DNA of 64,000 nucleotides, from the sequence record NC_061441.1, one strand, 5' to 3'. Under the pieces are notes generated by a model. The model worked only from the letters and a program-made list of their open reading frames with translations, was not told the origin of the DNA and made no database searches. Shown here piece by piece: positions 1 through 64,000 of the stretch. How positions within the stretch are numbered: the first letter of the stretch is position 1; each line of letters starts with the position of its first letter. The translations under genes were made by a program, and so were the position numbers.

Positions 1-43
1 GCAGATGCCCACCCCTTTATTATGTTACGGCTGTCGTTGTCGC

Positions 44-1669
44 TTAGGCTTCTGGTTCAACGTAGGTGTTGGTGCCAGTTACGAATGCGATTGCAACTTT
101 CTTCGCGGTGGTCAGCTCTACACGCAGGCTGTTCGCGTCGATGAACACAACTTCGTCAGGGATGATCTGGTAGCCAGTATCATCAACAACGGTGACGGTA
201 CCGAACTTGTGGCCAGCGTTGTGGGTGAAGGTGTGTGCAGTAGCAGCAACGTCACCGCTCGCAGTTTTGTCGTACTGGTAAACTTTAGCAGCAGAACCGC
301 TAGAGCCAGCAGCGATTGCATCGGTAACGAACTTCTTGCTCACCGCAGAGTTGTCGGTGTAGTCAGCGCTGTCGCCAGTCAGAGTAATCTGAGCAACGTC
401 ACCACCAGTAGCGTCGATGAAGCCACCAGCAGTTTTAACAGCAGCAACATCAACGATGATTTTGCTGTTATCAACGTCCTGTTTCAGGCCGGTACCCAGG
501 GCAGCAGCAGCGATCTGGCCGTAGCCCACACCGCCGTCGGCGATTGCGATACCGTCAACAGAGCGAGACAGAGTAGCGCCGTCCAGTTTAACGCGAGTGC
601 TGCCTGCGTTATCCTCCAGACCGCCGTTAGCGTCCAGTTTAGCAGTCACGGCATTGCCGGTGATCTGAATACCAGCGCCGACTTTAACGTTAACAACGTT
701 ACCAGCTTTTTCCAGACCGTCACCAGCGTTGAACTCAGAAGCACCGCCGAAGGTAGTCCACTCAGTACCATCGAAACGACGATACTCTTTGATATCTTTA
801 ACCCAGGTAACCGCACCACCAGCTTCGCTGTCAGTTGGGTCGAACACGATAACGAACGCAGTGCCGTTATAGCGAACGATCATGTTGTCAACCAGACCAG
901 TGATAGAACCGAAGTTCGGGTTGATGGTATCAGCAGACAGGATGATGTACTGCTTACCATTTTCCAGAACAGGGTCCAGAGTGCCGTCTGCCTGAATACC
1001 ATCAGAGTCTTTCAGCCAGTCGATGCCTGCGATAGCGTTGTCGATATCGATCTTACGAGCAGCGTCGTTCGGGTTAGCAGGAGCGGCCAGGTTAGCAACG
1101 GTATTACCGTTAGCGTCGAGGTCGCCAGTCAGTTGACCGTTAGCCGCATTCAGCTTACCACCCAGCGCAGTTTCGTTTGCGTTAGCTTTGTTGCTGACCG
1201 CAGTGATCTGAGACTGGATGTTAGAGCTTGCGCCAGACAGGTAGCCCAGCTCAGAAGCAGTGATGGTAGAGCTTTGCAGTTCAGAGTCAGCACCAGCGAT
1301 AACAACCGCGTTCTCTGTCAGGCCGCTGATTTTGTCTTGCTTGGTAGCAACAACGGTTTCAACGTGTTTCTTGGAAACAGCCGCGTTGTCAGCAGAAGCA
1401 GACTGGTCAGGACCAGACAGTTCGAGGTCAGCAGTCATTGCCACAGAACCGTCAGCCAGGATAGCGCCTTCTACAGAACCGCCACCAGCGCCCAGTTCCT
1501 GAATTGCAGTACCGTCGAAGTATTTGTACTTCTTATCGGTGCTGTTGTACCACATGCGGGCTTCTTGTGCCGCGACCAGATCACCAACTACAGGGTCGGC
1601 TGCAAGAACTTCTGGGCGGAAGTTCTTAATAGAGGCGCCGAGCATTAAATCAAGATTACCAGTACGCAT
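44..1669 (-). CDS. Tail fibre/whisker-type virion structural protein (541 aa)
   Basis: Long Gly/Ala-rich ORF with an RBS (AGGAG) upstream. Fibre-type repeats (AAVSKKHVET, DAARKIDID, SAVSKKFVTD), beta-repeats (GAGIQITGNAV) and a C-terminal 'HTFTHNAGHKFGTVTVVDDTG' module shared with 4194..5021. Confidence 0.7.
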   Translation of the reverse strand: MRTGNLDLMLGASIKNFRPEVLAADPVVGDLVAAQEARMWYNSTDKKYKYFDGTAIQELGAGGGSVEGAILADGSVAMTADLELSGPDQSASADNAAVSKKHVETVVATKQDKISGLTENAVVIAGADSELQSSTITASELGYLSGASSNIQSQITAVSNKANANETALGGKLNAANGQLTGDLDANGNTVANLAAPANPNDAARKIDIDNAIAGIDWLKDSDGIQADGTLDPVLENGKQYIILSADTINPNFGSITGLVDNMIVRYNGTAFVIVFDPTDSEAGGAVTWVKDIKEYRRFDGTEWTTFGGASEFNAGDGLEKAGNVVNVKVGAGIQITGNAVTAKLDANGGLEDNAGSTRVKLDGATLSRSVDGIAIADGGVGYGQIAAAALGTGLKQDVDNSKIIVDVAAVKTAGGFIDATGGDVAQITLTGDSADYTDNSAVSKKFVTDAIAAGSSGSAAKVYQYDKTASGDVAATAHTFTHNAGHKFGTVTVVDDTGYQIIPDEVVFIDANSLRVELTTAKKVAIAFVTGTNTYVEPEA

Positions 1670-1692
1670 TGTAAATCTCCTGTTGCGTGGGA

Positions 1693-2436
1693 TTAGAAGA
1701 ACTGACTGTCACAACCATCAAGGCTACAGCGTAACGCTTGATATGCGGTGGCACGTTCTTCCGTTAGATTGATATACTTATCGTCAATATTGTACTTCAC
1801 TCTAACAGGCACGTCGTACCCATCGAGCAGGCCGTGTCGCTTATAAGCATTCAGGCGTAGCACAGGTGAACTGACCTTAGCATGTTCCATGATGTTCAGG
1901 TCAATCTTGTCGGCGTAAATGAATGGACGCTCTCGCTTACACATGATGTAATCAATCTCATGCAAATTAAAGAGTGTGAAATTCATATAGCCAATAATGA
2001 ACTCCGCAATCAGCCTGAATGAATCAAACATATCAGGCCTAAATTGTTGTGTGAGAATATGATCAACGTACGGTCTGATCTCGGTACGCATCTCATACCA
2101 ACTCTCACAGAACAATGCAGGGAAGTCTTCAGGGTGATGGGCCATAAGGCCCAACACTTCTTTCTCTGTATCTGCAAAGGAACTTAAAATGTCTGAGGCA
2201 TCGTCAGACGCCTCGACACCACGACCGGTCGAAATAAAACGACGCTCAATGTCTCTCAACCAAGATTCCGAAGCAGATAGGTATTGGAGCAGTGTTTCTC
2301 TCGCGGCAGCCGAGAACTCATGCCTGTCGGAGTCAAGAACCTCACCGAGCATGAAGGCTTTCGCTTTGTAGAAATCAATATAGCGCTCGGCGGTAAATCG
2401 TCGAAACCCTATGTTATTCCTCAAATAGCCCATCAT
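1693..2436 (-). CDS. Hypothetical soluble, mostly alpha-helical protein (247 aa)
   Basis: Uninterrupted ORF translationally coupled to the upstream gene (4-nt ATGA-type overlap); no recognisable family. Confidence 0.75.
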   Translation of the reverse strand: MMGYLRNNIGFRRFTAERYIDFYKAKAFMLGEVLDSDRHEFSAAARETLLQYLSASESWLRDIERRFISTGRGVEASDDASDILSSFADTEKEVLGLMAHHPEDFPALFCESWYEMRTEIRPYVDHILTQQFRPDMFDSFRLIAEFIIGYMNFTLFNLHEIDYIMCKRERPFIYADKIDLNIMEHAKVSSPVLRLNAYKRHGLLDGYDVPVRVKYNIDDKYINLTEERATAYQALRCSLDGCDSQFF

Positions 2437-2948
2437 CGCAATGCCCTCAGATCATTCAACTCCGTGTTGCCTTGAGCGTTTGGAGTTGTGTAGAGAGAAC
2501 TGGAGATGCTCTGCAATCTCAGCCCGAGCTTCTCAAGTTCTTGCTGGTTGCCACCTAACTTCTCAAGGACTTCACGCATAAGTTCAACGGAGCCTTGATG
2601 GTCGCGGGATTGCTGGGAAATGATTCGTTCGAAGCGCTGCATAGCACGGAGAACAGAGTTCAATCCCTCTTTCATATCCAAATTATCGACTGGTGCAGAA
2701 TCAGAAATTGACTGAATCATTCGCATCATCTGCGCCAAGTCGGCTTGCAATTCATCGCTATCTGTATTGATAGGACGACCTGCTTCTAGCTCTGCGTTAC
2801 GCGCTTTCAATTGCTCCAGTTCTTCAAGCTGAGGCAGTAGCTTCAACCAAACGTATGCACCACCTGCGATTAGCAGAACTACAGAGAAGACAGTCGCGTA
2901 GTTGGACGCAAGCAACTTGTCTAAAATTTCCGCCCACATTATATTCAA
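2433..2948 (-). CDS. Single-pass membrane protein with long coiled coil (holin/i-spanin-like architecture, 171 aa)
   Basis: N-terminal hydrophobic helix (YATVFSVVLLIAGGAYVWLKLL) followed by heptad-rich helical region; 4-nt overlaps with both neighbours. Confidence 0.65.
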   Translation of the reverse strand: MNIMWAEILDKLLASNYATVFSVVLLIAGGAYVWLKLLPQLEELEQLKARNAELEAGRPINTDSDELQADLAQMMRMIQSISDSAPVDNLDMKEGLNSVLRAMQRFERIISQQSRDHQGSVELMREVLEKLGGNQQELEKLGLRLQSISSSLYTTPNAQGNTELNDLRALR

Positions 2949-3229
2949 CCCTTACAGGTGTTATCGTTCAGATCAACAATGACCCTCTCGGCACCTGGTT
3001 CGTTTACGTCAGTGGTTTTGTACGTGTGCGCCATCCTAGGCTTGAACTCTAAGCAGCTCTGACCGTAACGTCCATCGACAACACAGATGGCGGACAGGCA
3101 ACTCACATCTTCCTTGAGAATTAAATTTTCAGGAGACTGGTTGACACTCCTAACGGCAGTGATTACAAACCCAACCACAGCGATAGCAATGACAACCACA
3201 ATGGCAATCCTAATTCGCTTGGCTTGCAT
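2945..3229 (-). CDS. Small membrane-anchored protein with four Cys in the soluble domain (94 aa)
   Basis: Basic N-terminus (MQAKRIR) plus one TM helix (IAIVVVIAIAVVGFVITAV); Cys in SCLSAIC, QSCLE and NTCKG; RBS GAGG upstream. Confidence 0.7.
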   Translation of the reverse strand: MQAKRIRIAIVVVIAIAVVGFVITAVRSVNQSPENLILKEDVSCLSAICVVDGRYGQSCLEFKPRMAHTYKTTDVNEPGAERVIVDLNDNTCKG

Positions 3230-3264
3230 TTTTGGTTCTACCTCACAGTCCTTTTATCTGACTG

Positions 3265-3272
3265 AAATTAGC
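3265..3272 (-). promoter_or_regulatory. Putative phage late-promoter motif GCTAATTT
   Basis: Intergenic copy 36 nt upstream of the 3229 start; same octamer recurs upstream of several structural operons. Confidence 0.5.
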
Positions 3273-3294
3273 GAACCACACGCCCTGCGAGGAT

Positions 3295-4323
3295 TTATTC
3301 CTCCAATACGCCACTAATCTCCGTAAACATATTTTTGTACACTAAACTCCCACCAAGTTTGTCCAATCTGTCCACCAGCACATATAGCTTCGGTGTCGTG
3401 CGCATGTTAGCCCACGTCTTCTCGTTCGGGTCGAGTCCGCCTACAGTAGGCACAATCACCAGACTGAGGTTTTTATTGGCTCGAACGAAACCGATATCCA
3501 GATGCGTCCTGTTTATAGTCCTGATAAGCCTATTGATTGCGTCCAAACCAACAGGCTTGTTGAATTCCGTATCATTGACAGTGTTGACCAAACTAATGAG
3601 AATTCCTTTGTCTTTCGTGTCGATATCAAACAGGTCTGCTTTCAGATCTGCCACAGTTGATGCCGAGAAGTATGACACGTCGTGGTTAAGATCTTTCAGG
3701 CAGGAGCCTAAGGCACGCGCCGATTCGATGTGAGCCACGTTGTCATCCCGAAGAATATACACAGGCGCATCTGGCTGGTGGGTGCGTTTCGATATCAAAT
3801 CAATAAGCTCGCAAGAGGGTCGACCAACAGTAGCCAGCCCCTTGTTAGCAATATAGAATTTGTCACGATACACGTCGTATATGTTAGGAGGCATATACTT
3901 CATGTAGTCATCGTCCAGACTAAGAATCATTCGAGGCTTAGTTAATTGAACGACCAATTGCATACTACGGAGCGAAGCCTTGTACTCTGTATCGGAGAGC
4001 ACACGGCTAATCGGCAGATACTGCACAACCACAAAGCGTTCGTCGATTGAGTCAACGACAGACCGTATGAGTGTGCTGCCTAATGTAGGTCCAGCAGAGA
4101 ACTGGGTAACGATCATCAAACTACCTGCAACCAAGCTACGTGTCTTAGCTACCGTCTGACCGCTACCCAGCTCGACTACGGAGGACTCCCACGTTATGGC
4201 TGGATCGTCTCGTCCGCTATCGGCATGTACATAAGCTGCGCCACACCAGAGACAGGCTCCAAGAATGTAAGCAGCAATACGTTGTCCGGATCGGCCTCTG
4301 CGGGATTGACCGTTTCGGGCCAT
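3295..4323 (-). CDS. Secreted periplasmic-binding-protein-like (ABC substrate-binding/sensor-domain-like) protein (342 aa)
   Basis: Strong RBS (GAGAGGAG, 7 nt from ATG). Signal peptide (basic n-region, AAYILGACLWCGAAYVHA|D). Alternating beta/alpha pattern with KPRMILSLDDD resembling the KPDxIIAxDD motif of type I PBP sensor domains. Confidence 0.55.
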   Translation of the reverse strand: MARNGQSRRGRSGQRIAAYILGACLWCGAAYVHADSGRDDPAITWESSVVELGSGQTVAKTRSLVAGSLMIVTQFSAGPTLGSTLIRSVVDSIDERFVVVQYLPISRVLSDTEYKASLRSMQLVVQLTKPRMILSLDDDYMKYMPPNIYDVYRDKFYIANKGLATVGRPSCELIDLISKRTHQPDAPVYILRDDNVAHIESARALGSCLKDLNHDVSYFSASTVADLKADLFDIDTKDKGILISLVNTVNDTEFNKPVGLDAINRLIRTINRTHLDIGFVRANKNLSLVIVPTVGGLDPNEKTWANMRTTPKLYVLVDRLDKLGGSLVYKNMFTEISGVLEE

Positions 4324-5021
4324 AGCACTTCTCCTCTCTCGTCAGTGACGTAAGGAATGCCGGCGCCTTTACCCAATCCATGTCGTAAAGCCCAAACAGT
4401 GTCGGCATTCTCCTGCACGAACACTAACCCTTTGACTTGCACATCGGACGTTGCATTCTCCAGTACCTCAACGCGCTTCTCAAGAAGCTCGGCATCGGAT
4501 TGCAGCACACGAATAGCAGACAGGTTAGAGTTAACGCGCTGGTTCATGTTGTTGAACATGGTGAAGAACGAGTTGTTCATCGCCGTGCGAACGCCGTCCG
4601 TATAGGACTTTGGAATTAGTTCATCGTTATCAAACGTTGTTACGCCTGTACGCGCGAGAACTTTACCGGTAAGACGTCCACCACTTGCGCTGATAATCTG
4701 AGGAGCAGGCAAATCAGCCTCATCCCAGATTTGAACAGTGGTCATCACCGTATTGTAGTCGGTCTCTTCCTGCCACGTATTCTTATACGGTGCAGTAGCC
4801 GTTTTGGACTTACGACGCATGACTTTCTTATAGCCAGCGTTCGATCCATCGGCGATGATCCAGAGACCGTTCAGTGGAAATACGTGAGTAATAGGTTCGG
4901 CGAACGAAAGAATAATCGTAACGTCGGCGCCTACCTTGTACGCAATATCGTTCGACGCAGAAAGCCCTTGCTGTTGGGCAAGAGCAATCAGCGTGTCCAC
5001 GTAGTTAGTCAACTGGCTCAT
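4194..5021 (-). CDS. Fibre-associated virion protein (275 aa)
   Basis: Fibre repeat (ELIPKSYTD), short coiled coil, C-terminal 'WALRHGLG..PYVTDERG' module related to the C-terminus of 44..1669. Confidence 0.65.
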   Translation of the reverse strand: MSQLTNYVDTLIALAQQQGLSASNDIAYKVGADVTIILSFAEPITHVFPLNGLWIIADGSNAGYKKVMRRKSKTATAPYKNTWQEETDYNTVMTTVQIWDEADLPAPQIISASGGRLTGKVLARTGVTTFDNDELIPKSYTDGVRTAMNNSFFTMFNNMNQRVNSNLSAIRVLQSDAELLEKRVEVLENATSDVQVKGLVFVQENADTVWALRHGLGKGAGIPYVTDERGEVLWPETVNPAEADPDNVLLLTFLEPVSGVAQLMYMPIADETIQP

Positions 5022-5481
5022 CCGAAACTCCTAACGATTGTAAAAGTGAAGAACTTGTATCGGAGAAGGCCTTAGCTATTGCTTTAGCGGCAACCTTATC
5101 GACAACGAGAGTGCTGATTCGGCCTTTGGTGTTGCATACAATTGTCTGCGGTGCATACTGTGCAAGCGCCAAAGCGAATAGCAGATGGTTGCCTAGATCA
5201 CCTGAGATAGAAACTTCCACGTCAAGTTCAGGCACGTAGATGTTCTGGTTGATTTCGGCAACAAACTGCGCCAGCGCAACAGGGTCGAACTCAGGGAGCG
5301 CTGTATCATAATCCTCAACAAGATCAATCTGTCTTGTTTCGGGATAGTAACGAAATGCAGCAGGGTCAGAGATGATGCGACCAAATAAATCGTCGCTCAC
5401 CTCGATGCAATACTCATCCGTCTTTTCACGTACACGACCAACAATGCTGTTGTTCGCTGGATTGATTCTGATAATAGGCAT
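5005..5481 (-). CDS. Probable tail-fibre assembly/chaperone protein (158 aa)
   Basis: Small acidic ORF directly downstream of a fibre gene; size and position typical of fibre chaperones. Confidence 0.5.
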   Translation of the reverse strand: MPIIRINPANNSIVGRVREKTDEYCIEVSDDLFGRIISDPAAFRYYPETRQIDLVEDYDTALPEFDPVALAQFVAEINQNIYVPELDVEVSISGDLGNHLLFALALAQYAPQTIVCNTKGRISTLVVDKVAAKAIAKAFSDTSSSLLQSLGVSDEPVD

Positions 5482-5483
5482 CG

Positions 5484-6305
5484 TTAGTCTCCCACTGCCG
5501 TGTACCAGAAGTCCCAGCCTACAGTATTGGTGCCGCTGGACTTAATGGTAAAGCCACCTAACAAGGCGTTCTCGTTCACTGCACTAGTACCATCAAGGTT
5601 GTAGAGCGTAAACGTCTTAGCCTGGTTCGTTGCAGCATTCAAGAACGTAATCTGAATGCTAAGGCAGCGGTTGATGAACGGGCTGTTGAAGATAACGTGA
5701 ATGGTATCAGTAGTTGATTTGTTCACGATGCGACCCATGTTCTGGGTAAAGCCCGTGTTCATATCTCTGTTACTACCGACCCATGCGTTTGGAATCACAG
5801 CACCTGTTACAGGGTCAAGTGCTTGCGCTGTTCGATACTCGTCGATAGCAGCATCACGCCCCGGGTTACCAGTAGGACCCGTCGCACCAGTAGGACCGAC
5901 TGCTCCAGTGTTACCAGTAGCGCCAACAGGACCAGTGTTGCCCGTAGGACCATTACGTCCTCTTGGACCACGAGGGCCTGGGCAGCCGTCTTCACCGTCA
6001 CGACCGTCACGACCGTCAGCACCAGGCAGACCGCGTAAGCCGTCTTTACCCTGCTTGCCTTCGCGCCCTGACTTGAGCTGGTCGGCAGTAGGCAAACCAA
6101 TAACGTTCGTCTGACTGCCATCAGGCCAAATGAGTGTTAACGTACCTGTTGTCGTATCGAACTGAGCACCCTGAGCACCTGGAATCTTCGCAGCTTCTTG
6201 CGGACTGATAAACGCGACCGCAGTAGAAGTCTTCTTACCTAGCACTTTACCGACGGGGTCATTACCACCGTCGATGAGTGAAGGATTAATGCGTGTTAAA
6301 GACAT
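5484..6305 (-). CDS. Collagen-like fibre protein D (24 Gly-X-Y triplets, C-terminal beta-sandwich tip domain)
   Basis: GREGKQGKD...GNPGRD repeat; N-terminal FDTTTGTLTL..GLPT domain; C-terminal 'VIFNSPF...GFTI...WDFWYTAVG' typical fibre-tip domain. Confidence 0.8.
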   Translation of the reverse strand: MSLTRINPSLIDGGNDPVGKVLGKKTSTAVAFISPQEAAKIPGAQGAQFDTTTGTLTLIWPDGSQTNVIGLPTADQLKSGREGKQGKDGLRGLPGADGRDGRDGEDGCPGPRGPRGRNGPTGNTGPVGATGNTGAVGPTGATGPTGNPGRDAAIDEYRTAQALDPVTGAVIPNAWVGSNRDMNTGFTQNMGRIVNKSTTDTIHVIFNSPFINRCLSIQITFLNAATNQAKTFTLYNLDGTSAVNENALLGGFTIKSSGTNTVGWDFWYTAVGD

Positions 6306-6315
6306 GGGTGAGCTC

Positions 6316-6519
6316 CTAACCAGTCAGTGTTGTCCAATCAGGTTGACCCGATTGCCCGGCTTCTGGGTTTTTGACTTTCGTGTTATTGATTGTCATACGA
6401 ACCCAACGGACAGTACCGTCCGCATCTTGCCACCGAACCTTCGTGCCACCGTATGCTAAATTAGCTACCCATCTGTCTCTGCTTGGGTCTTTGAATGCTA
6501 AACGTGCATATGCAGGCAT
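6316..6519 (-). CDS. Small Trp-rich fibre adaptor protein (67 aa)
   Basis: RBS TAAGGAG; three short (R/K)xxxxxxW repeats like the N-terminus of 9449..11467. Confidence 0.7.
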   Translation of the reverse strand: MPAYARLAFKDPSRDRWVANLAYGGTKVRWQDADGTVRWVRMTINNTKVKNPEAGQSGQPDWTTLTG

Positions 6520-6528
6520 AAGTTCTCC

Positions 6529-9405
6529 TTACTCGATCTCACTTGGTTCCCAGCACAGAATAGGACGGCGCCATACTTGGAACACACCGATAGGGTTAGA
6601 ACGGAAGTCATCAATGTACGCATCGAAAGTACGACCGCCACTGTTACCGCTTTTCATCAGTGTCCGTAAGTCCTGATACCAAGAAGCACGTCCACCTGAG
6701 TCTGCTTCGAACAGTCCTTCCCACACCATATCAAAAGCGCCATTCCATGCGTTGAAGTGATGAGAAGAATATGCACCATCACCAACAGAACACAGCACCA
6801 TGTACTGGTAGTCTTTCACGCACGGAATCATGTAGTCATTACCGCGTGGAATAGCCGTGCCATTGTTGTTGAAGATACACTCCCAACCAGTACGGTCTGC
6901 GGCGCCCGTGGTCAAGAACAGAGGACGACGAATGATCATCATAATCCCGTTCGCCCAGCCGTCATTGCTTGACTTCTCGCAGTACGCATTGCAGCGTAAC
7001 GCACGGTCTACCGTAAACGTGGTAGAGTTTGAGAAGTCGCGGCAGTAATAGTTCGAACCCCACTTAGGCAGATACTCTGCTGGTGGCACGAAGAAGTGAC
7101 GTTCAGCCAATTCAACTTCACCGTAAGCATCATACGCAAACACGATGTACTCGAAGCCTGCTTCAATCTGAATGTTATGGCCCTGTGAGCCATAGCCACT
7201 CCACTTCCACACAACCTGCCAATCGTTTGTGTCTCGCTCAGGCATTTCCGTGATGAGCTGATACGGACGCTCGTACACATGCCACACCTTCCCTTCTTCT
7301 GTCGTGTTGATGTACAGAGAGTTAGGGTCGTTGATGTTACCGTTAGACGTACCACAGTAAACTTTATGCGATGCACCAGCAGTGTTGTAGATAGTGCCTG
7401 AGCCGATACCTGCGAACATATCCCAGTTCATCATCAGGTGCGATGTACACATTTCGTTCTGGCCTGCACCATCAGATGTTGAGAGCAGATACTCATTGAG
7501 GTCTTTGAACGCATAGCGCACATAGTTAGAGCCAGCACGGTTAACGCGGTGTACCCAGTCATGCGATTGAACTTTCGGCACAGGGAAGCATGGGTTAGTG
7601 ACAGACACGACGAAGTTTTTAGTTTCGTACATCGGCAGTTTCTTGAAGCGGTTATCACGAATTGTTACCGTGTGCTTCATGCCATATGTCTGCGCACCGT
7701 CCATACCGCCTAACACTTTATAGTACGACTCATGCGCACTCTTGGTGTTTTCGTACAGACTAGTGATGCCAAGCCCAACGTTGCCGTCACGGTCAGTGCC
7801 GCAGCAGAAGGGCACGTTACCTGAATCGAAGTCAAAGCCAACAGAGTAATAGCTGTCAGGTGAACTTGATTTAGGGCCCCAGTAGAGTTCGGTGTAAGCA
7901 GAACCCTCACCGATACCTGGCTCACCGAACACGCAGTATGCAGCACGATACACATACTGACTGCCCTGGAACACACGGCGTGATGCGCCAATGCGATACA
8001 TAGCAGCAGGAAGACCGCCCTGTACACGGTTAACGTCAGCCGTATCATACGACACAACGAAGACATAACAGTCGGTGCCGATTGAGTTGAGAAACGCAGC
8101 ACAGGCAGCAGCGTTAGTTGCACCTGGAGCTGTACCTTCGGCCGATGCGTGAATGTCGAACACACGGCGCTCAAGCAACGCAAGGTCAGACTTACGAATC
8201 TTATAGACGTTCAGGCCACGCGTATCTCGGTACGTCACACCATTATAGACAGTGTAGCCATAGTCACCAGTGTCTAGGTAACGCTGATAACCAACTACGT
8301 GCGAGAACAGTTTACTACGTGCTTGCAGCGACTGACCATTCTGATTCGACCAACTAACCGATACATCACCAGCAGCCATACGTGCTGCCCAGTCATCAGG
8401 CTTGTATGGGTATGTGGTAACATCGAAGTTCACACCGTACGCGGAGCCTGGTTCTACGCAGCATGGATTACGATAGATGATTGGTGGATCAATCACTATG
8501 TCATCAGGGATATCGACTTGACCGCAGTACAGTTGCTTCCACGTACCAGGCTGACCTCCGAGCGAACTAGGTCCAGCAGCAGGTGTTGTGTTGAACTGAT
8601 AGATAGCAGACGTGCGGTAGTTAATCTGGTTGTGAAGCTGAGGAACGTTCGTCCACGCAATGTGATTACCGAACGAGTTAATGCTTTTGTCGTGTGCGGC
8701 AGGAGTCGAGACAACATAAGCCTGACCGTTACTGCGAATGCCGAGTGGGTTGAAGATAGCGTTGAAGTTAACGTTACCCTCGTAGGCATTCTTCTGCAAT
8801 ACAATCAGGTGAACTCCATTGCGGTGCGCCTCACGTAAAGCAGTGAGCATCGCTGTAGGCATACTCTGGTTAGTCGCAGACAACAGCAGCATGACACAAC
8901 TGAACTGTTTGAAGTAGCGATAGTCACCGTTGTAGCCATAGGCGCCTGCGTTAATCTCTTGCCAGCTATGCGCCAACATATCGAGAGGCATACGTTGCAT
9001 GTAACCAACGAGCTGGCCCCACGACTCCATGGCCGTATCATCGTTGACAGGAGCAAGGTCGGAGATGACCAGCATCGTACTGCCGTTTGTGATGTTTGCG
9101 TTGAAGCCACGCTGGGTCAGCAGGTGGCGGAACACACCCATGTTGTTGATAGACTTGTTACGGTAGTTGCCCATCCACCCGTAGTTAGAATCTACAAGAG
9201 GGCTACCGTCTCGAACAAATCGACCATTCATATAAACAGAGGCAAAGCCGCAGACGTATGCTTGCGCGTGTCCGTCCACTACGAACGAAGTAAAGCGGGA
9301 AGCATCTACCGCCATCGCATTAACAGCAGCCTCAGAGCCATTGCCGGGACTACCACTAAACACAGGAGTGATGCCTCGTGCGTACAGGCAACTTTGTTGC
9401 AGCAT
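6529..9405 (-). CDS. ILEI/PANDER (GG-lectin)-domain virion fibre protein (958 aa)
   Basis: ILEI-like segment RGLNVYKI...FDIHAS...CYVFVVSYD...YRAAYCVFGEPGIGEG; C-terminal tandem aromatic-rich repeats. Confidence 0.7.
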   Translation of the reverse strand: MLQQSCLYARGITPVFSGSPGNGSEAAVNAMAVDASRFTSFVVDGHAQAYVCGFASVYMNGRFVRDGSPLVDSNYGWMGNYRNKSINNMGVFRHLLTQRGFNANITNGSTMLVISDLAPVNDDTAMESWGQLVGYMQRMPLDMLAHSWQEINAGAYGYNGDYRYFKQFSCVMLLLSATNQSMPTAMLTALREAHRNGVHLIVLQKNAYEGNVNFNAIFNPLGIRSNGQAYVVSTPAAHDKSINSFGNHIAWTNVPQLHNQINYRTSAIYQFNTTPAAGPSSLGGQPGTWKQLYCGQVDIPDDIVIDPPIIYRNPCCVEPGSAYGVNFDVTTYPYKPDDWAARMAAGDVSVSWSNQNGQSLQARSKLFSHVVGYQRYLDTGDYGYTVYNGVTYRDTRGLNVYKIRKSDLALLERRVFDIHASAEGTAPGATNAAACAAFLNSIGTDCYVFVVSYDTADVNRVQGGLPAAMYRIGASRRVFQGSQYVYRAAYCVFGEPGIGEGSAYTELYWGPKSSSPDSYYSVGFDFDSGNVPFCCGTDRDGNVGLGITSLYENTKSAHESYYKVLGGMDGAQTYGMKHTVTIRDNRFKKLPMYETKNFVVSVTNPCFPVPKVQSHDWVHRVNRAGSNYVRYAFKDLNEYLLSTSDGAGQNEMCTSHLMMNWDMFAGIGSGTIYNTAGASHKVYCGTSNGNINDPNSLYINTTEEGKVWHVYERPYQLITEMPERDTNDWQVVWKWSGYGSQGHNIQIEAGFEYIVFAYDAYGEVELAERHFFVPPAEYLPKWGSNYYCRDFSNSTTFTVDRALRCNAYCEKSSNDGWANGIMMIIRRPLFLTTGAADRTGWECIFNNNGTAIPRGNDYMIPCVKDYQYMVLCSVGDGAYSSHHFNAWNGAFDMVWEGLFEADSGGRASWYQDLRTLMKSGNSGGRTFDAYIDDFRSNPIGVFQVWRRPILCWEPSEIE

Positions 9406-9425
9406 GTTATGTCCTTAAGATCGGC

Positions 9426-9450
9426 AAGAGGGGCCGAAGCCCCTTCTTTT
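9426..9450. terminator. GC-rich hairpin with C(UUCG)G loop on the minus strand; T-tract on the plus strand
   Basis: AAGAGGGGC-CGAA-GCCCCTTCTTTT lies between two fibre genes. Confidence 0.6.
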
Positions 9451-11467
9451 AGTCGAATACTACGTTTGTGATTGCGATGTAGTCCATGTTGATACCATCA
9501 CCCCTATCCCAACCAGACGACACGTACAGCCAAATCTCTTGACCGACAGGTACGTCTACGTTTATCGTGTAGGTCTGAATTGCGGTGGTATTCAGTGGAT
9601 GGAAGACATTGTTCGGCGCAGTGCGCTCGTACCAATCAAGGCCACTGTGCCATGAACCCTGTTTACCTGAGTAGCGAATATCAATAGTGATTTGAGTAAT
9701 GCGGCGCGTGAAGAAGTTGTTCCATTTGAACCAACCTTTCGAGCCACCCCAAAGAACACCATAATCACCATCAGGCGAACGTACCTGCGACCAGAAGTCA
9801 CCAAAGCCACGACCACCAGTATGTTCAATCTGATAGCAGTACCAAGGGAAACTATCTGCAACAGGAGGTTGTGCGTTGTCGCCTTCAATCGTCACGCAAC
9901 GATAAGGAACCGTGAAGTCACTAACGTTGATATGTGGCGGCTGAATAGGACAGTACACATAGTACGACCAATCACATCCGATAGGTGCAGTCACGCGTAC
10001 AGTGATGTTGGCGCGAAGCACATGCTCAGGGTATTTCCAAAATTCGAGTGTACCAGTTTTCCCAGCTACAACGATTGACGTATCGAGCAGGTTCATGTTC
10101 TGGTCAAACACTTCAAACTTCGTATCAAACGAATTGGCTACACAAACAATAAGCTGTGCGCGAATGTCCGTTTGAGTTCCTAATGCAAAATTATCTTCTG
10201 TAGTTGGATGCCCGGCAGAGTACACGCTATAACTCTGACATGGGTGCATAAACTCACGCGCACCACGTTCACCAGGACAGTACAGGCTGTAGAAACAGCT
10301 CGCAAGTGATGCAGCGTTACCGAAGTCCTTGCTAACCACACGCACCATGATATCACACGCAACACCTTTCGGGTCGAAGTAGAAGTACAGGTAACCTTCT
10401 CCTGTCTGTGCGTCAAGTGTTGTTGCGATACGTCTGCCTGATTGATAGACCTCGATGAAGTCGAAGGTTTCCCATGACGTGTAATCGAGATACATCCAGC
10501 CAGCTACCCAACCGATGAAGTGATAATACTCAAACGCGTTCGAGTTCTGAATGCGTTCTGTAATAGGCCAGACAGTTGCATGACAGGGCGCTGGGAAGAT
10601 AGGGCTGCCGATATAATCTGGATGAATGACGTCAGGGAAGTTGATAACGTCATACGCTGCCTGACTATCGAGAGCCAAACCGCCACGGTCAGAAGGTGCT
10701 GCAAGACGAGGCGGATAGACTTCTAAGCTCCAGCTATAGCCTTGCGTAGTACGCACACGCACCATGATACGCATATCAGCAGCGTCAGGGTCGAACTGGA
10801 ACTTGATACGCGAACGACCAACAACCTTACCGCATGTCGAAGCAACACGCACACCCATGTGGTACACGTCAACGCTTGCACCAGCAGGAGCATACGATGC
10901 AATCATCAGCTCCACGTAGCCTTCAACAGCAGGCATTGCGTAGATTGTTTCAGTGATTGTTGCACCACGACCATGAGTGGACGCATACGGTACGTTAGGG
11001 TTAGCATATGTACCAAGCCCTGAACGCGAGGCCACGCCGACAGGGTCGTAGGTCTCAATAGTCTTAATACCAGGGCGATTGATAGATCGTCCAGTAGGTG
11101 GAGCAAATGAGTTAACAAGGCCGAAGCCAGTACGCCCAGCATCAGGCAAATCAAAGCCAGCAGGATAGCCTTTAAGAATATCATACTTCTCACGACCACC
11201 TGAGCCGATGCCATTACCAGAGCCTTTAGTTGTCGATGTAGGACCGCCGCCACACGCACCAGTTTCGAGATTCGAACAAGGGTCATCGTAAGTGGGATCG
11301 AACGAGTCATCAATTAGATGCCAGCGTTGACCCCACTGATTTCTGACGCTGAACTTCTCAGGAGTAAGAGGAGTCCAGTCACCTTCTTGTGTGCGTATGA
11401 ACATAGGCGTGTCAACACAATCGTGCCAACCGTTATTCGCAGCATTACGAACGCGAAAACGTGCCAC
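9449..11467 (-). CDS. Multi-domain fibre tip/receptor-binding-like protein (672 aa, GTG start)
   Basis: RBS TAAGGAG. N-terminal triple (R)N..W motif, three tandem ~90-aa beta-sandwich repeats each ending YPP/YCP, C-terminal lectin-like domain. Confidence 0.7.
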   Translation of the reverse strand: MARFRVRNAANNGWHDCVDTPMFIRTQEGDWTPLTPEKFSVRNQWGQRWHLIDDSFDPTYDDPCSNLETGACGGGPTSTTKGSGNGIGSGGREKYDILKGYPAGFDLPDAGRTGFGLVNSFAPPTGRSINRPGIKTIETYDPVGVASRSGLGTYANPNVPYASTHGRGATITETIYAMPAVEGYVELMIASYAPAGASVDVYHMGVRVASTCGKVVGRSRIKFQFDPDAADMRIMVRVRTTQGYSWSLEVYPPRLAAPSDRGGLALDSQAAYDVINFPDVIHPDYIGSPIFPAPCHATVWPITERIQNSNAFEYYHFIGWVAGWMYLDYTSWETFDFIEVYQSGRRIATTLDAQTGEGYLYFYFDPKGVACDIMVRVVSKDFGNAASLASCFYSLYCPGERGAREFMHPCQSYSVYSAGHPTTEDNFALGTQTDIRAQLIVCVANSFDTKFEVFDQNMNLLDTSIVVAGKTGTLEFWKYPEHVLRANITVRVTAPIGCDWSYYVYCPIQPPHINVSDFTVPYRCVTIEGDNAQPPVADSFPWYCYQIEHTGGRGFGDFWSQVRSPDGDYGVLWGGSKGWFKWNNFFTRRITQITIDIRYSGKQGSWHSGLDWYERTAPNNVFHPLNTTAIQTYTINVDVPVGQEIWLYVSSGWDRGDGINMDYIAITNVVFD

Positions 11468-11476
11468 ATGTTCTCC

Positions 11477-11968
11477 TTATGGGCGAACCCAAATAGCTCC
11501 TGGAGCTACTTCGTTGTCTATAGCAGGGTCAGTGTCTTGAACAAACACCTGTACTGCACCAGGATTACCGGGAGCACCCGTTGCGCCAGTAGGACCAGTT
11601 GGACCGGCAGGACCACGATTACCCACATAACCCTGTTTACCCATCTGACCATCAGAACCACGAGGACCTGGGCAACCGTCAGTACCGCGACGACCATCGT
11701 TACCCATGAGACCGTCGATACCGTCACGACCAGAAGGACCAACACCACCAGCAGGGCCATAGCCTATGCTGTGAATGGTAGGCAGCCCAGCAATCTGCAA
11801 CTTACCAATCGACGGTATATTCAGAGCAAGCACACCCGTCAGAGCATCAAACGAACCGTTGAGTGTGCTGTCATCTTCGGCAGTGTCTACTGTCAGACCG
11901 CCTTGAGTCGCTACGACAGGACCAGATGCGTTGGTCTTGACTAGCGCTATATCAACTTTTTCTACCAT
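11477..11968 (-). CDS. Collagen-like fibre protein C (23 triplets)
   Basis: GPAGGV...GNPGAV repeat; N-domain FDALTGVLAL..GLPT; ends QDTDP..APGAIWVRP. Confidence 0.85.
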   Translation of the reverse strand: MVEKVDIALVKTNASGPVVATQGGLTVDTAEDDSTLNGSFDALTGVLALNIPSIGKLQIAGLPTIHSIGYGPAGGVGPSGRDGIDGLMGNDGRRGTDGCPGPRGSDGQMGKQGYVGNRGPAGPTGPTGATGAPGNPGAVQVFVQDTDPAIDNEVAPGAIWVRP

Positions 11969-11977
11969 GATTACTCC

Positions 11978-12610
11978 TTACGGCCAGGTAGTGCCTTGAT
12001 CTTTTGTCGGGTCAACCCAGATTGTTCCAGCAGCAACTGCGCCTGGCTGGGTAGCACTCACAATGATAGACAGACGACCAGCAGGACCCGCTGCACCAGT
12101 AGGACCTGTAGGACCTGTAGCGCCAGTCTTACCAGTAGGGCCTGTGCCACCACGAGGACCAGTAGGTCCTGTAGGCCCCATAGGACCTGTGCGACCGTCT
12201 GGGCCAGTAGGACCAACAGGTCCAGGCAGACCATCACGTCCATCTGGACCTGGAATACCCTGTTCCCCGTCAGGACCTATCTCACCGTCACAGCCCTGTT
12301 CACCAGGATTACCGTCACGCCCATCACGACCGTCTTTGCCGTCTGCACCAGTTTCACCACGACCACCCTGACGACCTTCTGGTATGTCAGCAGCAGTAGG
12401 GAAACCATTGACCTTAACAGTCTGGCCATTAGCAAACTTGAGCGTTAGAATACCGCTGGTGGCATCGAACGACGAGTCGGCAGTAAGCTCGGACGGCACG
12501 TCTGCATCAGAAGGATTGATAGTCAGCGTACCGCGCGAAGCTCTGATTGGAGTGGGCGTAGAGGACGAACCAGCTTGAATGAGGCCCGTGTTTACTTTAA
12601 TCAGACCCAT
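11978..12610 (-). CDS. Collagen-like fibre protein B (about 34 triplets)
   Basis: GRQGGR...GPAGRL repeat; N-domain [14 protein letters not shown]; ends [17 protein letters not shown]. Confidence 0.85.
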
Positions 12611-14052
12611 TACGTTTTCTCCGCTTTAGCAACGATATCCGTATTGTGCACCAACACATCTCCTACGAAGTAACAGTCAAACGGGTCAACGTCAATATCA
12701 ACCGTCTGCACCTGCTCATCGACACGAACAAATTCAGATACAGCGATAGGTCCTTTACGACCTAAGACAGTTTGGCCCATGCGAACATCACGCGCAGGAA
12801 CATAGCGCCATACGGACTCATCATAAATCAATACTGGGTGTTCGTGAGTGAACTTCTGACCATTGATAACATAGTAATGATCTTCTTGGCCGAGCTTCAA
12901 CGCTTTCACCGTAGCGTACACGGTGTTGCCTTTGAGACTAGGCGAAGACCAATTACGAAACTCCTTAGGCTGGTTCGAGTAACCAAGCAGCGCATCGCCG
13001 ACACGCAAGTTCTCTACAGCTTTAGGACCAACGATAGTGTTCACGGTACTGCCAAACACGATACAACCAGATGTTGCAGTGTTGATAGGGTTACGCGCCA
13101 CGACAGTCAGAGCAGAACGCACCGTAACAGTCGGACGTGAAGGTTGACCCATATCAGTTACGAGACAGCTAATGGTGCCTTTGATTGTACGATCAGCACC
13201 TAAGCCTAAACGCAGATAGAAGTTAACAATGCAGGTGTTTGTCTCGACGGCATCCAGAGTCACACCTTCTGTGGTTGTGATAGTCCATTTATACTTATAC
13301 GGACCAACGCCACCACGAGCATTGACAGGCAGATACGCCAGCGACGTAAACACATCAGAGCCTTGCACTGTACGTTGACCCACCATGTACAGATTAGACA
13401 CTGACGCAGCAAGAGGTGTGATTGTAGGCAGAGGCGGCGCAGGAGTAACGTTGGCTGTAGGGTACAACCAAACGAACACTTTACCGTCTGTAGGCTGCGT
13501 GTTAGATAGCACGGCTGTAGTGATAGGCGCTGGACCAGTAGCACCAGTAGCCCCCGCAATACAGCTAGGACCATCATTACCACGAGGGCCGATAGGACCA
13601 GTAGCACCAGTCGCGCCGTCAGGACCAGTAGGACCGTCAGGCCCTTGACGCCCTGTATCTCCTGGAGGACCGTCTTCACCGTCACGTCCAGGGTCACCTA
13701 CAGGACCAGTCTTACCTCTATTGCCTACACCGCCCGGACAACCTTGTTTGCCGGTCTCACCATCACGCCCGTCACGACCATCTCGACCAGGAGAACCCGG
13801 AGCGCCTCGACGCCCAGGTTTACCTTCGCCAAACATCGCAACAGTGGGCAACCCAGGGATGTTCACCACATCCCCGTTCTGCTTGATGAATACCAACACA
13901 CCTGTCTTGCTGTTAAATCTTACGCTGGCGAGCTGTGTTAATGTTGCCACATCGGAGTTTTCAAACTTAGCCACTCCGTCAACACCGATCAATGATTTAC
14001 CTTCATCGTTCGGAGTTGTTTCGACTTGCGAAAGTTTTAACTGTGTTGTCAT
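12610..14052 (-). CDS. Collagen-like fibre protein A with Ig-like domain and C-terminal Hint (intein-like) domain (480 aa)
   Basis: 29+3 Gly-X-Y triplets; PKD/Ig-like segment ([11 protein letters not shown]); Hint motifs SG|CIVFGS, FTHEHP, TVDIDV, VLVHN|T. Confidence 0.85.
12643..13065 (-). other. Hint/mini-intein domain (141 aa), no endonuclease
   Basis: Cys1 codon at 13063-13065, block B TxxH (THEH), block F Asp, penultimate His-Asn ending at 12643, +1 Thr. Confidence 0.8.
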
Positions 14053-16391
14053 TTCGGTTCAACCTTAATGCACAAGTTACCAGTCAGCTTCGAACCATAG
14101 CTAGTGATCTGCGAATCAACGATACGCACCTTAGCGACGATATCAATGAAGCCTTGTGGTTGGTTCTCTTTCAGCACCGTGAACATCTGCGTCAGGCTCA
14201 CGTTCGAATACGCAATCACTTCTGTCAGACTCGTATCAGAGGTAACTACGTTGAAGCCTGCGCTGCCAGTACCTTTGAGTCCACGGCCATATTCAGCTTC
14301 GGACACGCCAGGCATCTTAAACGACAGGACGTATTCGATATGCTCTTTGCCACTCGTAGCAGCAAAGCCTGGACCAAGTTGACACTGGAAGTCAGCGATG
14401 CACGTCAGGAACACACCCTTAGAGAAGTCGATACGTTGAACGATGGTCAGTTCTTCGGAGTCTTCGACGTTCTGTTGGATGTTGTACATGTTCTTAGGGT
14501 CAGCTTCTTCGGCCAGTGCCTGTGTATTGCTGATCGTAATCTCTGGCCATGTGCCTTTGATAACGATACCTTCACCCTGAATGATTGAAGGAGCAGCGAT
14601 AGGTACGTCGATCGGAGGCAGACCTTGACGCTTGAACATGTAGCCTGTTGGCGTAGGAATAGCGTCGATGATAACACCATCAACTGAACTATCTTTTGAA
14701 CCTACAGCCATGACGTTCTCGAAGATTGTTATCTCAACGAGTGTATCGGCAGGTACCTGCGAAGTTGTTTTCAGTACGTTGCCAGCTACCGTGAAGTCAA
14801 GCGGATGAACGGTCAGACCGCCCATTGCCATTACACAGTGCGCTTTATTCAGTGGTGTAGTTGGCAGAACAAATGTATCAGCATCATAAGGCAGGCGATA
14901 CTGAGCAACACGAATACGAGTAGACCAGTTGGCGCGTTCTTCATAGCGAGCCACGTAGAATGAATACTTCTGACCCGATGGAATTGCTTCGGTCAGCGTT
15001 ACCTTGTTACCAGCATTGAGCTTATAGACCGTCGTTGGCTGCCAAGTAGAACCGACAACGCAGAAGATCATGTCAACGCTATCAATCGGCTTGTTGCCAA
15101 GAGTGAACGTAGTAGTCTGGCCGTCACCTGTGCCTTCGTAGGTATCGAACAACACCACATGGCCCTGCGACGGTTCAATACGGAACTGTCTGAGGTCAAG
15201 CGTCATACGCTGTTCAGGATAGGACGAAAGCAGAAGCTGATCATCAACAACGCTGTATGCAACACGAGGCTGCAAGACACCCGACGTACCTACCAGAAGG
15301 TCAGTAGAGCTATCAAGAATCTCGGACAGCGTGTAGCGCATCTTATCAGGAGTTGCTGTGGTCACGACAGAACTAAACAGCATCTTGCCTGGAGGTACGA
15401 ACAACGTTGCCATTGTCTGACGAGAGCTACCACCAACAGGCGCCCAATAAGGCTTCGCGTCTTTACCGCGCATCAATGCCCATGCTTCAGGCACGTCATT
15501 GTTATCAGGCCAAGGTAGACCAGCAGTAGGCGTAGTCGGGTTAGTGATTCGACGCCATACAGCAATCGTTGTCTGGGCAGATACGAATGGAATCGCACCG
15601 TCTTGGTTAACAAGCTGTCCGCCTATGAACTTGAAGTGACGACACGCACCAGCGCCTGTACCTGAGATTGTTTGAATAAGCACAATCTCATTCGCTTTCA
15701 ACACGGTAGACAGCGAAGCAATCTTGAACGTGTTAGCGTTAATGAATCCAGACGAGGTAATCTGACCACTGAACACACGGTCATGCTCGCTGAATGCCCA
15801 GTAGTAGGAGCCTGCTCCATAACGATACGCAGTTCCTGGGGAGCGCGAGCCATCAGAGTTAACGTGCATGTCGAGTACAGACACGGCATTGAACACGTTG
15901 TCGCTCAAGCTCGGCAAATTTTCAAGCGTGGCCACACTCGGAATAGAAGTGTAGTCGGCCATCTTAACAGCAAGAATCTTTTGAATGTCCTGCTGAATAT
16001 GAACGAGTAAGCTCACACGGCTGATACTGTTAGGTACAGCGATGATAGGCTCTTGCAGGACAATGTGACCAAACGGTCTATTGTCAGAAAGCATAATCAG
16101 TATTTCACCGACACGCTTCAACTGCTCCCCAGCGGCGTAGCTGAGTTTTATGTCAAAGATAAAGCGAGCGCTGTTCTCGGTAAGAACCTGAACATATGAC
16201 AATGCGCCCGACGCAAGCTCGTTGCCAAGTAACTGCTCTGGAACCACTGCTGGGTTAGAGCCTACAAAGTCACCTGCTTTAAACGACACTGGCTGGACAG
16301 CGAGTCCGCCAGAGTTAGCGTTCGCAACGGCCTGTTCTCCCTGAGGCGTTAGACGCAAAACGTCAACGTAGATAGATTCAGTGGCCATCAA
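14049..16391 (-). CDS. Baseplate/tail-collar fibre-attachment protein (780 aa)
   Basis: N-terminus 'LRLTPQGEQAVANA...' resembles tail-collar/fibre N-domains; repeated 'GDGQTTTFTL / GVLQPRVAYSV..LLLSSYP' Ig-like modules; follows the wedge genes. Confidence 0.6.
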   Translation of the reverse strand: MMATESIYVDVLRLTPQGEQAVANANSGGLAVQPVSFKAGDFVGSNPAVVPEQLLGNELASGALSYVQVLTENSARFIFDIKLSYAAGEQLKRVGEILIMLSDNRPFGHIVLQEPIIAVPNSISRVSLLVHIQQDIQKILAVKMADYTSIPSVATLENLPSLSDNVFNAVSVLDMHVNSDGSRSPGTAYRYGAGSYYWAFSEHDRVFSGQITSSGFINANTFKIASLSTVLKANEIVLIQTISGTGAGACRHFKFIGGQLVNQDGAIPFVSAQTTIAVWRRITNPTTPTAGLPWPDNNDVPEAWALMRGKDAKPYWAPVGGSSRQTMATLFVPPGKMLFSSVVTTATPDKMRYTLSEILDSSTDLLVGTSGVLQPRVAYSVVDDQLLLSSYPEQRMTLDLRQFRIEPSQGHVVLFDTYEGTGDGQTTTFTLGNKPIDSVDMIFCVVGSTWQPTTVYKLNAGNKVTLTEAIPSGQKYSFYVARYEERANWSTRIRVAQYRLPYDADTFVLPTTPLNKAHCVMAMGGLTVHPLDFTVAGNVLKTTSQVPADTLVEITIFENVMAVGSKDSSVDGVIIDAIPTPTGYMFKRQGLPPIDVPIAAPSIIQGEGIVIKGTWPEITISNTQALAEEADPKNMYNIQQNVEDSEELTIVQRIDFSKGVFLTCIADFQCQLGPGFAATSGKEHIEYVLSFKMPGVSEAEYGRGLKGTGSAGFNVVTSDTSLTEVIAYSNVSLTQMFTVLKENQPQGFIDIVAKVRIVDSQITSYGSKLTGNLCIKVEPK

Positions 16392-16417
16392 AGAACTCCT
16401 TGGGTTTTAACTCATCT

Positions 16418-16425
16418 AAATTAGC
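16418..16425 (-). promoter_or_regulatory. Putative late-promoter motif GCTAATTT
   Basis: Immediately downstream of a terminator and 27 nt upstream of the 16391 start. Confidence 0.55.
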
Positions 16426-16432
16426 GTAAATG

Positions 16433-16469
16433 AAAAAGGGAGCCGGAACATGTGCTCCAGACTCCCTTT
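16433..16469 (-). terminator. Rho-independent terminator
   Basis: GGGAG/CTCCC stem followed by a T5 tract on the minus strand, just after the stop of 16473..21008. Confidence 0.75.
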
Positions 16470-16472
16470 ATT

Positions 16473-19400
16473 TTACTGATAGCGCACTGTGATTACTGCG
16501 GTTCCGAACGCACGAGCGTTTGTGCGATAGATCAAGACGTTCTCCGTCAAGTTATCGTACACAACCTTTCCTACGATTGGTCCCTTCTTACCGTTATCTC
16601 CAGTGACAGGCCATTGAGCACCATCGAACCCAAGCCACCCCTTGTTTACTGCGCCTGTGCTGTCTGCGGCTGCTGCGAAAACAGCTTGACCGTATGACTG
16701 CCTAACAACAAAGTAACCGTATTCATCTGTCTTGGTAGACAACACGAACTGACCACCGTTGTTAGAACGCAAGCGCGTCGGCAATTGAGCGAGAGCAATG
16801 CTAACGCCTGTTATACCAAATGGTGCAATGCCGAAGCGTGGATAGGACGACATAGCTTTCATGAAGTGCGTCTGTGTTAAGCGTTGCTGACCTTCAATGT
16901 ACAGTGCTTTCACACCGAAGTCAGTATCGTTCAACAACAGGCCGATGGTTAGGCGTCCAGTCTGCGCGTTGATTGAGATGCCTTGCACGTCAACCACGTC
17001 ACCCTTACTGTTCGTTATCTGCCACAAGCATTTCGCACTAACATCATCTTTGACGAACGTACCAGTACGGCCTAACAGCGCATTCATCTGCATAGAGCTA
17101 TCATCACGAACGTTGGTATAACCGCCGACTGTAAGGTCTTGCGGGAAACCTACGCCCGGACAAGTAATCTCTTGCACCAGACTGATTTCAGTACGCTGCT
17201 CGGTAATGATACATTCCACCTTAACTGTCTGTGGGTCTTTCGAGGCAGGGAAACGGAACGTGCCGTCTTGAGCCAAGCTGAATCCACTTACAGAGTTGAT
17301 GACGTTCCATTTAAACTTAACCGAGTTCGCATCTGGAATCGCGGACGAACCACCAGCACCAGAACGACGCTGATAGTAGGCGATAAAGCGATAGTCAGTG
17401 TTCGGGTTAATGTTGCCTGCAGGATTCTCGATGTAACCGTTAAGAATCGTGTTCTGCGTTTGCAACTGAATGGTACGAGTGCCGGTGATTGTCTCGTCTG
17501 CTAACGACTGAGGGTTTTGTTTGGTGAACACCGCACGTAGCCCAATCTGACCGTCAGAGAGTTGCGACTGACCGATAAACAGGTGACCATTAAGCGGGTC
17601 AATAGACACACCGTCCACGTTAGTCTCATCACCAATAGACCAGATAGCATCAGTAGACAGGAACTCATCGTCAGGGTCAATGATGACACGCAGCGAGTAA
17701 GGCACATACCAGCGACCGTTCTCATACCCAATCGTTGGGTTTCTGTCTGACACATCCCAAACAACGTCTGGGCCTACGATACCAATCTGACGGAGATACG
17801 TGTTTGCCTGTACAAGGAACACAAGCAGGGTCTTCTCAATCTGATATTGATCGCAGGTATAACGAGCACGAAGCATTACAGCACCGTTGACGTTCTGGCT
17901 TGGCGTGAGAGTACCTTCCGCATCAATCTCCGCAACCACGTCAGTCGTAGGAATCAGGACTTGCGTGTTATTCGGACCATCTTGCGTGTAGTAGTTCTGC
18001 ACAACAGACCATTCAGAATCAACTTCGAGGTCAAACGTTCGAGGAGTTTCTTCTGCATACGAACCATCGAGAGTACGCATTACACCACCGGTCTTATATG
18101 TGTTGACCAGAGTGTAGGACTCGTTCAACACACCAGCAGAGATTTGCGTGGCACCTTCGATGCGGCTGTTAATGATATTGTTTATGCTTTGCTTAGGTGC
18201 AGGCGAAACAATCAGGTCGATCTTATTGCTCACTCGGAAGAATGAAGCAATGACCTGCGTGTACGTGTCGTAATCAGTCAGGCTCTTACCTGTCTGGAGA
18301 ATCGCACCATCGTAATACGCTTTATCCAGATCTGCCAGACTACCGATAGCGTTGAACATAGGCAGTTTGCTTACGTCCATACTACGGAAGTCTTTGTAGT
18401 CAGCAGGCGCACGTCCTTCGATGATCTCAACCACAGCAGAACCAGAGTAACGACCGGGCGAGAACTGCAAGAACTTGTACTCGTCTTCGTTTTTCTCAGG
18501 CCAGTTGCCTGTCCACTCTGCGGCTGTCACGTATTCCTGTGAGCCATCAACATAAGTTGCAAGCAAACGGACGAACGTGCGAGACTTCTCGTACATCGTG
18601 TCTGGACATTCAATCGTGATACTATCCACCAGCGAGCGCACAGGGATAAGCTGTAAGTCACGATAGTTGGTGAGCGTTGTGCCTTCGAACTCGTAGGTCA
18701 GATGAACACGCGCAGAACCATGCAGGTCACCCTGATAGTAAAGCACATACTCTTTGACGCTACGTTTCATCACAGGGTCATAAACATCAATCGTGGAGAA
18801 ACTGATATTCAACGTCACCCAGCGAGCGTAGTCAGGATTGTCTGGGTCAAATTGACTTGGGTCCTGTCCTTGTTCGACTGCCTGTTGTTGTAGCCTGATA
18901 GTACGAGCGCGAGCTTCTTCACGCGCACTATCTGATGGAAGATACTCAACCGTCGCAGCAGCCGCAGCAGCGTAAGACAGGCCGTTATTCCACAGGCACA
19001 TAATCGGCAGCATGAGCGTAGAGCCGCTACTGATTGTTGGTGAGCTACGCAGGTCAACCGATTTAGGAATCATGATCGTATCGTTAATCATGATGATGCG
19101 ATTGAACGTCTGCACACCAGAGCCTTCGATGTACGAGAAGTTAAGTGCATACGGCAGGGCGTTCCCATCAACCAATGGAGCTTCGAACTCACCTGTCTGC
19201 TGGTCAACACGAGGCAGAGCGTTAACGCCAGTAGCAGAGTCTTCGCTACTAAACCAGACGCCAAACACTTCGGTATATGCAACCACGATTGTAGGGTCAC
19301 GCGCAGCAATCTGTTCAGCCGTAGCAGAAGCCAGCACATACAACGCCATTGCTTTGGGGCGAATGATATCACGTTCAACCACAGTATCAGGAACAATAAT

Positions 19401-21008
19401 GTCGATTGTCGCAAGATTAATCTCTGGCGCTTTCAACACAACCTGCTTAACTGCTTCGACAGGCACAACATCACCGAATGCTGCATAGATGGACGTCATG
19501 TAGTCTTGGCGCATCACCTTAGATTTGAGAACGTTCTCCACAATCTCAGTGTGCTCGCTGGTGGTACGTGCTTGAGCCACGCCCAGCTTAGACGTTCCAT
19601 CGTTGTACGTCACGGCGTAACGCAGACTGAACTCCTCGCCTTGAGGAATCTCATCATCAACAATGATACGCAACTCGGTCGGCACCAAATCTTTCACGCT
19701 ACGATTAACGTCAAACTCTTTGGTCTGGGACATATCAAACTGTCCCTGATACTTGACGTTGATATCAATCTTCGTATCGGCATCCACGCTAGGCAGATTG
19801 AGAGTTGTACCATTGAACGTGCCGAGAGAAGATGACAGAGCGATCATGCCACTATCGGTCAATTCTTTGGTCGAGCCTGTTGCAAGGTACTTACCATACA
19901 CCCGCACCTTAGCGCTGGCGTTACCGTACAGCGTTGGGCATTCGATTGTCAGTTCATCAGGGTCAGGCTCAACACCCATAGGATAGATGCGAGACTCAAG
20001 AGGCTGACTGGTTCCGTTGTACGTTAGATTCAGATTGATAACAGAGATGGCCAGAGGCTCATTGAAGCGCACTGCATTACCGTCACGTTCTGCAATCCAA
20101 TCAGAGTCTTCTACCCACACTTCTACCGTTTCTTCCGTATTATCACTGTAGCTGATAACAGCGCCAAACGTAGTCCACTCGCCACCGCGAATGAACTCAG
20201 GCTGGATGAATGCGATTGAGGACTGGATAGGTCTACCAATGTTGAAACGACGTACTGGTTCGACAACGACGTGAGCACCGAGATACAGCTTCGCACCGAT
20301 ATTAATCGCGGCATAGACACCCTCCAATACTTCTTCAATAGGTGCCCACTGATAGAACAGGTCTGCAATACGGCGCTGGAACATTGCGCTTCGTGCCGTG
20401 TACTGTTCAACATCGTTATTCACAGGCTCAAAGCCGATATGGTTGTTGAACCAATCTTCCGCTTCTTGCTGCGTCATGCCAACTTCTTGCAGAGCGTTAA
20501 CAACATCCTGTTCCGCATCTTTCGTAATCGTCAGGTCAAGGCCACCGTCAATTAGATGTGCATCGACTTCGAGATTCACCTTGTTCGTTTTGTACCACGT
20601 ACCTCCGTCCTGAATGAGAGTACCAAGAGGTGTGGGCACGAATGTCTGATAGTCCGCCGTATATAAGCGCGTAGAATCAAACTGACCACCTAGAAGCATA
20701 CCAACGAACTTAGGCCATTGAGTAGTACCAGACACCTGCTGCCAATCAGGCAAACAGTCAATGACGCGTTTCAGCGAAGGCAAACGATACTGCATCAGGT
20801 CGCGTGTGATGTTGATGCCAAGCTGGCGAATAGCAGCTTCGGCCAGCTCGTCGTTTGTGTCTGCGGTGATACGACGAAGGTCCAACAGTTGTTGAATGAC
20901 TGTCAGGTTCTGTTCGTCGTTGTGCGCGTCAAGCATCTCGAACAACTCTGCCCATGCTGGATTGCTTTCAATGAAGTCAATGTTGAAGGCTAGAGTGTTT
21001 GTCTTCAC
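16473..21008 (-). CDS. Large baseplate wedge protein with multiple Ig-like domains (1511 aa)
   Basis: Follows the gp6/J-like gene; N-terminal tail-I/gp7-like region, many Ig-like repeats (V.ATY.DGS..., W....). Confidence 0.65.
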   Translation of the reverse strand: MKTNTLAFNIDFIESNPAWAELFEMLDAHNDEQNLTVIQQLLDLRRITADTNDELAEAAIRQLGINITRDLMQYRLPSLKRVIDCLPDWQQVSGTTQWPKFVGMLLGGQFDSTRLYTADYQTFVPTPLGTLIQDGGTWYKTNKVNLEVDAHLIDGGLDLTITKDAEQDVVNALQEVGMTQQEAEDWFNNHIGFEPVNNDVEQYTARSAMFQRRIADLFYQWAPIEEVLEGVYAAINIGAKLYLGAHVVVEPVRRFNIGRPIQSSIAFIQPEFIRGGEWTTFGAVISYSDNTEETVEVWVEDSDWIAERDGNAVRFNEPLAISVINLNLTYNGTSQPLESRIYPMGVEPDPDELTIECPTLYGNASAKVRVYGKYLATGSTKELTDSGMIALSSSLGTFNGTTLNLPSVDADTKIDINVKYQGQFDMSQTKEFDVNRSVKDLVPTELRIIVDDEIPQGEEFSLRYAVTYNDGTSKLGVAQARTTSEHTEIVENVLKSKVMRQDYMTSIYAAFGDVVPVEAVKQVVLKAPEINLATIDIIVPDTVVERDIIRPKAMALYVLASATAEQIAARDPTIVVAYTEVFGVWFSSEDSATGVNALPRVDQQTGEFEAPLVDGNALPYALNFSYIEGSGVQTFNRIIMINDTIMIPKSVDLRSSPTISSGSTLMLPIMCLWNNGLSYAAAAAATVEYLPSDSAREEARARTIRLQQQAVEQGQDPSQFDPDNPDYARWVTLNISFSTIDVYDPVMKRSVKEYVLYYQGDLHGSARVHLTYEFEGTTLTNYRDLQLIPVRSLVDSITIECPDTMYEKSRTFVRLLATYVDGSQEYVTAAEWTGNWPEKNEDEYKFLQFSPGRYSGSAVVEIIEGRAPADYKDFRSMDVSKLPMFNAIGSLADLDKAYYDGAILQTGKSLTDYDTYTQVIASFFRVSNKIDLIVSPAPKQSINNIINSRIEGATQISAGVLNESYTLVNTYKTGGVMRTLDGSYAEETPRTFDLEVDSEWSVVQNYYTQDGPNNTQVLIPTTDVVAEIDAEGTLTPSQNVNGAVMLRARYTCDQYQIEKTLLVFLVQANTYLRQIGIVGPDVVWDVSDRNPTIGYENGRWYVPYSLRVIIDPDDEFLSTDAIWSIGDETNVDGVSIDPLNGHLFIGQSQLSDGQIGLRAVFTKQNPQSLADETITGTRTIQLQTQNTILNGYIENPAGNINPNTDYRFIAYYQRRSGAGGSSAIPDANSVKFKWNVINSVSGFSLAQDGTFRFPASKDPQTVKVECIITEQRTEISLVQEITCPGVGFPQDLTVGGYTNVRDDSSMQMNALLGRTGTFVKDDVSAKCLWQITNSKGDVVDVQGISINAQTGRLTIGLLLNDTDFGVKALYIEGQQRLTQTHFMKAMSSYPRFGIAPFGITGVSIALAQLPTRLRSNNGGQFVLSTKTDEYGYFVVRQSYGQAVFAAAADSTGAVNKGWLGFDGAQWPVTGDNGKKGPIVGKVVYDNLTENVLIYRTNARAFGTAVITVRYQ

Positions 21009-22468
21009 TGGTTCATCTTCCTTTCGCTGTAGGTGATGTTAATGCGAAGGTTGCGCAGCGCCACATACTCAAGCATCGTGTTAGGAATGATATCCTGAAC
21101 AGGGCTTTCGATGTTGCAGTAGTCCACTACAGCTCTACGCTTAGGCTGGTCTACATCAGTCCAGTCATACAGCACACGGTCTGTAATGTCAGACAGAGCA
21201 AGGCGTTTACCCAGCATACCAGGACGGCGCTCAAACAGTTTAAGCACGGACGCTTCGAGTGTAGCCTGATTTGATTCACGCGTACCAGGTGCGTCGGCGT
21301 ACAGAGCCACATTCAAGATGCAGTCAATCTGGAGCTTATCAGGGTTCCACGATTGCACATCGAGAGGACTGTGGTACTGTGCAAGCCAATTCAAGAACTT
21401 CGTCCATTGCGCAGACGTAGGATTAGGATTAATGCCTCCCCACGTGCTGGTGTTACGGGGCAGAATGCAGCAGCGCACAACGCCTTGCCATTCACGATCA
21501 TTTGGTGCAATCTCCGCCTGACCTTGAACGACAACATCAGCAACGTCTGGATAGAGTGCGATGGCCGCTTTCCATTCGTCACGGCGAATCAGCTTCTTAC
21601 GACTGCGGCCGACGATAGGGCTGTAGTTGCGGTAGTAGTCCACAGGTGTTTCATCAGAACCACCGAGACACGCGCTAACAGTTTTGCCTTGCAGTTGTGA
21701 GTTAGACAGGCACTGCACTTTCAGGCCGATACTGTCTGTGTTGCTCGACGCACCAAGTGCTTTGATTCCCTGCACTTTCATCGTATAGCCAACAGGAGGT
21801 TGTGCTCCCCACTGCTCACCGCCGAATTGAATCTCAACGTCGCCTTCATCCGTTGTCACGTCGAGGAAGATTTGCTGGTCAGCATACGCTTCAAACAAAC
21901 ACTTGTCGAAACGCTGGAACTCAATCTTCGTGCCAGTGGGATGTTCGAACCACACACGCAGTTCATCGGTCAACTGGAAGTTCTCGGTACCAAGTCGAAT
22001 CGACATGTAATCGACAGCGTTAGGCACTACCTGACTGAACGTGAATGTTTCGGCAATGATGAAGTCCACGTTTTTAACTTCGCCTGGTTCCCACTGCGTA
22101 ACTTCCGCCAACAGAGCGTTGAAGTTACCTATAGTGAACGGCGTGTACTTATCGTATGACTGTTTGATAGACGACAGGTTAGCAACCGAGGCCGTTACTG
22201 TAGATACGGATTTGCGTCCAATATCAACGCCGAGATAGCGGGCGTTAGCGAGGATTGAAGTATTACGTCTGGCCAGACGACTGAACGCTTCACGCGCAGC
22301 AATCAGGTTAGCGTATGAGTTCGTTACACCGATATCGCCGAGCGCATCCGCAAGCAATGACGTCAGGGAACTTACCTGCGCATCCGTCCAGTAACTCGAT
22401 TTGTTGATACGCGAAAGGAAGTCTTGTGCAAACTCCTCGTGCGTGGTGTAGGTGTTAAGCATGGACAT
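21005..22468 (-). CDS. Baseplate wedge subunit (T4 gp6 / baseplate J-like, 487 aa)
   Basis: LARRNTSILANARYLGV, EIQFGG..WG..PP.G, GGSDE..DYYR..P motifs characteristic of gp6/J proteins. Confidence 0.8.
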   Translation of the reverse strand: MSMLNTYTTHEEFAQDFLSRINKSSYWTDAQVSSLTSLLADALGDIGVTNSYANLIAAREAFSRLARRNTSILANARYLGVDIGRKSVSTVTASVANLSSIKQSYDKYTPFTIGNFNALLAEVTQWEPGEVKNVDFIIAETFTFSQVVPNAVDYMSIRLGTENFQLTDELRVWFEHPTGTKIEFQRFDKCLFEAYADQQIFLDVTTDEGDVEIQFGGEQWGAQPPVGYTMKVQGIKALGASSNTDSIGLKVQCLSNSQLQGKTVSACLGGSDETPVDYYRNYSPIVGRSRKKLIRRDEWKAAIALYPDVADVVVQGQAEIAPNDREWQGVVRCCILPRNTSTWGGINPNPTSAQWTKFLNWLAQYHSPLDVQSWNPDKLQIDCILNVALYADAPGTRESNQATLEASVLKLFERRPGMLGKRLALSDITDRVLYDWTDVDQPKRRAVVDYCNIESPVQDIIPNTMLEYVALRNLRINITYSERKMNQ

Positions 22469-22470
22469 GG

Positions 22471-22893
22471 TTACTGGGACCTCATGGCAAACGTAACGGA
22501 TTCTTTCGATTCGAGCTTAGGACAGCGCCACGTAACGATACACACGTAGGTCTGTTCGTATTGCTCGCTCATTGTACACGCTGTCTGCACGTTGGTCACA
22601 TCATTCGTAAGACCGTTAGCTGGGTCTTCGAGCGCAAGACGCATGTACGTTGCAATCCAGTCGGCTGTAGTCTGGTCGAAAGGTTCAAATAGGTATTGAT
22701 ACACGTCAGCACCAAACGACTCACGCCATTTGCGAGACTTTTTGCGAGTACCAATGACCATTAAAATCTTCTGGACAATGCTGTCCATGTTCTGCACGTT
22801 ATCACGCGGTTCAAGTTGAATCCACGCATTGATATCACAATAGACTCGCTCGCTGATAGGAACGTCTATTAGTCTGACTCCGATTCCTGCCAT
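22471..22893 (-). CDS. Baseplate wedge/sheath-initiator protein (T4 gp25-like)
   Basis: SIVQKILMVIGTRKKSRKWRESFGADVYQYLFEPFD matches the gp25 pattern (I..T..GER...P.FG..L...LFEP). Confidence 0.85.
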   Translation of the reverse strand: MAGIGVRLIDVPISERVYCDINAWIQLEPRDNVQNMDSIVQKILMVIGTRKKSRKWRESFGADVYQYLFEPFDQTTADWIATYMRLALEDPANGLTNDVTNVQTACTMSEQYEQTYVCIVTWRCPKLESKESVTFAMRSQ

Positions 22894-23183
22894 TAGCCAA
22901 ATCTCACGTTAGAGCTACCGTTAGAAGCTGTGTCGCCACAACTGTTTCCATCACCAGCACGTTGAGCGGGCTTGCCGTTAACACGCACACTTGAGCTTGA
23001 TGTTGCTTTACCAACATGCGGAGGTTTCTTAGGCTTCCAGTGTGGCTTATAGGCGTCACCGCTGCGAACGCTTCCCTTGCCGTTGACAAGCACATTCGTT
23101 GATGCCTGTGCTGGGACGACAGGGAAATAACCGCTGTGACCTGTAGACAGATCTGTGCCAAGTCGAATAGCTTTCTGACCCAT
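22893..23183 (-). CDS. PAAR-repeat spike tip protein (gp5.4-like)
   Basis: RLGTD..GH, STNVLVNGKG..RSGD, VRVNGKPAQRAGD..CG..SNGSSNVRFG; RBS GAGGAG. Confidence 0.9.
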   Translation of the reverse strand: MGQKAIRLGTDLSTGHSGYFPVVPAQASTNVLVNGKGSVRSGDAYKPHWKPKKPPHVGKATSSSSVRVNGKPAQRAGDGNSCGDTASNGSSNVRFG

Positions 23184-23206
23184 GATTATTCTCCTCTGTT
23201 AGACAC

Positions 23207-23214
23207 AAATTAGC
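23207..23214 (-). promoter_or_regulatory. Putative late-promoter motif GCTAATTT
   Basis: Between a terminator and the PAAR start (24 nt upstream). Confidence 0.55.
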
Positions 23215-23228
23215 TTGTTAGGCCGCAG

Positions 23229-23263
23229 AAACAAAAACGGGCAGCCTCATGGCCACCCAGTTT
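23229..23263 (-). terminator. Rho-independent terminator closing the non-coding locus
   Basis: GGGTGGCC-ATGA-GGCTGCCC followed by GTTTTTGTTT on the minus strand. Confidence 0.8.
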
Positions 23264-23292
23264 CTGTGCTTGGATTTGTGTCGCTCATTCCC

Positions 23293-23451
23293 TCACACCC
23301 GAAGCGAGTGCCCGACGGCTTTAGCCGATGAGCCGGAATGAATGTCCGAGAGTGACGATACACCTGGTATCGACAGCATGTGACTCTCGGGCCATGATAG
23401 CAATAGACCAAGCATCGCTATTGCCACCAGCGACACTAAGAACAAAAGCAT
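23293..23451 (-). CDS. Unannotated small membrane peptide, 52 aa (MLLFLVSLVAIAMLGLLLSWPESH...HSLRV)
   Basis: GAGGAG RBS 6 nt upstream of ATG; first 19 residues form one TM helix; below the ORF-track length cutoff. Confidence 0.5.
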   Translation of the reverse strand: MLLFLVSLVAIAMLGLLLSWPESHMLSIPGVSSLSDIHSGSSAKAVGHSLRV

Positions 23452-23510
23452 GTTTCGCTCCTCGTGTCTTACTTTAAATAACTACGTTTGATCAACTGGT
23501 ACTTTGTTCT

Positions 23511-23538
23511 GCTCGTCGCCCAACATCACTTGAGTATC
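23511..23538. repeat. 28-nt direct repeat, copy 1 (GCTCGTCGCCCAACATCACTTGAGTATC)
   Basis: Identical to 23900..23927; flanked by complementary GTTCT/AGAAC. Confidence 0.95.
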
Positions 23539-23899
23539 AGAACGTTTCTCTGTCTTTACCGCCTACGTTGCGGTTATACCGCGCACGACACTCACATATC
23601 AAGGGCACTCGGCGGAAAGGGTAAGTTCCGAATGTCCTAACAACATGAGTGAAGCGAAGGAGGTCCCGTATCGGTGATCTGCAGGGGTTCACGCACTTTT
23701 AACATTCGCTTCTTTGTGCATTAGATCTTTCGTGGACTCGAATGCCCTGCTAATCATTCCACTAAGATATTTCACACCCTATTGTGAACGGGTCAAGCTA
23801 TGGCAGCACGTCAGCACGGCAGGCAGCGGACACACTCCATTAAGCATTGTTAAGGGCAATGCTCAACAGGCTGTGAACAGCTTGGTCGGAATAGGTTTC

Positions 23900-23927
23900 G
23901 CTCGTCGCCCAACATCACTTGAGTATC
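23900..23927. repeat. 28-nt direct repeat, copy 2
   Basis: Identical to 23511..23538; flanked by complementary TAGGT/ACCTA. Confidence 0.95.
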
Positions 23928-24497
23928 TCGACCTAAACTTTTACTCTCCACACGACTACAAGGAAGAATCGCGTTTCTGTGACCTGCGGATGTTTATCAC
24001 TCTCAGACTCTTGAGCCACTATCTGGAAGCTAACACGCTGAGTCGTCCGCTGGATGACGTGTTAGCTCTCCTCTCCTCGTCGTGCGAAGGCCAGAGTGGT
24101 AGCTGATGGATTGTCATGAAGGAATCCCTGGGGGTCATCGCTTCCCAATGCACACAGGGTGAAAGCCTATGCACATCAGGCAGCGTCTGCTGCGGTACTG
24201 CTGTCCCCTTGAGAGTGGCCATAGCGTTGAGTTTGCGCTTCGCCAGTCTACGTGCCTGGAAGGTATCTGCCGTGCCTATGTCTGCATTCAGCATGGTTCC
24301 TTTGCTGGGCCTTTTGGGCGTCAGCGACAGAGCAGATATTCATCACGTGGGTGCCGGGGTTGTCCTCACGATTACAGAGCGAACTCAAACCGGCTGGAGG
24401 CCCATATGCTCAGGAATGCACATACGAGTTTACCAGAAGAACGGCCCCGCTATGGTAGCGTTCTTCCGAGACATACTGATATTACTATCTGCAATTT

Positions 24498-24507
24498 TTA
24501 TTTACAG
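24498..24507 (-). promoter_or_regulatory. Putative promoter element CTGTAAATAA
   Basis: AT-rich inverted-repeat context (ATCTGTAA..TTGCAGAT); identical decamer upstream of the ligase gene. Confidence 0.35.
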
Positions 24508-24514
24508 ATTTTTC

Positions 24515-24577
24515 TTAACCTTCGCCCCAACCACAAGAAGCAGGTTTACCGTCACCGTAACCGATTTTAAACAGCAT
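24515..24577 (-). CDS. Unannotated 20-aa peptide (MLFKIGYGDGKPASCGWGEG)
   Basis: AAGGA RBS overlapping the stop of the upstream gene; codon choice (GGT, AAA, GCT, TCT) like the highly expressed genes. Confidence 0.45.
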   Translation of the reverse strand: MLFKIGYGDGKPASCGWGEG

Positions 24578-24586
24578 AGTTAGTCC

Positions 24587-26347
24587 TTAGAACGCTTTAC
24601 GTTCGATGTTGGAGTAGTACGTGTCATATGGTTCGCTGTACAGCTCTGGGCCGCGCTGCGCACGAATGGTCACGTAACCAGTGTGTCGGTTGAACGCGAT
24701 GATTTCGACTGTAGGCTGTTTCGGCTTGATGGTCGAATAAATCGGAGCGTTCATGGTTGGTTCGTCTGTCTGAATCTTATTTACAGATTGCAGAGCAGCA
24801 CCAGATAGCGTAGGCAGATTGAATCTGATTTCCGCACGTTTCTGGCCGAACGCAATTTTGATTACACCAGCAGGAAGCTCAACGCCGTTCTGTTTCAGAT
24901 ACGCGCCAATGCGACGAGCGATACCAGTCAACTGATCGCGTGTGCGAGGGTCGAATGTACCTTCGAAGCTGATTGCTTCTGCTGGCTGGCGCACGGACAG
25001 ATGCAGACCTGTGTTGAAATAGCCTTCGGTCAGCAGTCGCAGCACTTCCTTCACGACTTCTTTCGTGTTGGATTTGATGGCAGCGATTTTGAGTTCAGGC
25101 ACGTCAACCTTAATCGGGTCACGCAGTTCGGTCTGGTTGTCCATGTAGCCGAGTGATACGTGTTTCGCTTTGGTGTACGTGTGCTGCAACACACCAGTAG
25201 CGCGAATCAATACAGAGCCAGACTTAGACTGATCGTACAGTTCGTCGCTGGTGGTTGTGCTAAACAGGTAGTAGTCTGTAGGCACTGCCATGCGATTAAC
25301 TGCTTCAACTGCTTTCGTCTGTACTTCTTTTACAGTTTTACCGAAGACAACACGACTACGGTTAGGCTGTGCGGCCGAGACAGGGAAGAAGGCGCCGTAT
25401 ACAACCTGCACGTTCTTCTGAATAGGCTTGGAAGAGTTTACCTTGATACCGCCTTGCAACGGAGGTAGCTTCACGCCCACCAGCTTACCGTTAACGATAG
25501 CTTTGTTTGCTACAACAGGCTTGAGGCCAGACAGCAGTTTCTGCAACTCAGCGCCATCAAGAATCTTCTCAAGCGGAACAGCAAGGTTCTGCGGCAGATA
25601 GTGTTTCTTGCGGAACGAGTAGATAACCGTGTCTTTCTTGATCTGCAAAGGCGTAGCCATGTTGCGACCAATCTGACCTACAGGCTGGAACGTGTTCTTC
25701 TTGTCATCCGCAATGGTACCGAATGCTTTCGTGAACTCAGACTGTCCGATGATGTTAGCCACACGCTGGTGACCACGAACGATAAACACGATCTTCGGTT
25801 CATCTTTCAGGCGCAGTTCGTAACGGTCACGGTTCAGATAAACCATGCTGTACTTATCGCCTTTCTCCAGCTCAAGGTCATACTCATCGTTGGCGTCATC
25901 AACCACGACTTTCTTACCTTGATACGTTGCGTACTGACGAGCAGCAGACTCGGAGGCAATCTCCATAGCCTTACCAGTATTCGACAGCGCAACAGCAAAG
26001 TCAGTTACAGCAGGCATCAGGTCAACAGACGATGCAACCGCATAACTGTTACGGCGTTCACCGAGATGCAAATGCACGGCACTTGAAGCAGACATGAATA
26101 CAGTGTTACCTGTGTCTTCATGCTTACCTGCAAAGTTCATGCCGCTAATGCGTTCGATGATGTTGGCGCTTAACGCAGGAAACGCGATATCGCTACCAGC
26201 AGTGAAGTCAAAAATCTCACCGTGACGCCATGCGTATGCCACGTTGTTCGAGCTAAGACCGACAAACGCATCGCCGATCTGCTTAACAGTCATCGGCATG
26301 ATACTCAAGTCACGAATGACCGAGTTTTGCTTTTGAATAAGATTCAT
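24587..26347 (-). CDS. Putative internal head/virion protein (586 aa)
   Basis: N-terminal region with S-x-S motifs, followed by the repeated YxYxG..l..GD.. domain shared with three other ORFs. Confidence 0.6.
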   Translation of the reverse strand: MNLIQKQNSVIRDLSIMPMTVKQIGDAFVGLSSNNVAYAWRHGEIFDFTAGSDIAFPALSANIIERISGMNFAGKHEDTGNTVFMSASSAVHLHLGERRNSYAVASSVDLMPAVTDFAVALSNTGKAMEIASESAARQYATYQGKKVVVDDANDEYDLELEKGDKYSMVYLNRDRYELRLKDEPKIVFIVRGHQRVANIIGQSEFTKAFGTIADDKKNTFQPVGQIGRNMATPLQIKKDTVIYSFRKKHYLPQNLAVPLEKILDGAELQKLLSGLKPVVANKAIVNGKLVGVKLPPLQGGIKVNSSKPIQKNVQVVYGAFFPVSAAQPNRSRVVFGKTVKEVQTKAVEAVNRMAVPTDYYLFSTTTSDELYDQSKSGSVLIRATGVLQHTYTKAKHVSLGYMDNQTELRDPIKVDVPELKIAAIKSNTKEVVKEVLRLLTEGYFNTGLHLSVRQPAEAISFEGTFDPRTRDQLTGIARRIGAYLKQNGVELPAGVIKIAFGQKRAEIRFNLPTLSGAALQSVNKIQTDEPTMNAPIYSTIKPKQPTVEIIAFNRHTGYVTIRAQRGPELYSEPYDTYYSNIERKAF

Positions 26348-26355
26348 ATAAATCC

Positions 26356-26790
26356 CTAATACGAAACAAGGCGGAAGGCGTTCTGCTTGAGCAGATTGAG
26401 ATTGCCCAGCATTAGGCTGTAGGCCAGAGTGCCGTGCTGCGCGATCAGACTATCAGGAACGATAGTCCCGAAGTAAATCGAGTTGTCTGGTCGCGTGTTA
26501 ATCTCCTCACCAATAGACTTCATTGCGTCAGGGACAACGAAGCACCACGGTTCAGCAACGTATCTACCACGCACGTACTGAACTCTATAGCCAACAGCCA
26601 TGTGCTGGCCTTCGGTAGGGCGGCACGAAAAAACATCCGCGTTCTGGTTGCGAGACTTACGAACCGCGAACAGCACCATAGTCAGAAAGCGTTGTTCGAA
26701 CTGCGGAATGAATGCGTTATCTTCGCAAATCTTTTTCAGAACCGCCTCTTGTCGAGCTTTAGGCATCGACGAGAACAAGTTTAAGTTCAT
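26356..26790 (-). CDS. Hypothetical protein (144 aa)
   Basis: ORF coupled to tmk by a 4-nt overlap. Confidence 0.7.
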   Translation of the reverse strand: MNLNLFSSMPKARQEAVLKKICEDNAFIPQFEQRFLTMVLFAVRKSRNQNADVFSCRPTEGQHMAVGYRVQYVRGRYVAEPWCFVVPDAMKSIGEEINTRPDNSIYFGTIVPDSLIAQHGTLAYSLMLGNLNLLKQNAFRLVSY

Positions 26791-27401
26791 GATAGCTTGG
26801 CGAGAATCTGACGAACAACGTCCGACACCGAATTGACCTCAGTATCAATAACTAAATCAAAGCCGCCAGGCACTTCAAGGTAGCGCTGATTGTATTGCTC
26901 GAACACTTCTTTGGTCTGACGCTTTTCAATGCGGTCTTCACCACCGATGCGGATCTTACGACGCTCAACGGAAGTTTCATAACCACAGGTCAGCAGCACG
27001 GTCAGTCGGTTCTCAGGAGCAAGCGCTTCCCAAGTGTGCTGATAGATGTGTGCGTTAACATCTGACTCACCCGCCTGATAGACGTATGTTGATGGGTACC
27101 CACGGTCAGCAATGATAACGGTATCTGGTTCGTTTTCCAGAATACGCTCATAGGCTGTCATCGTGGAGGAACGTGCAGCAAGGAAAAGCAGCAGTTCCGT
27201 ACGCGGGTCCATACCTTCGTTAAGAGGGTTTGAATTGGACAGCAGAACATCACGAATGTGTTCGGCTAAAGGCGTACCACCAGGCTCTCGCAAACGCAAA
27301 GTCTTTGCGCCGCGTTGTGTGAGAATCTCAGACAGAGCAGTACATACAGTAGACTTACCGCTACCCTCTGGGCCTTCGACTAAGAGATAGATTGAGTTCA
27401 T
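26787..27401 (-). CDS. tmk: Thymidylate kinase
   Basis: P-loop EGPEGSGKST, REPGGTPLAE, ELLLFLAAR, DRGYPSTYVYQ. Confidence 0.93.
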   Translation of the reverse strand: MNSIYLLVEGPEGSGKSTVCTALSEILTQRGAKTLRLREPGGTPLAEHIRDVLLSNSNPLNEGMDPRTELLLFLAARSSTMTAYERILENEPDTVIIADRGYPSTYVYQAGESDVNAHIYQHTWEALAPENRLTVLLTCGYETSVERRKIRIGGEDRIEKRQTKEVFEQYNQRYLEVPGGFDLVIDTEVNSVSDVVRQILAKLS

Positions 27402-27410
27402 AATGAGTCC

Positions 27411-27899
27411 TTAGGCAAATCGCCCACCTCGCCATGCGGCCTTGATGAGCAACTTCGCCACGATTTCGTTCTTCATTGTCTTTCGCTTGGCGTTGCTTCT
27501 GACAAATGCAGAGCCGAACTTATTCACGACGATTAGGCCGCAGCCTAACTCTTTTATGCGACCAATTATTTTGTCGCCGTGAGTTTCAAACAGTTGTTCG
27601 TCAATGATGAAGTACATGCGCATACAGAAAGGCAAATACTTGTGCCACTTCTTATCGGTATTGAAGTCAGCCCAGCAACTCTTAACCTCAGTGATAATCA
27701 TATCACACTTGGTATTCAGGCAGAACACGTCGGCCCTTAAGTTACCGTGCTTTATCAATCCGAGTTCAACGTGACAGGAATAGCGTTTGTCAATCCAGTA
27801 GCGCTGTGCGGCTTCGGTGAGAAAGGCCGTCTTATCAGGACGGCTCATTGATTTGAATACTGCTTGAATGGGTTCAGCCTTGCGCCGCTTATAAGCCAT
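27411..27899 (-). CDS. mmcB: MmcB-family PD-(D/E)XK DNA repair nuclease
   Basis: LRADVFCL...ITEVKSCWADFNTDKKWHKYLPFCMRMYF matches the MmcB pattern (RAD..., EVKSS.ADF..D.KW..Y..CD..YF). Confidence 0.8.
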   Translation of the reverse strand: MAYKRRKAEPIQAVFKSMSRPDKTAFLTEAAQRYWIDKRYSCHVELGLIKHGNLRADVFCLNTKCDMIITEVKSCWADFNTDKKWHKYLPFCMRMYFIIDEQLFETHGDKIIGRIKELGCGLIVVNKFGSAFVRSNAKRKTMKNEIVAKLLIKAAWRGGRFA

Positions 27900-28347
27900 A
27901 CGATTCGATAATGTCCAGGGCTTGCTCTACAATTGGACGGAGTTTCCTGTCCAGTTTACGCAGAGCCTTATCCGCTTTGAACCATTTGCGTTCACGCGTC
28001 AGGGCTTCATCATACTCGGTCAGCATAGTCTTGACCTTCATGACGTACCATTCAACGTGTTGCTCACGGCCAGTTTTGCCTTTGACGTAACGCATGATAT
28101 CTACGAAGTCTTTAGGCTTACCGAGAACACCAGCTTCTTCCATAGCTTCTTTAAGCGCACTGTCGAGTGCAGTCATTCCCTTCTCCACGCCGCCTTTTGG
28201 GAGACCCCAATTGCCTGCATGGGTTGTACGAATGAGCAAGAGTTCAATCGTACCATCCTTTTTCTTGCGATATGGGATAACGCCAGACTGCTTACGAGGT
28301 TTCTTCTCGCTTGGCAGCTTGGCTGACAATGACACGTTGATCATCAT
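27889..28347 (-). CDS. Nudix hydrolase
   Basis: QSGVIPYR...LLIRT...WGLPKGGVEKGMTALDSALKEAMEEAG (Nudix box). Confidence 0.92.
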   Translation of the reverse strand: MMINVSLSAKLPSEKKPRKQSGVIPYRKKKDGTIELLLIRTTHAGNWGLPKGGVEKGMTALDSALKEAMEEAGVLGKPKDFVDIMRYVKGKTGREQHVEWYVMKVKTMLTEYDEALTRERKWFKADKALRKLDRKLRPIVEQALDIIESYGL

Positions 28348-28847
28348 AATGAATCAAGTCCTCTCGGGAGGTCAACATCCCACGAGCCAGCGTTGTCTTT
28401 CCACAGACCCTGATGCTGTAACTCTTTATAAGCGTCATAAAGAGAAACACGAGCCTGTACAGAGACTTCGTTGATGCCCGCAGCACCTAAGCTGTAGCAA
28501 TACGTGCAGCCTGGGAAGTATTGTGTACGGGTCGCCTCATATGTGTCAAACACAATTTGGCCTTCACTGTTAGAGATAACAGCGTGTGACGCCATACCAC
28601 CGTGACCGAGAATGATGATATCATAGTCGGGATGCTGTTTATAGCAGCGTTGAATGAACTCGGCGCAGTCTGCAAATGGTCGAGCTACAGCAGCAGCGCG
28701 ATTGCAGTTGAATTGTGCGGCAGACTCAGAAAGAGAACGCGCACCAGTAAGATTCATAGCCGAGGCAAAGATAAGAGTTGCGAGCGATTCAGGCTCAACG
28801 GCAGTGGGGAAAAACTTTGTGCCCCACGCTTGTGATAGCGAAAGCAT
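28344..28847 (-). CDS. Hypothetical protein, possible papain/transglutaminase-like fold (167 aa)
   Basis: Cys (DCAEF), His (SHAVI), Asp (VFDTY) in triad-like order; RBS GGAG. Confidence 0.6.
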   Translation of the reverse strand: MLSLSQAWGTKFFPTAVEPESLATLIFASAMNLTGARSLSESAAQFNCNRAAAVARPFADCAEFIQRCYKQHPDYDIIILGHGGMASHAVISNSEGQIVFDTYEATRTQYFPGCTYCYSLGAAGINEVSVQARVSLYDAYKELQHQGLWKDNAGSWDVDLPRGLDSL

Positions 28848-28876
28848 GGACGTCTCCTTATACGATAGTCTCAGCT

Positions 28877-28884
28877 AAATTAGT
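28877..28884 (-). promoter_or_regulatory. Putative late-promoter motif variant ACTAATTT
   Basis: Intergenic, 30 nt upstream of the 28847 start. Confidence 0.45.
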
Positions 28885-28888
28885 GTGC

Positions 28889-29176
28889 TTAGTCTTCTGG
28901 GCAGATAAGCACCTGACGACCCTGTTGATAATAAGAGTCTGGTGCTCGCCCTATTACGATAGCGCGTTTGCACATAAAGGCAGGCTTGCGCAGAGCAACG
29001 TTACACCCACCGTGCGACAGTACAGCCATAGCTTCTGCTTTAGCAGGGCCTGTCAGACACAACATATGCGAGTAAAACGGCTTTTGTGCTTTCTTCATCG
29101 TGCGTGACATTAAAGCACGGATGCGCTCGGCCTGGCCGGATGTAGGTGCATGATCGCAGTACACGGCGATATTCAT
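28889..29176 (-). CDS. Hypothetical protein (95 aa)
   Basis: ORF in the co-directional run, 4-nt overlap with the upstream gene, RBS GGAG. Confidence 0.7.
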   Translation of the reverse strand: MNIAVYCDHAPTSGQAERIRALMSRTMKKAQKPFYSHMLCLTGPAKAEAMAVLSHGGCNVALRKPAFMCKRAIVIGRAPDSYYQQGRQVLICPED

Positions 29177-29898
29177 TTGCCAGCTCCTTTGATGTTCAGA
29201 ATGCCGTTGAAAACAGTGAACTTATCAGAGAAATGGCCGACCACGTTACCGAGACTATGCACATCGCCATGGCCACCGTAAGGATTAAAATCTGCGAGGT
29301 CGATTTGCAGATGCGATGCACTGATGGGATTGAATCCTGTTTCTTTAATGAAGATGGTATGGCCATCATAACGAGGCTTATCAGTAAAGAGCACACCCAT
29401 GTTAGACCACGTATTGGAGCTGGACTCCAGCACGAAGACAGACGCCTGGTAAAACTTCGCTCCCAGGTCTGGTGCCGTGTCTTGGACGTAGTGGTAATCT
29501 TCATGATCAGCAACGATAACGTCCACAGTAATGAGTTCCGCTTCATTTCTACGGTTGCGCAGCCAGCTTTGCATACAGCGCGTAAAGTAGTCCGCCATTG
29601 CGCAACAAATGCAGCTACGGTTCGTCGGGTCTTTTTCGGCGCGAGGGATTGCAGTGACGTTGCGGTCGGAGAATTTCCATGTGACATGATCGGTTACCAG
29701 ATTACCAGATTGAAACTCAAACTCCTCGTCATTGATAACGAAGATGTTTTTACGCTGCATTACGATGTTCGACAATACATGGGCCGCGCTGTTTTGCAGG
29801 CCCAATGGATATTGAAGCAATACGCGAGCAGTGACGACACGAGGAACCCCGTTTTCGAGATAAGCGAAGTTCATTGTGCGATGCGCTACAGAAAGCAT
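29173..29898 (-). CDS. Hypothetical protein (241 aa)
   Basis: Fills the space between neighbours on the coding strand; no family recognised. Confidence 0.7.
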   Translation of the reverse strand: MLSVAHRTMNFAYLENGVPRVVTARVLLQYPLGLQNSAAHVLSNIVMQRKNIFVINDEEFEFQSGNLVTDHVTWKFSDRNVTAIPRAEKDPTNRSCICCAMADYFTRCMQSWLRNRRNEAELITVDVIVADHEDYHYVQDTAPDLGAKFYQASVFVLESSSNTWSNMGVLFTDKPRYDGHTIFIKETGFNPISASHLQIDLADFNPYGGHGDVHSLGNVVGHFSDKFTVFNGILNIKGAGK

Positions 29899-29908
29899 GG
29901 TACGTCCT

Positions 29909-30697
29909 TTAGTTCAGGTTGATTGTCTGTCCATTTACAGTTACATCCTGACCTGCCTCGATATTAACAGCGCCCCTTACATCCAACACGTCATCGCCCT
30001 TAACAGTAACTTTACGACTCCCACCAATCTCAACAGTCTGGTTGCCTGTGATCTTAGTGTACTGATTGCCTGCATCGTTCTTCTGCGTACCTTTGAACTT
30101 GATACGCTTCTTCGGGTCAGGCTTCAAGGACTTAGGCGTCATCACAGGGTCATTCAAGATGTAGTCTGGAATGTCGTTCTTACTGCCTGTGATAATCAGT
30201 TGCTGATTGCCTACGATAGTCTGGTTAACGTCTCCCATGATTGTCATGTTGAAGTCTCCCGACGTCACAAGGAAGTGCTCGTTGGTCAGGCGGTCAATGA
30301 TGAGCTGGGTGCCAGTAGACAGACGCACACCTACGCGATGCGGATAGTTCACGAGGAACTCAGGCAGTTGGTCAGCTTCTGTCATGCGCACATTGGTGCT
30401 ATACATACCTTCATGCAATTGACCAGTAGGGAACTTCACATTGACCTTAGCACCACGCGTAGGAATGAATGAAGCACCGAACGTCACACCCTGTGAGCCG
30501 CCTTTAAGCCCTTCGAGATGACCAACAGCAGGGCGAATCCAGGGTATCATGTCGTCGGCAATGTCGTCAGTCAGACCCATGATACGTGCTCGAATCTGAC
30601 CTATGCGTCGAGGGTCGTTGTTGTCGATTACGATTGCCTCATAATCCATTTGAGGGTCGATGCCTTTCTTGGCATTCACACTATTCAGAGGAATCAT
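29909..30697 (-). CDS. Baseplate central spike (T4 gp5/VgrG-like OB fold plus beta-helix, no lysozyme domain)
   Basis: YEAIVIDNNDPRRIGQIRARI...PWIRP OB-fold motif; C-terminal octad repeats (GNQTVEIGGSRKVTVKGDDVLDV). Confidence 0.85.
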   Translation of the reverse strand: MIPLNSVNAKKGIDPQMDYEAIVIDNNDPRRIGQIRARIMGLTDDIADDMIPWIRPAVGHLEGLKGGSQGVTFGASFIPTRGAKVNVKFPTGQLHEGMYSTNVRMTEADQLPEFLVNYPHRVGVRLSTGTQLIIDRLTNEHFLVTSGDFNMTIMGDVNQTIVGNQQLIITGSKNDIPDYILNDPVMTPKSLKPDPKKRIKFKGTQKNDAGNQYTKITGNQTVEIGGSRKVTVKGDDVLDVRGAVNIEAGQDVTVNGQTINLN

Positions 30698-32589
30698 TTA
30701 TTCACCCGTGGCATATACATTTCAAGACGCTCACCGTCAGGCGTGCCGTGCGTACTTGAACCATCAACAGTACCGTCACCAAGAGAGCACAGGAAGTTAC
30801 GCAGGTTCTCTTCCTGCTGGCGAATGAGCTGGCTCAGGTTCGTACTTGGACCAAGCAGCTTGCTGATAGACAGAGCATCGAGACACTTATCAGGCAGAGC
30901 ATCGCTCATCATACGGTTCATATCGTCCAGCTTGTTGCTTACGCAGCGCTGGTTGATTTGAGGACCGTCGAGATACTCAGCAGGGATATCGCCGTTAGCA
31001 ATCAGACCGTTCACGTCATTGGTGAAGCCACCAAGCATGTTCTCCATGCTATCAAGACGTGAGGCGAGACCATCGAGTATGCCACCCTTGTAATTGATCG
31101 CAAGGTTGACACTCAACTTCTCCAGACTGTTCAGTGCGCTACAGATACCAGTCAGATACTTCGCCATATTGAACTCTTGCATCAGAGCATTCAGGTAGTC
31201 AACACCTTCACCGTACTTAGCAGCCAGCTCAGGGAATTTGAACGCTTCTGATTCTGTCTGGAACTGGTCGAGCATAACGTCCAGCTGGAGATTGTGTTGT
31301 TGCGAAAGCCAGTCGATAGGGTTTGAGCCATCAAGAGCCTGTTTGATGTTTGCGTTAATCTGGAACGGACGCAGAACGTTAGCAACCGTAGACAGCGGAG
31401 TCTGGATGATGTTCGAGCCACCACCAATGTTCGACGTACCCTCAACAGGAGTGAAGTTACGACTCAGCAGGAACGCTTCGCTATACATACCACCAGAGAA
31501 GACGCGAGTACGGCCGATGACCAGCCACTTGCCTGACACCTTGATATCAGTTTCGACTTCACGATGACCGTTAATCACACCAGCAGATACATCGACAATA
31601 TCAAAGATATCGACTTCTGGACAACCGCCTAAGATGAGAGCGCGAGCAGTCTCGGTGTAAGCCATAGACTGGCGTTTGTTGTTGTAGTACGCCTGCATGT
31701 ACTTATCGTGAATGTTGATATCGTTCGTTGGTCGAGCGTAGGCCTTACGAGCACCAGCAATATCACCCCGCGTGTCGCTGTTAATGTTCAGCGGGTCACG
31801 GCCTTTGACAGTCACTGAGGACAGTTCGTTCGTCTTGCCCTTGCTATCGGCCCACAGCAGCTTCTCGCCATAGTTCGACATGCCGTTGAAGATACCACTC
31901 ATAGACTTCGGCCTGAACTCATGCAGGTTATAGAGCGGCGTGTCGCCTGTAGGCTTATGGTTGAATAGCCAGTACGCCTTAGGGTCTTCGTCAAACAGCT
32001 TGTTGATATCGCGCACTACCATACGCTTGTCGGCAGTGATGAACATCTTAGGCAGCGCTTCTTCACTTACCCACATGTGCTGTTCGATTTCGTGAGCGAA
32101 CTTCTTAGGCGAACACGTTGCAGATACCCAGCTCATGATATCTGACGTTTGAATGTCACCGAAGTCAGGCGTCAAGCCACCGAAAGAGGCAACTTGTTTT
32201 AAAGCATCAATGGAGGTTCCGCGAATGGAGAAACTACGCGTATCAAAGAGAAAAGCAGGTGCGTCGAGAGCACACAGCACGTTAAGCATTGGTGCGCCCC
32301 CCTCACCATATTCGCGCACAGCAAACACAGAGAACGTGAACGTAGACGCCGATTCTTGATCAGGCCCCATCATCAATGTTATTTTCGTACCGTCCACAAT
32401 CGCGTGGGTAGAGCGTAGTACGTTCGTCTGGTCAGAGAATTTGATCAGAGCGCAGGGCACAGCGAAAGTGTTTTCAAACACTTGGACGGAATTGATTAGG
32501 TTCGGCATAGACGGCGGTGCTTTGCCGTCTAACAAAAGACCAAAGAAGCCTTGGTCTTTTACGCCGCCAGATGTTGCTTGGTCAGCCAT
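30694..32589 (-). CDS. Baseplate hub protein (gp27/VgrG-N-like, 631 aa)
   Basis: Position just upstream of gp5; hub-like features (V.V.EN, C.LI.F.D; 'GKWLVIGRTRVFSGG.YSE.FLLSR'). Confidence 0.65.
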   Translation of the reverse strand: MADQATSGGVKDQGFFGLLLDGKAPPSMPNLINSVQVFENTFAVPCALIKFSDQTNVLRSTHAIVDGTKITLMMGPDQESASTFTFSVFAVREYGEGGAPMLNVLCALDAPAFLFDTRSFSIRGTSIDALKQVASFGGLTPDFGDIQTSDIMSWVSATCSPKKFAHEIEQHMWVSEEALPKMFITADKRMVVRDINKLFDEDPKAYWLFNHKPTGDTPLYNLHEFRPKSMSGIFNGMSNYGEKLLWADSKGKTNELSSVTVKGRDPLNINSDTRGDIAGARKAYARPTNDINIHDKYMQAYYNNKRQSMAYTETARALILGGCPEVDIFDIVDVSAGVINGHREVETDIKVSGKWLVIGRTRVFSGGMYSEAFLLSRNFTPVEGTSNIGGGSNIIQTPLSTVANVLRPFQINANIKQALDGSNPIDWLSQQHNLQLDVMLDQFQTESEAFKFPELAAKYGEGVDYLNALMQEFNMAKYLTGICSALNSLEKLSVNLAINYKGGILDGLASRLDSMENMLGGFTNDVNGLIANGDIPAEYLDGPQINQRCVSNKLDDMNRMMSDALPDKCLDALSISKLLGPSTNLSQLIRQQEENLRNFLCSLGDGTVDGSSTHGTPDGERLEMYMPRVNK

Positions 32590-32591
32590 GA

Positions 32592-33035
32592 TTAGCCCTC
32601 AGCGTCAAGCTCAATCGCAATGGCTTTCAACTTCGCTGCAAGTAACTTTATCTCGGAAGACTTGGGTTGAATGTTGAAGCCACCGCGACCTGGCTTGATC
32701 TCAGAATCGTTTTTGGTGTTGTACCACTTACGCACTGCAACGACACGGTTACCGGCATCATCGCCCACGAGGCCAACAGACAGGAAGCTATGTTCACCAA
32801 TCTGAATACGGAAGACTTCAGGCTCCGAAGTCTCTTTGCGAGTCTCTTTTACCTTCTTCTGCTTAGGACGCTTGAGTTCAGTGTCCTTTCCAGCAGGCTT
32901 CTCAGACTTCTTGGCTTTCTTAGCCTTGACGCGCTTGAGTTCTTCTGCCTGTTCGGCAAGAGGCTTATCACGCTTCAATGTCCGCTTGATCTTCTTCGCT
33001 TTCTCGCCTACGATTTTGCCGTTAACCATTGCCAT
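32592..33035 (-). CDS. PC4/YdbC-like ssDNA-binding protein with Lys-rich N-terminus
   Basis: C-terminal FRIQIGEHSFLSV...VVAVRKWYNTK..EIKPGRGGFNI matches the PC4 fold; highly basic N-terminal half. Confidence 0.75.
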   Translation of the reverse strand: MAMVNGKIVGEKAKKIKRTLKRDKPLAEQAEELKRVKAKKAKKSEKPAGKDTELKRPKQKKVKETRKETSEPEVFRIQIGEHSFLSVGLVGDDAGNRVVAVRKWYNTKNDSEIKPGRGGFNIQPKSSEIKLLAAKLKAIAIELDAEG

Positions 33036-33328
33036 TAGATTTGCGTCCTCTTAACTTTCTTAATAGCAGCACTAGGCCGCTTTTGTGGGAACACGACTAG
33101 CATCCCCGCTTTAAGTTCAGAGGGATGCAGCAGTGCGTTTGCGATCAGTATGAAATTCCAGTAACCGTTAGAGCCGTATTTGTTCACGGACAACAGCTGC
33201 GGGTTACCCTCAAGTGCGGCATCAATACGCTCGGACGTTCCCGTCTGGGCAGCATCAACATCATCAAAGATCTTCATGGTCAGAGGATCAATGCCCCACT
33301 TGTCGATTACGCCGATTGTTTCAGCCAT
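33035..33328 (-). CDS. LysM-like baseplate wedge protein (gp53/tail-X-like)
   Basis: GNPQLLSVNKYGSNGYWNFILIANALLHPSELKAGMLVVFP. Confidence 0.75.
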   Translation of the reverse strand: MAETIGVIDKWGIDPLTMKIFDDVDAAQTGTSERIDAALEGNPQLLSVNKYGSNGYWNFILIANALLHPSELKAGMLVVFPQKRPSAAIKKVKRTQI

Positions 33329-34119
33329 TTACGAAGGTCCTCACGCGTCACAGCGAAGTAGCTACTCACCTGCAGGATGAAGTCAACGCTGATAGGGTTA
33401 CCTGTCCCGTCTTCCCACACGTTGTCGAAGTTCGCGCTAACGTTATCGACTACGCAAGGACTCATCGAGAAGAAATTACCAATATCAACAAAGAACGCCT
33501 CACTGTCTTCAAGGATGCCGCCCATTGCAGCATTCGCCGCGTCAGCAGTACCGCCACCAGCGGCAGCAACCATTGCTTCCATACTAACGGACTTCAAGGG
33601 ACTTGGGCCAGGTGGAAGCAGCAAGCCTCCATTCTCAGAAGGAGCACATAGCGACAACAGGTTGATTGTTGTATCTACCACTTCGCTTTTCGTATCAGAG
33701 TAAGCATCGACAAAGATAGGTAGGTCGACCTGCATATAGCTTGGGCCGCCCCATACGCGAGCACTCGCCAACTTGTGCATAGAACTTGCACCAGCGAACT
33801 TGAGCGCTTTATCTGCCATGCCTGCATTATTCCCGACGAACCCAGCAATAGCACCAGTCTTACCGCCAACGCCAGCTAACGCATTACCTGCGTTACCAAC
33901 AACGTCTGCGACTGATGTATTCATGAACGGTGATTCCCAGGAAGAACCTAAGCTGAACGTGAAGTCAGGAGGAATGAACCCCGTGAACTTAATCGTGCCA
34001 CTCTTGTTATAGATCTTTACTCGGTACATGTTATCGACAGAGATGATATCGTCACGCGACCGAGCAGTACCTATAGCAGTGGCTTGCCCACCATCGGCAG
34101 GCATTAAGTAGTTAGCCAC
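33307..34119 (-). CDS. Baseplate tube-initiator/hub protein (gp48/gp54-like, 270 aa)
   Basis: Tube-protein-like signature (IGNFFSMSPCVVDNVSANFD..W..GNPISVDFILQV); next to the LysM gene. Confidence 0.6.
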   Translation of the reverse strand: MANYLMPADGGQATAIGTARSRDDIISVDNMYRVKIYNKSGTIKFTGFIPPDFTFSLGSSWESPFMNTSVADVVGNAGNALAGVGGKTGAIAGFVGNNAGMADKALKFAGASSMHKLASARVWGGPSYMQVDLPIFVDAYSDTKSEVVDTTINLLSLCAPSENGGLLLPPGPSPLKSVSMEAMVAAAGGGTADAANAAMGGILEDSEAFFVDIGNFFSMSPCVVDNVSANFDNVWEDGTGNPISVDFILQVSSYFAVTREDLRKWLKQSA

Positions 34120-34131
34120 ACAAACTCCTTA

Positions 34132-36792
34132 TCACATATAGCCCATAGTAATCATGTTCAACATCGGGTCGTCCATGAAGATTGGAATCGAATCGAGTGA
34201 ATGACCAGCAGCAGGACTAGAACCACTATTGCCCGAAGCAGCAGGACGAGATACAGCGCCGCCTTTAGGCTGATTAGCAACAGGTGCTGGCGGTGCAGAA
34301 GGAGCTGGAGCAGCAGGTGCTTCCGTTCGAGCGATATCGCCCTCTGTTACGAGAGGCTGACGATCAACAGGAGCTTCTGGCTGAACTACAGGCTCGATGC
34401 GATTGGTATCTCGTGTCATCCCTTTAGGAAGAACATCCGTAGATGGTTTCTTCGTAAATGTCTCGGCCATGACTTCTTTGCGGACCTGTTTATCAAGTTC
34501 CTCAGAGAATGGCTTGCGACTATCAGCGACACCAGATCCACCAGAAGCAGCAACAATGTCTTTAGAAGTCTGACTGGAAGGAGAAGGTGATTGGTCTATA
34601 TTTACAGCTTTCTTCCTGTCAGCTTCGGCCACTTTGAGCAGCACGTCCTTCTCATTCTGCGCTCGCGTTGCCACAGATTGTTGCGTCTGCGCCGAGCTTG
34701 ATTTGAAGTAACGATCAGTCGTTGCTGCCTTGTAGTCCTGAATAGTCTTAATCAACTCTTCATCGGACATGCCGTTAACGTCTTTGCCTTGAAGTGCATT
34801 GGCGATGACGCTTGTACCTGCACCGTACTGTACAGCCGTACTGTACATCAGTTCTTTGACACCAGCACCACGCTTCGTCAAGTCCACACCTACTTCGTTC
34901 TGCATCTTAGCCACGAGCGGTGCGTAATGAGTACGCGTGATATAGTCAGACTGCGCTTTATCGAAGTCGGCACCTTGAGTATTCGCAACATCCTTATAGA
35001 CGGAGTTGAACTGAGCAGTGCCTGGAGCGAGTCCACCGAAACGTTGCAGGAACGGTTTACCTTCAGGGCTGTTCAGGAAGTTCATCATGCTGCCGTTGTT
35101 CGTAGCGAGCTGGTGCTTACCGTACGACACGCCACCAGCATCACCCTGACCAGTAGATACAGTACCTACACCGCGACCACCAGACTCGAACTGTTCTGAC
35201 ACTGAACCGAGACCGCCTTCTGCGATTGCACGATTAGCGATATCGGTTACTTGCTTACTGTCCATACGTCGAGCAGGCTGTGCTCGCATCGGACCAGCAT
35301 ACGTACCAGCACCAGAGCCGGGCATTGCGCCCATACCACCAAAGCCAAAAGGCATAATGACAGGCTGAGGGAATTTCGCTTTGTTCTGATTCTCTGCCGT
35401 AGTGTCGTTGTACTCGTCCATCTTCTCTTTGCGGTCTTTCTCACCGTCAGCGAGCATCTTGTCCGATTCATCAGTAATCTTTTCAGCGACATATTCGCCT
35501 ACAGAACTACCGAAGTAGTCACCCAGTATGTTACCGAGCAGACCGCCCAACGCAGCGCCAGCAGCAGTACCAACAACAGGAACAACTGAACCGAGTGTAC
35601 CGCCTATCCATGCACCAGCAATAGCACCAGTAGTACCGCCAGCAGCACCACCGAAAGCAGAGCCGCCCGCTTTCTTCTTCTCTTTGGCCTTCTCTGCATC
35701 AGTCAGCGTTTCGTCTGCGTCGATGTGTTGCGTTTCGTTCGCATAAGACAGGCCGTTACCTAATGCAGGACCGATGATAGGAATCTTCTTCGACGCACCA
35801 GCCAGCAGTAGACTCGCGCCAGCTACAGCAGCGTCCTGTGTCGCAGATGGGGGCGTTGGCGCATCGCCCTTAGCAGCTTCTTCCGCACGTTGAACTTCTG
35901 GCGCAGTAGGCATAGGTGTGGGTTTTGCATCCGAGTCAGGAGCAGCATCGGTCTTCTGATAATCAGGAGCACCAACACCTCCATTCTCCGCGTTCTGCTC
36001 CTCAAACTTCTCTTGTGATCTGTGCTTCAACCACAAACCACCAGCCACAGCAGCTCCAAGAGTCAACGCTAGACCCAGCTTACCTTTGAGCTTAGGTAAG
36101 CGGCTACGACGAGGTAGATTACGGCCAGGGCCTCTGCGTTCACCGCGATTGCGTCCGTAGCGTCTGCCACGTTTACGACGAGGGCGATTATCTTCTGGAC
36201 CAAAGTCTGGGCCAGCACCATTGTCAGGCCCGTTATCGTCATTAGCAGAATCATCAGGACCGTTGTTACCGCCACCGGCGCCAGGCTGATTGCCGTGTGG
36301 GTCTGACTTAGCGCGGTTCTTCTCTTTGAATGCTTCGCGCTTCTCCCACTCCAACCAATCTTCAAGGGCTTTCTGCGTCTTCGCAGATACTGCGTTGCCC
36401 TCTTTGATCGCGTGAACGATATCTTCACCAGACTTCTCGCCTGCAATAAACAGGTCTTCCAGTGCGGATTCTACTTCACGCGGATTAGGCTGTTGTGGTA
36501 CGGCGCGCGGTGCAGCAGGAGCAGCATCATTGTTCTCCTGCACGTAGCGCACACGCGTGTTGGCCATCTTCTCACGCGCAGCTTTAGCCGCACGGTTCTT
36601 AGCCCTTGAGCCTGGACCAACATAAACGATTTCGTCATCAAGCAGTTCGGGATCGTAATCGTCCTCAATGTCATTGGCAGCACGCCGTCTACGTTTCGGC
36701 TTAGGCATACCAGCGACTGAACCACTAATGCTGTCCGCATGTTCGATCATTAGTTCGAGTGCGGACAGCTCTTTCTCTTTTGGCTTAGCCAT
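34132..36792 (-). CDS. Tail lytic/tape-measure-like protein with VgrG3-C-like peptidoglycan hydrolase domain (886 aa)
   Basis: Gly-zipper hydrophobic helices; LGSVSEQFESGGRGVGTVSTGQGDAGGVSYGKHQLA..G motif; located between chaperones and hub genes. Confidence 0.7.
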   Translation of the reverse strand: MAKPKEKELSALELMIEHADSISGSVAGMPKPKRRRRAANDIEDDYDPELLDDEIVYVGPGSRAKNRAAKAAREKMANTRVRYVQENNDAAPAAPRAVPQQPNPREVESALEDLFIAGEKSGEDIVHAIKEGNAVSAKTQKALEDWLEWEKREAFKEKNRAKSDPHGNQPGAGGGNNGPDDSANDDNGPDNGAGPDFGPEDNRPRRKRGRRYGRNRGERRGPGRNLPRRSRLPKLKGKLGLALTLGAAVAGGLWLKHRSQEKFEEQNAENGGVGAPDYQKTDAAPDSDAKPTPMPTAPEVQRAEEAAKGDAPTPPSATQDAAVAGASLLLAGASKKIPIIGPALGNGLSYANETQHIDADETLTDAEKAKEKKKAGGSAFGGAAGGTTGAIAGAWIGGTLGSVVPVVGTAAGAALGGLLGNILGDYFGSSVGEYVAEKITDESDKMLADGEKDRKEKMDEYNDTTAENQNKAKFPQPVIMPFGFGGMGAMPGSGAGTYAGPMRAQPARRMDSKQVTDIANRAIAEGGLGSVSEQFESGGRGVGTVSTGQGDAGGVSYGKHQLATNNGSMMNFLNSPEGKPFLQRFGGLAPGTAQFNSVYKDVANTQGADFDKAQSDYITRTHYAPLVAKMQNEVGVDLTKRGAGVKELMYSTAVQYGAGTSVIANALQGKDVNGMSDEELIKTIQDYKAATTDRYFKSSSAQTQQSVATRAQNEKDVLLKVAEADRKKAVNIDQSPSPSSQTSKDIVAASGGSGVADSRKPFSEELDKQVRKEVMAETFTKKPSTDVLPKGMTRDTNRIEPVVQPEAPVDRQPLVTEGDIARTEAPAAPAPSAPPAPVANQPKGGAVSRPAASGNSGSSPAAGHSLDSIPIFMDDPMLNMITMGYM

Positions 36793-37670
36793 TATCCACC
36801 TCTACGACCTCGCTTCGCTGCTATCGCAAGCGCTCGCTGTTCTTCGGCTTTGTTCTTATCGTGAACATAAGCACTATGCCAGTACAGCAATTTGTTGATC
36901 GTTATATCATCTGGCACGTAGATGTTCTTGGCACTAGCTAGGTCCAGCGTCATGTTCATCATTGATGTGTCAGAAAACACACGGAAGTAGCCTAAGATAT
37001 CAATCGGACTTTTATACGTGTAGGAGCGGAAGCACTTGTTGCATTTGTGCGTTGTCTCCAGCTCACAACTAACGTACACGTAATTGCCTGCGTTCATTAT
37101 CTCAATGGGGTCAGCGTATTCGAGCGTCTGCTCCAGTGGCAGGTCGCTGTCGATGTACATGGCATTCATCACCTGTGTAGCATCGCGCTCCTCACTAAGT
37201 AACACGGCTTCAATCCAGCGCTGAACGGTAGGATGGCGCAAGCCTTTTGGAAGGTCGCGCCATTTGTGTTCTACGATTCGTTGTCGCATGACTTCTTCGG
37301 TGTTAAGCAGGTTGCAGTCTACTTCTACGAATTTGCAACCACGCGGCCTGTCATAGTAACGCTCTCCGCGCATATCAACGAAGAACGGTTGTGTGCATCG
37401 CCATTCGTATAGACGGTGCGACTGCGGCCAACTATTTCTATCGAACATCGCAAGCATATAACGGAAGTCTTCGAGGTACATGTCTCTGATCTTCACATTG
37501 GTGAAATGCTGCAACGTATCGACAAAGAGTTCAGGCAGTTTATACTTCTGGGCGTTGAACAAACTGGACATAGCGTTCGCAGTGATTTGCTCAATACGCG
37601 CATCGGACCTGCCTGATGGGAGATATATCTCTAACATTAGCGCACGAACATCGAAGGGTTCATATCCCAA
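36792..37670 (-). CDS. Baseplate hub/tail assembly chaperone (gp26-like); likely true start 37637
   Basis: 'MYLEDFRYMLAMFDRNSW...EWRC' and CNKC zinc motif; ATG overlaps the upstream stop (TAATG). Confidence 0.55.
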   Translation of the reverse strand: MGYEPFDVRALMLEIYLPSGRSDARIEQITANAMSSLFNAQKYKLPELFVDTLQHFTNVKIRDMYLEDFRYMLAMFDRNSWPQSHRLYEWRCTQPFFVDMRGERYYDRPRGCKFVEVDCNLLNTEEVMRQRIVEHKWRDLPKGLRHPTVQRWIEAVLLSEERDATQVMNAMYIDSDLPLEQTLEYADPIEIMNAGNYVYVSCELETTHKCNKCFRSYTYKSPIDILGYFRVFSDTSMMNMTLDLASAKNIYVPDDITINKLLYWHSAYVHDKNKAEEQRALAIAAKRGRRGG

Positions 37671-38320
37671 GCACGGACGCTTTTGCGTTTACATGCAGGG
37701 CATTCGAGGCTGATATCAGTCAACACACCGTGACGAGAAGCAAGCACCCACTCAGATAATTGCAGCCACAGTTTCAGGTCTTCCTGTTCTTCCAGTAGCG
37801 CAACGTTCGCATCGAAGTTACGACCCATGTGCGCTACGTGCCAGCTAAACATATCCTCCGAAGCGCGTTCGAAGTGACGCATACGAGGCAGGTCAAACGT
37901 TTCATGCTCGGCAGCCAATACAGCCACAGTCATGGAAGTCTCATCGACAATGCCGACGTTGTTTGCTGCACAAGGGAACGTATTGATAGCACCACCTTCA
38001 GGGCGCATCTCGTTAACGATTCCATCGGAATATTCAAACAGCGGTTTGTTGCAACGCCAGTGTGTCATCAGAGGCATTACGGAGTTCATCCACATGCGCT
38101 GCTGGAAGACGAGCGCATAGGCATCAGGCACAGTCAGTTCATCGAGAGGAATAGACAGGCACGGAGCCAGTGCATCGAGAAGGATATACTTCATGTCCTT
38201 CTTATCAATCGCTTTCGCAATCGCACGGTTCTCTTTACCGCCAAAACGACGCATCGTAAAGGCTGGTGGGAGTTGTGCTTTGTAACCATGCGACGGTAAA
38301 CTCGCTGTTTGAATTTCCAT
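37637..38320 (-). CDS. Baseplate hub/tail assembly chaperone (gp26/gp51-like paralogue)
   Basis: LPSHGY...LTVPDAYALVFQQR...HWRC; C-terminal CPAC. Confidence 0.55.
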   Translation of the reverse strand: MEIQTASLPSHGYKAQLPPAFTMRRFGGKENRAIAKAIDKKDMKYILLDALAPCLSIPLDELTVPDAYALVFQQRMWMNSVMPLMTHWRCNKPLFEYSDGIVNEMRPEGGAINTFPCAANNVGIVDETSMTVAVLAAEHETFDLPRMRHFERASEDMFSWHVAHMGRNFDANVALLEEQEDLKLWLQLSEWVLASRHGVLTDISLECPACKRKSVRAWDMNPSMFVR

Positions 38321-38331
38321 TTATTCTTATC

Positions 38332-38844
38332 TCATATCAAAGGACGGGAAACATCAAGAGCCATTTGAACACTCCACATACCACGACCTCCTGTGCCATT
38401 AAGCGTAATGCTTTGACCGCCAATAGGCCAACAGTTGCGGAGTTGTTGTTCGCCAACCATTTGCCCCTGGTTGTCGTATAGCTCAATGATAAGATTTTTC
38501 TTGTACACAGACGGCAATCTAAAGCCGCCAGTATACGGGTTCTGAATCAAGTTCTGCCACGCGTTCATATACTTCATGACAGCGAGCTTTTGGTCGAGGC
38601 CAAACAGCAAACTGAATCCATCAACACTTGAACCGTGTGGCCAGTTGATTTGCACAGTGGCCACTTCTTTCGATTTAGATTGATAGACAGAGAACGGTAA
38701 GTCTACCTCTTCACATGCGAACGGGCTTAACGATATATTACCAATAACAGGAAATTCTCGCACACGCCACTTGTCCTGCATGAAAGGATCATCAAGGCCA
38801 GGAGCAGAAGAATCATTCAGATCGTCAAGTGTTGGCAGCGGCAT
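38332..38844 (-). CDS. Tail tube-like protein (gp19/gp54 family paralogue)
   Basis: CEEVDLPF, NAWQNLIQNPYTG...YKKNLIIELYDNQG....LRNCWP signature. Confidence 0.75.
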   Translation of the reverse strand: MPLPTLDDLNDSSAPGLDDPFMQDKWRVREFPVIGNISLSPFACEEVDLPFSVYQSKSKEVATVQINWPHGSSVDGFSLLFGLDQKLAVMKYMNAWQNLIQNPYTGGFRLPSVYKKNLIIELYDNQGQMVGEQQLRNCWPIGGQSITLNGTGGRGMWSVQMALDVSRPLI

Positions 38845-38846
38845 GA

Positions 38847-39521
38847 TTATTCCTCTACTATGATAAGCACAGGTCGAACATCGCTATCGAGCTTGAGGAA
38901 CGTAGCACCAACCAGATAGCCGTCATTCTCAATTTGCTTGACTACGGCTTTCTCGTAGTCCGTTTCCCACTTCTCACGCTGCGAGGCTTTGTAGCCTTCG
39001 AACGTTTCAGTCGCATCATAGTAGTTATAGACACCACCAGTAGGCATAGGGATACGTGCAAGGAACTGAATACGACCAGCGTTCTTAAACTTGGTCTTAT
39101 GCAGCGCTTGAGTCAGCTTGGTGTTCTCAGCTTTAGAGCCAGGAACAGCTTTAAACGGTTTCTTCGGTTGAGGCTCTTTAGGTGCAGCAGGAAGTTTCTC
39201 ACGCGCAGGAGTATTCTTGTCTGTAGCTTTCTTAACGCGAATGCCAGAGACAGTTCCTGTGAATGGACGACTACGGCTCAACAGTGAACGTGCGGTCGCA
39301 GCGTCTACCGTGAATACCACAGACGGGTCATCCTTATGCAGCACATAGAACAGGTTGCGCTTTGCAGCCTTGATACCGAATACGTCTTTCTCCTCGATAT
39401 CAGCCTCGTGCTCTTTGTTCTCAATGCTGACCTTGCGCTTACCTTCGAAGCGATACCAGTCACAATCCATAATGGACGCGACAGGCAGTTTACGTGCGCT
39501 TTCGCTCAGTAAAATAAGCAT
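38847..39521 (-). CDS. Putative internal head/virion protein (224 aa)
   Basis: Starts MLILLSESA; carries the shared WYRFEG..DVFGI..SRPF domain. Confidence 0.65.
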   Translation of the reverse strand: MLILLSESARKLPVASIMDCDWYRFEGKRKVSIENKEHEADIEEKDVFGIKAAKRNLFYVLHKDDPSVVFTVDAATARSLLSRSRPFTGTVSGIRVKKATDKNTPAREKLPAAPKEPQPKKPFKAVPGSKAENTKLTQALHKTKFKNAGRIQFLARIPMPTGGVYNYYDATETFEGYKASQREKWETDYEKAVVKQIENDGYLVGATFLKLDSDVRPVLIIVEE

Positions 39522-39530
39522 AGAGTCTCC

Positions 39531-39565
39531 AAAACGAAAAAGGGCCAGAACGAATCTTGGCCCTT
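39531..39565 (-). terminator. Rho-independent terminator after the tube gene
   Basis: AGGGCCAAG...CTGGCCCT followed by TTTTCGTTTT on the minus strand. Confidence 0.8.
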
Positions 39566-39572
39566 GTGTTTC

Positions 39573-40085
39573 TTACGATACGAGTTCGGCGTAGTCGAAG
39601 GACCATTCGATTGAGACCGGAACAGCCTGTGCAGCACCAGAGAAGTTCAGGTCTGGTACCTGCTTCGGCCACACGCCGTAGATGTTGTACTCAGCAACTA
39701 CAGAACCATCCATATCGAAGATACGGAAGATTGCTTTGGTCGCGTAGTCTGCTTTACGTGCGCCCAGCTGGGTTTGAGTAGCACGAACAAACTCATGCCA
39801 TTCTTCCAGTTGTTTATACACGGCCATCTCGGAGTTTTCGTTGTACTCGGTAGAGAGCGCGTGAGAGAAGATCTTACGACCAGCGTAGTTGAGCTGGTGG
39901 CCGAACGCTTCTTTCAGAACTTCTTCCAGAGTAGAACCTGGCTTGATACCAGTCTTACAGAACAGACGCAGAGTACGCGCGTAGTCCGCACCACCGACAG
40001 GCGGGTTAGGAATCAGGAACTCGAAGTTGTCATCGAGTAACGGATCTTTAGTAGACGAAAATTCGTCAAGAGTTACCTTTGGCAT
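39573..40085 (-). CDS. Major tail tube protein (gp19-like)
   Basis: Directly after sheath; QLNYAGRKIF, EEWHEFV, YNIYGVWPKQVPDLNFS, VSIEWSFDY. Confidence 0.88.
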   Translation of the reverse strand: MPKVTLDEFSSTKDPLLDDNFEFLIPNPPVGGADYARTLRLFCKTGIKPGSTLEEVLKEAFGHQLNYAGRKIFSHALSTEYNENSEMAVYKQLEEWHEFVRATQTQLGARKADYATKAIFRIFDMDGSVVAEYNIYGVWPKQVPDLNFSGAAQAVPVSIEWSFDYAELVS

Positions 40086-40096
40086 CTAAAAGCTCC

Positions 40097-41782
40097 TTAG
40101 AGTGCACCAGAGTTGATCAGTTGCAGCGCGTACTGGATATCACCAACAGGTGGTACGATAGCCGTTACGTGGATGCGTTTGGTGTAGCGAGTCGGGTCAA
40201 GGAACACGTCGATGATCAGATCGCCACGCGCTTCGTCTTCTGCGGTGTTGTTGGTGTAGTCACAAGTAACTGCATACCAACGTAACCCACGACCTGTCTT
40301 AATCGGTTCGAGGATTGCTTCCATCGCAGACTTCTGGCGCTGTTTCAGAATGTCGTCGTTCGGTTCGAACACAGCACTCAAGTTGTTAGCGCGAGCAGAG
40401 GCGTGAAGCATCGCAAGCAGACGACGCACACCGATATCTTGCAGCGGAGACTTCGTAGTGTAGGTGGTATCAGCACCCCACATGAAGATACCTTCGCCTT
40501 CGAAGATAGCAATCGGGTTAATCTGGTTATCCACCAGAATGTCGCGGTCACCCTGCTTGAAGCGATAGCGCACGTCAGTTGCGAAGTCCAGCTTACCGCG
40601 TTGCATACCGCCAGGCGCAAGCCAGGAAGCGACTTGGTCCGCAGTCAACATGCAGTATGCCATACACACAGACGCTGGTACGTAGAAGTCACGAGCGTTG
40701 GTGTTGTCACGCGCTTTAACGTCAGCATTCGACAGCGCAGACCAAGAGCCGATGATAGAGAACTCAGCTTCTTTGTACGGCTTGTTACCACGACGATACG
40801 CCACAGCGTTGTCACGCGCTTGATACAGCACAGGCACACCATGCGTTGCGATACAGTCCATGCGGCTCTCAGCCAAGTCATCGATCTTGTTCGCAATAAC
40901 AGGATGCTCCAGACCGCCTGAACACAGAATGCCCGCCTGAATGTCTTCCCAGTCGCGGTAGTTATCCCACGCAGTCAGAACAGCAGACAGAGAACGGTTA
41001 GCAATCAGTGCATCGTTGTGATCAATGTCAATCACATCGCCGTCGCTGCCGCCAGTGAACTGACCGTTAGGTGCAGTAGGTGCTGTTGGGTCAGCAGGGC
41101 CACCACCGATAGAGTTGATGACCACGAAGTTCGGGTCTTCCACCAGCTTGTAGTGATTTTCATTCAGCTTAACGCGAATGTATTTCGAGTTCACATTGAT
41201 AACGTCTTCAATGTAGAACTGGTTGCCTGCTTCGTCTTTGTAGTAACGAGTAGTCACCACATGCGTTTCCAGCGGCGTCAGGTAACCAACGCGATACACT
41301 TTGATGATGGACTTAATGCCCAGCGCATCAGTCACGTCAGGTTCAAACGTGATGTACATGTTGTTCGCGTCAGCGTACTGCGACATGGCGTAGATCAGGC
41401 AGATATCACGATCAGAGAAAGCAATCTGCTCAGGGTCTACCAGACCAGCGTCACCGAGAGGACGGCAGGTAGCGAAGTTGTTATACGTTGTGAGATACAC
41501 ACCTGCATACTTCACGGAGAGAGCGACACGCGTGATGTTCAGCTTGGTCGCTTTCGTCATCAGAATCTTGGCGTTCTGGACGTTGTTAGCGTACTTCCCA
41601 GTTGCTGGACCAAAGATTGCGTCGATCTCATCTTTAGAGGTAACAGTTGTGTTCACACCCACAGGACCACGAGGGAACGGCAGAACCAGAGTACACATGC
41701 CATACTGGACAAGTGACGCCTGATTCGAGCGGTCGTTCTCCTGCGTGTAGACCCCCGGAGAGGGGTGATTTGGTTGTAGCAT
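40097..41782 (-). CDS. Tail sheath protein (gp18-like, 561 aa)
   Basis: SPGVYTQENDRS N-terminus; WLAPGG..RG; L.DNQINPI, MWGADT, IGVRRLL, VFEPNDD, DVFLDPTR C-terminal sheath motifs. Confidence 0.95.
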   Translation of the reverse strand: MLQPNHPSPGVYTQENDRSNQASLVQYGMCTLVLPFPRGPVGVNTTVTSKDEIDAIFGPATGKYANNVQNAKILMTKATKLNITRVALSVKYAGVYLTTYNNFATCRPLGDAGLVDPEQIAFSDRDICLIYAMSQYADANNMYITFEPDVTDALGIKSIIKVYRVGYLTPLETHVVTTRYYKDEAGNQFYIEDVINVNSKYIRVKLNENHYKLVEDPNFVVINSIGGGPADPTAPTAPNGQFTGGSDGDVIDIDHNDALIANRSLSAVLTAWDNYRDWEDIQAGILCSGGLEHPVIANKIDDLAESRMDCIATHGVPVLYQARDNAVAYRRGNKPYKEAEFSIIGSWSALSNADVKARDNTNARDFYVPASVCMAYCMLTADQVASWLAPGGMQRGKLDFATDVRYRFKQGDRDILVDNQINPIAIFEGEGIFMWGADTTYTTKSPLQDIGVRRLLAMLHASARANNLSAVFEPNDDILKQRQKSAMEAILEPIKTGRGLRWYAVTCDYTNNTAEDEARGDLIIDVFLDPTRYTKRIHVTAIVPPVGDIQYALQLINSGAL

Positions 41783-41824
41783 CGTGAATCTCCATGAGAA
41801 TGGGCATCGTGAAACGACTATAAC

Positions 41825-41832
41825 AAATTAGC
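41825..41832 (-). promoter_or_regulatory. Putative late-promoter motif GCTAATTT
   Basis: Intergenic, 43 nt upstream of the sheath start. Confidence 0.55.
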
Positions 41833-41838
41833 GTATTG

Positions 41839-42183
41839 TCAGTAGCAAATCACATTAACACGCTGATCAACGTCACTTACGAGAACCGATTGCGCCATCT
41901 TACCAGTGAGAGTGAATTGGCCTTCGATGATCATCTGGCCACCAGCGAACTGCAAGATGATTGGCTCAGCCGTATCAATGTACAGCAGACCTTTAATCTC
42001 AGGCAGTTGATATCCTTTAGGACCAACGATGATCGATTGCTCCATGAACAGGCCATCGAGAGGGATACCTACAGGATGTGACTGTCGCTTGAGCACAGAG
42101 TTTTGGTTGGAGGTGACTGAACGCACACGGCTATCAATCACAAGAGTGCGGTCGAGCTTACGATACTTCTCGCGTGTGTACAT
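41839..42183 (-). CDS. Hypothetical virion protein (114 aa)
   Basis: Coupled to the upstream gene (TAATG); beta-rich. Confidence 0.7.
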   Translation of the reverse strand: MYTREKYRKLDRTLVIDSRVRSVTSNQNSVLKRQSHPVGIPLDGLFMEQSIIVGPKGYQLPEIKGLLYIDTAEPIILQFAGGQMIIEGQFTLTGKMAQSVLVSDVDQRVNVICY

Positions 42184-42923
42184 TAGTCATCGTCCTCTTC
42201 TTCTTCCTCTTCTTCGGTCTCCTGAGCCTTAGTTGCACGAGGCCCTAAGTCCATGTCGATTTCAACGTTCTCGGTGATCTCACCGTAGTTGTTAATCTTG
42301 GCCTGCTCCATGTTGAAACCAATCTTGGTCATGATAGTGATTGGAATCTCCAGTTCGAAACTGCCCGGCGTACTGCCTTCATCGAGGTCATCAATGTTAG
42401 GCAGAGGGATAGAGTCATCAATCTTAACGCGCACAGTCCATTTAGCTGTAGGCATCTCAATAGAGAAACTCATCAGGTCAGTCAAGCCAGCAACCATTAG
42501 CTGTTGCACACACAGCAGCGCCTGATCGATGTTCATGAACTTGAGGTACAGGGAACCTGTAAGAGTGATAGGGAAGTAGTAGTTCGTTACTACAACGGCA
42601 TTCGTACCATCGCTGCCTATAGCCCAGCCAGAACCGTGACGTGCAATGTTCTTAATGTTCACGGATTCTTCGCGGTTGAAAGCCATAGTAGGTAGTTTGA
42701 ACCAGCCGTACGGATAGTCAGTGCTTTGATTGTTCGTTGCACGAATACCCTGCTTAGGGTTGTTATGCACAGACCAAACAAAACGCTTTAGGCCGAAGCC
42801 TTGTCTGAATTGGCGTTGAAAGCCAAAGATGGTTGCTCGTAACGATGTGCTGTTCTTGAGCAAGCCTGCAACGTTTGCGCTCATGTGGAGCTCCAGAGAC
42901 GAAAAAAGGGCGGCCGAAGCCAC
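42183..42923 (-). CDS. Neck/tail-terminator protein (gp15-like); likely true start 42884
   Basis: Position between capsid and sheath. The track's start overlaps a terminator; MSANVAG at 42884 has a GGAG RBS. Confidence 0.55.
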   Translation of the reverse strand: MASAALFSSLELHMSANVAGLLKNSTSLRATIFGFQRQFRQGFGLKRFVWSVHNNPKQGIRATNNQSTDYPYGWFKLPTMAFNREESVNIKNIARHGSGWAIGSDGTNAVVVTNYYFPITLTGSLYLKFMNIDQALLCVQQLMVAGLTDLMSFSIEMPTAKWTVRVKIDDSIPLPNIDDLDEGSTPGSFELEIPITIMTKIGFNMEQAKINNYGEITENVEIDMDLGPRATKAQETEEEEEEEDDD

Positions 42924-42929
42924 CCTTTT
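42902..42929 (-). terminator. Rho-independent terminator (C-UUCG-G loop)
   Basis: AGGGTGGC-TTCG-GCCGCCCT-TTTTT; 24 nt identical to 60831..60854. Confidence 0.85.
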
Positions 42930-42948
42930 GGTTACCCGTAGTCGGGTG

Positions 42949-43368
42949 CTAGTCGTCGAGTCGTAAGCGAATCAGAGAAGACGCGGCGGCAGAGTCGGAT
43001 TCAACGGTAGCGTCGTCCTCATCTTCCAGGTCTTCTTCATCGTCTAGGTCTTCATCTTCTTCCTCATCGGAATCGGAGTTCAGACTGATGATTTCGTCAT
43101 CGCCATACAACGCAGCGACTTGTTCTTCCTCGGCATTAAGCGCTAAAGCAGCAGATAACGCAGCAACGGATTCGTTCATACCTGATGCGCTACTCACAGA
43201 GTTAACGAGGCATGACGCTTCGAAGTTATCCGTGAGTTCACAACAAAGAAAGTCCTCAGTGTCTGGCGCTACAGCAGCTTGAGCAAGCAAGCGGGAAGCA
43301 TCCATCCACTGTCCGTCACGCGCTGCGACGATTGCCAGTGCAGCTAAGGAACCAGATAAAGTCTTCAT
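42949..43368 (-). CDS. Small acidic head-associated/core protein (139 aa)
   Basis: After the capsid gene; Asp/Glu tract bounded by S-x-S motifs; RBS GAGG. Confidence 0.7.
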   Translation of the reverse strand: MKTLSGSLAALAIVAARDGQWMDASRLLAQAAVAPDTEDFLCCELTDNFEASCLVNSVSSASGMNESVAALSAALALNAEEEQVAALYGDDEIISLNSDSDEEEDEDLDDEEDLEDEDDATVESDSAAASSLIRLRLDD

Positions 43369-43420
43369 GCTTGGTCCTCAGTTAAGAGGGCAACACTATG
43401 CCGCCCTCAATGCACTACAA

Positions 43421-44521
43421 TCATCCGCGAACTGCTTTGGCCACAGAACGCACGTTCGCCAGAGTGAAGGAGAAGGTGCTAGACAGCAACCAGCCGCGGT
43501 CGGTGTTACCCTGGTTAGCGCCAGAGGTCGGAGTAGACTGGGTGCCGCCACGAGTGGTGTACACTGCGTGGTAGTCCTGGTCAGCCAGAACGTACAGCTC
43601 GCCGTCTTGCAGAACGCGGTGCTCTGGAGCACGGAAGCCGTCAGTTACCAGTTCCATACCCAGCAGGGTACCCAGACGACCGGTGGTGATCAGGTCATAC
43701 TTAGACACTGGGTCCAGAGCAGAGCTGAACTGATCGTTACCAACGATATCGTTCCAGTAGTCCTGCGCCATCACGGCAGTGCTGACAGGCAGCGGCCAGG
43801 AAGACACAGAATTTTTCAGGGTAGACAGCAGACGCGGAGTCAGGTCACCGTGAACGAAGGTCATCGGGTTAGCAACGCCGACTGCCTGGTCACAAGCACG
43901 TTTCCACAGACGGTCTTCTGCAACCATGATAGAAGACAGGCCGTCTTGCTGCGCACGGTCCAGCAGGTCGCCGTTGATCTGGTCCAGATCCATTTTGCTG
44001 ACGCGGATGTTGGATTTCAGTTCGAACTCAGCAGGCGTGTATACACGACCGCGGAACTGGTAGTAACCCATGTCAGAAGGACCGGTCGCGATGATTGCTT
44101 CCGCCTGATGAATTTTCAGTTCGATACGAGCGATATCGCCCTGACGAACGGTAGCGCCTTTACACACTTTGCGCAGCAGGCCAGCACGTTCAGCACGGTC
44201 TTCGATAGATGCAACGATAGAAGCACCCAGAGAAGCCCACTTCTCACCAGAGCTGTCAGCCACAGCTTCCTGGAACAGTTCGATCTTCTCTTGCTCTGAC
44301 AGGCCGCCAGCATTTGCAGAAGTAGAGTGAACCAGTTCGCCGTTCTGGAATGCGCCCATCAGCTTAGTGATTTGGCCCAGCAGGTCTTTTTGGCTCGATG
44401 CGTTGATCTCACCAGTGGAAGAGGAAAGCGCCAGCTCACCTTTACCACCAAAACGCAGGTCTTCGATAGGCGCGCCATTACGCAGGGTTACTTTAGCGCC
44501 GCGCATTAAAGAGTTGTTCAT
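43421..44521 (-). CDS. Major capsid protein (HK97 fold, 366 aa)
   Basis: Strongly biased codon usage; order protease-scaffold-decoration-capsid. Capsid-like motifs (AEDRLWK, MAQDYWNDI, GRLGTLLGMELVTD, GELYVL). Confidence 0.8.
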   Translation of the reverse strand: MNNSLMRGAKVTLRNGAPIEDLRFGGKGELALSSSTGEINASSQKDLLGQITKLMGAFQNGELVHSTSANAGGLSEQEKIELFQEAVADSSGEKWASLGASIVASIEDRAERAGLLRKVCKGATVRQGDIARIELKIHQAEAIIATGPSDMGYYQFRGRVYTPAEFELKSNIRVSKMDLDQINGDLLDRAQQDGLSSIMVAEDRLWKRACDQAVGVANPMTFVHGDLTPRLLSTLKNSVSSWPLPVSTAVMAQDYWNDIVGNDQFSSALDPVSKYDLITTGRLGTLLGMELVTDGFRAPEHRVLQDGELYVLADQDYHAVYTTRGGTQSTPTSGANQGNTDRGWLLSSTFSFTLANVRSVAKAVRG

Positions 44522-44583
44522 TAGTTGCTCCTGAGATTAATCTCGTAAGTTTTCAGATACTAAACAGTCACGGTGCGCGACGA

Positions 44584-45306
44584 TTAAGCGCCGTAAGAGG
44601 AAGTGGTTTCGATGATCAGGTAGCCGCGCTCAGTAGTAGGCGCTTGCTTGATGATCAGACCTTTCAGCACGGTGCCGTTACCACCGATGGTCAGCAGGCC
44701 GTTTGGACCCAGGCTTGGGTGCAGCACGTTGTCAGCAGACCAGTCAGCAGTCGGGTCAAACATGGAGGTAGCAACGTTACCCAGTTTGATGTACGCGATG
44801 CGGCCTTCAACGTTAGACGGCAGACCACCGATAGGAGCATCAGCAGTGTAAGAACGCGCTTCGGTCACGGTCAGTTCGTAAGCATACTGGATGCGAACTT
44901 TCTTACCAATGTCGTCAGCGTGGAAGTACAGGTCAGCACCCTGAACACCGACTTTACCTTCGGCAGTAGGAGCTGCGTTAGCTTCCTGATCTGCTTTAGT
45001 ACCGTCGATTTTAACCAGCAGTGCGCCAGCGTTAGGAACGCGGGATGCAGTGAATTTTTTGGTAGCGTCGATAACGAACTCTTCCACACGGTTCATGTTC
45101 GCAGGCGGCATAGAGCGAGCCAGAGCGAAACCGGCGAATACTTCGTCAGCAGCACCAGTAGACAGACGCAGGAAGGAGTGACCGCCTTCGCGAGTCCAAA
45201 CCAGTGCGACGCCTTCTTCGTGGATTACTTCACCCGGCAGCAGATCAGCTTCCTGGGTCTGTACGATTGCGGTAGCGTTTTGAAACAACATAATCAAATT
45301 CTCCAA
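44584..45306 (-). CDS. Capsid decoration/structural protein (240 aa)
   Basis: Highly biased codons; between scaffold and capsid; 'FAGFALARS' and beta-rich body typical of decoration proteins. Confidence 0.65.
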   Translation of the reverse strand: MENLIMLFQNATAIVQTQEADLLPGEVIHEEGVALVWTREGGHSFLRLSTGAADEVFAGFALARSMPPANMNRVEEFVIDATKKFTASRVPNAGALLVKIDGTKADQEANAAPTAEGKVGVQGADLYFHADDIGKKVRIQYAYELTVTEARSYTADAPIGGLPSNVEGRIAYIKLGNVATSMFDPTADWSADNVLHPSLGPNGLLTIGGNGTVLKGLIIKQAPTTERGYLIIETTSSYGA

Positions 45307-45342
45307 TAAGAGATTGCGAGATTAAACTACTGTCTGCCTGTA

Positions 45343-47382
45343 TTAGCGCAGACGAGCCAGTTTATCAGCGAAGGATGAGCCAGTGGAAGCTGAACTCTGG
45401 GAAGAAACAGACTCGAGGTCCTGATTCAACAGGTCAGCAGCAGTCTGTTGTTTGACTGGTGCAGTGGTAACCTGCTGTTGAACAACTGCCTGGCGGTCGG
45501 CACTAACAGTACCAGCAGCGGCGTCGATCGATTCAGAAATTTCGTTCTGGGCTACTTCGGACTTGCTCATCAGGTCCATCGCTTTTGACAGCGAAGCTGC
45601 GAGGAAGTCTTTACCGTGAGCGATAAACGCACGTTCAATCAGAGCGCGTGGCTCTTTGAGACCGGCAGCAGTCAGAGAACTCGCCAGAGACTCAACGATT
45701 GGGTTACGCACATCACCCCAGAAGTTTTTGGTAACACCCAGCTGGGCAGCAGACAGCGCAGCGACCAGACGATCAGCGTGAGCTGAGGTAGCTTCTTCGA
45801 TAGTCGCAGTGACGTTCGAAGTTGCTTCGTTGATACGCGCGTCGGATTCAGCTACCAGCAGTTTGTCTACCGGCATTTCGAACTGATACGGCATAAAGCC
45901 GAACGATTCACAAGTACCAGCAACACCAGTCTGATTCAGAGAGTGTGATACGGCACGGATGAAATTATCAGTATCGAAAGATTTAACCGCATTTTCTTCG
46001 CCGACTGCATTAGATACAGAAGCGAGAGTAGCGCGGGCCAGAGGTTCGCCATCGTAGTACATGTGAACAGTGTTCACTTTACCAGCAGCGCGGCTCAGGC
46101 TAACGAGTGACGGGTCCAGCGTGCCGTGGTTGGCTTGCGCAGTGGACAGACTGTCGAAGGTGCGGCTGACGGCCTTACTTTCAGAATCGAAATCGTCTTC
46201 GTCATCGAGGTCGAGATCATCTTCTTCCAGTTCTTCGTCGTCGAGGTCTTCGTCTTCATCGCTAGATGATTCGGAATCGAAATCGTCGTCGAGGTCTTCG
46301 TCATCCAGATCTTCGTCGTCGAGGTCTTCCTCATCGAGGTCGTCTTCGTCGAGATCTTCGTCGTCTTCCTCGTCGTCGTCAGAGCTGGATTCAGAATCGA
46401 AGTCGTCTTCGTCTTCTTCCAGGTCTTCGTCATCCAGATCATCTTCATCCAGATCTTCGTCGTCGAGGTCGTCTTCGTCGTCGATATCATCTTCATCATC
46501 GTTAGAAGATTCGGAGTCGATATCGTCTTCGTCCAGATCGTCATCTTCATCGTCGAGGTCATCTTCCTCAACAATGTCGATATCGCTGTCGTCGCCAGAT
46601 TGAGATTCAATCGGCTCATCAACCAGCGCGGCAGAACAGTGAGCGCAGAACACTGGCTCTTCATCGGAAGATACAGTGAATGGCTGGTCGCAGTTAGCGG
46701 AGCAGCTATAGATATGCGCTTCAACTTCACCGCCAGCAGAAGACAGAGCAGCGATTGCCTCTGGAGCTTCTTGCGGGTCACAGGAAGTTACTTCCTGGCC
46801 TGTGTACGGGTCGAAGTTTGCGGCAGTAGCAGCGTTAAAGCTACCAGTACCAGACACAGCGGTAAACGTGTGTGCGTTGCTCAGTGCCAGTGCGAAGTTG
46901 CGTTGTGCAGCTTCGGCAGTCTCGCCGGTAGCAACCAGACCAACGTGTTCAACCTGTTCGTCAGCAGAAGCTGATTCGGCCAGGAATTGAGTAACGCGTT
47001 CGTCAGTGATTTCGGACAGGTCAGCAGAGCACGATGGGCAGCAGCCCTGAACCAGAGCAGAGCTATCAGAGATAACGTGGCTACCACAACCATCAAGACA
47101 GATGGTGTAATGCGCTTTCACGTCACCTGCAGAAGACTGCGACTGGACTTCGGCTTTCTCAACCAAATCAGGATGCTCTACCAGCAGTTCTTCACCGCCG
47201 TTAGGATTGTAAAGGTCCGCGCCGCTCTGCGAAGCAAAGCCCACACCGGCAGAGTTCCCGAAAATCATCAGGTTCTGACCGAGTGCAGTACGGCGAAAGT
47301 TCTCTACTGCCTGATTATGGTTTTGACCGACACACAGGATACCCGCGAGTTGGGTAATCTTTGGCATGGTTAAAACCCTCAT
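45343..47382 (-). CDS. Prohead scaffold/core protein with two Cys/His zinc-ribbon repeats and acidic tract (679 aa; likely start 47368)
   Basis: Between protease region and capsid; tandem HY.C...C....C..C repeats, about 140-aa D/E tract, helical C-terminus. Confidence 0.7.
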   Translation of the reverse strand: MRVLTMPKITQLAGILCVGQNHNQAVENFRRTALGQNLMIFGNSAGVGFASQSGADLYNPNGGEELLVEHPDLVEKAEVQSQSSAGDVKAHYTICLDGCGSHVISDSSALVQGCCPSCSADLSEITDERVTQFLAESASADEQVEHVGLVATGETAEAAQRNFALALSNAHTFTAVSGTGSFNAATAANFDPYTGQEVTSCDPQEAPEAIAALSSAGGEVEAHIYSCSANCDQPFTVSSDEEPVFCAHCSAALVDEPIESQSGDDSDIDIVEEDDLDDEDDDLDEDDIDSESSNDDEDDIDDEDDLDDEDLDEDDLDDEDLEEDEDDFDSESSSDDDEEDDEDLDEDDLDEEDLDDEDLDDEDLDDDFDSESSSDEDEDLDDEELEEDDLDLDDEDDFDSESKAVSRTFDSLSTAQANHGTLDPSLVSLSRAAGKVNTVHMYYDGEPLARATLASVSNAVGEENAVKSFDTDNFIRAVSHSLNQTGVAGTCESFGFMPYQFEMPVDKLLVAESDARINEATSNVTATIEEATSAHADRLVAALSAAQLGVTKNFWGDVRNPIVESLASSLTAAGLKEPRALIERAFIAHGKDFLAASLSKAMDLMSKSEVAQNEISESIDAAAGTVSADRQAVVQQQVTTAPVKQQTAADLLNQDLESVSSQSSASTGSSFADKLARLR
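46170..46610 (-). repeat. Low-complexity acidic repeat (DDEDL)n punctuated by xDSES motifs
   Basis: Directly visible in the translation and in the DNA (tcgtcgtcgaggtcttc units). Confidence 0.9.
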
Positions 47383-47411
47383 AAATTTTTAGTCGTTGAA
47401 TCGACAGGTTA

Positions 47412-47419
47412 AAATTAAC
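47412..47419 (-). promoter_or_regulatory. Putative late-promoter motif variant GTTAATTT
   Basis: AT-rich intergenic gap upstream of the scaffold-capsid operon. Confidence 0.45.
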
Positions 47420-47444
47420 GATTGCAGAAAAAATTCAGGTATTT

Positions 47445-48620
47445 TTAAACTTTTCTGCTATCAATGTCAGCTTGTGGAATATAGCGATTTTCGAAGTATT
47501 TATTGACTACTTCTACTCCGTTTAACGTATAAACGTTACGCATACTATCACCCCAAACCATTAGCTCTGCGAGGGTCGCAAAGTGTTCTGCGGGCACTGT
47601 ATTTATGGTACGTGCGTTCAAGCTATCTGGGTGGATTTTCTTACCACGGATGGCCTGATCGAACTTCATACGGTCAACATTTCGTATCATCGTATGGTCA
47701 ACAAAGTGCGCCAATTCGTGGGTCATTGCATGGCCAAATGAACGGCTATTATAACCCCCGAACAAGTCCACCAACTGCTTTGGACTCATTGAAATTACAC
47801 CATACAGGAATCCTGACACGGTATAAGTAGCAATATGTGACCCACCAACATCGTTACCCTGTTTAACGATACCCACATACAGGCGTTTAAACGGCAGCGG
47901 CACATTAAGACCTATGCCTGGCATGACATTTTCCTGAATGTCTTTGAGAACATAGTCAGGAGGACTCACGCCGTCCAGCAGGATTTTCTTGCCACCTATA
48001 CGCAGTTCGTCAGCACCCAATACCTCAAGATGCACATTGCCACAACGTGGTATCTTCTGGACTGCGTAGTTATTTGGCGTACCACCCGGATAGTTAGCGT
48101 TTGCATACACCAAGGCTTTCATATCACCGAACTGCGGCATGTCCATTAGACGGCGCTGTTTGGCTTTGAGCGACTCTGGCGTATCTACACCGAACTGATC
48201 AAGAGGGCCATCGGCTGGTGTATCTTGTTCGGGCGCTGGAGCTTCTACTTGCATGGGTTTCGCTTTGACAGACACAGGCTTCGGCTTTGGTGCAGCAGCT
48301 TTCTGCTTTTCCTCGTAAGGAACGAAGTCGAATCCAGGCTTGAAGAGGGCGTCAGGCTTAGCCGTGAATGGGCGACTCTGCGATACTACGCGGTCACCGT
48401 CTTCTCCACTGATTGCATAAGCCATGTCGTATTTAGGATGGGCTATGTAGTACAGGTCGTCACTCACTTTGACCAGACCTACAACCTCGCGTGTATGCAG
48501 ATGCACACCGTTTGAGATCATAGCGTCCGGCCCAAGGTAACGATAGTACGAATAGTCTGCTATGGACATATCGGACATCAAGCCATCCGCAGCAGATGTT
48601 CTTTGTACGTTGCAGCACAC
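47445..48620 (-). CDS. Zincin-like HExxH metallopeptidase-domain protein with shared N-terminal domain (likely start 48578)
   Basis: HAMTHELAHFVDH, downstream PAEHFA; TGATG coupling to the protease stop suggests the start is MSDMS. Confidence 0.7.
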   Translation of the reverse strand: MCCNVQRTSAADGLMSDMSIADYSYYRYLGPDAMISNGVHLHTREVVGLVKVSDDLYYIAHPKYDMAYAISGEDGDRVVSQSRPFTAKPDALFKPGFDFVPYEEKQKAAAPKPKPVSVKAKPMQVEAPAPEQDTPADGPLDQFGVDTPESLKAKQRRLMDMPQFGDMKALVYANANYPGGTPNNYAVQKIPRCGNVHLEVLGADELRIGGKKILLDGVSPPDYVLKDIQENVMPGIGLNVPLPFKRLYVGIVKQGNDVGGSHIATYTVSGFLYGVISMSPKQLVDLFGGYNSRSFGHAMTHELAHFVDHTMIRNVDRMKFDQAIRGKKIHPDSLNARTINTVPAEHFATLAELMVWGDSMRNVYTLNGVEVVNKYFENRYIPQADIDSRKV

Positions 48621-49357
48621 GCGAATGCTGGATCATCAACCGAGCTACATTCGAAGCCAGTCAACATCTTGCAATCACGATACACCAGACGGCCTGTACG
48701 ACCATCGAGGTAAGTAGGCTTATTGAATGCCGTGTGCGAACAGAAGTTACGATGACGCGGTGTAACCAACTGACCACAGATACTGCACTTATATGCCTTG
48801 TACGTTGTGCCTTTAGAGTACGTGTTAAGCTCGCCGCTCAGAATACGGTCGCAACGCTCTTTGCAGCGTGTACGGTCGAACGCCAGCAGCAGAGTCAGAC
48901 GCGCATGGTTGCCACGGAAGTTTTGCAGCTTCGACAGGTTCGAGTCAAAGATCATTCCCATTGCCTGGCGGTAATCTTTGTTGTTGTGCTCGATGAACGT
49001 AGGCTTACCGATGAACGTTTGATAAGCAAGACGGCCTTGGTCTGGATTGAATGTCAGCCATTCTTGCAGTGAGAACGCATCACCGTTAGTGTTCGGCAGT
49101 TCAGTGATATTCACAGGAACAGGCACGATGATGTAGTCACGAATATCTCGCGAGGTGTTGTACTGCTCGGCCGCTTTAGGCAGCCACACGTTCACGTCAA
49201 GATTAAACGAGCCTGATTGAATGCCGAAACGCGACGCATCTACACGAATGGATTTAGCATCACGGCTAACATCTTCTTTGTGCATATCAATCGCGTTTAG
49301 ACCAACAAGGCCCATATCCGAGGTATCAAAAGACTCGGAGCGAATGGACTGGTCCAT
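48578..49357 (-). CDS. Prohead (capsid maturation) protease
   Basis: FIGKPTFIEHNNKD...AMGMIFDS, ELNTYSKG (catalytic Ser region), C..CG, FECSSVDDPAF: HK97/herpes-assemblin-type pattern. Confidence 0.8.
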   Translation of the reverse strand: MDQSIRSESFDTSDMGLVGLNAIDMHKEDVSRDAKSIRVDASRFGIQSGSFNLDVNVWLPKAAEQYNTSRDIRDYIIVPVPVNITELPNTNGDAFSLQEWLTFNPDQGRLAYQTFIGKPTFIEHNNKDYRQAMGMIFDSNLSKLQNFRGNHARLTLLLAFDRTRCKERCDRILSGELNTYSKGTTYKAYKCSICGQLVTPRHRNFCSHTAFNKPTYLDGRTGRLVYRDCKMLTGFECSSVDDPAFACAATYKEHLLRMA

Positions 49358-49367
49358 CGTGTTCTCC

Positions 49368-49829
49368 CTATTGGAAATTGTTGATGTTATCGGCGCTTGC
49401 GTTAGCCAAACGAACGCAACCCTCTTCGACTTGGAAGCCGTTGAGTCCGTCCATAGTGCTTAGCCAGTAGCGCAGCCGTCCATCTGAAATTACTGCGTTT
49501 TCAACATACGCAGGAACTTCTTTGCCCGAATCTTTGAACGTGGCAATGACTTCAACGCCAGGGTAGAACACGTCGAATGACTTCGTGCTGAATATAGGCT
49601 TGACGATATCGGTCTCGGTCACTGGGTGCATTGCGTAGCGACTCTGAATCATGTACAGAGCCTCAGTTGCTCCGATAAGAATCGAGTTGATTGTGCCACG
49701 CAACTGACAACGTTCAGTACCCTCTAAATTGCGCCCGTGATAGAACGTCACGATATCGCCGATGTTATAATCAAAAGAGAACTGGGCCATGTTAACCTCG
49801 CAGCGCACCACGTGCCCAAGACTTGGCAA
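49368..49829 (-). CDS. Hypothetical protein with two SH3/KOW-like repeats (likely start MAQFS)
   Basis: Repeats YNIGDIVTF...G.I..I.I...LY.I and FYPGVEVIA...AYV..A.I...RYWL. Confidence 0.6.
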   Translation of the reverse strand: MPSLGHVVRCEVNMAQFSFDYNIGDIVTFYHGRNLEGTERCQLRGTINSILIGATEALYMIQSRYAMHPVTETDIVKPIFSTKSFDVFYPGVEVIATFKDSGKEVPAYVENAVISDGRLRYWLSTMDGLNGFQVEEGCVRLANASADNINNFQ

Positions 49830-50730
49830 GAGCCAGAGTCATACGGCTTGGGTTTTGCAGTTTGACTTCACCTTTATGTACGGCAGTGAATGGCTCATGA
49901 GCATTCTCACCACGGCCTGAACGATATGCAGCTTCATTGAAACCGTCGAATAGCGTTACAACCCAGCCGGTGGACTTATCAGAACATTCACCACACGCTT
50001 TGTCCCAGCTAATCTTACCGCAAGTACGTCCACCAGCATTCACTGCATAACTTACTTGCTCGGTACCTTTATACAGGTCCTGAGCTTTCATCGCTTTGAA
50101 CGTCACGCGAGTAGAAGATTCCGAGCGAGGCATCATCTTCTCTTTCAGTGCTTCAATGTCCAGAGAACTCCAGAACGATTCAAACAGCGCAGCGAACTTC
50201 TGCTCAATAGGCAGGCCGATTGTGTTGATCTGTGCGATAGTGCTGGAGCTGTCGTTCAGCACACGGTTAAGGAAATAGCCACCGAGAATTACAGGCATCT
50301 GGGTGCCTTGTGCGCCAGCCGTAAGGCCAGCACGTTTCGCGTACATATCACACATACCGATAGCAAGACGCGCCAACGTCATGAACGTCTGCTTCTCGGT
50401 ACTGTTAGCGATCTCCGTGTAGATACGCGCAGCGATTGCAGGCACTACAGTACGTTTCGCCACGCTTAGGATATCTTCTGGAGAGATGGCCTGACCGAGT
50501 TTCTTCTTGGCAGCCAGTTCGAAAGCATTAATCAGGCTTGCTTTGTTCGCTGGTGTCAGAGACTCGCTCAACTTGATAGTCGTCTGCTCGGAGCTGTTCA
50601 CCAGACTCGGCTGCGGTGCTACTTTCAGTCTGCGGACTCCCGTCGTGTTCAATCGAGCTACTGTCATTTGTTTCTTCCTGAGTAGGAGCCTGTAGATATT
50701 GCAGCAGGCCAGAGTTAATGATCTCCTCAT
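49792..50730 (-). CDS. Hypothetical (putative head-associated) protein; likely start 50667
   Basis: RBS AGGAAG before MTVARLN; contains LSES and RSES motifs. Confidence 0.65.
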   Translation of the reverse strand: MRRSLTLACCNIYRLLLRKKQMTVARLNTTGVRRLKVAPQPSLVNSSEQTTIKLSESLTPANKASLINAFELAAKKKLGQAISPEDILSVAKRTVVPAIAARIYTEIANSTEKQTFMTLARLAIGMCDMYAKRAGLTAGAQGTQMPVILGGYFLNRVLNDSSSTIAQINTIGLPIEQKFAALFESFWSSLDIEALKEKMMPRSESSTRVTFKAMKAQDLYKGTEQVSYAVNAGGRTCGKISWDKACGECSDKSTGWVVTLFDGFNEAAYRSGRGENAHEPFTAVHKGEVKLQNPSRMTLALAKSWARGALRG

Positions 50731-51772
50731 TCACATCCTGACCACGAAGCGTAGCGAGATGTGCGAGGTAATTGAGTGCGGGTTCGACCATACCCAGATT
50801 GCGACAGCCCCAATAGGCTATGTCATAACACAGGTCTAAATTAATAGCGGTCTGGTCGAACAGGAAACCTTTTGGATTCTGCTTGGTCGCTTCAATGCCC
50901 TGAACAGCCATACCGATAGCATTGATGTTATCGCCGTGTCGGTAGAAGATATCGGCCAGCATCGAATACGCTTCAATGCGGTCAGGACGGAATGCTATAG
51001 CGCGATAACACGCACACACCGCTTCCTGAGTGAAGCCCTGCTTGTATGCGGCTTTCGCTAGTTCGATGTTGGCGATTGTAACGTAATCCGCCCACTTAGC
51101 AATGCCTGCCAAGCGGTCTACTTCGCGCCGTGCGTCTTCGAGCAAATCAGGACGTTCGTAATACGCAACGGCATAGCAGAGTTCACGCGCATAGTAGAAA
51201 CTGCAACGGTCATCATGCGGATAGTCACCAACATCACGTCCAAGCTCCAGCAGATAGTTACGGCCTTTGCTGTGGTCTGGATAGTGATCGGTGGCGAACG
51301 GAGCTTCAACCGTTCTGAGTTGCTGTCCAGGCTTACGCGAGGTCAGCACTTCATGCGCACGATATTTCCAGAAATAAGAACGACGGCGGTAGGCCTTCAT
51401 CTGACTGTAGTGGCTGTCACCATTGCGCATCAGAATCCAAACAGCTTCTGCCTTCTTAATGCCTTGCATTGTGCGCAGCTTCTCAACCCAATCAGGGTCA
51501 TCGAAACGCTCATCAATATCAAGCCACACTACAAGGTCATCTTCGGAGAATGGCGTAGCGGCCAGTTCACGACTTGCACCAAGGTTACGCTCTTGACTAA
51601 CATCAAACGTGTGGTAGATGTTAGGGTGCGGGAACGCCGAGATGATGTTTGTGGTTTGGTCTTCGCTGCCTGTATCGACAATGCTAATCGCATCAGCCTT
51701 GGCTACGTGCTTCAACCACTCACCCATATTCTTTTCTTCATTGCGACAGATAGCCGCTACGCAAATTCTCAT
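50528..51772 (-). CDS. GT2-family glycosyltransferase with C-terminal TPR repeats
   Basis: ICRNEEKNM, IVDTGSEDQT, WLDIDE (DxD), WKYRAHE, DDRCSFYYARE, TPR helices (YRAIAFRPDRIEAY). Confidence 0.9.
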   Translation of the reverse strand: MRICVAAICRNEEKNMGEWLKHVAKADAISIVDTGSEDQTTNIISAFPHPNIYHTFDVSQERNLGASRELAATPFSEDDLVVWLDIDERFDDPDWVEKLRTMQGIKKAEAVWILMRNGDSHYSQMKAYRRRSYFWKYRAHEVLTSRKPGQQLRTVEAPFATDHYPDHSKGRNYLLELGRDVGDYPHDDRCSFYYARELCYAVAYYERPDLLEDARREVDRLAGIAKWADYVTIANIELAKAAYKQGFTQEAVCACYRAIAFRPDRIEAYSMLADIFYRHGDNINAIGMAVQGIEATKQNPKGFLFDQTAINLDLCYDIAYWGCRNLGMVEPALNYLAHLATLRGQDVNEEIINSGLLQYLQAPTQEETNDSSSIEHDGSPQTESSTAAESGEQLRADDYQVERVSDTSEQSKPD

Positions 51773-51787
51773 ACATGCCTCATTGGG

Positions 51788-52705
51788 TTATACTAAAACG
51801 TTACCACTATCCCACCAGCGCTTACCGTAGATATCAGACACACGGTATTCGAGGATGAGAGGTTGGTCCAGGTCGACTTGTGTTATGTATCGCTGTAGAG
51901 AAGGACTCCACACTGTTTTCTCCTCAGTGTAAAGTCGTATCTCCAGCTCAACGTCGCCTTGAGAGTTCTTCGGTACGAACGGATGAGAATAGTCCCCATC
52001 GAAACCCGCACCAAGAGAGTCGTCGAAGTAAGTGAATGCGCGAACTTCTTCACCAGTGTTGATGATCGTGGGTGCATACACTTGACGGTTATAATACGCA
52101 GTATAGTCGGCAACAGTTGTCTGCCAAACTGTACGGCGCTTATAGATACGCGTCACGCCTTTGCTGTCTGTCTCCGCACGATATTGGTTGTAGTACCAAG
52201 TTATCTGTGCGAACTTAACAGGCTTCAACGGTGTTTGACCAGACGCATATTTCATGAACGGCTTCGCAGTGAAACGGTGATATGTCTTCTGCGTGTTCAA
52301 GCGATAAAGCAGAACCTGATACGTGTACCACTGATAAACATCGAGGGTAATCGTACCTGAGTCTGATTGCTGCGTACCGTTAGTAAGGATGTATGCGAAA
52401 CAGTCCGTACCTACGTAGCCGCTGCGTGGGTTATAGAGGAACGCATCGCTAAAGTTGTTCAGTTGCACTGTGCCTACCATCGGGTCATTGACCTTGATCG
52501 CAGAAAGGCGCCAACCCCTTTGAGCTGGCACCTTATCAAGCACACCCTCAGTCGGGCTATGCAACGTCACTTCATCACGAGCGCCTTGTAAGATCTTTTC
52601 GAGCGTTATCTCGGTCTTACCCGAGTTACGCACTCGCACCGTAAGGTTCGGAGCTAATGGTTTGTAATTGCGCCAATAGTCGAACGTACAAGGCAAAGAG
52701 AGCAT
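51788..52705 (-). CDS. Virion protein with cadherin/Ig-like (Big_9-like) domain (305 aa)
   Basis: P..GTV.L....FLYNPRSGYVGTDCFAYILTNG. Confidence 0.65.
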   Translation of the reverse strand: MLSLPCTFDYWRNYKPLAPNLTVRVRNSGKTEITLEKILQGARDEVTLHSPTEGVLDKVPAQRGWRLSAIKVNDPMVGTVQLNNFSDAFLYNPRSGYVGTDCFAYILTNGTQQSDSGTITLDVYQWYTYQVLLYRLNTQKTYHRFTAKPFMKYASGQTPLKPVKFAQITWYYNQYRAETDSKGVTRIYKRRTVWQTTVADYTAYYNRQVYAPTIINTGEEVRAFTYFDDSLGAGFDGDYSHPFVPKNSQGDVELEIRLYTEEKTVWSPSLQRYITQVDLDQPLILEYRVSDIYGKRWWDSGNVLV

Positions 52706-52707
52706 AG

Positions 52708-54681
52708 TTACTCCAGTTTGTACTTGCTCTTAAACTCTGCGAGTCCCATAACAGGGATGCCTTTGTCCATCGCTTTCTGGAGTTTCGCAGAACCAGAGCC
52801 AGGGTCTTTTGCGATCAGTATCGTCGTATCGGCTTTCATGCTATCAGAAGCAGTACCACCAAGTTCAACGATACGCTTCATCAGGTCGCGATCACGAATG
52901 CCTGTGAATGCTACGTTAACGCCTTTTAGCTTGGAGCTAACCACTTTCACTTTCTTCGGAGCAACGAGAGTCACGCCCATATTCGCGGCCATCATGTATG
53001 ACTTAACAGCAGCTTCTGCGATGGCAGGACCGAGCTTGTCGATGCCGTGCATACCACTAATCTTGAGAACAAGGTCTGCGGTATATCCACGCTTGAGGTA
53101 ATACTCAAGGTTAGGAATGGCGTCAACAACTTTGTCGAACGTAGTGTTAGCACCGCGCATGAAGAATGACGCTGTAGCTTTCAGCCACGTATTCATCGGC
53201 ACACCAGCTTTCAACGCTTTGAGGTCTTTAGCCAGTTGACGACCGCGAGAGTCGCCTACGATTTCACGCAGCGCACTCATTGAAGCACTAAACAACTGCT
53301 CAGGAGTTTTGATGCCGGACTCAACAAGCATCTTACAAGTACCAGGGCCCGTGTTCGCAACGTCCAGTCCTTTCAAGAACGAGCCAAGCATACGAGCATC
53401 AGCAGCAGACGACTTCGTTTTGACAACGAACTCTACACCACTAATCTTGTACGGCACGTCAGGCAGCTTAGGCTTCTTAGCAGGCTTGAGAATCTCCATG
53501 ATGTATGGGATTACCTTACCGCTTCGAATCAACTTAACCTTAGCACCAGGACCAAGCGGGCGTTTAGGGCCAAGCACTGCACCTTTCTTCTTCGGCTTGA
53601 GATAGCCGTGCTCAACGTAGAAACCGTTGTGCGCAGAAGCACGTTCGACAGTCACTCCACCAGGCATAACAGTAGGTGGGAACAGTGCGACAGGCGCCAG
53701 TACGCCGTACTTGGACTCTTGATAGATAACGTCTTTGACAGTCACGATCACCGTGTCCGCTTCAACGTTCATCTTGAACTTAAAGGCATGTCGTGGGTTG
53801 CTTGCCGTAGCTTTCGGCGTGGCCACATCACGAGTCATCACGATGCCGTCGAGTTCATACTTCGCTTTGGCTATACGCTTGTCTAACCAAGGAATGAGTT
53901 CTTCCTGATTGTCGAAACGTAATGGACCAAAGTGACGCACTACCTCGAATCCCCACTTGTCTAACAGTTTGAACTGTTTCGACTGCGAGAGCGTGGCACC
54001 TTTACCACCGATGATACCGAAGCATACCATGTGGACGTACTTGAACTCTTTAGAAGTTTCAAAGTTACGGATGAGTCCTGACGCAGCGTTACGTGCGGCC
54101 TTAAAGCGACCACCAGCAGATTCGTGCAGCTTCGCCATAAAGGTCTTGTAGGGAATCAGCGCTTCACAGCGTATAACCACCTGACCCTTTTCTGGGATTT
54201 TCTGAGGAATGCGCATGGCCGGAAGGTGCTGAGACACATCCTTACCGTGAGTAGCATCGCCGCGAGTAAGCGCACGAACAGGCACACCCTTCTCGTAAAC
54301 GATTTCAATACTCAAGCCATCGAGCTTATCTGTCAGAATCCAGTCAACGTCTTCGGCCAGTGCCTTAGACAGTTGCTTACCGCCGAGCGTGTACTGATCG
54401 AGACTCGCCATAGGAACAGGCAGCTTAACATCGGAATCATCACGAGCACCGATCTTACGAGCCAGCTTGGACTTAGGCCAGCGCGTGTCGATATAGCGAC
54501 GAATATGGTCATAGACCGCATCCGATATCAAGCCTTCCGAATCAGTGTGGAACGCATCATCAAGATGCGCCACAAGTTTCGTTGTCTGCGTCAGATTGAG
54601 CGTGTCCAGAACCTTATCAGGATTCCTTTCGAGCCGCTTCAATGAGATTTGCATGTTGTTTTCTCCGATCGTCATCAACAC
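52708..54681 (-). CDS. ligA: NAD+-dependent DNA ligase (likely start 54654)
   Basis: ISDAVYD (Ia domain), MASLD, KLDG (adenylation motif I), TRGD..GKDV, ARNAASG, ELDGIV, FKFK, OB fold, C-terminal BRCT (VAFTG, TTILIA, GSAKLQKA). Confidence 0.95.
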   Translation of the reverse strand: MLMTIGENNMQISLKRLERNPDKVLDTLNLTQTTKLVAHLDDAFHTDSEGLISDAVYDHIRRYIDTRWPKSKLARKIGARDDSDVKLPVPMASLDQYTLGGKQLSKALAEDVDWILTDKLDGLSIEIVYEKGVPVRALTRGDATHGKDVSQHLPAMRIPQKIPEKGQVVIRCEALIPYKTFMAKLHESAGGRFKAARNAASGLIRNFETSKEFKYVHMVCFGIIGGKGATLSQSKQFKLLDKWGFEVVRHFGPLRFDNQEELIPWLDKRIAKAKYELDGIVMTRDVATPKATASNPRHAFKFKMNVEADTVIVTVKDVIYQESKYGVLAPVALFPPTVMPGGVTVERASAHNGFYVEHGYLKPKKKGAVLGPKRPLGPGAKVKLIRSGKVIPYIMEILKPAKKPKLPDVPYKISGVEFVVKTKSSAADARMLGSFLKGLDVANTGPGTCKMLVESGIKTPEQLFSASMSALREIVGDSRGRQLAKDLKALKAGVPMNTWLKATASFFMRGANTTFDKVVDAIPNLEYYLKRGYTADLVLKISGMHGIDKLGPAIAEAAVKSYMMAANMGVTLVAPKKVKVVSSKLKGVNVAFTGIRDRDLMKRIVELGGTASDSMKADTTILIAKDPGSGSAKLQKAMDKGIPVMGLAEFKSKYKLE

Positions 54682-54683
54682 TG

Positions 54684-54693
54684 TTATTTACAG
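54684..54693 (-). promoter_or_regulatory. Putative promoter element CTGTAAATAA
   Basis: 30 nt upstream of the probable ligase ATG; identical to 24498..24507. Confidence 0.35.
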
Positions 54694-54694
54694 T

Positions 54695-56605
54695 CTAGCT
54701 GGCGATTGGGTCTTTGTTGACAGGATAATCTTCCACCATGTCGATTACGCGATTGAACAGCTTAGGCGCCATATCTTTCACATGTTCGGCATAGTCAAAG
54801 AGGTTTTGTTTACGCGCACGGTTCACACGGACCTGACGCACTTCATCAGGGCTATTGGTGATATCGTACAGCGTATAGACCACGATGTTATCAGAGGCGT
54901 TGTGCGTACTAACACGGACGATAACCCAATCACGATTGAGTTTGGCATCTGCTCTGAATCGCAGCACGTCACCTTCCTCCGCTTCTTCTGCGCGAGCATT
55001 AGGAGTGGATTTGTTGGCGGCAGCAATCTTCTTCGCAGTCTCTTTAGCTTCGGCCTCTGCGGCAGCAACGTCAGAGTCTTGGTCTTCCTCTGCGTCATTC
55101 TCATCTACCGCGTCAGTGGCGTCGGCTTCTGGGTCATCATCGGAGGCTTCGTCGTCTTCTGCTCCAGAATCTTCTGAGTCAGCTCCTTCGTCGTCAGCGC
55201 CTTCATCATCCACGGATTCGGAATCATCGTCGGCAGTGTCGTCCTCATTTGATTCATCATCAACATCTGGATCGCTATCGTCAACGTCTTCTTCTGCATC
55301 TGGGTCTTCCTCTTCCTCTTCACCGTCAGTAGAGTCTTCTTCCTCTTCTTCTGGTGCAGGCTTAGCAGGCTTGGCGCCTTTCTTAGGACGCACTTTAGGC
55401 GGCGGAGTATCTTCTTCGTCGTCTTCTGGTTCATCAATATCAGAAAGGTCGAGCGCAGGTTCTTCGTGGTCTTCTGAATCATCACCACCAAACAGCGAAC
55501 CTACAGAATCTTCGATGTTGAACATGTCGCCTGCAAACGGGCTGCGAGATAACACGTCTTCGAGTTTCTGCTCATCGAAGTCCAGATCGATTTCGACTTC
55601 TTCAATCGCATCGTCCAGTTCTTCGTGCTCGATGACACGCACACGCTTACCACGTTTGTCGATACCATCTTCGTAGACAGTACGCACTTCTGCTTTAGGC
55701 GCTTCAATCTCACCAGACTTAACCTTACTACGCAGGTCTTTCATCTCGGCGGCACGGGCCTGTTGCTTCTTACGTGTTTCCTTCGCAAGCTCTTTGCGTT
55801 GCTGCTTCTGCTCAAGAATCTTCGCATTGTTGGCGAGGCGTACAGCTTCTTCCTCTTCCAGTTGCGAGCGCTTACGATGACGGCGCACCTGCTTGCGATA
55901 TGCTTTCAGCGTATCAATGTTCACTTCACCTTTCGGCCAATCATTGAATGGGAGAATGTTGGTGTCGTGAACAAGCAGATCGTATTGCGCGTCATCAATC
56001 TTAACGAACAGGCCTTCGGTGTTAATGACCACACCGCCTTTACCTTGCCGCAAGAAGCGTACACCGATCATGTCGTTTTTGTACAGCTTGAGCATACCCT
56101 TAGAAGTCTTAATAGGATATTCCATGCTCGGAACCATACGCCACTGATAGTTATCGAAGTTAACACCGTACACAGCCTCAGACTTCACAGACTTAGGCGA
56201 GAAGCGGGCAGCATCGAACTGCACACGATTGATTTGACGCTGCATGGTTTTAGCACCAGCAGTCTTCGTGCGCGTTTCACGTTGAACAACATCGGGGACC
56301 TTGCGCAGTTTGGAGCTACGCTCAATCAGGAACAGGCCTGTTGTTTTATCGAGAGGGAAGTCAACGTGAGGCATGTCGGCAAAGATTAATGTGTAGCGAC
56401 CGCCATTGCGCAGCGGGAGAATGCCGAAAGTATCTCCATCACGAATCATACGCTTATGAGTTCGTTGGGATACTTCCTTGCCGCGTGAACCTTTATACTT
56501 CATCCACGCGTACTTCGTTACTGCATCTTCATGAGATGCGGACACGGAAAGTATCATGTTCTTGTCTCTATGTTGTCTGTCACTCATTGAAATTAGCTTA
56601 CGCAA
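54695..56605 (-). CDS. Putative internal head protein with two shared N-terminal domains, coiled coil and acidic tract (likely start 56557)
   Basis: MILSVSA start; two copies of the shared domain; about 200-aa D/E-rich region; C-terminal SH3-like domain. Confidence 0.7.
   Translation of the reverse strand: MRKLISMSDRQHRDKNMILSVSASHEDAVTKYAWMKYKGSRGKEVSQRTHKRMIRDGDTFGILPLRNGGRYTLIFADMPHVDFPLDKTTGLFLIERSSKLRKVPDVVQRETRTKTAGAKTMQRQINRVQFDAARFSPKSVKSEAVYGVNFDNYQWRMVPSMEYPIKTSKGMLKLYKNDMIGVRFLRQGKGGVVINTEGLFVKIDDAQYDLLVHDTNILPFNDWPKGEVNIDTLKAYRKQVRRHRKRSQLEEEEAVRLANNAKILEQKQQRKELAKETRKKQQARAAEMKDLRSKVKSGEIEAPKAEVRTVYEDGIDKRGKRVRVIEHEELDDAIEEVEIDLDFDEQKLEDVLSRSPFAGDMFNIEDSVGSLFGGDDSEDHEEPALDLSDIDEPEDDEEDTPPPKVRPKKGAKPAKPAPEEEEEDSTDGEEEEEDPDAEEDVDDSDPDVDDESNEDDTADDDSESVDDEGADDEGADSEDSGAEDDEASDDDPEADATDAVDENDAEEDQDSDVAAAEAEAKETAKKIAAANKSTPNARAEEAEEGDVLRFRADAKLNRDWVIVRVSTHNASDNIVVYTLYDITNSPDEVRQVRVNRARKQNLFDYAEHVKDMAPKLFNRVIDMVEDYPVNKDPIAS
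56590..56597 (-). promoter_or_regulatory. Putative late-promoter motif GCTAATTT
   Basis: Just downstream of a hairpin and 33 nt upstream of ATG 56557. Confidence 0.5.
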
Positions 56606-56607
56606 GG

Positions 56608-56633
56608 TAAAGCGGGGATTAACCCCCGCTTAA
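56608..56633 (-). terminator. Hairpin/terminator overlapping the stop of the 1395-aa gene
   Basis: AAGCGGGG-loop-CCCCGCTT; short T-tract only. Confidence 0.6.
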
Positions 56634-59600
56634 ATACCCTCTTGCAGCACATGACATAGAGCCACAAGATTCTTCGCACACGGTGATTTGTGCCCACGTC
56701 CAGTAACCGTTAGGCTGCTGAATCGCATACACCACAGACGGGTCAAAGCCCCAGACCTGCGTAGCATTTTGAAGTGCCAGCAATTCTGTTTCGAAATAAC
56801 CTTCTTCGAGTGGCTTATCAATTGAACCGTGGTTAGGCTCAACAGTCCAGGCCTCAACTACAGGCGCAACAACAGCATATGACTTGTTGTTATCTGCTTT
56901 ACGTGACGTCCTAATCTCGACTGAAATAGGAGGACGTGTTGCAGGTGCGCCAGGAGTACGCGCAACAGGAATGATTCTCGGTGCCTTGATAAGATCTGGC
57001 TCAAGTACATCCGTGTCGATTCGTGGAGCACTTTGAATGAACTTACCTTCTATCAGATGCAGATAGACAGTAGGTGCATCCTTAGCAGACGGCTTCGCAA
57101 CGTCAACAGGAGCAGCAATCAGCTTGAGTTGTTCGAACTCACCAGCAGCAGGACTCACAGGGTACTTAACAATATGCTCCATACGCACAGGCGTAGCTGG
57201 GTCATAGTGATAGATCTGTGAAGGCTTCAACCAACGAGTGAACGGGATCTCAGGCATGAACAGCACGGCCGGATGGTAGTCAGGATCGACATACTTCGCG
57301 GTCATCGTCTTGGCTTTATATGTCACATAAGCAGGGCGCCATAGAGGACGCGCCCAACCCACATGATAAACAGCAGACGGTTCGATATACTGCGGACCAA
57401 ATGCGTCTGGATGGAACAGTCCACCGAGATTAGCCTGACGCGGCTCTGTCATGCCTTGCTGGAACAGGCCACCAGCATCTACCTTCTTGACCTCAAGTGC
57501 TTCTACTGGATAGATGCCTTTCGTGTCGGAGAATCGCGGCAGAATTTGGTCAGACTTCGTTTTAACACCGGTGCGGTATACAGGACCTCGAAGATCGAAA
57601 TACTGTGGCGCATCGTCCATGTGCTCAACAAAGTTGTTGATGAACGTGTCATTGACAGTAGCAACATCTGTAGCGAAGGTCGGCCAGAACCAATCAGAAA
57701 CAACATCATCGCCAACAGTCGCTTCAAACAACGGGAAGTCCGTTGCAGTATCGACTTGTCCTTGCGTCAGCTCAAACAAAGGGAACGTGGCAGTCGCTGC
57801 ACCTTCGTTCGTACCGATGAAAGCAGGAAGAGGTGTAGTGACAACAACATCCTTCTGACCCTCAGTGAGTTCAAACAGAGGGAAGTTATCGGACGCAAGT
57901 GCTGGTGCTTCTGTCAGTTCAAACAGAGGGAAGCGGTCGTAGATGATATCCGAACGGTCAATCAAATCGGCCATGCGGAAGTTATCCACAAAGTCCTTAT
58001 GACCAGTATCGAAGTCATTCCCTTTGATGACCTGCACAACGTCACGATCACCAGTAGCAATCACACGGTCGGCAGCAACCACAGCGTGGGCAGCAGCGTC
58101 TTCGAAGTCAAGCCACTGTAGTTGAACGTCCAGTTCTGGGTCGTACACAGGCGTGAGGACAATGTTCTGGTCAGACGCAGCAACATAGGTCTTAGCATCG
58201 AACACAGACACTGCATCGGTGGTAGCGTCCAGATATGACACGCCAAACAACTGAACAGAGTCAGTGCCATACGCCGCGTACGTGGGATCGACAGTCATGT
58301 TGTACAGCCAGCCAACTGACGCATCACCAAACTTCAACGAGTGAGGTTGATTCTGCGAAGGCAGGCCGTAGATCTTGAGCATCGTGTCTGCACATTCGAA
58401 CGGACCTACTACAAGGCCTTGCTCTTTGTACACACCACGACTATCAAGCTCTTGTTCAACCCGCACACCATCAATGTCCAGCAGCATACCCGCAGGAATC
58501 GTGAAGTACGTCCAGAAGTTATCTGGAATGTTGTCGATGAAGAACGTACCGCTATCGCCCATGACATAACGTTCAGCACGTTTAGCAGCAGGTGTCGTGC
58601 CCAGCCATTGCCTATCTGCCCACACATACCATTCATAAGTGAACTGGTCTGAATGGAACTTAACGGCATACTGCTTGTTCTCTTTAGGCGTGAACTTAAT
58701 GCTGGTGGTCGCACCTACTGCCAGAGTAATCGTCTGCGTACCGTTCGGGAATACAGCATCGGTATCAGTGATTGTCAGGACGAGAGGGATGGTGCCTGTG
58801 TTCTTCATCACATCGGACTGGACTTCTTTGCCAACAGGCACGTATGCCCAGTGACGTCCAACATCCAATTGCGCTTCGACGATAGTGAACACGCTGAAAC
58901 GAGAAGTGCCTTGTCCTACATCAACATCAATGCGTGACGTGTCGTTCTCATGCAGAATCTCAAAGCCGAGTGTCTGATTGTTACGGATAAGCACAGGCAT
59001 TGCTGTCTCTACACCGTTAACGAAGATCTTCACACGGTCGTAATCTTCCACACCATCGACAAACACTTTCACAGGAACGGACACGTTGATGCCAGTGATG
59101 GCTACGTCTTCCGTACGGTTCCATGTGTCATTATCAACACCAACGATGTTCTGCCACGAGAAAGCATTAGGCGTATCGTCAGCTTTCATCTCAAACTGGT
59201 AGACAGTATGACCGATTGTAATCGGGAACGATGAGCTGGTGATGTACTCATGGCTTAACGTGATAGTGACTTCCTGCCCATCATACACTTTGGTCACAGG
59301 CACGGTCGTAACCGTAGTGACCTCTTTACCGTCTACGATATCAGTCGTGGTGACGTCAATCGTTGCAGCAACAGTAACGCCTGCAGGCGCAGTGATAGGC
59401 AGAGGGATATCAGGGTCGCCAGCATCGACGAGAACCTTGAACTTGACAGTCGGACCAAGCTGGACAGAAGACAAGTCAGGCCACACGATATCGTAATTGC
59501 GAATCGCCAAATGCTTTAAGCCAGTAGTTGGTCGCGCAACGTAATAGAACAGGCGATCATACGTGTCGGCTTGAGTGTACGGCGGGGTGATGAGTTCGAT

Positions 59601-60806
59601 GTAGGGCCAACCAGAACGAGTCTGCGTAGGCGTTTCAGCAGATGCGAAGTTGAACAGTGCGTTACTACCGTTCGTGTCCATACCTGAAACGAGCTTACCA
59701 CCCTTATCAGTCCATGCAGCAGTCGTGTTAAACACAACGAGGTCGTTAGCGACAAGTGGACGAGCCGCTACGTTCTGAACGTTGTCACGCAGGTTGAACT
59801 GATAAATGTTTGTACCGTCATGACCGAGCACCAACAATGAACTCGGAACGAACTGGTACCAGAAGACAGACGCAGGAGCAGCGGCAGTGTTACCGCCCAC
59901 CAGCTTACCGTCCAATGTTGACAGCACATCGTAGCTGTCGGAGCCGTTAACGTAGAATTGGTCTGACTTAACAGAAGTCTCTACGAAAGATGCGTTAAGG
60001 TAATGCGCACGGCCATCTTTATCGAAAGCCACATAGCTATCGACTGTGTTTGTACCGACGCCAGCACGACGACAGATAACGCGATTGACTTCGTAGCCCA
60101 ACTGCTTAGGTTCACCGAACTGCGTCATCGCTTCATCGAGAACATCAACCTGACCAGACGTGTGGAAGACTACCGCGCTGCGTTTGTTGTTCGTGTCGTA
60201 ACTGACTTTATAGCCAGCGATATCAACGTCATCCATGCTACCGAACACTTTCGTATTCGAAGCATCGCCGTCAGTGTGCAGATAGTACAGTCGGCGGCCT
60301 TGGCGGTCATAGACGATAGATATTGGTTTGGTTAAATCAAAGAACGTACCTTCAAAGTCCGAGAACTTCGCTACGCTACTTTGCTGCATGTCCTGTGTGG
60401 TAGGGATGCGTACACCGCCACCAAGAACAAGACCACCATAGGTAGGATTGAGTGCGCCACCAAGTGGCATAGCATCCATACCCTGTGTGACTAAACGATA
60501 GTCCAGCTCTTTCGTCTGTGGACGGACAAAGATGCGAGACAGTGAATGCACAAGCACCCACGTATCACCGTCAAGATAATACAGCACAACAGGTTGCGTA
60601 GCAGCGGCAGAGACCGTTACGTTAGCGATAAGACTAACATCATAGTCAGAGCCTGAACTCGGCGTGATATCTTTCTCTGTGGAAGCATCAGCAAATGTCC
60701 CGCCGACAACACGGAACTTGAGTGCATCAGTATGGCCGTTAACTGAAACAGTACCAGACCAAGACTGCGCCCCCGTCGCTGATACGACAGGAATCATTTC
60801 AGCCAT
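56619..60806 (-). CDS. Very large virion structural/fibre protein (1395 aa)
   Basis: Beta-rich modular ORF with propeller/Ig-like segments, FPLFE repeats and a Cys-rich C-terminus; RBS GAGG. Confidence 0.7.
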   Translation of the reverse strand: MAEMIPVVSATGAQSWSGTVSVNGHTDALKFRVVGGTFADASTEKDITPSSGSDYDVSLIANVTVSAAATQPVVLYYLDGDTWVLVHSLSRIFVRPQTKELDYRLVTQGMDAMPLGGALNPTYGGLVLGGGVRIPTTQDMQQSSVAKFSDFEGTFFDLTKPISIVYDRQGRRLYYLHTDGDASNTKVFGSMDDVDIAGYKVSYDTNNKRSAVVFHTSGQVDVLDEAMTQFGEPKQLGYEVNRVICRRAGVGTNTVDSYVAFDKDGRAHYLNASFVETSVKSDQFYVNGSDSYDVLSTLDGKLVGGNTAAAPASVFWYQFVPSSLLVLGHDGTNIYQFNLRDNVQNVAARPLVANDLVVFNTTAAWTDKGGKLVSGMDTNGSNALFNFASAETPTQTRSGWPYIELITPPYTQADTYDRLFYYVARPTTGLKHLAIRNYDIVWPDLSSVQLGPTVKFKVLVDAGDPDIPLPITAPAGVTVAATIDVTTTDIVDGKEVTTVTTVPVTKVYDGQEVTITLSHEYITSSSFPITIGHTVYQFEMKADDTPNAFSWQNIVGVDNDTWNRTEDVAITGINVSVPVKVFVDGVEDYDRVKIFVNGVETAMPVLIRNNQTLGFEILHENDTSRIDVDVGQGTSRFSVFTIVEAQLDVGRHWAYVPVGKEVQSDVMKNTGTIPLVLTITDTDAVFPNGTQTITLAVGATTSIKFTPKENKQYAVKFHSDQFTYEWYVWADRQWLGTTPAAKRAERYVMGDSGTFFIDNIPDNFWTYFTIPAGMLLDIDGVRVEQELDSRGVYKEQGLVVGPFECADTMLKIYGLPSQNQPHSLKFGDASVGWLYNMTVDPTYAAYGTDSVQLFGVSYLDATTDAVSVFDAKTYVAASDQNIVLTPVYDPELDVQLQWLDFEDAAAHAVVAADRVIATGDRDVVQVIKGNDFDTGHKDFVDNFRMADLIDRSDIIYDRFPLFELTEAPALASDNFPLFELTEGQKDVVVTTPLPAFIGTNEGAATATFPLFELTQGQVDTATDFPLFEATVGDDVVSDWFWPTFATDVATVNDTFINNFVEHMDDAPQYFDLRGPVYRTGVKTKSDQILPRFSDTKGIYPVEALEVKKVDAGGLFQQGMTEPRQANLGGLFHPDAFGPQYIEPSAVYHVGWARPLWRPAYVTYKAKTMTAKYVDPDYHPAVLFMPEIPFTRWLKPSQIYHYDPATPVRMEHIVKYPVSPAAGEFEQLKLIAAPVDVAKPSAKDAPTVYLHLIEGKFIQSAPRIDTDVLEPDLIKAPRIIPVARTPGAPATRPPISVEIRTSRKADNNKSYAVVAPVVEAWTVEPNHGSIDKPLEEGYFETELLALQNATQVWGFDPSVVYAIQQPNGYWTWAQITVCEESCGSMSCAARGYLSGG

Positions 60807-60830
60807 TGTTCACCTCACGATGTAGAAACG

Positions 60831-60854
60831 AAAAAGGGCGGCCGAAGCCACCCT
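60831..60854 (-). terminator. Rho-independent terminator (C-UUCG-G loop)
   Basis: AGGGTGGC-TTCG-GCCGCCCT-TTTT. Confidence 0.85.
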
Positions 60855-60867
60855 GTGAGGAATAGGC

Positions 60868-62049
60868 TTAGCCGCCTGTTACTTCTGGTTCTTTGTAACC
60901 CTGCAGGAAGAAGATACGCATACCGGTGTTGTTCGGACTGTTAGCAGTCAGAGCTTTGTAGGTACGTTTCTTCGGCGTGCTGCCGTCATCTTCCATTTCG
61001 TTGTACACCTGCACGTCGATCAGAGTACCGTTGGAGATAACGTCAGAAGACGCATAACCCACGATATCCATTTCGTACGGATAGCTGTAACGCTGGGTAT
61101 TGAAGCCCGCAGGCAGACGGAAGTCGAAGTGGTTATCTTCGGAGAACGGAACCATCTGATACGGGTTGATAACCGCGTAGCTATCAGCACTGTGTACGTG
61201 CGCAGGTACTGGCAGAGTCGGTGCGTTCACATCAGACTCACGCACGGTGTAGCGCATGATCTGGAACGAGCCTGGGCTGTTAGTCGCAGGACGAACTTCC
61301 AGATCGTTGTTGATAGAACCACCGCCGTTGACAGAGAACATGCAGAACAGAGGGGCTTTACCATCGACGACAACAGATCCATCAGAGTTGATAGCACGTT
61401 GAACTACCAGCCATGCACCACGGCAACCATCAGAGTCACGACCTTCAACTGCGAGATGCAGAGCGAAGCCGTGCTCAGTCAGAGCGATGTGGTAGGTAAA
61501 CGGTGATGCTTCTGGGTCTGCCCAGATCAGGCTGTCTGGGTTCTGCTGACCTGCAGTGGCGTTGGTGGCGTTGGTTGGGTACGCCATGGTGCCGCCGTAA
61601 TAAACTGCGCCGTTGCTGTTTGGAATGCCGCGATGCCAGAAGCACACGTCATAGTCACCAGCAGTACCACCAGTGTTGCCATTAAAGCGAGCACCGACCT
61701 GACCTGCGTACTCCGCGAAAGAAGTACCGCCAACGGTAACAGTACCAGTCTTAGCGATAGTGCCTGTGTCAGAGATCTGCTCTGGAGCAGCAACGTACAG
61801 GTTGGTACGCTTATCAGTGACTTTACAGGCTACACGCCAGCGCTGTTTGCCTGCACCAGTACCAGCCAATGGATCGACAGTCGCAGTAGCTTCAATAACG
61901 AATGAAGCCAGATCAGTGGATGGAATCGTCGATGCGACGGTACCGTTAACGCTCACCAGCTGGAAACCATTATCCACCAAATCCTGAAGGATAGATTTCC
62001 ACATCTTGATGTTGCTGGTGAAGCCAGATTTCACAATCAGTTTGTTCAT
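60868..62049 (-). CDS. Abundant virion structural protein, paralogue 1 (393 aa)
   Basis: Very strong codon bias; aligns by eye with 62068..63054. Confidence 0.7.
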   Translation of the reverse strand: MNKLIVKSGFTSNIKMWKSILQDLVDNGFQLVSVNGTVASTIPSTDLASFVIEATATVDPLAGTGAGKQRWRVACKVTDKRTNLYVAAPEQISDTGTIAKTGTVTVGGTSFAEYAGQVGARFNGNTGGTAGDYDVCFWHRGIPNSNGAVYYGGTMAYPTNATNATAGQQNPDSLIWADPEASPFTYHIALTEHGFALHLAVEGRDSDGCRGAWLVVQRAINSDGSVVVDGKAPLFCMFSVNGGGSINNDLEVRPATNSPGSFQIMRYTVRESDVNAPTLPVPAHVHSADSYAVINPYQMVPFSEDNHFDFRLPAGFNTQRYSYPYEMDIVGYASSDVISNGTLIDVQVYNEMEDDGSTPKKRTYKALTANSPNNTGMRIFFLQGYKEPEVTGG

Positions 62050-62067
62050 GAGTCGTTATCCCCTTAA

Positions 62068-63054
62068 TTAAGCCGCGTCGCCAGTACCGATAGGAAGCAT
62101 CAGACGCATACCACGGTTGTCTTTACCGTTTGCGTTCATGCCCAGGTACTTGGTTTTGTTAGTCGCTTTCAGCGGGTTCAACTGTACTTCTGAACCAGCA
62201 GAGAGAACGTCAGCAGAGGTGTAACCCAGCATGTCCAGTGTAGCGAAGTACACATAGCGTTGGGTGTTAATCATCTGCGGGAACAGCACAATGGCGCGGT
62301 TACCTTCTGCAATCATAACCTGTTGGAGCGGGTTGATGATTGGCGCGGAGTCAGGAGTCGGCTGCACGGCAGACAGAGGAACTGTCGCACTGTAGATACC
62401 TGCTTCGATAACAGTGAAGCGCTGAATTGCTTCAGGCTTGATGGTATCAGGGTCGCCGGCCAGACCGCCACCACAGGAGAAGATGCAGAACAGTGGGCTA
62501 TGATCGCCTGGCTTGGTATCGCCAGTCTGTACGCCGCGCTGCGCAACGAACCAACTGAACGCAGTACCAGTGTTGTCGAAACCTTCTGCGTTGATGTGCA
62601 GAGCGATGCCGTGGTCGGTGGTGATGAAGTCATAGGTCAGCGGATATGCTGCCATGTCAGCGGTCGCGTCCATCTTCCAGTCAGCAACCAGATCGATGAA
62701 GCTGTTAGCAAGCAGGCCAGACTTGGACAGACGGCCGATTTCTACGGTAGCAGAACGCTTCGCCGCAGTGTAGTCGTTCTCACTCACCTGAAGGTCAGGC
62801 AGAACGTTGATTGACAGAGTTTTGGCCGTGTCGTCAGCTTTGAGGATGATACCCCATTGCTGTGTATCGAACAGCGGATCAACTGCATCAGAAGCCATCA
62901 GGTAGAATGCTTTACCATCTGGTTTGATCTGAGTACCAGCAGTACCATCGACTGCAACGAGTTCAAAACCCGCAGCAACCATTTTAGCCACCAGGTCACG
63001 GGTCAGAGCTTCCAGACCAATGATCTTAGTGGCAGTTACACGTTGAATAGCCAT
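62068..63054 (-). CDS. Abundant virion structural protein, paralogue 2 (328 aa)
   Basis: Shares GF.LV.V.G, T.HG.ALH...EG.D..G, PLFC.FS..GG, INP.Q, NTQRY.Y, .GY.S.DV.S.G, N.GMR with paralogue 1. Confidence 0.7.
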   Translation of the reverse strand: MAIQRVTATKIIGLEALTRDLVAKMVAAGFELVAVDGTAGTQIKPDGKAFYLMASDAVDPLFDTQQWGIILKADDTAKTLSINVLPDLQVSENDYTAAKRSATVEIGRLSKSGLLANSFIDLVADWKMDATADMAAYPLTYDFITTDHGIALHINAEGFDNTGTAFSWFVAQRGVQTGDTKPGDHSPLFCIFSCGGGLAGDPDTIKPEAIQRFTVIEAGIYSATVPLSAVQPTPDSAPIINPLQQVMIAEGNRAIVLFPQMINTQRYVYFATLDMLGYTSADVLSAGSEVQLNPLKATNKTKYLGMNANGKDNRGMRLMLPIGTGDAA

Positions 63055-63061
63055 AAGTTAA

Positions 63062-63847
63062 TCACTCCATTACCAGATAGGTTACAGTGAGTTTCGGTTT
63101 CGACGGCGAGGTGCCGATATTCTTCATACGCCACGAGATTGTAGGCGTGTTGTCCTTATTGGACAAGAAGCTGTATCGGCGCAGCTTACGAATGACAGGA
63201 TTGCCTTCGCTATCCACATCAGAGAACACGCCGTCATCTTCAAGAAAATTAGCAGTGGAGCGGAATAAATACGGATTTCTGTCGTCGCGTTGCGCTGTAG
63301 GGAATGCGGAGAGTTCCACATCAAACGCATTGAGTTGAACAGAAAGCAGCATCACGGTGCGGTTCATCTGCAAATCAAAATCAATCTGCTGACCAGGAGT
63401 AATGTACGAAGGTGATTCGTACTCCACAGTCTTACGCACACCAGCACTCTCATTGCCGCTCAAGTCGGCCCAGAACATTGTACCATTAGCGCCAGACACG
63501 AGGGTCATCCCTGCGTATTCAGGCTCAGGCACTTGTTTACTTGGGTCGAGGCCTACAACAGTCAGACCTGTCTCATCCACAGCAGTAACGAAAGGCGACT
63601 CGAACTTATACTCCGAGCCACCAAATTTCGCTTCTTCCCATGTCACGTTGTCTGCACCAAGCTGATACATCTTCTTGGTCTCGGTCACGTAACACAACAT
63701 CCCAGGCTTTTTATTACCTACGGACATTGTGTCACGCAACGCGAGTGTAGCAAGACAACGCATACCCCCACGAAGATAAACATCCTCGAGGAGGTATGGG
63801 AGAGCTGCGGATGCTGGTAACAGGAACGAAGTCATCATTACCGGCAT
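63062..63847 (-). CDS. Virion structural/fibre-associated protein (261 aa)
   Basis: N-terminal 'LRGG...LRD...GMLCYVTETKKMYQL' module common in phage fibre proteins; RBS GGAG. Confidence 0.65.
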   Translation of the reverse strand: MPVMMTSFLLPASAALPYLLEDVYLRGGMRCLATLALRDTMSVGNKKPGMLCYVTETKKMYQLGADNVTWEEAKFGGSEYKFESPFVTAVDETGLTVVGLDPSKQVPEPEYAGMTLVSGANGTMFWADLSGNESAGVRKTVEYESPSYITPGQQIDFDLQMNRTVMLLSVQLNAFDVELSAFPTAQRDDRNPYLFRSTANFLEDDGVFSDVDSEGNPVIRKLRRYSFLSNKDNTPTISWRMKNIGTSPSKPKLTVTYLVME

Positions 63848-63857
63848 CTTATTCTCC

Positions 63858-64000
63858 TTACGCGGTACCTGAACCTGGGGTCGAAGAACCGTAGGTCAGT
63901 TTAAACGTATACGCCAGATTATCAAACGGGAAGTCGTTACGATAGACAACGTAATCAACACCATTGATAGTCACTTCGGCAGGACCAGCAAAGTTGAAGT
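63858..64000 (-). CDS. 3' end of a virion protein gene truncated by the window edge (...FNFAGPAEVTINGVDYVVYRNDFPFDNLAYTFKLTYGSSTPGSGTA)
   Basis: Open frame to TAA at 63858; resembles the C-terminus of the 1511-aa wedge protein. Confidence 0.75.
   Translation of the reverse strand, partial: FNFAGPAEVTINGVDYVVYRNDFPFDNLAYTFKLTYGSSTPGSGTA

Follow-up and report, generated by a model that had tools for sequence, protein, structure and literature searches.

The genome of Erwinia phage pEa_SNUABM_16 (Alexandravirus) encodes a previously undescribed giant folded RNA on the minus strand, an addition from culturable phages to the small set of giant RNAs whose function is unknown. The window, a stretch of 64,000 nucleotides with 100% identity to MZ443782, holds this RNA in an interval that is conserved among related phages, folds on one strand into a secondary structure kept by compensatory changes, has a repeated modular architecture, includes a small ORF and is absent from known RNA families. 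An earlier note on this DNA had proposed a new large non-coding RNA; the covarying minus-strand fold and the lack of an Rfam match bear this out, although the 3′ fifth reads as the mRNA of a mini-protein. On balance, we lean towards reading positions 23227–24510 (minus strand) as one transcription unit, in which a structural or scaffold RNA acting in trans would be joined to a secondarily fused mini-protein mRNA.

To our knowledge, non-coding RNAs of more than 500 nt are few in bacteria and phages; they comprise the rRNAs, RNase P, tmRNA, group I and II introns, OLE, GOLLD, ROOL, HEARO and raiA. Every one of them has proved to act as a ribozyme or a ribonucleoprotein machine or to form an RNA assembly without precedent. 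The phage RNA is larger than GOLLD, has no detectable kinship to curated families and shows an unusual design of duplicated or triplicated units that are predicted to be pseudoknotted. At least six jumbo-phage genera carry its gene together with a gene for a conserved membrane mini-protein, both unannotated. Because dozens of isolated, sequenced lytic phages that infect the easily grown hosts Erwinia amylovora and Dickeya solani carry the RNA, its expression, structure and partners can be examined directly; most ornate RNAs are known only from metagenomes.

Gene setting, ends and distribution

The interval (23184–24586, ~1.3 kb) contains no long ORF in an ORF scan and lies between the PAAR gene (22893–23183, minus strand) and a gene for a 586-aa protein with a KMPT-N domain (24587–26347, minus strand). 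It had been described as the sole large gap, and no other gap longer than ~225 nt was found along the minus-strand ORF chain of the whole window. Its position is the border between two gene modules, and the baseplate operon starts just past the intrinsic terminator. ARAGORN found no tRNA or tmRNA gene in the entire 64 kb, the interval has no GC or skew anomaly, and a sigma-70 scan found no minus-strand promoter there. GenBank annotates two short hypothetical CDSs within the interval that are not conserved, relatives having other annotated ORFs or none, and all six frames are filled with stops (8–38 per frame in 17 genomes). Several of the “hypothetical protein” CDSs deposited in the interval are probably spurious. 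A 20-codon ORF at 24577–24515 is possibly translated.

The 586-aa neighbor always adjoins the RNA, and it has no recognizable RNA-binding fold and no structural match. Pfam reports the KMPT-N domain and nothing else, the PHROG match has an unknown function, and no match was found in NCBIfam or among PDB sequences. An AlphaFold2 model built on an alignment of protein-search homologues reaches a pLDDT of 80, and its top Foldseek match, YajQ (E = 0.025), is not significant.

Both ends proposed for the transcript have been conserved. The AT-rich promoter-like element of the earlier note is part of a 33-nt block (24478–24510, minus strand) that is nearly invariant in 18 genomes and across three or more genera. 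This block consists of the promoter-like motif AATCTGTAAATA (24510–24499) and a nearly invariant remainder, AAAATTGCAGATAGTAATATC; the shorter string CTGTAAATA occurs four times on the minus strand of the window and not once on the plus strand. The motif directly follows the KMPT-N gene in Yoloswag, SNUABM_5, JA13 and Yen9-02, and it recurs directly upstream of the mini-protein ORF (mini-ORF) wherever that gene is separate. Such conservation suggests that the motif acts as a promoter and sets the 5′ end of the RNA. At the other end, an intrinsic terminator (23227–23264, minus strand) with a GC-rich stem, a tetraloop and a U tract is kept in all genera. A terminator scan recovers its stem (23259–23238) and T run on the minus strand, and the element is retained in all relatives, including Salmondvirus JA13. 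The pEa_SNUABM_16 interval holds one motif and one terminator.

The interval, with its position and approximate length unchanged, is shared by all Alexandravirus genomes, Sasquatchvirus Y3, the unclassified SNUABM_34 group and several relatives from metagenomes. Its identity ranges from 72 to 100% across 34 records and is patchy in Y3 and the SNUABM_34 group. Conservation is about equal to that of the flanking genes, yet small indels are many, and in the RNA body they are of any length. Yoloswagvirus, Rivsvirus and Salmondvirus carry a version of 0.6–1.3 kb with two or three units, and relatives hold two or three copies of the boxes and modules described below. A DNA-pattern scan of IMG/VR returned the same clade plus four UViGs, with one chance match in a coding region (L029), and a metagenome scan through the neighboring protein gave three loci and no more. 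By these searches, the RNA family is confined to a single clade of jumbo phages.

Fold and modular units of the RNA body

Covariation supports an RNA. RNAalifold gives the minus strand −248 kcal/mol, with a covariation term of −34, but the opposite (plus) strand only −146.5, and this strand asymmetry of folding fits an RNA. Column shuffles reach −78 ± 7, which corresponds to z = −24, and the result repeats when four extra metagenomic lineages are added (z = −25). The consensus holds 258 pairs, of which 124 show compensatory changes (250–258 pairs over the alignments, about half of them compensatory); compensatory pairs number 128–133 in the real data versus 16 ± 4 in column shuffles. These whole-molecule statistics come from custom scripts, and the RNAalifold model is free of pseudoknots and wrong in places. 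A tool-made pair count, taken from one sub-domain, found 94% paired compared with 71% in shuffled and 34–52% in slid controls, with double changes at 25 of 32 pairs. Because the family is narrow and limited to one jumbo-phage clade, many of the covariation events are shared by descent.

Single-sequence folding behaves differently along the unit. Against dinucleotide shuffles, a check that the earlier note had listed, the folding energies of the body are no better than chance (z = −1.1 for 24451–23825 and −0.6 for 23760–23500), and only the mini-gene and terminator part stands clearly above the shuffles (z = −5.7). The failed thermodynamic score of the body is not decisive, given the covariation, and functional RNAs are not defined by such stability. 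In the body, syntenic intervals of related jumbo phages conserve pairings and not ORFs. The pairing is compensated beyond chance on one strand, one mark of a structured non-coding RNA; another mark, lack of a conserved reading frame, is found over 23501–24477 and not over 23293–23451.

Four of the six helices that had been picked by eye are part of the consensus. Helix 24068–24059/24036–24027 shows compensatory changes at all ten of its pairs, and strong covariation is seen in 23875–23858/23848–23831, 24348–24332/24270–24250 and 23390–23384/23352–23346. Another of the proposed helices, GAAGCGAA/TTCGCTTC, is broken in four lineages without compensation and is unsupported.

Such pairing also bears on the view that there is no RNA here and that the interval consists of decayed protein genes or of a DNA element, such as a replication origin, packaging site or regulatory region. 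The two annotated hypothetical CDSs and the location at a module border would suit this view, but pairing that is compensatory, tolerant of G-U and strand-asymmetric is unexpected for pseudogenes or DNA elements. A protein-coding or pseudogene origin was rejected on the stop-ridden frames in 17 genomes and on annotated CDSs that vary among relatives, and a DNA element or replication origin was rejected on strand-asymmetric covariation and on the absence of a composition or skew anomaly. The non-RNA reading is largely refuted, and we find it hardly credible.

The large structured RNA body (23501–24477, minus strand; ~980 nt) is composed of two homologous units and accessory hairpins. Its 5′ domain (23825–24451, minus strand) holds unit 1 and a hairpin of the form CCUGAUG...CAUUGGG (24180–24144), whose stem 24179–24168/24156–24145 has 12 pairs, five of them compensatory. 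The domain is possibly closed by a long-range helix (24451–24447/23829–23825), which has moderate support and of which ENA42 carries a compensatory version; few events back the long-range domain closures.

Each unit is predicted to form a pseudoknot between the apical loop of a hairpin and a box of the ..CCGCAG type downstream of it. In unit 1, the hairpin (24027–24068, minus strand) has a stem that is compensatory at 10 of 10 pairs, and its apical loop GCGGA (24050–24046) would pair with UCCGC (23990–23986) of box 1. This loop–box pairing consists of canonical pairs in all 17 sequences, and two of its positions covary. Box 1 (AGUGAUAAACAUCCGCAG; 23984–24001, minus strand) recurs in every genus, also in Yoloswag, SNUABM_5 and the JA13-type relatives. 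Local pairings that RNAalifold draws near 24058–24042 and 24000–23986 clash with the better-supported loop–box pairing and were rejected. In unit 2, the stem of the hairpin (23732–23762, minus strand) covaries, and the apical loop GCAGG (23750–23746) would pair with CCUGC (23685–23681) of box 2 (AGUGCGUGAACCCCUGCAG; 23679–23697, minus strand). Four compensatory versions of the latter pairing occur: GCAGG/CCUGC, GCGGU/ACCGC, GCGGG/CCCGC and GCUGG/CCAGC.

The boxes are accompanied by two modules, which correspond to the internal 28-nt repeat of the earlier note. The copies at 23895–23927 and 23506–23538 (minus strand) match over 33 nt at 94%, the last 28 nt exactly. In module 1, the first copy, a CUC/GAG stem closes the loop AAGUGAUGUUGGGCGAC, and helices 2 and 3 covary (CG to UA and GC to UA). 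Module 2 matches the profile of unit 1 (E = 7e-8) and CM R1 (E = 2e-5), and its closing stem covaries from CUC/GAG to CCC/GGG. The nearly invariant 17-nt loop AAGUGAUGUUGGGCGAC is displayed on an arm of both units; a search for targets or antisense partners turned up neither additional copies in the window nor similarity in E. coli. A further hairpin (23831–23875, minus strand; 16 pairs, nine compensatory) presents the conserved apical loop GCCCUUAAC, which is also found in JA13, L050, L051 and SNUABM_5. The covariance model CM R1 includes this hairpin, for which pair counts give 95% paired and double changes at 13 of 17 pairs.

This architecture could also belong to a cluster of independent small RNAs, one per unit, in place of one 1 kb molecule. 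The units are modular and vary in number, and JA13, L049 and L051 carry additional motif-like copies within their non-coding stretch. Against such a cluster stand the single motif and single terminator of the pEa_SNUABM_16 window and the helices that join distant segments (24400–24397/24073–24070, 23675–23667/23567–23558 and possibly 24451/23825), and we judge it very unlikely.

The mini-protein gene and its relation to the RNA

The interval is not wholly non-coding, because a conserved small ORF lies at its 3′ end. The mini-ORF (23293–23451, minus strand) has 52 codons plus a stop, is preceded by the Shine–Dalgarno sequence GAGGAG (23463–23458, minus strand) and encodes a protein with an N-terminal transmembrane helix, MLLFLVSLVAIAMLGLLLS. 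The frame is open in 18 of 18 Alexandra-type sequences (47–52 aa) and is also present at the Yoloswag (gp109), SNUABM_5 and JA13-type loci; the mini-protein is conserved in six genera. Variable columns over its first 19 codons are distributed 13/4/11 by codon position, and the indels within it are +3, −15 and −3 nt, with one +1 near the end in the S34 lineage. Searches of Pfam, PHROG and NCBIfam, including the Hok/Gef families, gave no match, and a family search returned two unnamed clusters and nothing more.

The mini-ORF overlaps further RNA structure. A three-way junction (23287–23339, minus strand) covers the end of the frame and the stop codon, has compensatory changes in each of its helices (23339–23335/23291–23287, 23333–23324/23319–23310 and 23308–23304/23296–23292) and is also kept in Yoloswag, SNUABM_5 and L039. 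At the start of the frame, two covarying pairings are mutually exclusive, GACAC/GUGUC and GUGUCGCU/AGCGACAC, and a predicted hairpin buries the Shine–Dalgarno sequence. The earlier note had paired GTGTCGCT with AGCGACAC (23436–23429/23285–23278); two positions of this helix covary, but it competes with a covarying local alternative. The last ~250 nt appear from the sequence to be the mRNA, rich in structure, of a conserved membrane mini-protein, ending at the intrinsic terminator.

For this 3′ part, a function like that of a type I toxin–antitoxin system, or of a small membrane peptide for lysis or exclusion, has been considered, with translation restrained by mRNA structure. A peptide of 47–52 aa with an N-terminal transmembrane helix in six genera is what would be expected, as are the very stable mRNA with its predicted burial of the Shine–Dalgarno sequence and the alternative covarying 5′ and 3′ pairings. 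A weak sigma-70-like promoter on the plus strand (23370–23398) lies antisense to the mini-ORF. However, neither Hok/Gef nor any other Pfam, PHROG or NCBIfam family is matched, and phages commonly carry small membrane proteins for many reasons; we hold such a role to be rather doubtful.

The order of the genes bears on whether the RNA is a giant cis-acting leader, a 1 kb 5′ UTR that controls the translation or stability of the mini-protein mRNA or of the next gene. In Alexandra-type phages, the mini-ORF is the downstream neighbor of the RNA, and Alexandravirus, Y3 and the S34 group have neither a terminator nor a second motif between the two. A cis role is possible in pEa_SNUABM_16, since a scan of the window found no terminator between RNA and mini-ORF, and the exclusive pairings and the hairpin predicted to sequester the Shine–Dalgarno sequence at the mini-ORF start could serve it. 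These switch-like pairings sit within the mini-gene module and not in the large RNA, however, and the linker between the two (23471–23505, minus strand) is poorly conserved and has no predicted pairs. Moreover, a leader or riboswitch would always have the same orthologous gene downstream, and this is not the case. In Yoloswag, SNUABM_5, JA13 and L047–L051, the RNA directly follows the KMPT-N gene and different small genes come next: an ORF of 136–171 aa in Yoloswag, SNUABM_5, L047 and L048, and other small ORFs in JA13, L050 and L051, all of them unrelated genes. Where the mini-ORF is separate, it lies behind a promoter-like motif of its own, 0.6–1.5 kb beyond the RNA, yet both elements are kept, and these relatives yield full-length matches to a covariance model of the module-plus-hairpin domain. 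A cis-acting leader is unlikely.

Proposed role and comparison with known RNAs

Our best inference is that the large RNA is a trans-acting scaffold RNA; the earlier note had named an oligomeric RNA, a protein sponge, a decoy or a packaging RNA as candidate roles. From the features described above, the promoter-like motif AATCTGTAAATA would be followed by ~1.0 kb of non-coding RNA with an evolutionarily maintained fold. In each unit, the apical loop of a hairpin would pair with the downstream ..CCGCAG box, followed by an arm that shows AAGUGAUGUUGGGCGAC. The 3′ end of the RNA would be fused to the compact mRNA of a 52-aa single-pass membrane mini-protein, and the intrinsic terminator would end the unit. 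As a stand-alone structural or scaffold RNA of the general class of GOLLD, ROOL and OLE, the large RNA may use its two or three units to bind several copies of a single partner through identical recognition loops, be the partner a protein of the phage or the host or a further molecule of the same RNA. Its co-transcription with the mini-protein in this lineage would be a secondary fusion of two separable modules.

A more far-reaching form of the proposal is tentative and, in our estimate, rather improbable as a whole. In this form, the RNA would found a new class of giant (0.65–1.3 kb) tandem-pseudoknot phage RNAs and would form a higher-order particle during infection. This could be a multimer of RNA only, or a ribonucleoprotein that the co-transcribed 52-aa peptide anchors to the membrane, analogous to OLE–OapA. 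The particle would carry out a step that no phage protein performs, at the switch from nucleotide metabolism to virion assembly.

Comparison with curated families found no relatives. A cmscan of 22800–25000 against Rfam 15 with permissive filters and E up to 10 gave no family match; its sole hit was a chance C/D-box snoRNA (15.7 bits compared with a gathering score of 36), and scans of five related loci with E up to 1 also found none. The earlier note had recognized no GOLLD, ROOL, tmRNA, RNase P, tRNA or intron, in agreement with the lack of Rfam and ARAGORN matches, and the OLE, HEARO, raiA, riboswitch and ribozyme models of Rfam 15 found no match either.

GOLLD and ROOL are large ornate RNAs that often occur in phages and prophages, and both are Rfam families. 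Like them, the phage RNA is a phage-encoded non-coding RNA of more than 0.5 kb that is multi-domain, supported by covariation and with no obligatory protein partner known. Unlike them, it gives no covariance-model match even at E of 10 or below, is longer (a body of ~1.0 kb and a predicted transcript of 1.28 kb), is not located beside tRNA genes and is made of tandem homologous units that are predicted to be pseudoknotted. It occurs in lytic jumbo phages of Enterobacterales, whereas GOLLD and ROOL come from Lactobacillales, rumen or lake sources. Ornate RNAs of the ROOL, GOLLD and OLE class are homo-oligomers, as seen by cryo-EM for GOLLD and ROOL (PMC12286853). The phage RNA could likewise be an RNA-only homo-oligomer, a cage or dimer, with its repeated modules as inter-subunit contacts. 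In its size, its ornate multi-domain fold, its origin from phages and its having no identifiable protein partner, the RNA matches this class (PMC12286853), and the internal pseudo-symmetry of two homologous units is compatible with a symmetric assembly. Nevertheless, it has no sequence or structure homology to ROOL, GOLLD or OLE, and no conserved, covarying self-complementary loop was found; an assembly of RNA only seems unlikely to us.

A scaffold RNA with a membrane-protein gene beside it recalls OLE, which forms a membrane-localized ribonucleoprotein with OapA in Firmicutes (PMC12265935, PMC7936274). As with OLE, a small membrane-protein gene directly follows the large RNA in the same predicted transcription unit. 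In contrast to OLE, the membrane protein is a 52-aa single-pass peptide without a family match and not a relative of OapA, and the linkage of RNA and membrane gene is not universal, with other genes in between in Yoloswag- and JA13-type phages. The 3′ module resembles hok/sok in its small hydrophobic peptide, compact mRNA, long-range 5′–3′ pairing and predicted burial of the ribosome-binding site, but it has no Hok/Gef match and lies in the structural region of a lytic phage, and the likeness leaves the upstream 1 kb RNA unexplained. Finally, one conserved loop in repeated copies on a structured RNA is reminiscent of the CsrB/RsmZ sponges, whose repeats are short GGA hairpins; the phage RNA differs from them in having two or three copies only, each in a conserved unit of ~250–400 nt that is predicted to be pseudoknotted.

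A conserved interval on the gene strand

Every gene of the window is read from the minus strand, and gaps between neighbours stay at or below ~225 nt apart from one 1,403-nt interval (23184–24586; positions 85184–86586 of record MZ443782, Erwinia phage pEa_SNUABM_16, genus Alexandravirus). Upstream, the interval is bordered by the gene for a 586-aa protein with a KMPT-N domain (24587–26347, minus), which is preceded by genes for thymidylate kinase, an MmcB-like protein and a NUDIX protein; downstream, it is bordered by the gene for the PAAR spike tip (22893–23183, minus), the first of the baseplate operon. The AlphaFold2 model of the KMPT-N protein is confident (pLDDT 80); no PDB fold matches it significantly, and the protein carries no functional annotation. 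Its gene stands directly before the RNA in every RNA-bearing genus (homologs P0001–P0036). No GC or skew anomaly marks the interval.

The interval is matched by blastn in 34 phage records (72–100% identity over at least 95% of its length) and in patches in the Sasquatchvirus Y3 and the unclassified SNUABM_34/7/13 group. Matched intervals invariably have the same two neighbouring genes and a length of ~1.27–1.33 kb. Column conservation is about that of the flanking genes, but small indels are abundant. Each of 17 genomes has 8–38 stops in every frame of both strands, and the short ORFs annotated inside the interval differ among deposited genomes, some of which annotate none. Together, the stops in all frames, the indels and the inconsistent annotation speak against a coding function outside one 52-codon ORF near the 3' end (the mini-ORF). 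Two overlapping hypothetical CDSs placed inside the RNA in GenBank, pEaSNUABM16_00118 and 00119 (24019–24294, minus; 24116–24583, plus), have no conserved counterpart in relatives and probably result from spurious gene prediction, as probably do short CDSs in the RNA body of SNUABM_35, SNUABM_17 and SNUABM_32. Conversely, the CDSs annotated at the mini-ORF position in SNUABM_35, SNUABM_2 and SNUABM_17 appear to be real.

The interval encodes a structured RNA on the minus strand, as the earlier note had proposed. For an alignment of 16 phages, RNAalifold gave −248.1 kcal/mol on this strand (covariation term −34.4), and 124 of the 258 consensus pairs stay paired through changes on both sides; the reverse complement was weaker (−146.5, covariation term 13.7). 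Forty column shuffles preserving gap pattern and conservation gave −78.3 ± 7.0 (z = −24). Compensatory pairs, 128 observed against 16 ± 4 in the shuffles (maximum 25), were far in excess, many of these covariation events being common by descent within one phage clade. With four further lineages recovered via the KMPT-N protein, the enlarged alignment reached −225.1 compared with −69.4 ± 6.2 for shuffles (z = −25) and −128.3 for the opposite strand, and 133 of 250 pairs were compensatory. For one 123-nt domain, a covariance model was built and 24 matches, some of them from distant genera, were aligned to it; 94.3% of cells were paired compared with 71.1% in shuffles and 34–52% with partners slid, in an alignment that is model-fitted and so favours structure. 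Double changes affect 25 of the 32 pairs of this domain, and none of 500 shuffles reached the observed covariation. The single-sequence folding energy of the RNA body, expected in the earlier note to surpass that of shuffles, was no better than dinucleotide shuffles (z −1.1 and −0.6); formally this result speaks against a structured RNA, and it is outweighed by the comparative evidence.

Homologous pseudoknotted units

Over ~1 kb the RNA is conserved and its fold maintained; the pseudoknotted units, two or three in number, are homologous, and each bears the same conserved loop. Its secondary structure is a pseudoknot-free consensus, hand-corrected in places. Four of six helices previously picked by eye belong to this fold and carry many compensatory changes; a fifth covaries and competes with a covarying alternative, and the sixth is unsupported. 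The covarying hairpins of the 5' region include a long CCUGAUG...CAUUGGG hairpin (24180–24144, minus). All features of the two units described here lie on the minus strand. In unit 1, all 10 pairs of the hairpin at 24068–24027 are compensatory, and its loop GCGGA (24050–24046) pairs with UCCGC of box 1 (AGUGAUAAACAUCCGCAG, 24001–23984); this pairing is canonical in 17/17 sequences, with two covarying positions. An arm of the unit carries module 1 (23927–23895), followed by a hairpin with the conserved loop GCCCUUAAC (23875–23831). Unit 2 has a covarying hairpin (23762–23732) whose loop pairs with box 2 (23697–23679) in a 5-bp helix that occurs in four compensatory versions, a large branched arm (23675–23558) and module 2 (23538–23506), after which an unconserved linker follows (23505–23471). 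The exact 28-nt repeat reported earlier is present in the two modules (copies 23506–23538 and 23895–23927; 33 nt, 94% identity, 28 nt exact). A search with a unit 1 profile picks up module 2 (E = 7e-8) and gives a weak signal for box 2; the repeat is thus what remains of an internal duplication of a pseudoknotted unit. On one ENA metagenomic scaffold (L044, 5767–6826), the RNA is ~220 nt shorter, and the missing segment, which begins after the CCUGAUG hairpin and reaches to a GCUG..CAGC hairpin, is precisely unit 1; the scaffold has a stretch of Ns in another part of the RNA, and the short form could be either an assembly artefact or a naturally occurring variant with one unit.

Promoter-like motif, mini-gene and distribution

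The AT-rich 5' element seen in the earlier note proved to be a 33-nt block (24478–24510, minus) that is almost invariant across genera and contains the promoter-like motif AATCTGTAAATA (24510–24499, minus). The motif also stands directly after the KMPT-N gene in Yoloswag, SNUABM_5, L039, JA13 and L047–L050 and, with one mismatch, in Yersinia phage fHe-Yen9-02; a second copy lies directly upstream of the mini-ORF wherever the latter is separate from the RNA. Because these phages, which are PaBG-like, have sigma-70-type factors of their own (PMC7412058), we infer that the motif is a phage-specific promoter. CTGTAAATA occurs four times in the window, four on the gene strand versus none on the other; the other copies lie at 24777–24788 (within the KMPT-N gene 3' end, 270 nt upstream of the RNA), 34599–34607 and 54685–54693 (immediately upstream of a gene starting at 54681), all minus. 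These copies possibly represent a rare phage promoter class resembling the T4 late −10 element. Between the KMPT-N stop and the motif, the SNUABM_16/18/22/28 lineage has a 76-nt insert (24511–24586, minus), absent from all other relatives, with a 20-codon ORF (24577–24515, minus; MLFKIGYGDGKPASCGWGEG); a shorter ORF, MYIGYGEG, occupies the same place in a metagenomic locus (L040, 5771–5808).

The mini-ORF (23451–23293, minus) follows a Shine-Dalgarno GAGGAG. It is open in 18/18 Alexandra-type sequences (47–52 aa), and its predicted N-terminal transmembrane helix is kept even in Y3 and the SNUABM_34 group. Variable columns per codon position number 13/4/11, as expected of a hydrophobic coding segment, and indel events are +3, −15 and −3 nt. 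The mini-gene mRNA is itself tightly folded (z = −5.7), with covarying hairpins, a three-way junction holding the stop codon (23339–23287, minus) and a segment, GUGUCGCU, with two mutually exclusive covarying pairings; these switch-like pairings belong to the mini-gene module. Taken alone, this module resembles small membrane peptides whose expression is gated by structure, type I toxins among them; as an explanation of the module, this reading is rather unlikely. The only sigma-70-like match of the region (23370–23398, plus; TCGACA, 17-nt spacer, CATGAT; 9/12 matches) is directed antisense through the mini-ORF, and the match count is no higher than chance expectation; if the promoter is real, an antisense RNA could result. 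The terminator already noticed (23264–23227, minus) was recovered by a scan, with a stem at 23259–23238 and a T run on the minus strand. From there to the PAAR start codon, 43 nt (23184–23226, minus; ..AACAAGCUAAUUUGUGUCUAACAGAGGAG..) are almost invariant across genera and probably serve the baseplate operon as its promoter or leader. An extra ~40-aa ORF is inserted between terminator and PAAR gene in AD1, 2910A, SNUABM_3, Yoloswag and L047/L050.

The KMPT-N protein has 36 cluster-level homologs, and a 0.6–1.34 kb non-coding stretch directly follows the homolog in every locus examined with at least 42% identity. The stretch is ~0.6–0.7 kb in Yoloswagvirus, Rivsvirus (SNUABM_5, L039) and L047/L048, with one detected box, two module cores and a CCUGGUG hairpin at the end; in the JA13 type (Salmondvirus) it varies, with 1.27 kb and three boxes in L050, 1.1 kb in L051 and ~0.7 kb in JA13. 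Small protein genes, the motif, the mini-ORF, the three-way junction and the terminator follow, in this order, in Yoloswag-, Rivsvirus- and JA13-type loci. At the stretch ends, the covariance model gave full-length matches (E-values in brackets) in JA13 (2e-4), L051 (3e-4), L050 (4e-3), L047 (2e-5) and SNUABM_5 (0.02) and weak matches in Yoloswag, L039 and L048. RNA and mini-gene are fused as one unit in Alexandravirus, Sasquatchvirus and the SNUABM_34 lineage; because other genes intervene in Yoloswag-, Rivsvirus- and JA13-type loci, the two are conserved modules that can be separated. The locus with the most distant KMPT-N homolog (L046, a Logan contig, 31% identity) has no non-coding stretch and bounds the distribution of the RNA; there, a 99-aa ORF follows the homolog at once (6882–7300), then oppositely oriented genes (Rrf2-like, dCMP deaminase). 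An IMG/VR DNA-pattern scan and a JGI metagenome protein-synteny scan found nothing beyond this clade.

Possible function and comparison with known large RNAs

The RNA would act in trans during infection, as a scaffold to which one kind of partner, a protein or a further RNA of the same sort, binds in several copies. Such a scaffold is the reading we moderately favour, because the RNA keeps its place although the gene downstream of it differs among relatives and because the repeated loop is nearly constant in both copies across genera. An oligomer of RNA only, counted apart from this estimate, seems unlikely. The same synteny makes a cis-regulatory leader unlikely, less likely than a trans-acting scaffold. 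The switch-like pairings of the locus lie in the mini-gene module.

No known family was matched, as the earlier note had supposed: scanned permissively against Rfam 15 (E up to 10), the interval returned only a chance snoRNA match far below threshold, five related loci gave nothing at E up to 1, and ARAGORN found no tRNA or tmRNA in the window. No published description of the RNA was found. The text of a large IMG/VR survey of candidate structured RNAs does not mention these phages (PMC10690425); the comparison covers that text, and partial overlap with a candidate of the survey is possible. GOLLD, ROOL and OLE are of the same kind, ornate large RNAs (PMC12286853, PMC12265935). The phage RNA does not match their covariance models, the test of membership; its size, host range, genomic context and tandem-unit architecture also set it apart from them. 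It is rated a new family among giant structured RNAs whose function is unknown, and might be categorically new should its function turn out to be a distinct one.

Follow-up and report, generated by a model that had tools for sequence, protein, structure and literature searches.

A conserved hairpin occurs twice within a predicted 1.24-kb structured non-coding RNA of Erwinia and Dickeya jumbo phages

Why does a phage genome carry the same 28-nt sequence twice within a few hundred nucleotides, each time enclosed by a different pair of complementary flanks? The stretch of DNA analysed here (64,000 nt of record NC_061441.1, hereafter the window) matches Erwinia phage pEa_SNUABM_16, a jumbo phage of 267 kb in the genus Alexandravirus, at 100% identity. 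On its plus strand GCTCGTCGCCCAACATCACTTGAGTATC occurs at 23511-23538 and at 23900-23927, the two starts lying 389 nt apart. No third site exists on either strand of the 64-kb window with up to three mismatches allowed, and shuffled sequences are expected to yield none. Copy 1 is flanked by GTTCT and AGAAC, copy 2 by TAGGT and ACCTA (positions in Table 1). Direct reading and the mismatch search bear out the original prediction, which had described one core presented twice between flanks that differ in sequence and still pair. The identity between the copies fades within about 33 nt, which means that their surroundings are not a recent duplication; both copies are moreover orthologous across lineages that are 63-85% identical, and we reject a recent segmental duplication on these two grounds.

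Both repeats lie in a gene-free gap between a PAAR spike gene and a gene for a 586-aa protein (Table 1). All plausible genes of the window are on the minus strand, so the direction of the genes is the same on either side of the gap. KMPT-N is the sole domain found in the 586-aa protein, which has no PDB relative and no NCBIfam match, and its single-sequence AlphaFold model (pLDDT 33) is too poor for use. ARAGORN found neither tRNA nor tmRNA genes in the 64-kb window, and a tRNA-like element was rejected on this count, the AGUUGG apex seen in Y3 and SNUABM_5 being merely D-loop-like.

A gap of the same size was found in 46 phage records, 17 of which, representing about 12 distinct lineages with 63-99% identity to the window, were aligned; the set includes Alexandra, Dickeya phage AD1, Y3 (Sasquatchvirus) and the SNUABM_7/13/34 group. 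In this 17-sequence alignment the gap and the flanking structural genes are conserved to about the same degree. Its substitutions are spread evenly over the three codon positions (82.4/85.7/83.1), in a manner quite unlike the periodic pattern of the flanking genes (31.8/5.8/6.1 and 58.6/10.8/18.7). Conservation combined with flat codon positions indicates that selection acts on the gap, although not as protein, and we therefore reject any hidden coding capacity. Mechanical open reading frames do cross the copies (for example 23488..23640 and 23714..24106, both on the plus strand), but given the lack of three-base periodicity the earlier statement that no plausible reading frame runs through them still holds. 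Several GenBank records annotate 'hypothetical protein' coding sequences inside the gap. These differ between relatives and are absent from some, and since they are inconsistent in this way while the sequence evolves as non-coding, they are probably spurious.

What is conserved around each repeat is a hairpin. We are confident that the repeats, which the original prediction had taken for a duplicated RNA module, are two copies of one conserved hairpin module within a large structured non-coding RNA. Read in the sense of the minus strand, the module consists of an outer stem, an invariant G-C pair (core positions 1/28), a 3-nt A-(U/A)-A bulge, an inner stem of 3-4 bp and an apical loop of 15-17 nt. 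Copy 1 reads GUUCU-G-AUA-CUC-[AAGUGAUGUUGGGCGAC]-GAG-C-AGAAC; copy 2 has the same core, set apart from its outer stem UAGGU/ACCUA by a CGA/GAA internal loop. The stems drift around an apical loop that keeps the invariant pattern A-GUGA-N-GU-N-GG-N-C-N-A. The outer stem of copy 1 occurs as GUUCU/AGAAC, AUUCU/AGAAU, GAAUU/AAUUC, GAAUC/GAUUC and GAGUU/AACUC, and that of copy 2 as UAGGU/ACCUA, AUGUAGA/UCUACAU, ACGUAGA/UCUACGU and UGCAGA/UCUGCA, so that relatives swap outer-stem pairs by compensatory substitution and the closing helices, which were proposed to differ and yet to pair, are not lost in the homologues. In the longer outer stem of copy 2, compensatory change affects 7 of 7 pairs across lineages.

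In an alignment of 25 distinct module copies, 78% of cells are paired on this design, as against 32-39% when the design is slid, and both sides have changed at 8 of 10 pairs. The covariation score is 0.355 compared with 0.164 in shuffles, and none of 500 shuffles reached the observed value. Compensatory change is also found at three of the four pairs of the inner stem CUC(A)/(C)GAG, where one pair is tallied as U-A 14, C-G 10 and U.G 1 and another as C-G 22, A-U 1, U-A 1 and U.G 1; core positions 3-23 and 4-22 covary as base pairs. In S16-type copies the fourth position of this stem is A.C in the minus sense. RNAalifold, run on the same alignment without constraint, picks the CUC(A)/(C)GAG stem, and the single-sequence minimum free energy fold is the covariation-supported design in AD1, S34 and Y3 (z = -3.0 in Y3). 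The single-sequence folds of the two window copies are no better than those of shuffles (z -0.58 and +0.80), and copy 2 prefers CUCAA/UUGGG. This last helix is the core of the inner hairpin first proposed, CUCAA-GUGAUG-UUGGG, which we reject: it uses the same 5' strand as the CUC/GAG stem, so that the two are mutually exclusive, none of its pairs has changed by compensation, and one and the same pair is disrupted in 10 of 24 sequences. In the 64-kb window a covariance model of the module recovers the two copies, at 71.8 and 62 bits, and no other site.

The structure is not confined to the repeats. A consensus fold was computed with RNAalifold from a sequence-based MAFFT alignment of the 17 sequences (about 12 lineages). 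It scores -566 with 356 pairs on the minus strand and -465 on the plus strand, and contains more than 50 predicted helices, of which the twin hairpins are two. Compensatory change is seen at 137 of the 356 pairs when any two pair types are counted, with 94% of cells paired, and a stricter count relative to the commonest pair gives 132 compensatory pairs and 517 cells. Because RNAalifold rewards covariation, coding, shuffle and slide controls were run. Compensatory pairs number 9.4-9.5 per 100 nt in the gap, at -0.38 to -0.41 kcal/nt, against 1.5-4.1 at -0.23 to -0.30 kcal/nt in the coding flanks treated by the same procedure and 3.0-4.7 at about -0.2 kcal/nt in the column-shuffled gap. When the 3' partners were moved by 1-3 columns, which leaves the phylogeny intact, only 26-44 pairs and 37-108 cells were counted and 36-42% of cells were paired. 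The structured RNA of about 1.24 kb reaches far past both copies, and the idea that these bound a unit of about 360 nt has to be abandoned.

At the gathering threshold, no Rfam 15 family matches the 64-kb window, the set covering GOLLD, ROOL, OLE, HEARO, group I/II introns, RNase P, tmRNA, 6S, riboswitches and self-cleaving ribozymes. A permissive scan of the gap returned only sR17 (15.7 bits, E=1) and BTnc231 (E=5.3), and a scan of four divergent homologues only unrelated families, all with E>1. The sR17 match (RF01144, an archaeal C/D-box sRNA) lies over copy 1, where the loop GUGAUG resembles box C (RUGAUGA). We reject a C/D-box or k-turn reading, since the score is at chance level against a gathering threshold of 36 bits, there is no box D (CUGA), and the covariation-supported fold places GUGAUG in the apical loop rather than in a k-turn.

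Table 1. Positions of genes, signals, hairpin modules and supported helices at the locus (window coordinates)
Feature	Position	Strand	Remarks
PAAR spike gene	22893-23183	-	one border of the gap; followed by gp25-like and baseplate-wedge genes
Gene-free gap	23184-24586 (1403 nt)		holds both repeats
GCTAATTT motif	23207..23214	-	between terminator and PAAR start; candidate late promoter of PAAR/baseplate genes
Intrinsic terminator	23228..23259	-	9-bp GC-rich hairpin 23259-23238, then TTTTTGTTTC
Predicted structured non-coding RNA, body about 1.24 kb	23228..24472	-	conserved, aperiodic, covarying fold
Helix	23346-23390	-	strongly supported
Module copy 1, 3'-proximal in RNA	23497..23553	-	outer stem 23506-23510/23539-23543; G-C 23511/23538; bulge 23535-23537; inner stem 23512-23514/23532-23534; loop 23515-23531
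Helix	23584-23656	-	compensatory change at 8/12 pairs
Helix	23837-23869	-	compensatory change at 8/13 pairs
Module copy 2, 5'-proximal in RNA	23886..23944	-	outer stem 23892-23896/23931-23935; internal loop 23897-23899/23928-23930; G-C 23900/23927; bulge 23924-23926; inner stem 23901-23903/23921-23923; loop 23904-23920
Helix	24027-24068	-	compensatory change at 9/10 pairs
Helix	24136-24189	-	strongly supported
Helix	24212-24249	-	strongly supported
Helix	24250..24348	-	20 pairs, 10 with compensatory change
Helix	24401-24428	-	compensatory change at 9/10 pairs
5' block, 33 nt, AATCTGTAAATAAAAATTGCAGATAGTAATATC	24478..24510	-	putatively promoter- or operator-like; contains TAATAT
Insertion of about 75 nt	24512..24586	-	SNUABM_16/22 only; between 586-aa gene stop and 5' block
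586-aa gene, function not assigned	24587-26347	-	other border of the gap; phrog_32352, KMPT-N domain

Both ends of the conserved region are marked. Upstream stands a 33-nt block that is identical in at least 15 of the 17 aligned lineages, Y3 and S34 included, that is unique in the window and present once per genome, and that is restricted to the same phage group. It directly follows the stop codon of the 586-aa gene, save for the insertion in SNUABM_16 and 22, which is missing from the other 15 lineages and lies outside the conserved RNA. A scan for sigma-70 promoters on the minus strand of the gap gave no match, so the block is not a canonical promoter of that kind; transcription would start from it, and the RNA would have its 5' end just downstream. 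The predicted 3' end is the T-run of an intrinsic terminator that is kept in 17 of 17 lineages with compensatory changes in its stem. The leader that separates this terminator from the PAAR start does not vary among relatives, and the GCTAATTT motif found there also precedes five other structural-gene starts in the window, once right after another terminator. Judging from this motif, a late-type promoter of its own seems to serve PAAR, and the RNA would then be a separate unit of about 1.24 kb. In AD1, 2910A/S33 and S3 an extra small open reading frame lies between the terminator and PAAR.

The minus strand, favoured from the start, is the likelier sense strand: it carries the terminator, the neighbouring genes are read from it, its consensus fold is the better one, and the G.U pairs point to it. 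When folding was made strand-symmetric by disallowing G.U, 56 cells were G.U on the minus strand against 19 on the plus strand; the coding controls lean the same way (18 against 8), so that this count carries only moderate weight. The U.G pair in 2910A and several G.U pairs of the outer stems exist in the minus sense only. A search of literature and data returned no transcriptome for these phages.

What might the twin hairpins do? A complement to the loop was sought elsewhere in the RNA, where none is conserved beyond 10-11 of the 17 lineages, and in the minus-sense transcripts of the window, where there is none. A loop that is held while its stems drift, with no conserved intramolecular complement, fits an external ligand. 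Taking together the constrained loop with its free stems, the missing internal complement and the separate transcription signals, we propose that the large RNA may act in trans as a scaffold, and that the two modules would be equivalent docking sites that show the same surface of bulge plus loop twice to one partner. This partner would most likely be a protein (a dimer or two protomers) and less likely another RNA. We lean, by a little, towards the combined proposition that the hairpin modules belong to a minus-strand RNA of about 1.24 kb and that this RNA is a trans-acting scaffold with twin docking sites. A further reading, which we put forward tentatively and consider unlikely, is that the RNA represents a class of giant ornate phage RNAs not described before. 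It would work during infection as a ribonucleoprotein or as a scaffold that assembles itself, with the twin hairpins as identical docking points, and might serve baseplate or tail morphogenesis, a use suggested by its constant position between the 586-aa gene and PAAR, or host takeover.

Among the other explanations, the one that survives best, although we consider it unlikely, is that the loops make RNA-RNA contacts, either tertiary or as symmetric intermolecular kissing loops, and so aid folding or multimerisation as in ROOL and GOLLD. The loop contains a quasi-palindrome, GUYG-GG-CGAC, whose variable positions stay compatible with pairing: its U.G pair is replaced by C-G in several lineages and by U-A in S2 and S3 copy 1, and S34 copy 1 has acquired another quasi-palindrome, UCGU-GG-ACGA, through three substitutions. 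For OLE and GOLLD, symmetric kissing loops that change from one palindrome to another have been documented (bioRxiv 10.1101/2024.12.08.627333). However, shuffling this G/U-rich loop yields self-complementary arms of at least four nucleotides in about 70% of cases; the palindrome is therefore not significant and was not counted as evidence for kissing. The AD1-type copy 1 has lost one of the four palindrome pairs, and the lack of a well-conserved complementary site within the RNA speaks against this reading as well.

It is improbable, in our estimation, that the 1.24-kb RNA is instead a cis-acting leader of the PAAR/baseplate genes, with the hairpins as antitermination or attenuation sites that govern read-through of the terminator. 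The order of elements is that of an attenuator, a promoter-like block being followed by a structured RNA, an intrinsic terminator 45 nt upstream of PAAR and the gene itself, and phage antitermination RNAs (lambda nut boxB, HK022 put) also come as two similar hairpin elements, which we count in favour of such a leader. Yet the apparent promoter of PAAR lies downstream of the terminator, the leader, 1.24 kb long and folded into more than 50 predicted helices, would far exceed any attenuator known, and a small reading frame intervenes before PAAR in the phages named above.

Still less probable is the option, raised with the original prediction, that the copies are processing or self-cleavage sites that free an RNA of about 390 nt from a longer precursor. 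Two identical sites in one transcript could indeed yield two identical cuts; but beyond the two matches of the permissive scan no Rfam family, self-cleaving ribozymes included, was matched at E up to 10, conservation and covariation run unbroken on both sides of each copy, and the spacing of the copies varies from about 350 to 392 nt.

The reading to which we give the least credence, offered with the original prediction as its alternative, is that the repeats are operators or iterons in duplex DNA, for example for replication or packaging: an exact 28-bp repeat kept across lineages does resemble protein-bound DNA, and the nearby 33-nt block, which is invariant, might be a second one, but a DNA site needs no complementarity between flanks, whereas here the flanks of both copies change by compensatory substitutions, core positions 3-23 and 4-22 behave as pairs, the whole gap behaves as structured RNA, and the region is marked by neither an AT-rich stretch nor a GC anomaly nor an inflection of skew, with co-directional genes on either side. 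An origin-like DNA element was rejected for the same want of a compositional or skew signal.

To our knowledge, very few large structured RNAs besides rRNA are known in bacteria and phages, and the recently solved OLE, ROOL and GOLLD form unexpected RNA-only assemblies. The present candidate offers clear boundaries, many well-supported helices and cultivable phages of a tractable host, and its two identical hairpins are a built-in handle for genetics and pull-downs. The closest known kind is that of GOLLD and ROOL, which like this RNA are phage-encoded and non-coding and have extensive structure supported by covariation. They are found in phages and prophages, measure from several hundred to more than 800 nt and have no known function (bioRxiv 10.1101/2024.12.08.627333), GOLLD with more than 800 nt being the largest of three ornate RNA classes (bioRxiv 10.1101/2024.12.08.627333). 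Our RNA differs from them in that it matches neither in sequence or structure at E up to 10, that at about 1.24 kb it is longer than the figure quoted for GOLLD, and that it lies in a block of baseplate genes rather than near tRNA islands, in one narrow phage lineage. Judged by its sequence, it is thus of a known kind, the large ornate phage RNA, yet belongs to no described family.

Other systems resemble it in part. Like OLE, it is a large structured RNA in which conserved protein-binding sites would stand on a big scaffold, docking being in this case our proposal; OLE, however, is bacterial, measures about 600 nt and has known protein partners, and Rfam gives no match for our RNA. Lambda nut boxB and HK022 put share with the module a small hairpin that occurs twice per phage genome and has a constrained loop on free stems. 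Those elements are short, are distributed over two operons and exert their effect on RNA polymerase in cis, while here both copies lie 389 nt apart in one terminator-ended RNA and have loops of 15-17 nt instead of 5. Sponges of the CsrB/RsmB type likewise repeat a loop motif on a scaffold to bind several copies of one protein, but they carry many GGA loops, whereas the present RNA has two modules with GGG in most variants and GGA mostly absent. A precedent for an RNA gene within a structural module is phi29 pRNA, a structured phage RNA encoded among morphogenesis genes and part of an assembly machine; at about 174 nt, pRNA oligomerises via complementary loops and has no homology to our RNA. 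A literature search found no paper on this RNA, although a large computational survey of virus csRNAs (PMC10690425) may list part of it.

The RNA is restricted to a few lineages. With a profile of the full RNA, nhmmer retrieved only Alexandravirus, Sasquatchvirus and the SNUABM_7 group (Erwinia/Dickeya jumbo phages), together with a partial contig from a metagenome and a divergent partial contig from IMG/VR. A degenerate pattern covering all module variants had no match in 185,579 bacterial and archaeal species genomes, and in IMG/VR its matches came only from the same phage group, with no more than two in any genome. By blastn the RNA matches neither E. coli genomes nor plasmids, and on the absence of matches in the species genomes and in E. 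coli we reject host mimicry or a host origin. Public collections probed with 16 specified bases of the 5' block yielded roughly 200 loci, nearly all of them, by an nhmmer screen, chance matches to a pattern that was too short. In more distant genera the synteny from the 586-aa gene to PAAR is kept and the gap is filled by small reading frames and unannotated stretches. SNUABM_5 (Rivsvirus) retains the 3' domain, a 5' block that has diverged and a single module, built to the same design and bearing the AGUUGG apex; in Yoloswag the first part of the 5' block stands directly upstream of a match to the 3' domain.

A search for further copies, as recommended with the original prediction, revealed exactly two modules per genome within the group, at orthologous positions and always at the locus between the 586-aa gene and PAAR. 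The exception is Y3, in which copy 1 is recognisable and copy 2 has diverged; the covariance model accordingly finds two sites in the SNUABM_7/34 group and one in Y3, and two identical sites are therefore not universally required. Copy 2 is identical in most lineages. In the AD1-type clades, copy 1 differs from copy 2 at five positions, the differences being an AAA bulge, C-G for U-A in the inner stem and a U-A closing pair, and at all five of these positions copy 1 of the SNUABM_16 clade shows the state of copy 2. This suggests that the two copies of the window became identical through a short patch of gene conversion or through convergence in the SNUABM_16 clade, on top of long-term purifying selection.

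In Erwinia phage pEa_SNUABM_5, a member of the distant genus Rivsvirus, a diverged version of the 33-nt block found at the 5' side of the RNA (the 5' block), a match to the 3' domain of the RNA and the terminator are all retained. A single hairpin resembling the module that the RNA carries twice has an AUA bulge, a CCU/GGG stem and an AGUUGG apex, and a series of small annotated ORFs lies between the RNA-related parts. The origin of the RNA may predate the Alexandravirus group, with pEa_SNUABM_5 perhaps holding a split or rearranged form. In Erwinia phage Yoloswag, a weak match to the 3' domain is directly preceded by the initial ~22 nt of this block, and both underlie the annotated 54-aa gp109; what was annotated there as a gene may be a short form of the RNA.

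The 'hypothetical protein' CDSs placed within the RNA locus vary between GenBank records, the underlying sequence is without codon-periodic substitution, and these CDSs are probably spurious. Short near-invariant blocks of the RNA read GCAGAUCACCGAU, AGGCGGUAAAGA, AAACAUCCGCAG, UCCAGCGGACGA and CGCUGCCUGAUG; GCGGA (24046-24050) could pair with UCCGC (23987-23991). The 3' end of 16S rRNA contains GAUCACC, and its sharing with these blocks may be a coincidence.

The ~75-nt insertion restricted to SNUABM_16/22 holds a 20-codon mini-ORF (MLFKIGYGDGKPASCGWGEG). Certain lineages only have an additional inserted ORF, equipped with a ribosome-binding site of its own, that separates the RNA terminator/leader from PAAR.

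A candidate late-promoter consensus of the phage group of pEa_SNUABM_16 is (C/A)GCTAATTT(A/G), which is repeated upstream of structural genes and is immediately preceded by an intrinsic terminator at two sites in the window. Elsewhere, CTGCAATCGTTAATTTT is similar to TTGCAGATAGTAATAT, which makes up the 3' half of that block; the two differ by an indel of one nucleotide. It may be a second example of a non-late promoter type; with just two instances, the likeness may be due to chance.

Coordinates of features in and around the RNA and in distant phages
Feature	Position	Strand or genome
'Hypothetical protein' CDSs	24019-24294 (-), 24116-24583 (+)	window; counterparts in L002-L017
RNA-related stretches	4429-4455, 5007-5033, 6286-6425, 6609-6640	pEa_SNUABM_5 (L230)
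5' block start and 3'-domain match	5902-6113	Yoloswag (L229)
Near-invariant blocks	23670-23682, 23553-23564, 23984-23995, 24043-24054, 24174-24185	window, minus
(C/A)GCTAATTT(A/G) regions	3230-3294, 6306-6528, 16392-16472, 23207-23214, 28848-28888, 41783-41838	window, minus
CTGCAATCGTTAATTTT	47383-47444	window, minus
~75-nt insertion	24512-24586, between stop of 586-aa gene and 5' block	window
Extra ~41-codon ORF	~130 nt between conserved leader and PAAR start	L006 (AD1), L007/L017 (2910A, SNUABM_33), L012 (SNUABM_3)

What the first reader, a model, noticed from the sequence alone, without database searches (positions are those of the whole stretch)
50528..51772. GT2-TPR glycosyltransferase plus Thr-rich collagens: a possible phage fibre O-glycosylation system
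Seen: an intact GT2 (DxD = DID) with TPR repeats inside the virion gene block, and four collagen fibres whose distal halves are GPT/GAT/GNT repeats. Known: Bacillus BclA and Clostridioides difficile BclA3 exosporium collagens are glycosylated in Thr-rich GxT repeats, and the C. difficile enzyme SgtA is a glycosyltransferase encoded next to bclA3; TPR domains typically recognise protein substrates. Inference: this phage may glycosylate its own collagen fibres (triple-helix stabilisation without hydroxyproline, protease or defence shielding, host range), rather than DNA or host LPS.
Basis: partly seen in the sequence, partly recalled or inferred. Interest (0 to 1): 0.72.

Follow-up and report, generated by a model that had tools for sequence, protein, structure and literature searches.

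The report
Phage enzyme likely sugar-coats collagen fibres
A jumbo Erwinia phage encodes an intact glycosyltransferase whose fold, homologues and gene neighbours in other phages and in spore-forming bacteria point to it adding sugars to the phage's own collagen-like tail fibres; such a modification has not been described for phage fibres.

Summary
The window is Erwinia phage pEa_SNUABM_16/18, an Alexandravirus with a genome of about 266 kb. The ORF at 50528-51772 (-) is an intact 414-aa GT2 enzyme. It has an invariant D-I-D motif, a TPR-like helical domain of about 10 helices, no membrane segment and a disordered acidic tail. Four paralogous collagen-like fibre genes lie 37-45 kb away, and Thr fills the Y position mainly after a conserved Cys triplet (25/70 triplets against 2/36 before it).

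The best full-length structural matches are the peptide glycosyltransferases ThuS and SunS. A profile of the phage family aligns over both domains (99.65% probability, E 4e-25) with a Firmicutes GT2-TPR family. In 57 of 80 genomes that family sits within 3 kb of a Thr-rich collagen gene, the arrangement described for C. difficile SgtA and BclA3.

Among distant viral contigs, 33 of 53 GT loci carry collagen runs, against 0 of 61 control loci. Two large phage contigs place a GT of the same PHROG directly beside collagen tail-fibre genes. Within the jumbo clade the GT and the collagens co-occur in 65 of 65 records and are absent from 33 outgroup records.

There is no biochemical proof. In this genome the GT sits in the head-protease block, not beside the fibre genes.

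The parts
50528..51772 (-). GT2-TPR glycosyltransferase gene (gp150, 414 aa), member of phrog_13126
   Evidence: Intact ORF. Pfam PF00535 31.6 bits, above the cut-off. phrog_13126 at E 2.8e-116. RefSeq YP_010299911.1.
51263..51772 (-). GT-A (GT2) catalytic domain, residues 1-170
   Evidence: AF2 model with beta/alpha core E3-E163 and pLDDT above 90. Foldseek matches ThuS, SunS and TarS. phmmer matches the GmaR GT domain at E 9e-5.
51512..51520 (-). DxD motif D85-I-D87
   Evidence: Invariant in 29 homologues that include Firmicutes proteins. Coordinates.
50711..51253 (-). TPR-like helical domain, residues 174-354 (about 10 helices)
   Evidence: AF2 secondary structure. Consensus TPR hits at residues 237-300. 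Foldseek matches CTPR, OGT-TPR and GmaR. Pfam TPR_11 is below threshold.
50531..50683 (-). Disordered acidic, Ser/Thr-rich C-terminal tail, residues 364-414; absent in the JA11-type and Firmicutes homologues
   Evidence: pLDDT below 50. Composition S+T 0.29, D+E 0.27. The alignment shows the tail is missing in P0038, P0040 and P0049-57.
5484..6305 (-). Collagen-like fibre gp106 (273 aa); GXY run at 5853-6068 (24 triplets)
   Evidence: GXT 0/9 before and 7/14 after the Cys triplet. Weak match to the Gp53-like C-terminal domain.
11477..11968 (-). Collagen-like fibre gp110 (163 aa); GXY run at 11552-11758 (23 triplets)
   Evidence: GXT 0/9 before and 3/13 after the Cys triplet.
11978..12610 (-). 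Collagen-like fibre gp111 (210 aa); GXY run at 12071-12376 (34 triplets)
   Evidence: GXT 1/9 before and 10/24 after the Cys triplet. Annotated as a virion structural protein.
12610..14052 (-). Collagen-like fibre gp112 (480 aa) with a C-terminal Hint-type domain; GXY run at 13564-13824 (29 triplets)
   Evidence: GXT 1/9 before and 5/19 after the Cys triplet. PT-HINT at E 4e-5, below the cut-off. Annotated as a virion structural protein.
48578..49357 (-). Context: head maturation protease gp147. The order ligase - x - GT - x - x - protease is kept across the clade.
   Evidence: phrog_18299 at E 2.6e-126. The same order is seen in PaBG and Lu11.
52708..54654 (-). Context: NAD-dependent DNA ligase gp152, upstream of the GT in all clade members examined
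   Evidence: phrog_3869 at E 1.5e-155..

Best explanation
gp150 is a soluble, cytoplasmic, metal-dependent GT-A glycosyltransferase. Its TPR-like domain recognises a protein substrate. During late infection it most likely O-glycosylates Thr, and possibly Ser, residues in the Gly-X-Thr triplets of the phage's four collagen-like fibre proteins (gp106, gp110, gp111, gp112) before or during their assembly onto the virion. This would work like the SgtA/BclA3 pair of Clostridioides difficile spores.

Shown: the enzyme is intact and conserved; it has the fold and architecture of peptide and protein glycosyltransferases; it is homologous over both domains to a GT family that sits next to collagen genes; it is associated with collagen genes in many viral and bacterial genomes.

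Inferred: the acceptor (the collagen fibres), the residue (Thr), the timing, and any benefit such as helix stabilisation or shielding. The sugar is unknown. The RefSeq name 'beta-1,4-glycosyltransferase' is the description of the matching PHROG; no test of that activity turned up here.
For: 1. Catalytic integrity. GT2 scores above the Pfam cut-off. DxD, DTGSxD and HE are invariant across 29 homologues.
2. Fold. The AF2 model has pLDDT 86.9. The top Foldseek hits are ThuS and SunS at E 3e-12 over 375-383 columns, followed by TPR proteins, OGT-TPR and GmaR. phmmer matches GmaR at E 9e-5.
3. No membrane segment: maximum hydropathy 0.87.
4. Homology. hhalign of the phage family against the collagen-adjacent Firmicutes family gives 99.65% probability, E 4.3e-25, over 322 columns spanning GT2 and TPR.
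5. Firmicutes context. 57 of 80 loci have a GXY run of at least 8 triplets within 3 kb of the GT. The density is 27.9 runs per 100 kb near the GT against 3.1 farther away. A closer relative, P0051, lies in a locus with a GXT collagen ORF, a second GT and a spore-coat transglutaminase.
6. Viral context. 33 of 53 distant viral loci carry collagen runs, against 0 of 61 ligase-anchored controls (Fisher p 4e-15). After dereplication this is 19 of 29 clusters, and 12 of the 14 clusters whose match reaches the TPR part. Thr makes up 67% of Y positions. Only 3 of the 53 loci share the clade's synteny.
7. Same PHROG beside fibres. GTs of phrog_13126 (E 1e-108 and 1e-117) lie directly next to collagen tail-fibre genes in L141 and L136.
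8. Clade-wide co-occurrence in 65 of 65 records, with absence from the outgroup.
9. Published precedent. SgtA has the same size and architecture and glycosylates Thr in GPT peptides (PMC7157674).
Against: - In this genome and its clade the GT is not next to the collagen genes: 37-45 kb away here and 19 kb in PaBG. It is instead fixed in a ligase - GT - prohead protease block.
- The clade-level co-occurrence is one phylogenetic event.
- The clade's collagens are only moderately Thr-rich: 24-25% of triplets here, 14-15% in PaBG, Lu11 and NCTB, against 67% in the GT-adjacent viral collagens. Thr at the Y position is also common in prokaryotic collagens generally (my own knowledge, not tested).
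- The loci of two of the nearer non-phage relatives (P0049, P0050) show no collagen gene.
- Identity to the collagen-adjacent family is only about 24%.
- No glycan has been reported on these virions in the papers searched. The PaBG proteome table lists neither the GT nor a mass anomaly.
- C. difficile SgtA itself could not be fetched for a direct comparison.
Confidence: 0.6

Rival explanations
1. The enzyme glycosylates a different phage or host protein, for example a head protein made from the same gene block, another tail protein, or a host surface or flagellar protein. The collagen link seen in relatives does not carry over to this clade.
For: The order ligase - GT - two small ORFs - head maturation protease is conserved from Erwinia to Pseudomonas phages, even where the major head protein has moved away. 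No terminator-like site on the GT's strand separates the GT from the head genes. Related GT2-TPR enzymes act on non-collagen proteins: GmaR on flagellin (my own knowledge), SunS and ThuS on peptides. Mycobacteriophages glycosylate capsid and tail-tube subunits (cited in PMC12619734). The P0049 and P0050 loci lack collagen genes.
Against: The conserved neighbours gp149 and gp148 are poorly conserved in sequence across the clade, and no candidate Ser/Thr-rich acceptor was identified among them. The statistical association of the family is with collagen genes.
Confidence: 0.22
2. The enzyme acts on a non-protein acceptor: phage DNA bases, or a host envelope glycan such as LPS, capsule or a lipid carrier. 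This is what the database labels suggest.
For: The PHROG category is 'moron, auxiliary metabolic gene and host takeover' and the label is 'beta-1,4-glycosyltransferase'. There is a weak N-terminal match to GtrB-like phrog_841 at E 1e-4. Foldseek also matches TarS, WrtF and RmlT, which act on wall polymers, at E about 1e-4. The gene lies next to a DNA ligase.
Against: There is no transmembrane segment, which a GtrB-type lipid-carrier enzyme has (GtrB topology is my own knowledge). The TPR-like domain and the far better full-length matches to peptide glycosyltransferases point to a protein acceptor. The family's neighbours are collagen genes, not DNA-modification genes. NCBIfam gives no match to any polysaccharide enzyme family.
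Confidence: 0.1
3. The GT and collagen pairing in this clade is a hitch-hiking coincidence, and the protein has mainly a non-catalytic role, for example a TPR scaffold or regulator like the anti-repressor side of GmaR.
For: Co-occurrence in the clade is a single event. GmaR is deposited as an antirepressor (7x9r) and is also a glycosyltransferase (my own knowledge).
Against: All catalytic motifs are invariant over a divergence where the major head protein falls to 46% identity. That argues for retained enzyme activity.
Confidence: 0.05

Closest known systems
SgtA / BclA3 of Clostridioides difficile (exosporium collagen O-GlcNAc transferase and its substrate)
   Same: Same architecture and size: a GT-A domain followed by a TPR domain. 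SgtA is 358 aa; the structured part of gp150 is about 360 aa. SgtA's acceptors are Thr residues in Gly-Pro-Thr collagen triplets, and the enzyme is metal dependent (PMC7157674). The phage family is homologous over both domains to a Firmicutes GT family that has exactly SgtA's gene arrangement, upstream of a Thr-rich collagen gene.
   Different: The host is a Gram-negative plant pathogen and the presumed substrates are virion fibres, not spore proteins. The GT is 37-45 kb from the collagen genes. Identity to the Firmicutes family is about 24%. Sugar and linkage are unknown here.
SunS / ThuS glycocin S-glycosyltransferases (PDB 7msn, 7msk)
   Same: Best full-length structural matches (E 3e-12, 375-383 aligned columns): a GT-A domain plus a helical repeat domain that holds a peptide substrate. 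A Firmicutes relative (P0053) has SunS as its best NCBIfam match, far below the cut-off.
   Different: TM-score is only about 0.5, with about 14% identity. The window protein has no NCBIfam match. No small Cys-rich glycocin-type peptide gene was identified next to it.
GmaR of Listeria monocytogenes (flagellin O-GlcNAc transferase and anti-repressor)
   Same: GT2 domain plus TPR. It is the only natural GT in the PDB found by sequence alone (E 9e-5, residues 5-94), and its TPR part matches by fold (7x9r).
   Different: GmaR is much longer and acts on flagellin. Nothing here suggests a regulatory role.
Virion glycosylation in mycobacteriophages (Freeman et al. 2023, as cited in PMC12619734)
   Same: Phage-encoded glycosyltransferases that decorate the phage's own structural proteins.
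   Different: There the acceptors are the C-termini of capsid and tail-tube subunits, and the GT genes sit beside those genes. Here the likely acceptors are collagen triple-helix fibres and the enzyme family is different. This comparison rests on the citation only and was not tested.
'Hairy Myoviridae' jumbo phages of the Lu11 / PaBG / Y3 / AD1 group ('Lupandier' group)
   Same: The window belongs to this clade. Its members were described with hair-like appendages on the tail (PMC6143709; PMC7412058).
   Different: The two clade papers I term-searched (PMC6143709, PMC7412058) and the 2026 jumbo-phage review mention no collagen at all. Neither PMC6143709 nor the review mentions glycosyl-, and PMC7412058 does so only for DNA glycosylases. 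That the collagen proteins are the hairs is my inference.

Membership tests
Glycosyltransferase family 2 (Pfam PF00535, GT-A fold) | Profile score above the Pfam gathering threshold | tested here: met
   31.6 bits against a cut-off of 23.3, residues 5-118.
Glycosyltransferase family 2 (Pfam PF00535, GT-A fold) | DxD metal and nucleotide-sugar binding motif, and a conserved nucleotide-binding loop | tested here: met
   D85-I-D87 and D33-T-G-S-x-D38 are invariant in 29 sequences.
Glycosyltransferase family 2 (Pfam PF00535, GT-A fold) | GT-A alpha/beta fold | tested here: met
   AF2 model with pLDDT above 90 in residues 1-170. Foldseek matches SunS, ThuS, TarS and WrtF.
TPR repeat domain | Sequence profile match above threshold | tested here: not met
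   TPR_11 scores 15.4 bits against a cut-off of 26.8. Single-repeat phmmer matches to consensus TPR proteins have per-stretch E-values of about 0.2-0.9.
TPR repeat domain | Stack of antiparallel helix pairs forming a superhelix | tested here: met
   Ten helices in residues 174-354. Foldseek matches CTPR, OGT-TPR, PEX5 and MamA at E 4e-6 to 1e-4.
SgtA-type collagen O-glycosyltransferases | N-terminal GT-A domain plus C-terminal TPR domain in a soluble protein of about 355-360 aa | tested here: met
   SgtA is described in PMC7157674. The Firmicutes family is typically 355-358 aa.
SgtA-type collagen O-glycosyltransferases | Homology to GTs encoded beside Thr-rich collagen genes | tested here: met
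   hhalign gives 99.65% probability, E 4.3e-25, over 322 columns.
SgtA-type collagen O-glycosyltransferases | Homology to C. difficile SgtA itself | not tested
   No SgtA sequence could be obtained. The top-120 list was filled by Lachnospiraceae proteins.
SgtA-type collagen O-glycosyltransferases | Gene adjacent to its collagen substrate gene | tested here: not met
   The nearest collagen gene is 37 kb away in the window. The feature is met in other phage contigs, with L141 and L136 the clearest cases.
SgtA-type collagen O-glycosyltransferases | Transfers beta-O-GlcNAc from UDP-GlcNAc to Thr in Gly-Pro-Thr peptides | not testable with these tools
   This is a biochemical property. It is known only for SgtA.
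SunS-family peptide S-glycosyltransferases (TIGR04195) | Profile score above the NCBIfam cut-off | tested here: not met
   The window protein has no NCBIfam match. The relative P0053 scores 55 bits against a cut-off of 350.
GtrB-like bactoprenol glucosyltransferases (phrog_841) | C-terminal transmembrane helices and a full-length profile match | tested here: not met
   Only residues 1-143 match, at E 1e-4. Maximum 19-residue hydropathy is 0.87.
phrog_13126 | Full-length profile match | tested here: met
   E 2.8e-116, residues 1-393 against profile positions 1-389 of 394.
Collagen triple-helix repeat proteins (PF01391), for the four fibre ORFs | Uninterrupted Gly-X-Y triplets and a profile score above threshold | tested here: met
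   23-34 triplets each. Scores of 52-55 bits against a cut-off of 27.2.

The most novel reading that the evidence does not exclude
A widespread, so far unrecognised virion-modification module exists in tailed phages: a GT2-TPR enzyme (phrog_13126 and relatives) paired with Thr-rich collagen-like fibres. It would share ancestry with the SgtA/BclA exosporium system of spore-forming Firmicutes. Many phage tail fibres or 'hairs' would then be O-glycosylated collagens, including those of Gram-negative jumbo phages, where enzyme and substrate genes have drifted apart. The same GT2+TPR fold in giant viruses, which also carry collagen-like fibril proteins (my own knowledge), hints that the pairing may reach beyond phages.
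Probability: 0.5. Interest if true: 0.78.

Novelty: new variant of a known kind. Interest (0 to 1): 0.68.

Why it matters
Glycosylation of phage particles is known so far mainly from mycobacteriophage capsids and tail tubes. Glycosylated bacterial collagens are known from Bacillus and Clostridioides spores. If the enzyme and fibre pairing seen here is real, it links the two. It would give collagen-like phage fibres a chemical coat that could affect their stability, their recognition by hosts and by immune or defence systems, and how their masses appear in proteomics.

It would also explain a gene that is conserved across a whole clade of jumbo phages of plant pathogens under consideration for biocontrol. 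And it would give a specific, checkable meaning to a PHROG that is currently labelled only by a generic enzyme name.

Tried and rejected
- NCBIfam scan of the window GT found nothing.
- Sequence search of the PDB gave mostly designed TPR proteins. Only GmaR was informative.
- The loci of two nearer non-phage relatives (P0049, P0050) showed no collagen gene and no clear substrate.
- I tried to tie the family to C. difficile SgtA by a profile search with the Firmicutes alignment. It failed because the 120 rows shown were saturated with Lachnospiraceae proteins, out of 7958 hits at E 1e-30 or better.
- Two alignment calls failed because some tblastn ranges included a stop codon. I trimmed terminal stops. 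I left out one locus (L045) that had one internal stop.
- The neighbours of the GT (gp151, gp149, gp148) were compared with those of PaBG and Lu11 as candidate substrates. Only a weak match was found, between the C-terminal half of gp149 and PaBG gp261, so no conserved acceptor emerged there.
- The promoter and terminator scan was uninformative, with counts at or below those of shuffled sequence.
- The PaBG structural proteome table and the Dickeya jumbo-phage paper contain nothing on glycosylation or collagen. Nor does the 2026 jumbo-phage review.
- I considered the DNA-modification and GtrB-type readings and rated them low. The reasons are the missing membrane segment, the TPR domain and the family's gene neighbours.
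Full report
**Identity of the window.** A 5-kb stretch of the window (49000-54000) is 100% identical to Erwinia phage pEa_SNUABM_16 and _18 (genus Alexandravirus, about 266 kb, host Erwinia amylovora). From that match, window base 1 corresponds to base 62001 of NC_061441.1. The whole window is one minus-strand block of tail, baseplate, head and a few DNA-metabolism genes.

**The observation.** The ORF at 50528-51772 (-) is intact, 414 aa, and is annotated gp150 'beta-1,4-glycosyltransferase'. That wording is also the description of phrog_13126, which the protein matches at E 2.8e-116.
- Pfam GT2 scores above its gathering cut-off, 31.6 against 23.3 bits.
- D85-I-D87, D33-T-G-S-x-D38 and H140-E141 are invariant in an alignment of 29 homologues that reaches Firmicutes proteins.
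- The TPR claim fails Pfam's threshold: TPR_11 scores 15.4 against 26.8 bits.
- The TPR claim is nevertheless borne out by structure. An AlphaFold model built on that alignment (pLDDT 86.9, pTM 0.79) has a GT-A core in residues 1-170, ten helices in 174-354 and a disordered acidic tail in 364-414. The helical part matches consensus TPR proteins and the OGT TPR domain.
- There is no membrane segment.

**The collagen genes.** Four collagen-like ORFs are real: gp106, gp110, gp111 and gp112, at 5484-6305, 11477-11968, 11978-12610 and 12610-14052.
- They have 24, 23, 34 and 29 uninterrupted triplets.
- They are paralogues with a shared N-terminal domain of about 75 residues, a charged first part, a Cys in the tenth triplet, and then a part in which Thr fills 25 of 70 Y positions against 2 of 36 before the Cys.
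- They lie 37-45 kb from the GT.

**Fold and homology.** Foldseek against the PDB puts the peptide S-glycosyltransferases ThuS and SunS first (E 3e-12, 375-383 aligned columns, both domains). After them come TPR proteins, the OGT TPR domain, GmaR and, more weakly, wall-polymer enzymes such as TarS. By sequence alone, the only natural GT found in the PDB is GmaR, which I know as the Listeria flagellin O-GlcNAc transferase. So the architecture is that of enzymes that glycosylate peptides or proteins.

**Distribution within phage genomes.**
- tblastn finds the GT in 69 phage records and the collagen N-terminal domain in 65. By genus counts these are the same 65 records of one jumbo clade: Erwinia 48, Dickeya 8, Pseudomonas 5 (Lu11, PaBG, HRDY3), Yersinia, Alcaligenes, Salmonella and NCTB.
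- The major head protein finds 98 records. The 33 extra ones (phiRSL1, BcepSauron, Motura, the PpuM phages and others) have neither gene.
But it amounts to a single gain that was never followed by separate loss, so on its own it weighs little.
- Within the clade the GT is fixed in a block NAD ligase - variable ORF(s) - GT - two small ORFs - head maturation protease. This holds even in PaBG, where the major head protein lies elsewhere. The collagen genes are always elsewhere.

**The independent evidence.**
- While checking the gene neighbours of distant non-phage homologues, I found a collagen ORF beside one of them. The Clostridiales protein P0053 (GT2-TPR, 26% identity) is followed 39 bp downstream by an ORF of 66 triplets, 31 of them Gly-X-Thr.
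- A scan of one genome per GTDB species with an alignment led by P0053 returned 80 Firmicutes loci. 57 of them have a run of at least 8 triplets within 3 kb of the GT, mostly 130-700 bp away on the same strand and rich in Thr. The density is 27.9 runs per 100 kb near the GT against 3.1 farther away.
- A profile of the phage GT family aligns with a profile of these collagen-adjacent GTs at 99.65% probability, E 4.3e-25, over 322 columns covering both domains.
- A nearer relative, P0051, sits in a locus with a Gly-X-Thr collagen ORF, a second GT2-TPR gene and a spore-coat transglutaminase.
- The published description of C. difficile SgtA matches this family's size, architecture and gene arrangement: 358 aa, GT-A domain at residues 1-260, TPR_11 at 262-358, immediately upstream of bclA3, adding beta-O-GlcNAc to Thr (and Ser) of Gly-Pro-Thr peptides with UDP-GlcNAc and Mn2+ (PMC7157674). 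I could not fetch SgtA itself to test membership directly.

**The same association in viruses.**
- A scan of IMG/VR with the GT alignment gave 23 loci of the same clade and 53 more distant ones at 25-32% identity.
- 33 of the 53 carry collagen runs within 10 kb, 25 of them within 3 kb and 29 on the GT's strand. Thr fills 67% of Y positions.
- After clustering the GTs at 70% identity this is 19 of 29 clusters, and 12 of the 14 clusters whose match extends into the TPR part.
- Only 3 of the 53 have the clade's ligase or protease neighbours, so these are different genomic contexts.
- As a control I anchored 61 viral loci (1.11 Mb) on the NAD ligase. None has such a run (Fisher p 4e-15).
- In two large contigs the GT belongs to the same PHROG as the window's enzyme: L141 (116 kb) at E 1.7e-108 and L136 (345 kb) at E 1.5e-117. 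In both it lies directly beside collagen-like tail-fibre genes of 158 to 1410 aa.

**Most likely mechanism.** gp150 is a soluble, metal-dependent GT-A enzyme whose TPR-like domain holds a protein acceptor. The family's recurrent partner is a Thr-rich collagen. The four fibre proteins of this phage are therefore the most likely acceptors, with Thr in Gly-X-Thr triplets after the Cys knot as the probable sites. All four paralogues keep an invariant T-G-A-T-G near the end of the helix. The enzymology, the sugar, the timing and the benefit are inferred. I put this at about 0.6.

**Rivals.**
- Another protein acceptor, about 0.22. This is favoured by the conserved linkage to the head-protease block and by the lower Thr content of the clade's collagens: 24-25% of triplets here, 14-15% in PaBG, Lu11 and NCTB.
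- A non-protein acceptor such as DNA or an envelope glycan, about 0.1. Only database labels and weak partial matches favour it.
- A mainly non-catalytic role, about 0.05. The invariant catalytic residues argue against it.

**Comparison with what is known.** The system works like SgtA and BclA3, and the enzyme shares that family's architecture and is homologous to its look-alikes. The defining adjacency is not met in this genome, the chemistry cannot be tested here, and SgtA itself was not compared. It is not a SunS-family member by NCBIfam and not a GtrB-type enzyme. Literature searches found no paper that describes glycosylation of phage collagen-like fibres or discusses this gene in the Lu11/PaBG/Y3/AD1 group. 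I therefore rate it a new variant of a known kind.

Noticed in passing
window 12610-14052 (-), C-terminal third of gp112: The longest collagen fibre ends in a Hint / pretoxin-HINT type domain (PF07591 E 4e-5, Hint_2 E 1e-3, both below the cut-offs). The Y3 orthologue is annotated 'contains intein domain', and NCTB has several 'intein domain' proteins in the same fibre cluster. This suggests self-cleavage or self-attachment of a fibre protein.
   Followed up: partly
window 5853-6068, 11552-11758, 12071-12376, 13564-13824; L250, L251, L006, L252, L253: The triplet counts of the fibre paralogues (23, 24, 29, 34) and a Cys in the tenth triplet recur in all six clade members examined, from Erwinia to Pseudomonas phages. 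The 23-, 29- and 34-triplet runs are kept in PaBG (major head protein 46% identical, a second Cys in two fibres), and the 24-triplet fibre in the Erwinia and Dickeya phages. Exceptions are one JA11 fibre without the Cys and one Lu11 fibre with it elsewhere. Fibre length and a probable disulfide knot seem to be under tight constraint.
   Followed up: partly
window 47445-48578 (-), gp146: The ORF next to the head maturation protease has a KMPT-N domain (PF20294, E 1e-31) and an HExxH motif. That makes it a putative metallopeptidase inside the head-assembly block, in addition to the prohead protease.
   Followed up: no
BFVD matches to the gp150 model: The same GT2 plus helical-repeat fold is found full-length in uncultured Caudovirales proteins, some fused into proteins of about 600-800 aa. 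It is also found in giant viruses (Harvfovirus, Satyrvirus, Pithovirus, Cedratvirus, Indivirus). Giant viruses also encode collagen-like fibril proteins (my own knowledge).
   Followed up: no
L136 8985-11104; L088 824-3083: Two GT2-TPR genes sit in tandem next to the collagen gene(s), both in a 345-kb viral contig and in a Firmicutes locus. This may mean two-step or two-site glycosylation.
   Followed up: no
L168 (222-kb viral contig): Here a distant GT homologue has both a prohead-protease homologue and ten short collagen runs within 10 kb. This arrangement is intermediate between the window's clade and the collagen-adjacent contigs.
   Followed up: no
records PV359490.1 (Salmonella phage Sen-NF, 108 kb) and PV550095.1 (Alcaligenes phage Afa-NA1, 78 kb): Both records carry the clade's major head protein with the same identity and score (77.8%, 562 bits). 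Sen-NF also shows the GT and Afa-NA1 the collagen domain. Yet the records are far shorter than the 250-280 kb genomes of the clade, and they name unrelated hosts. They look like partial records of one jumbo-phage type.
   Followed up: no
window 50531-50683 (-), residues 364-414 of gp150: The enzyme has a 50-residue disordered tail rich in Ser/Thr and acidic residues. The tail is present in Alexandravirus and close relatives but missing in the JA11-type phages and in the Firmicutes homologues. Its role is unknown.
   Followed up: partly
window 51788-52705 (-), gp151: The ORF just upstream of the GT, separated by 15 bases, has a bacterial Ig-like domain (Big_9, 25.2 bits against a cut-off of 23.6). 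It has no counterpart next to the GT in PaBG or Lu11. It could be a decoration protein.
   Followed up: partly
window 24019-24294 (-) and 24116-24583 (+): RefSeq annotates two hypothetical genes on opposite strands that overlap by about 180 bases, in a short plus-strand island within an otherwise minus-strand block. At least one of the two is probably not a real gene.
   Followed up: no
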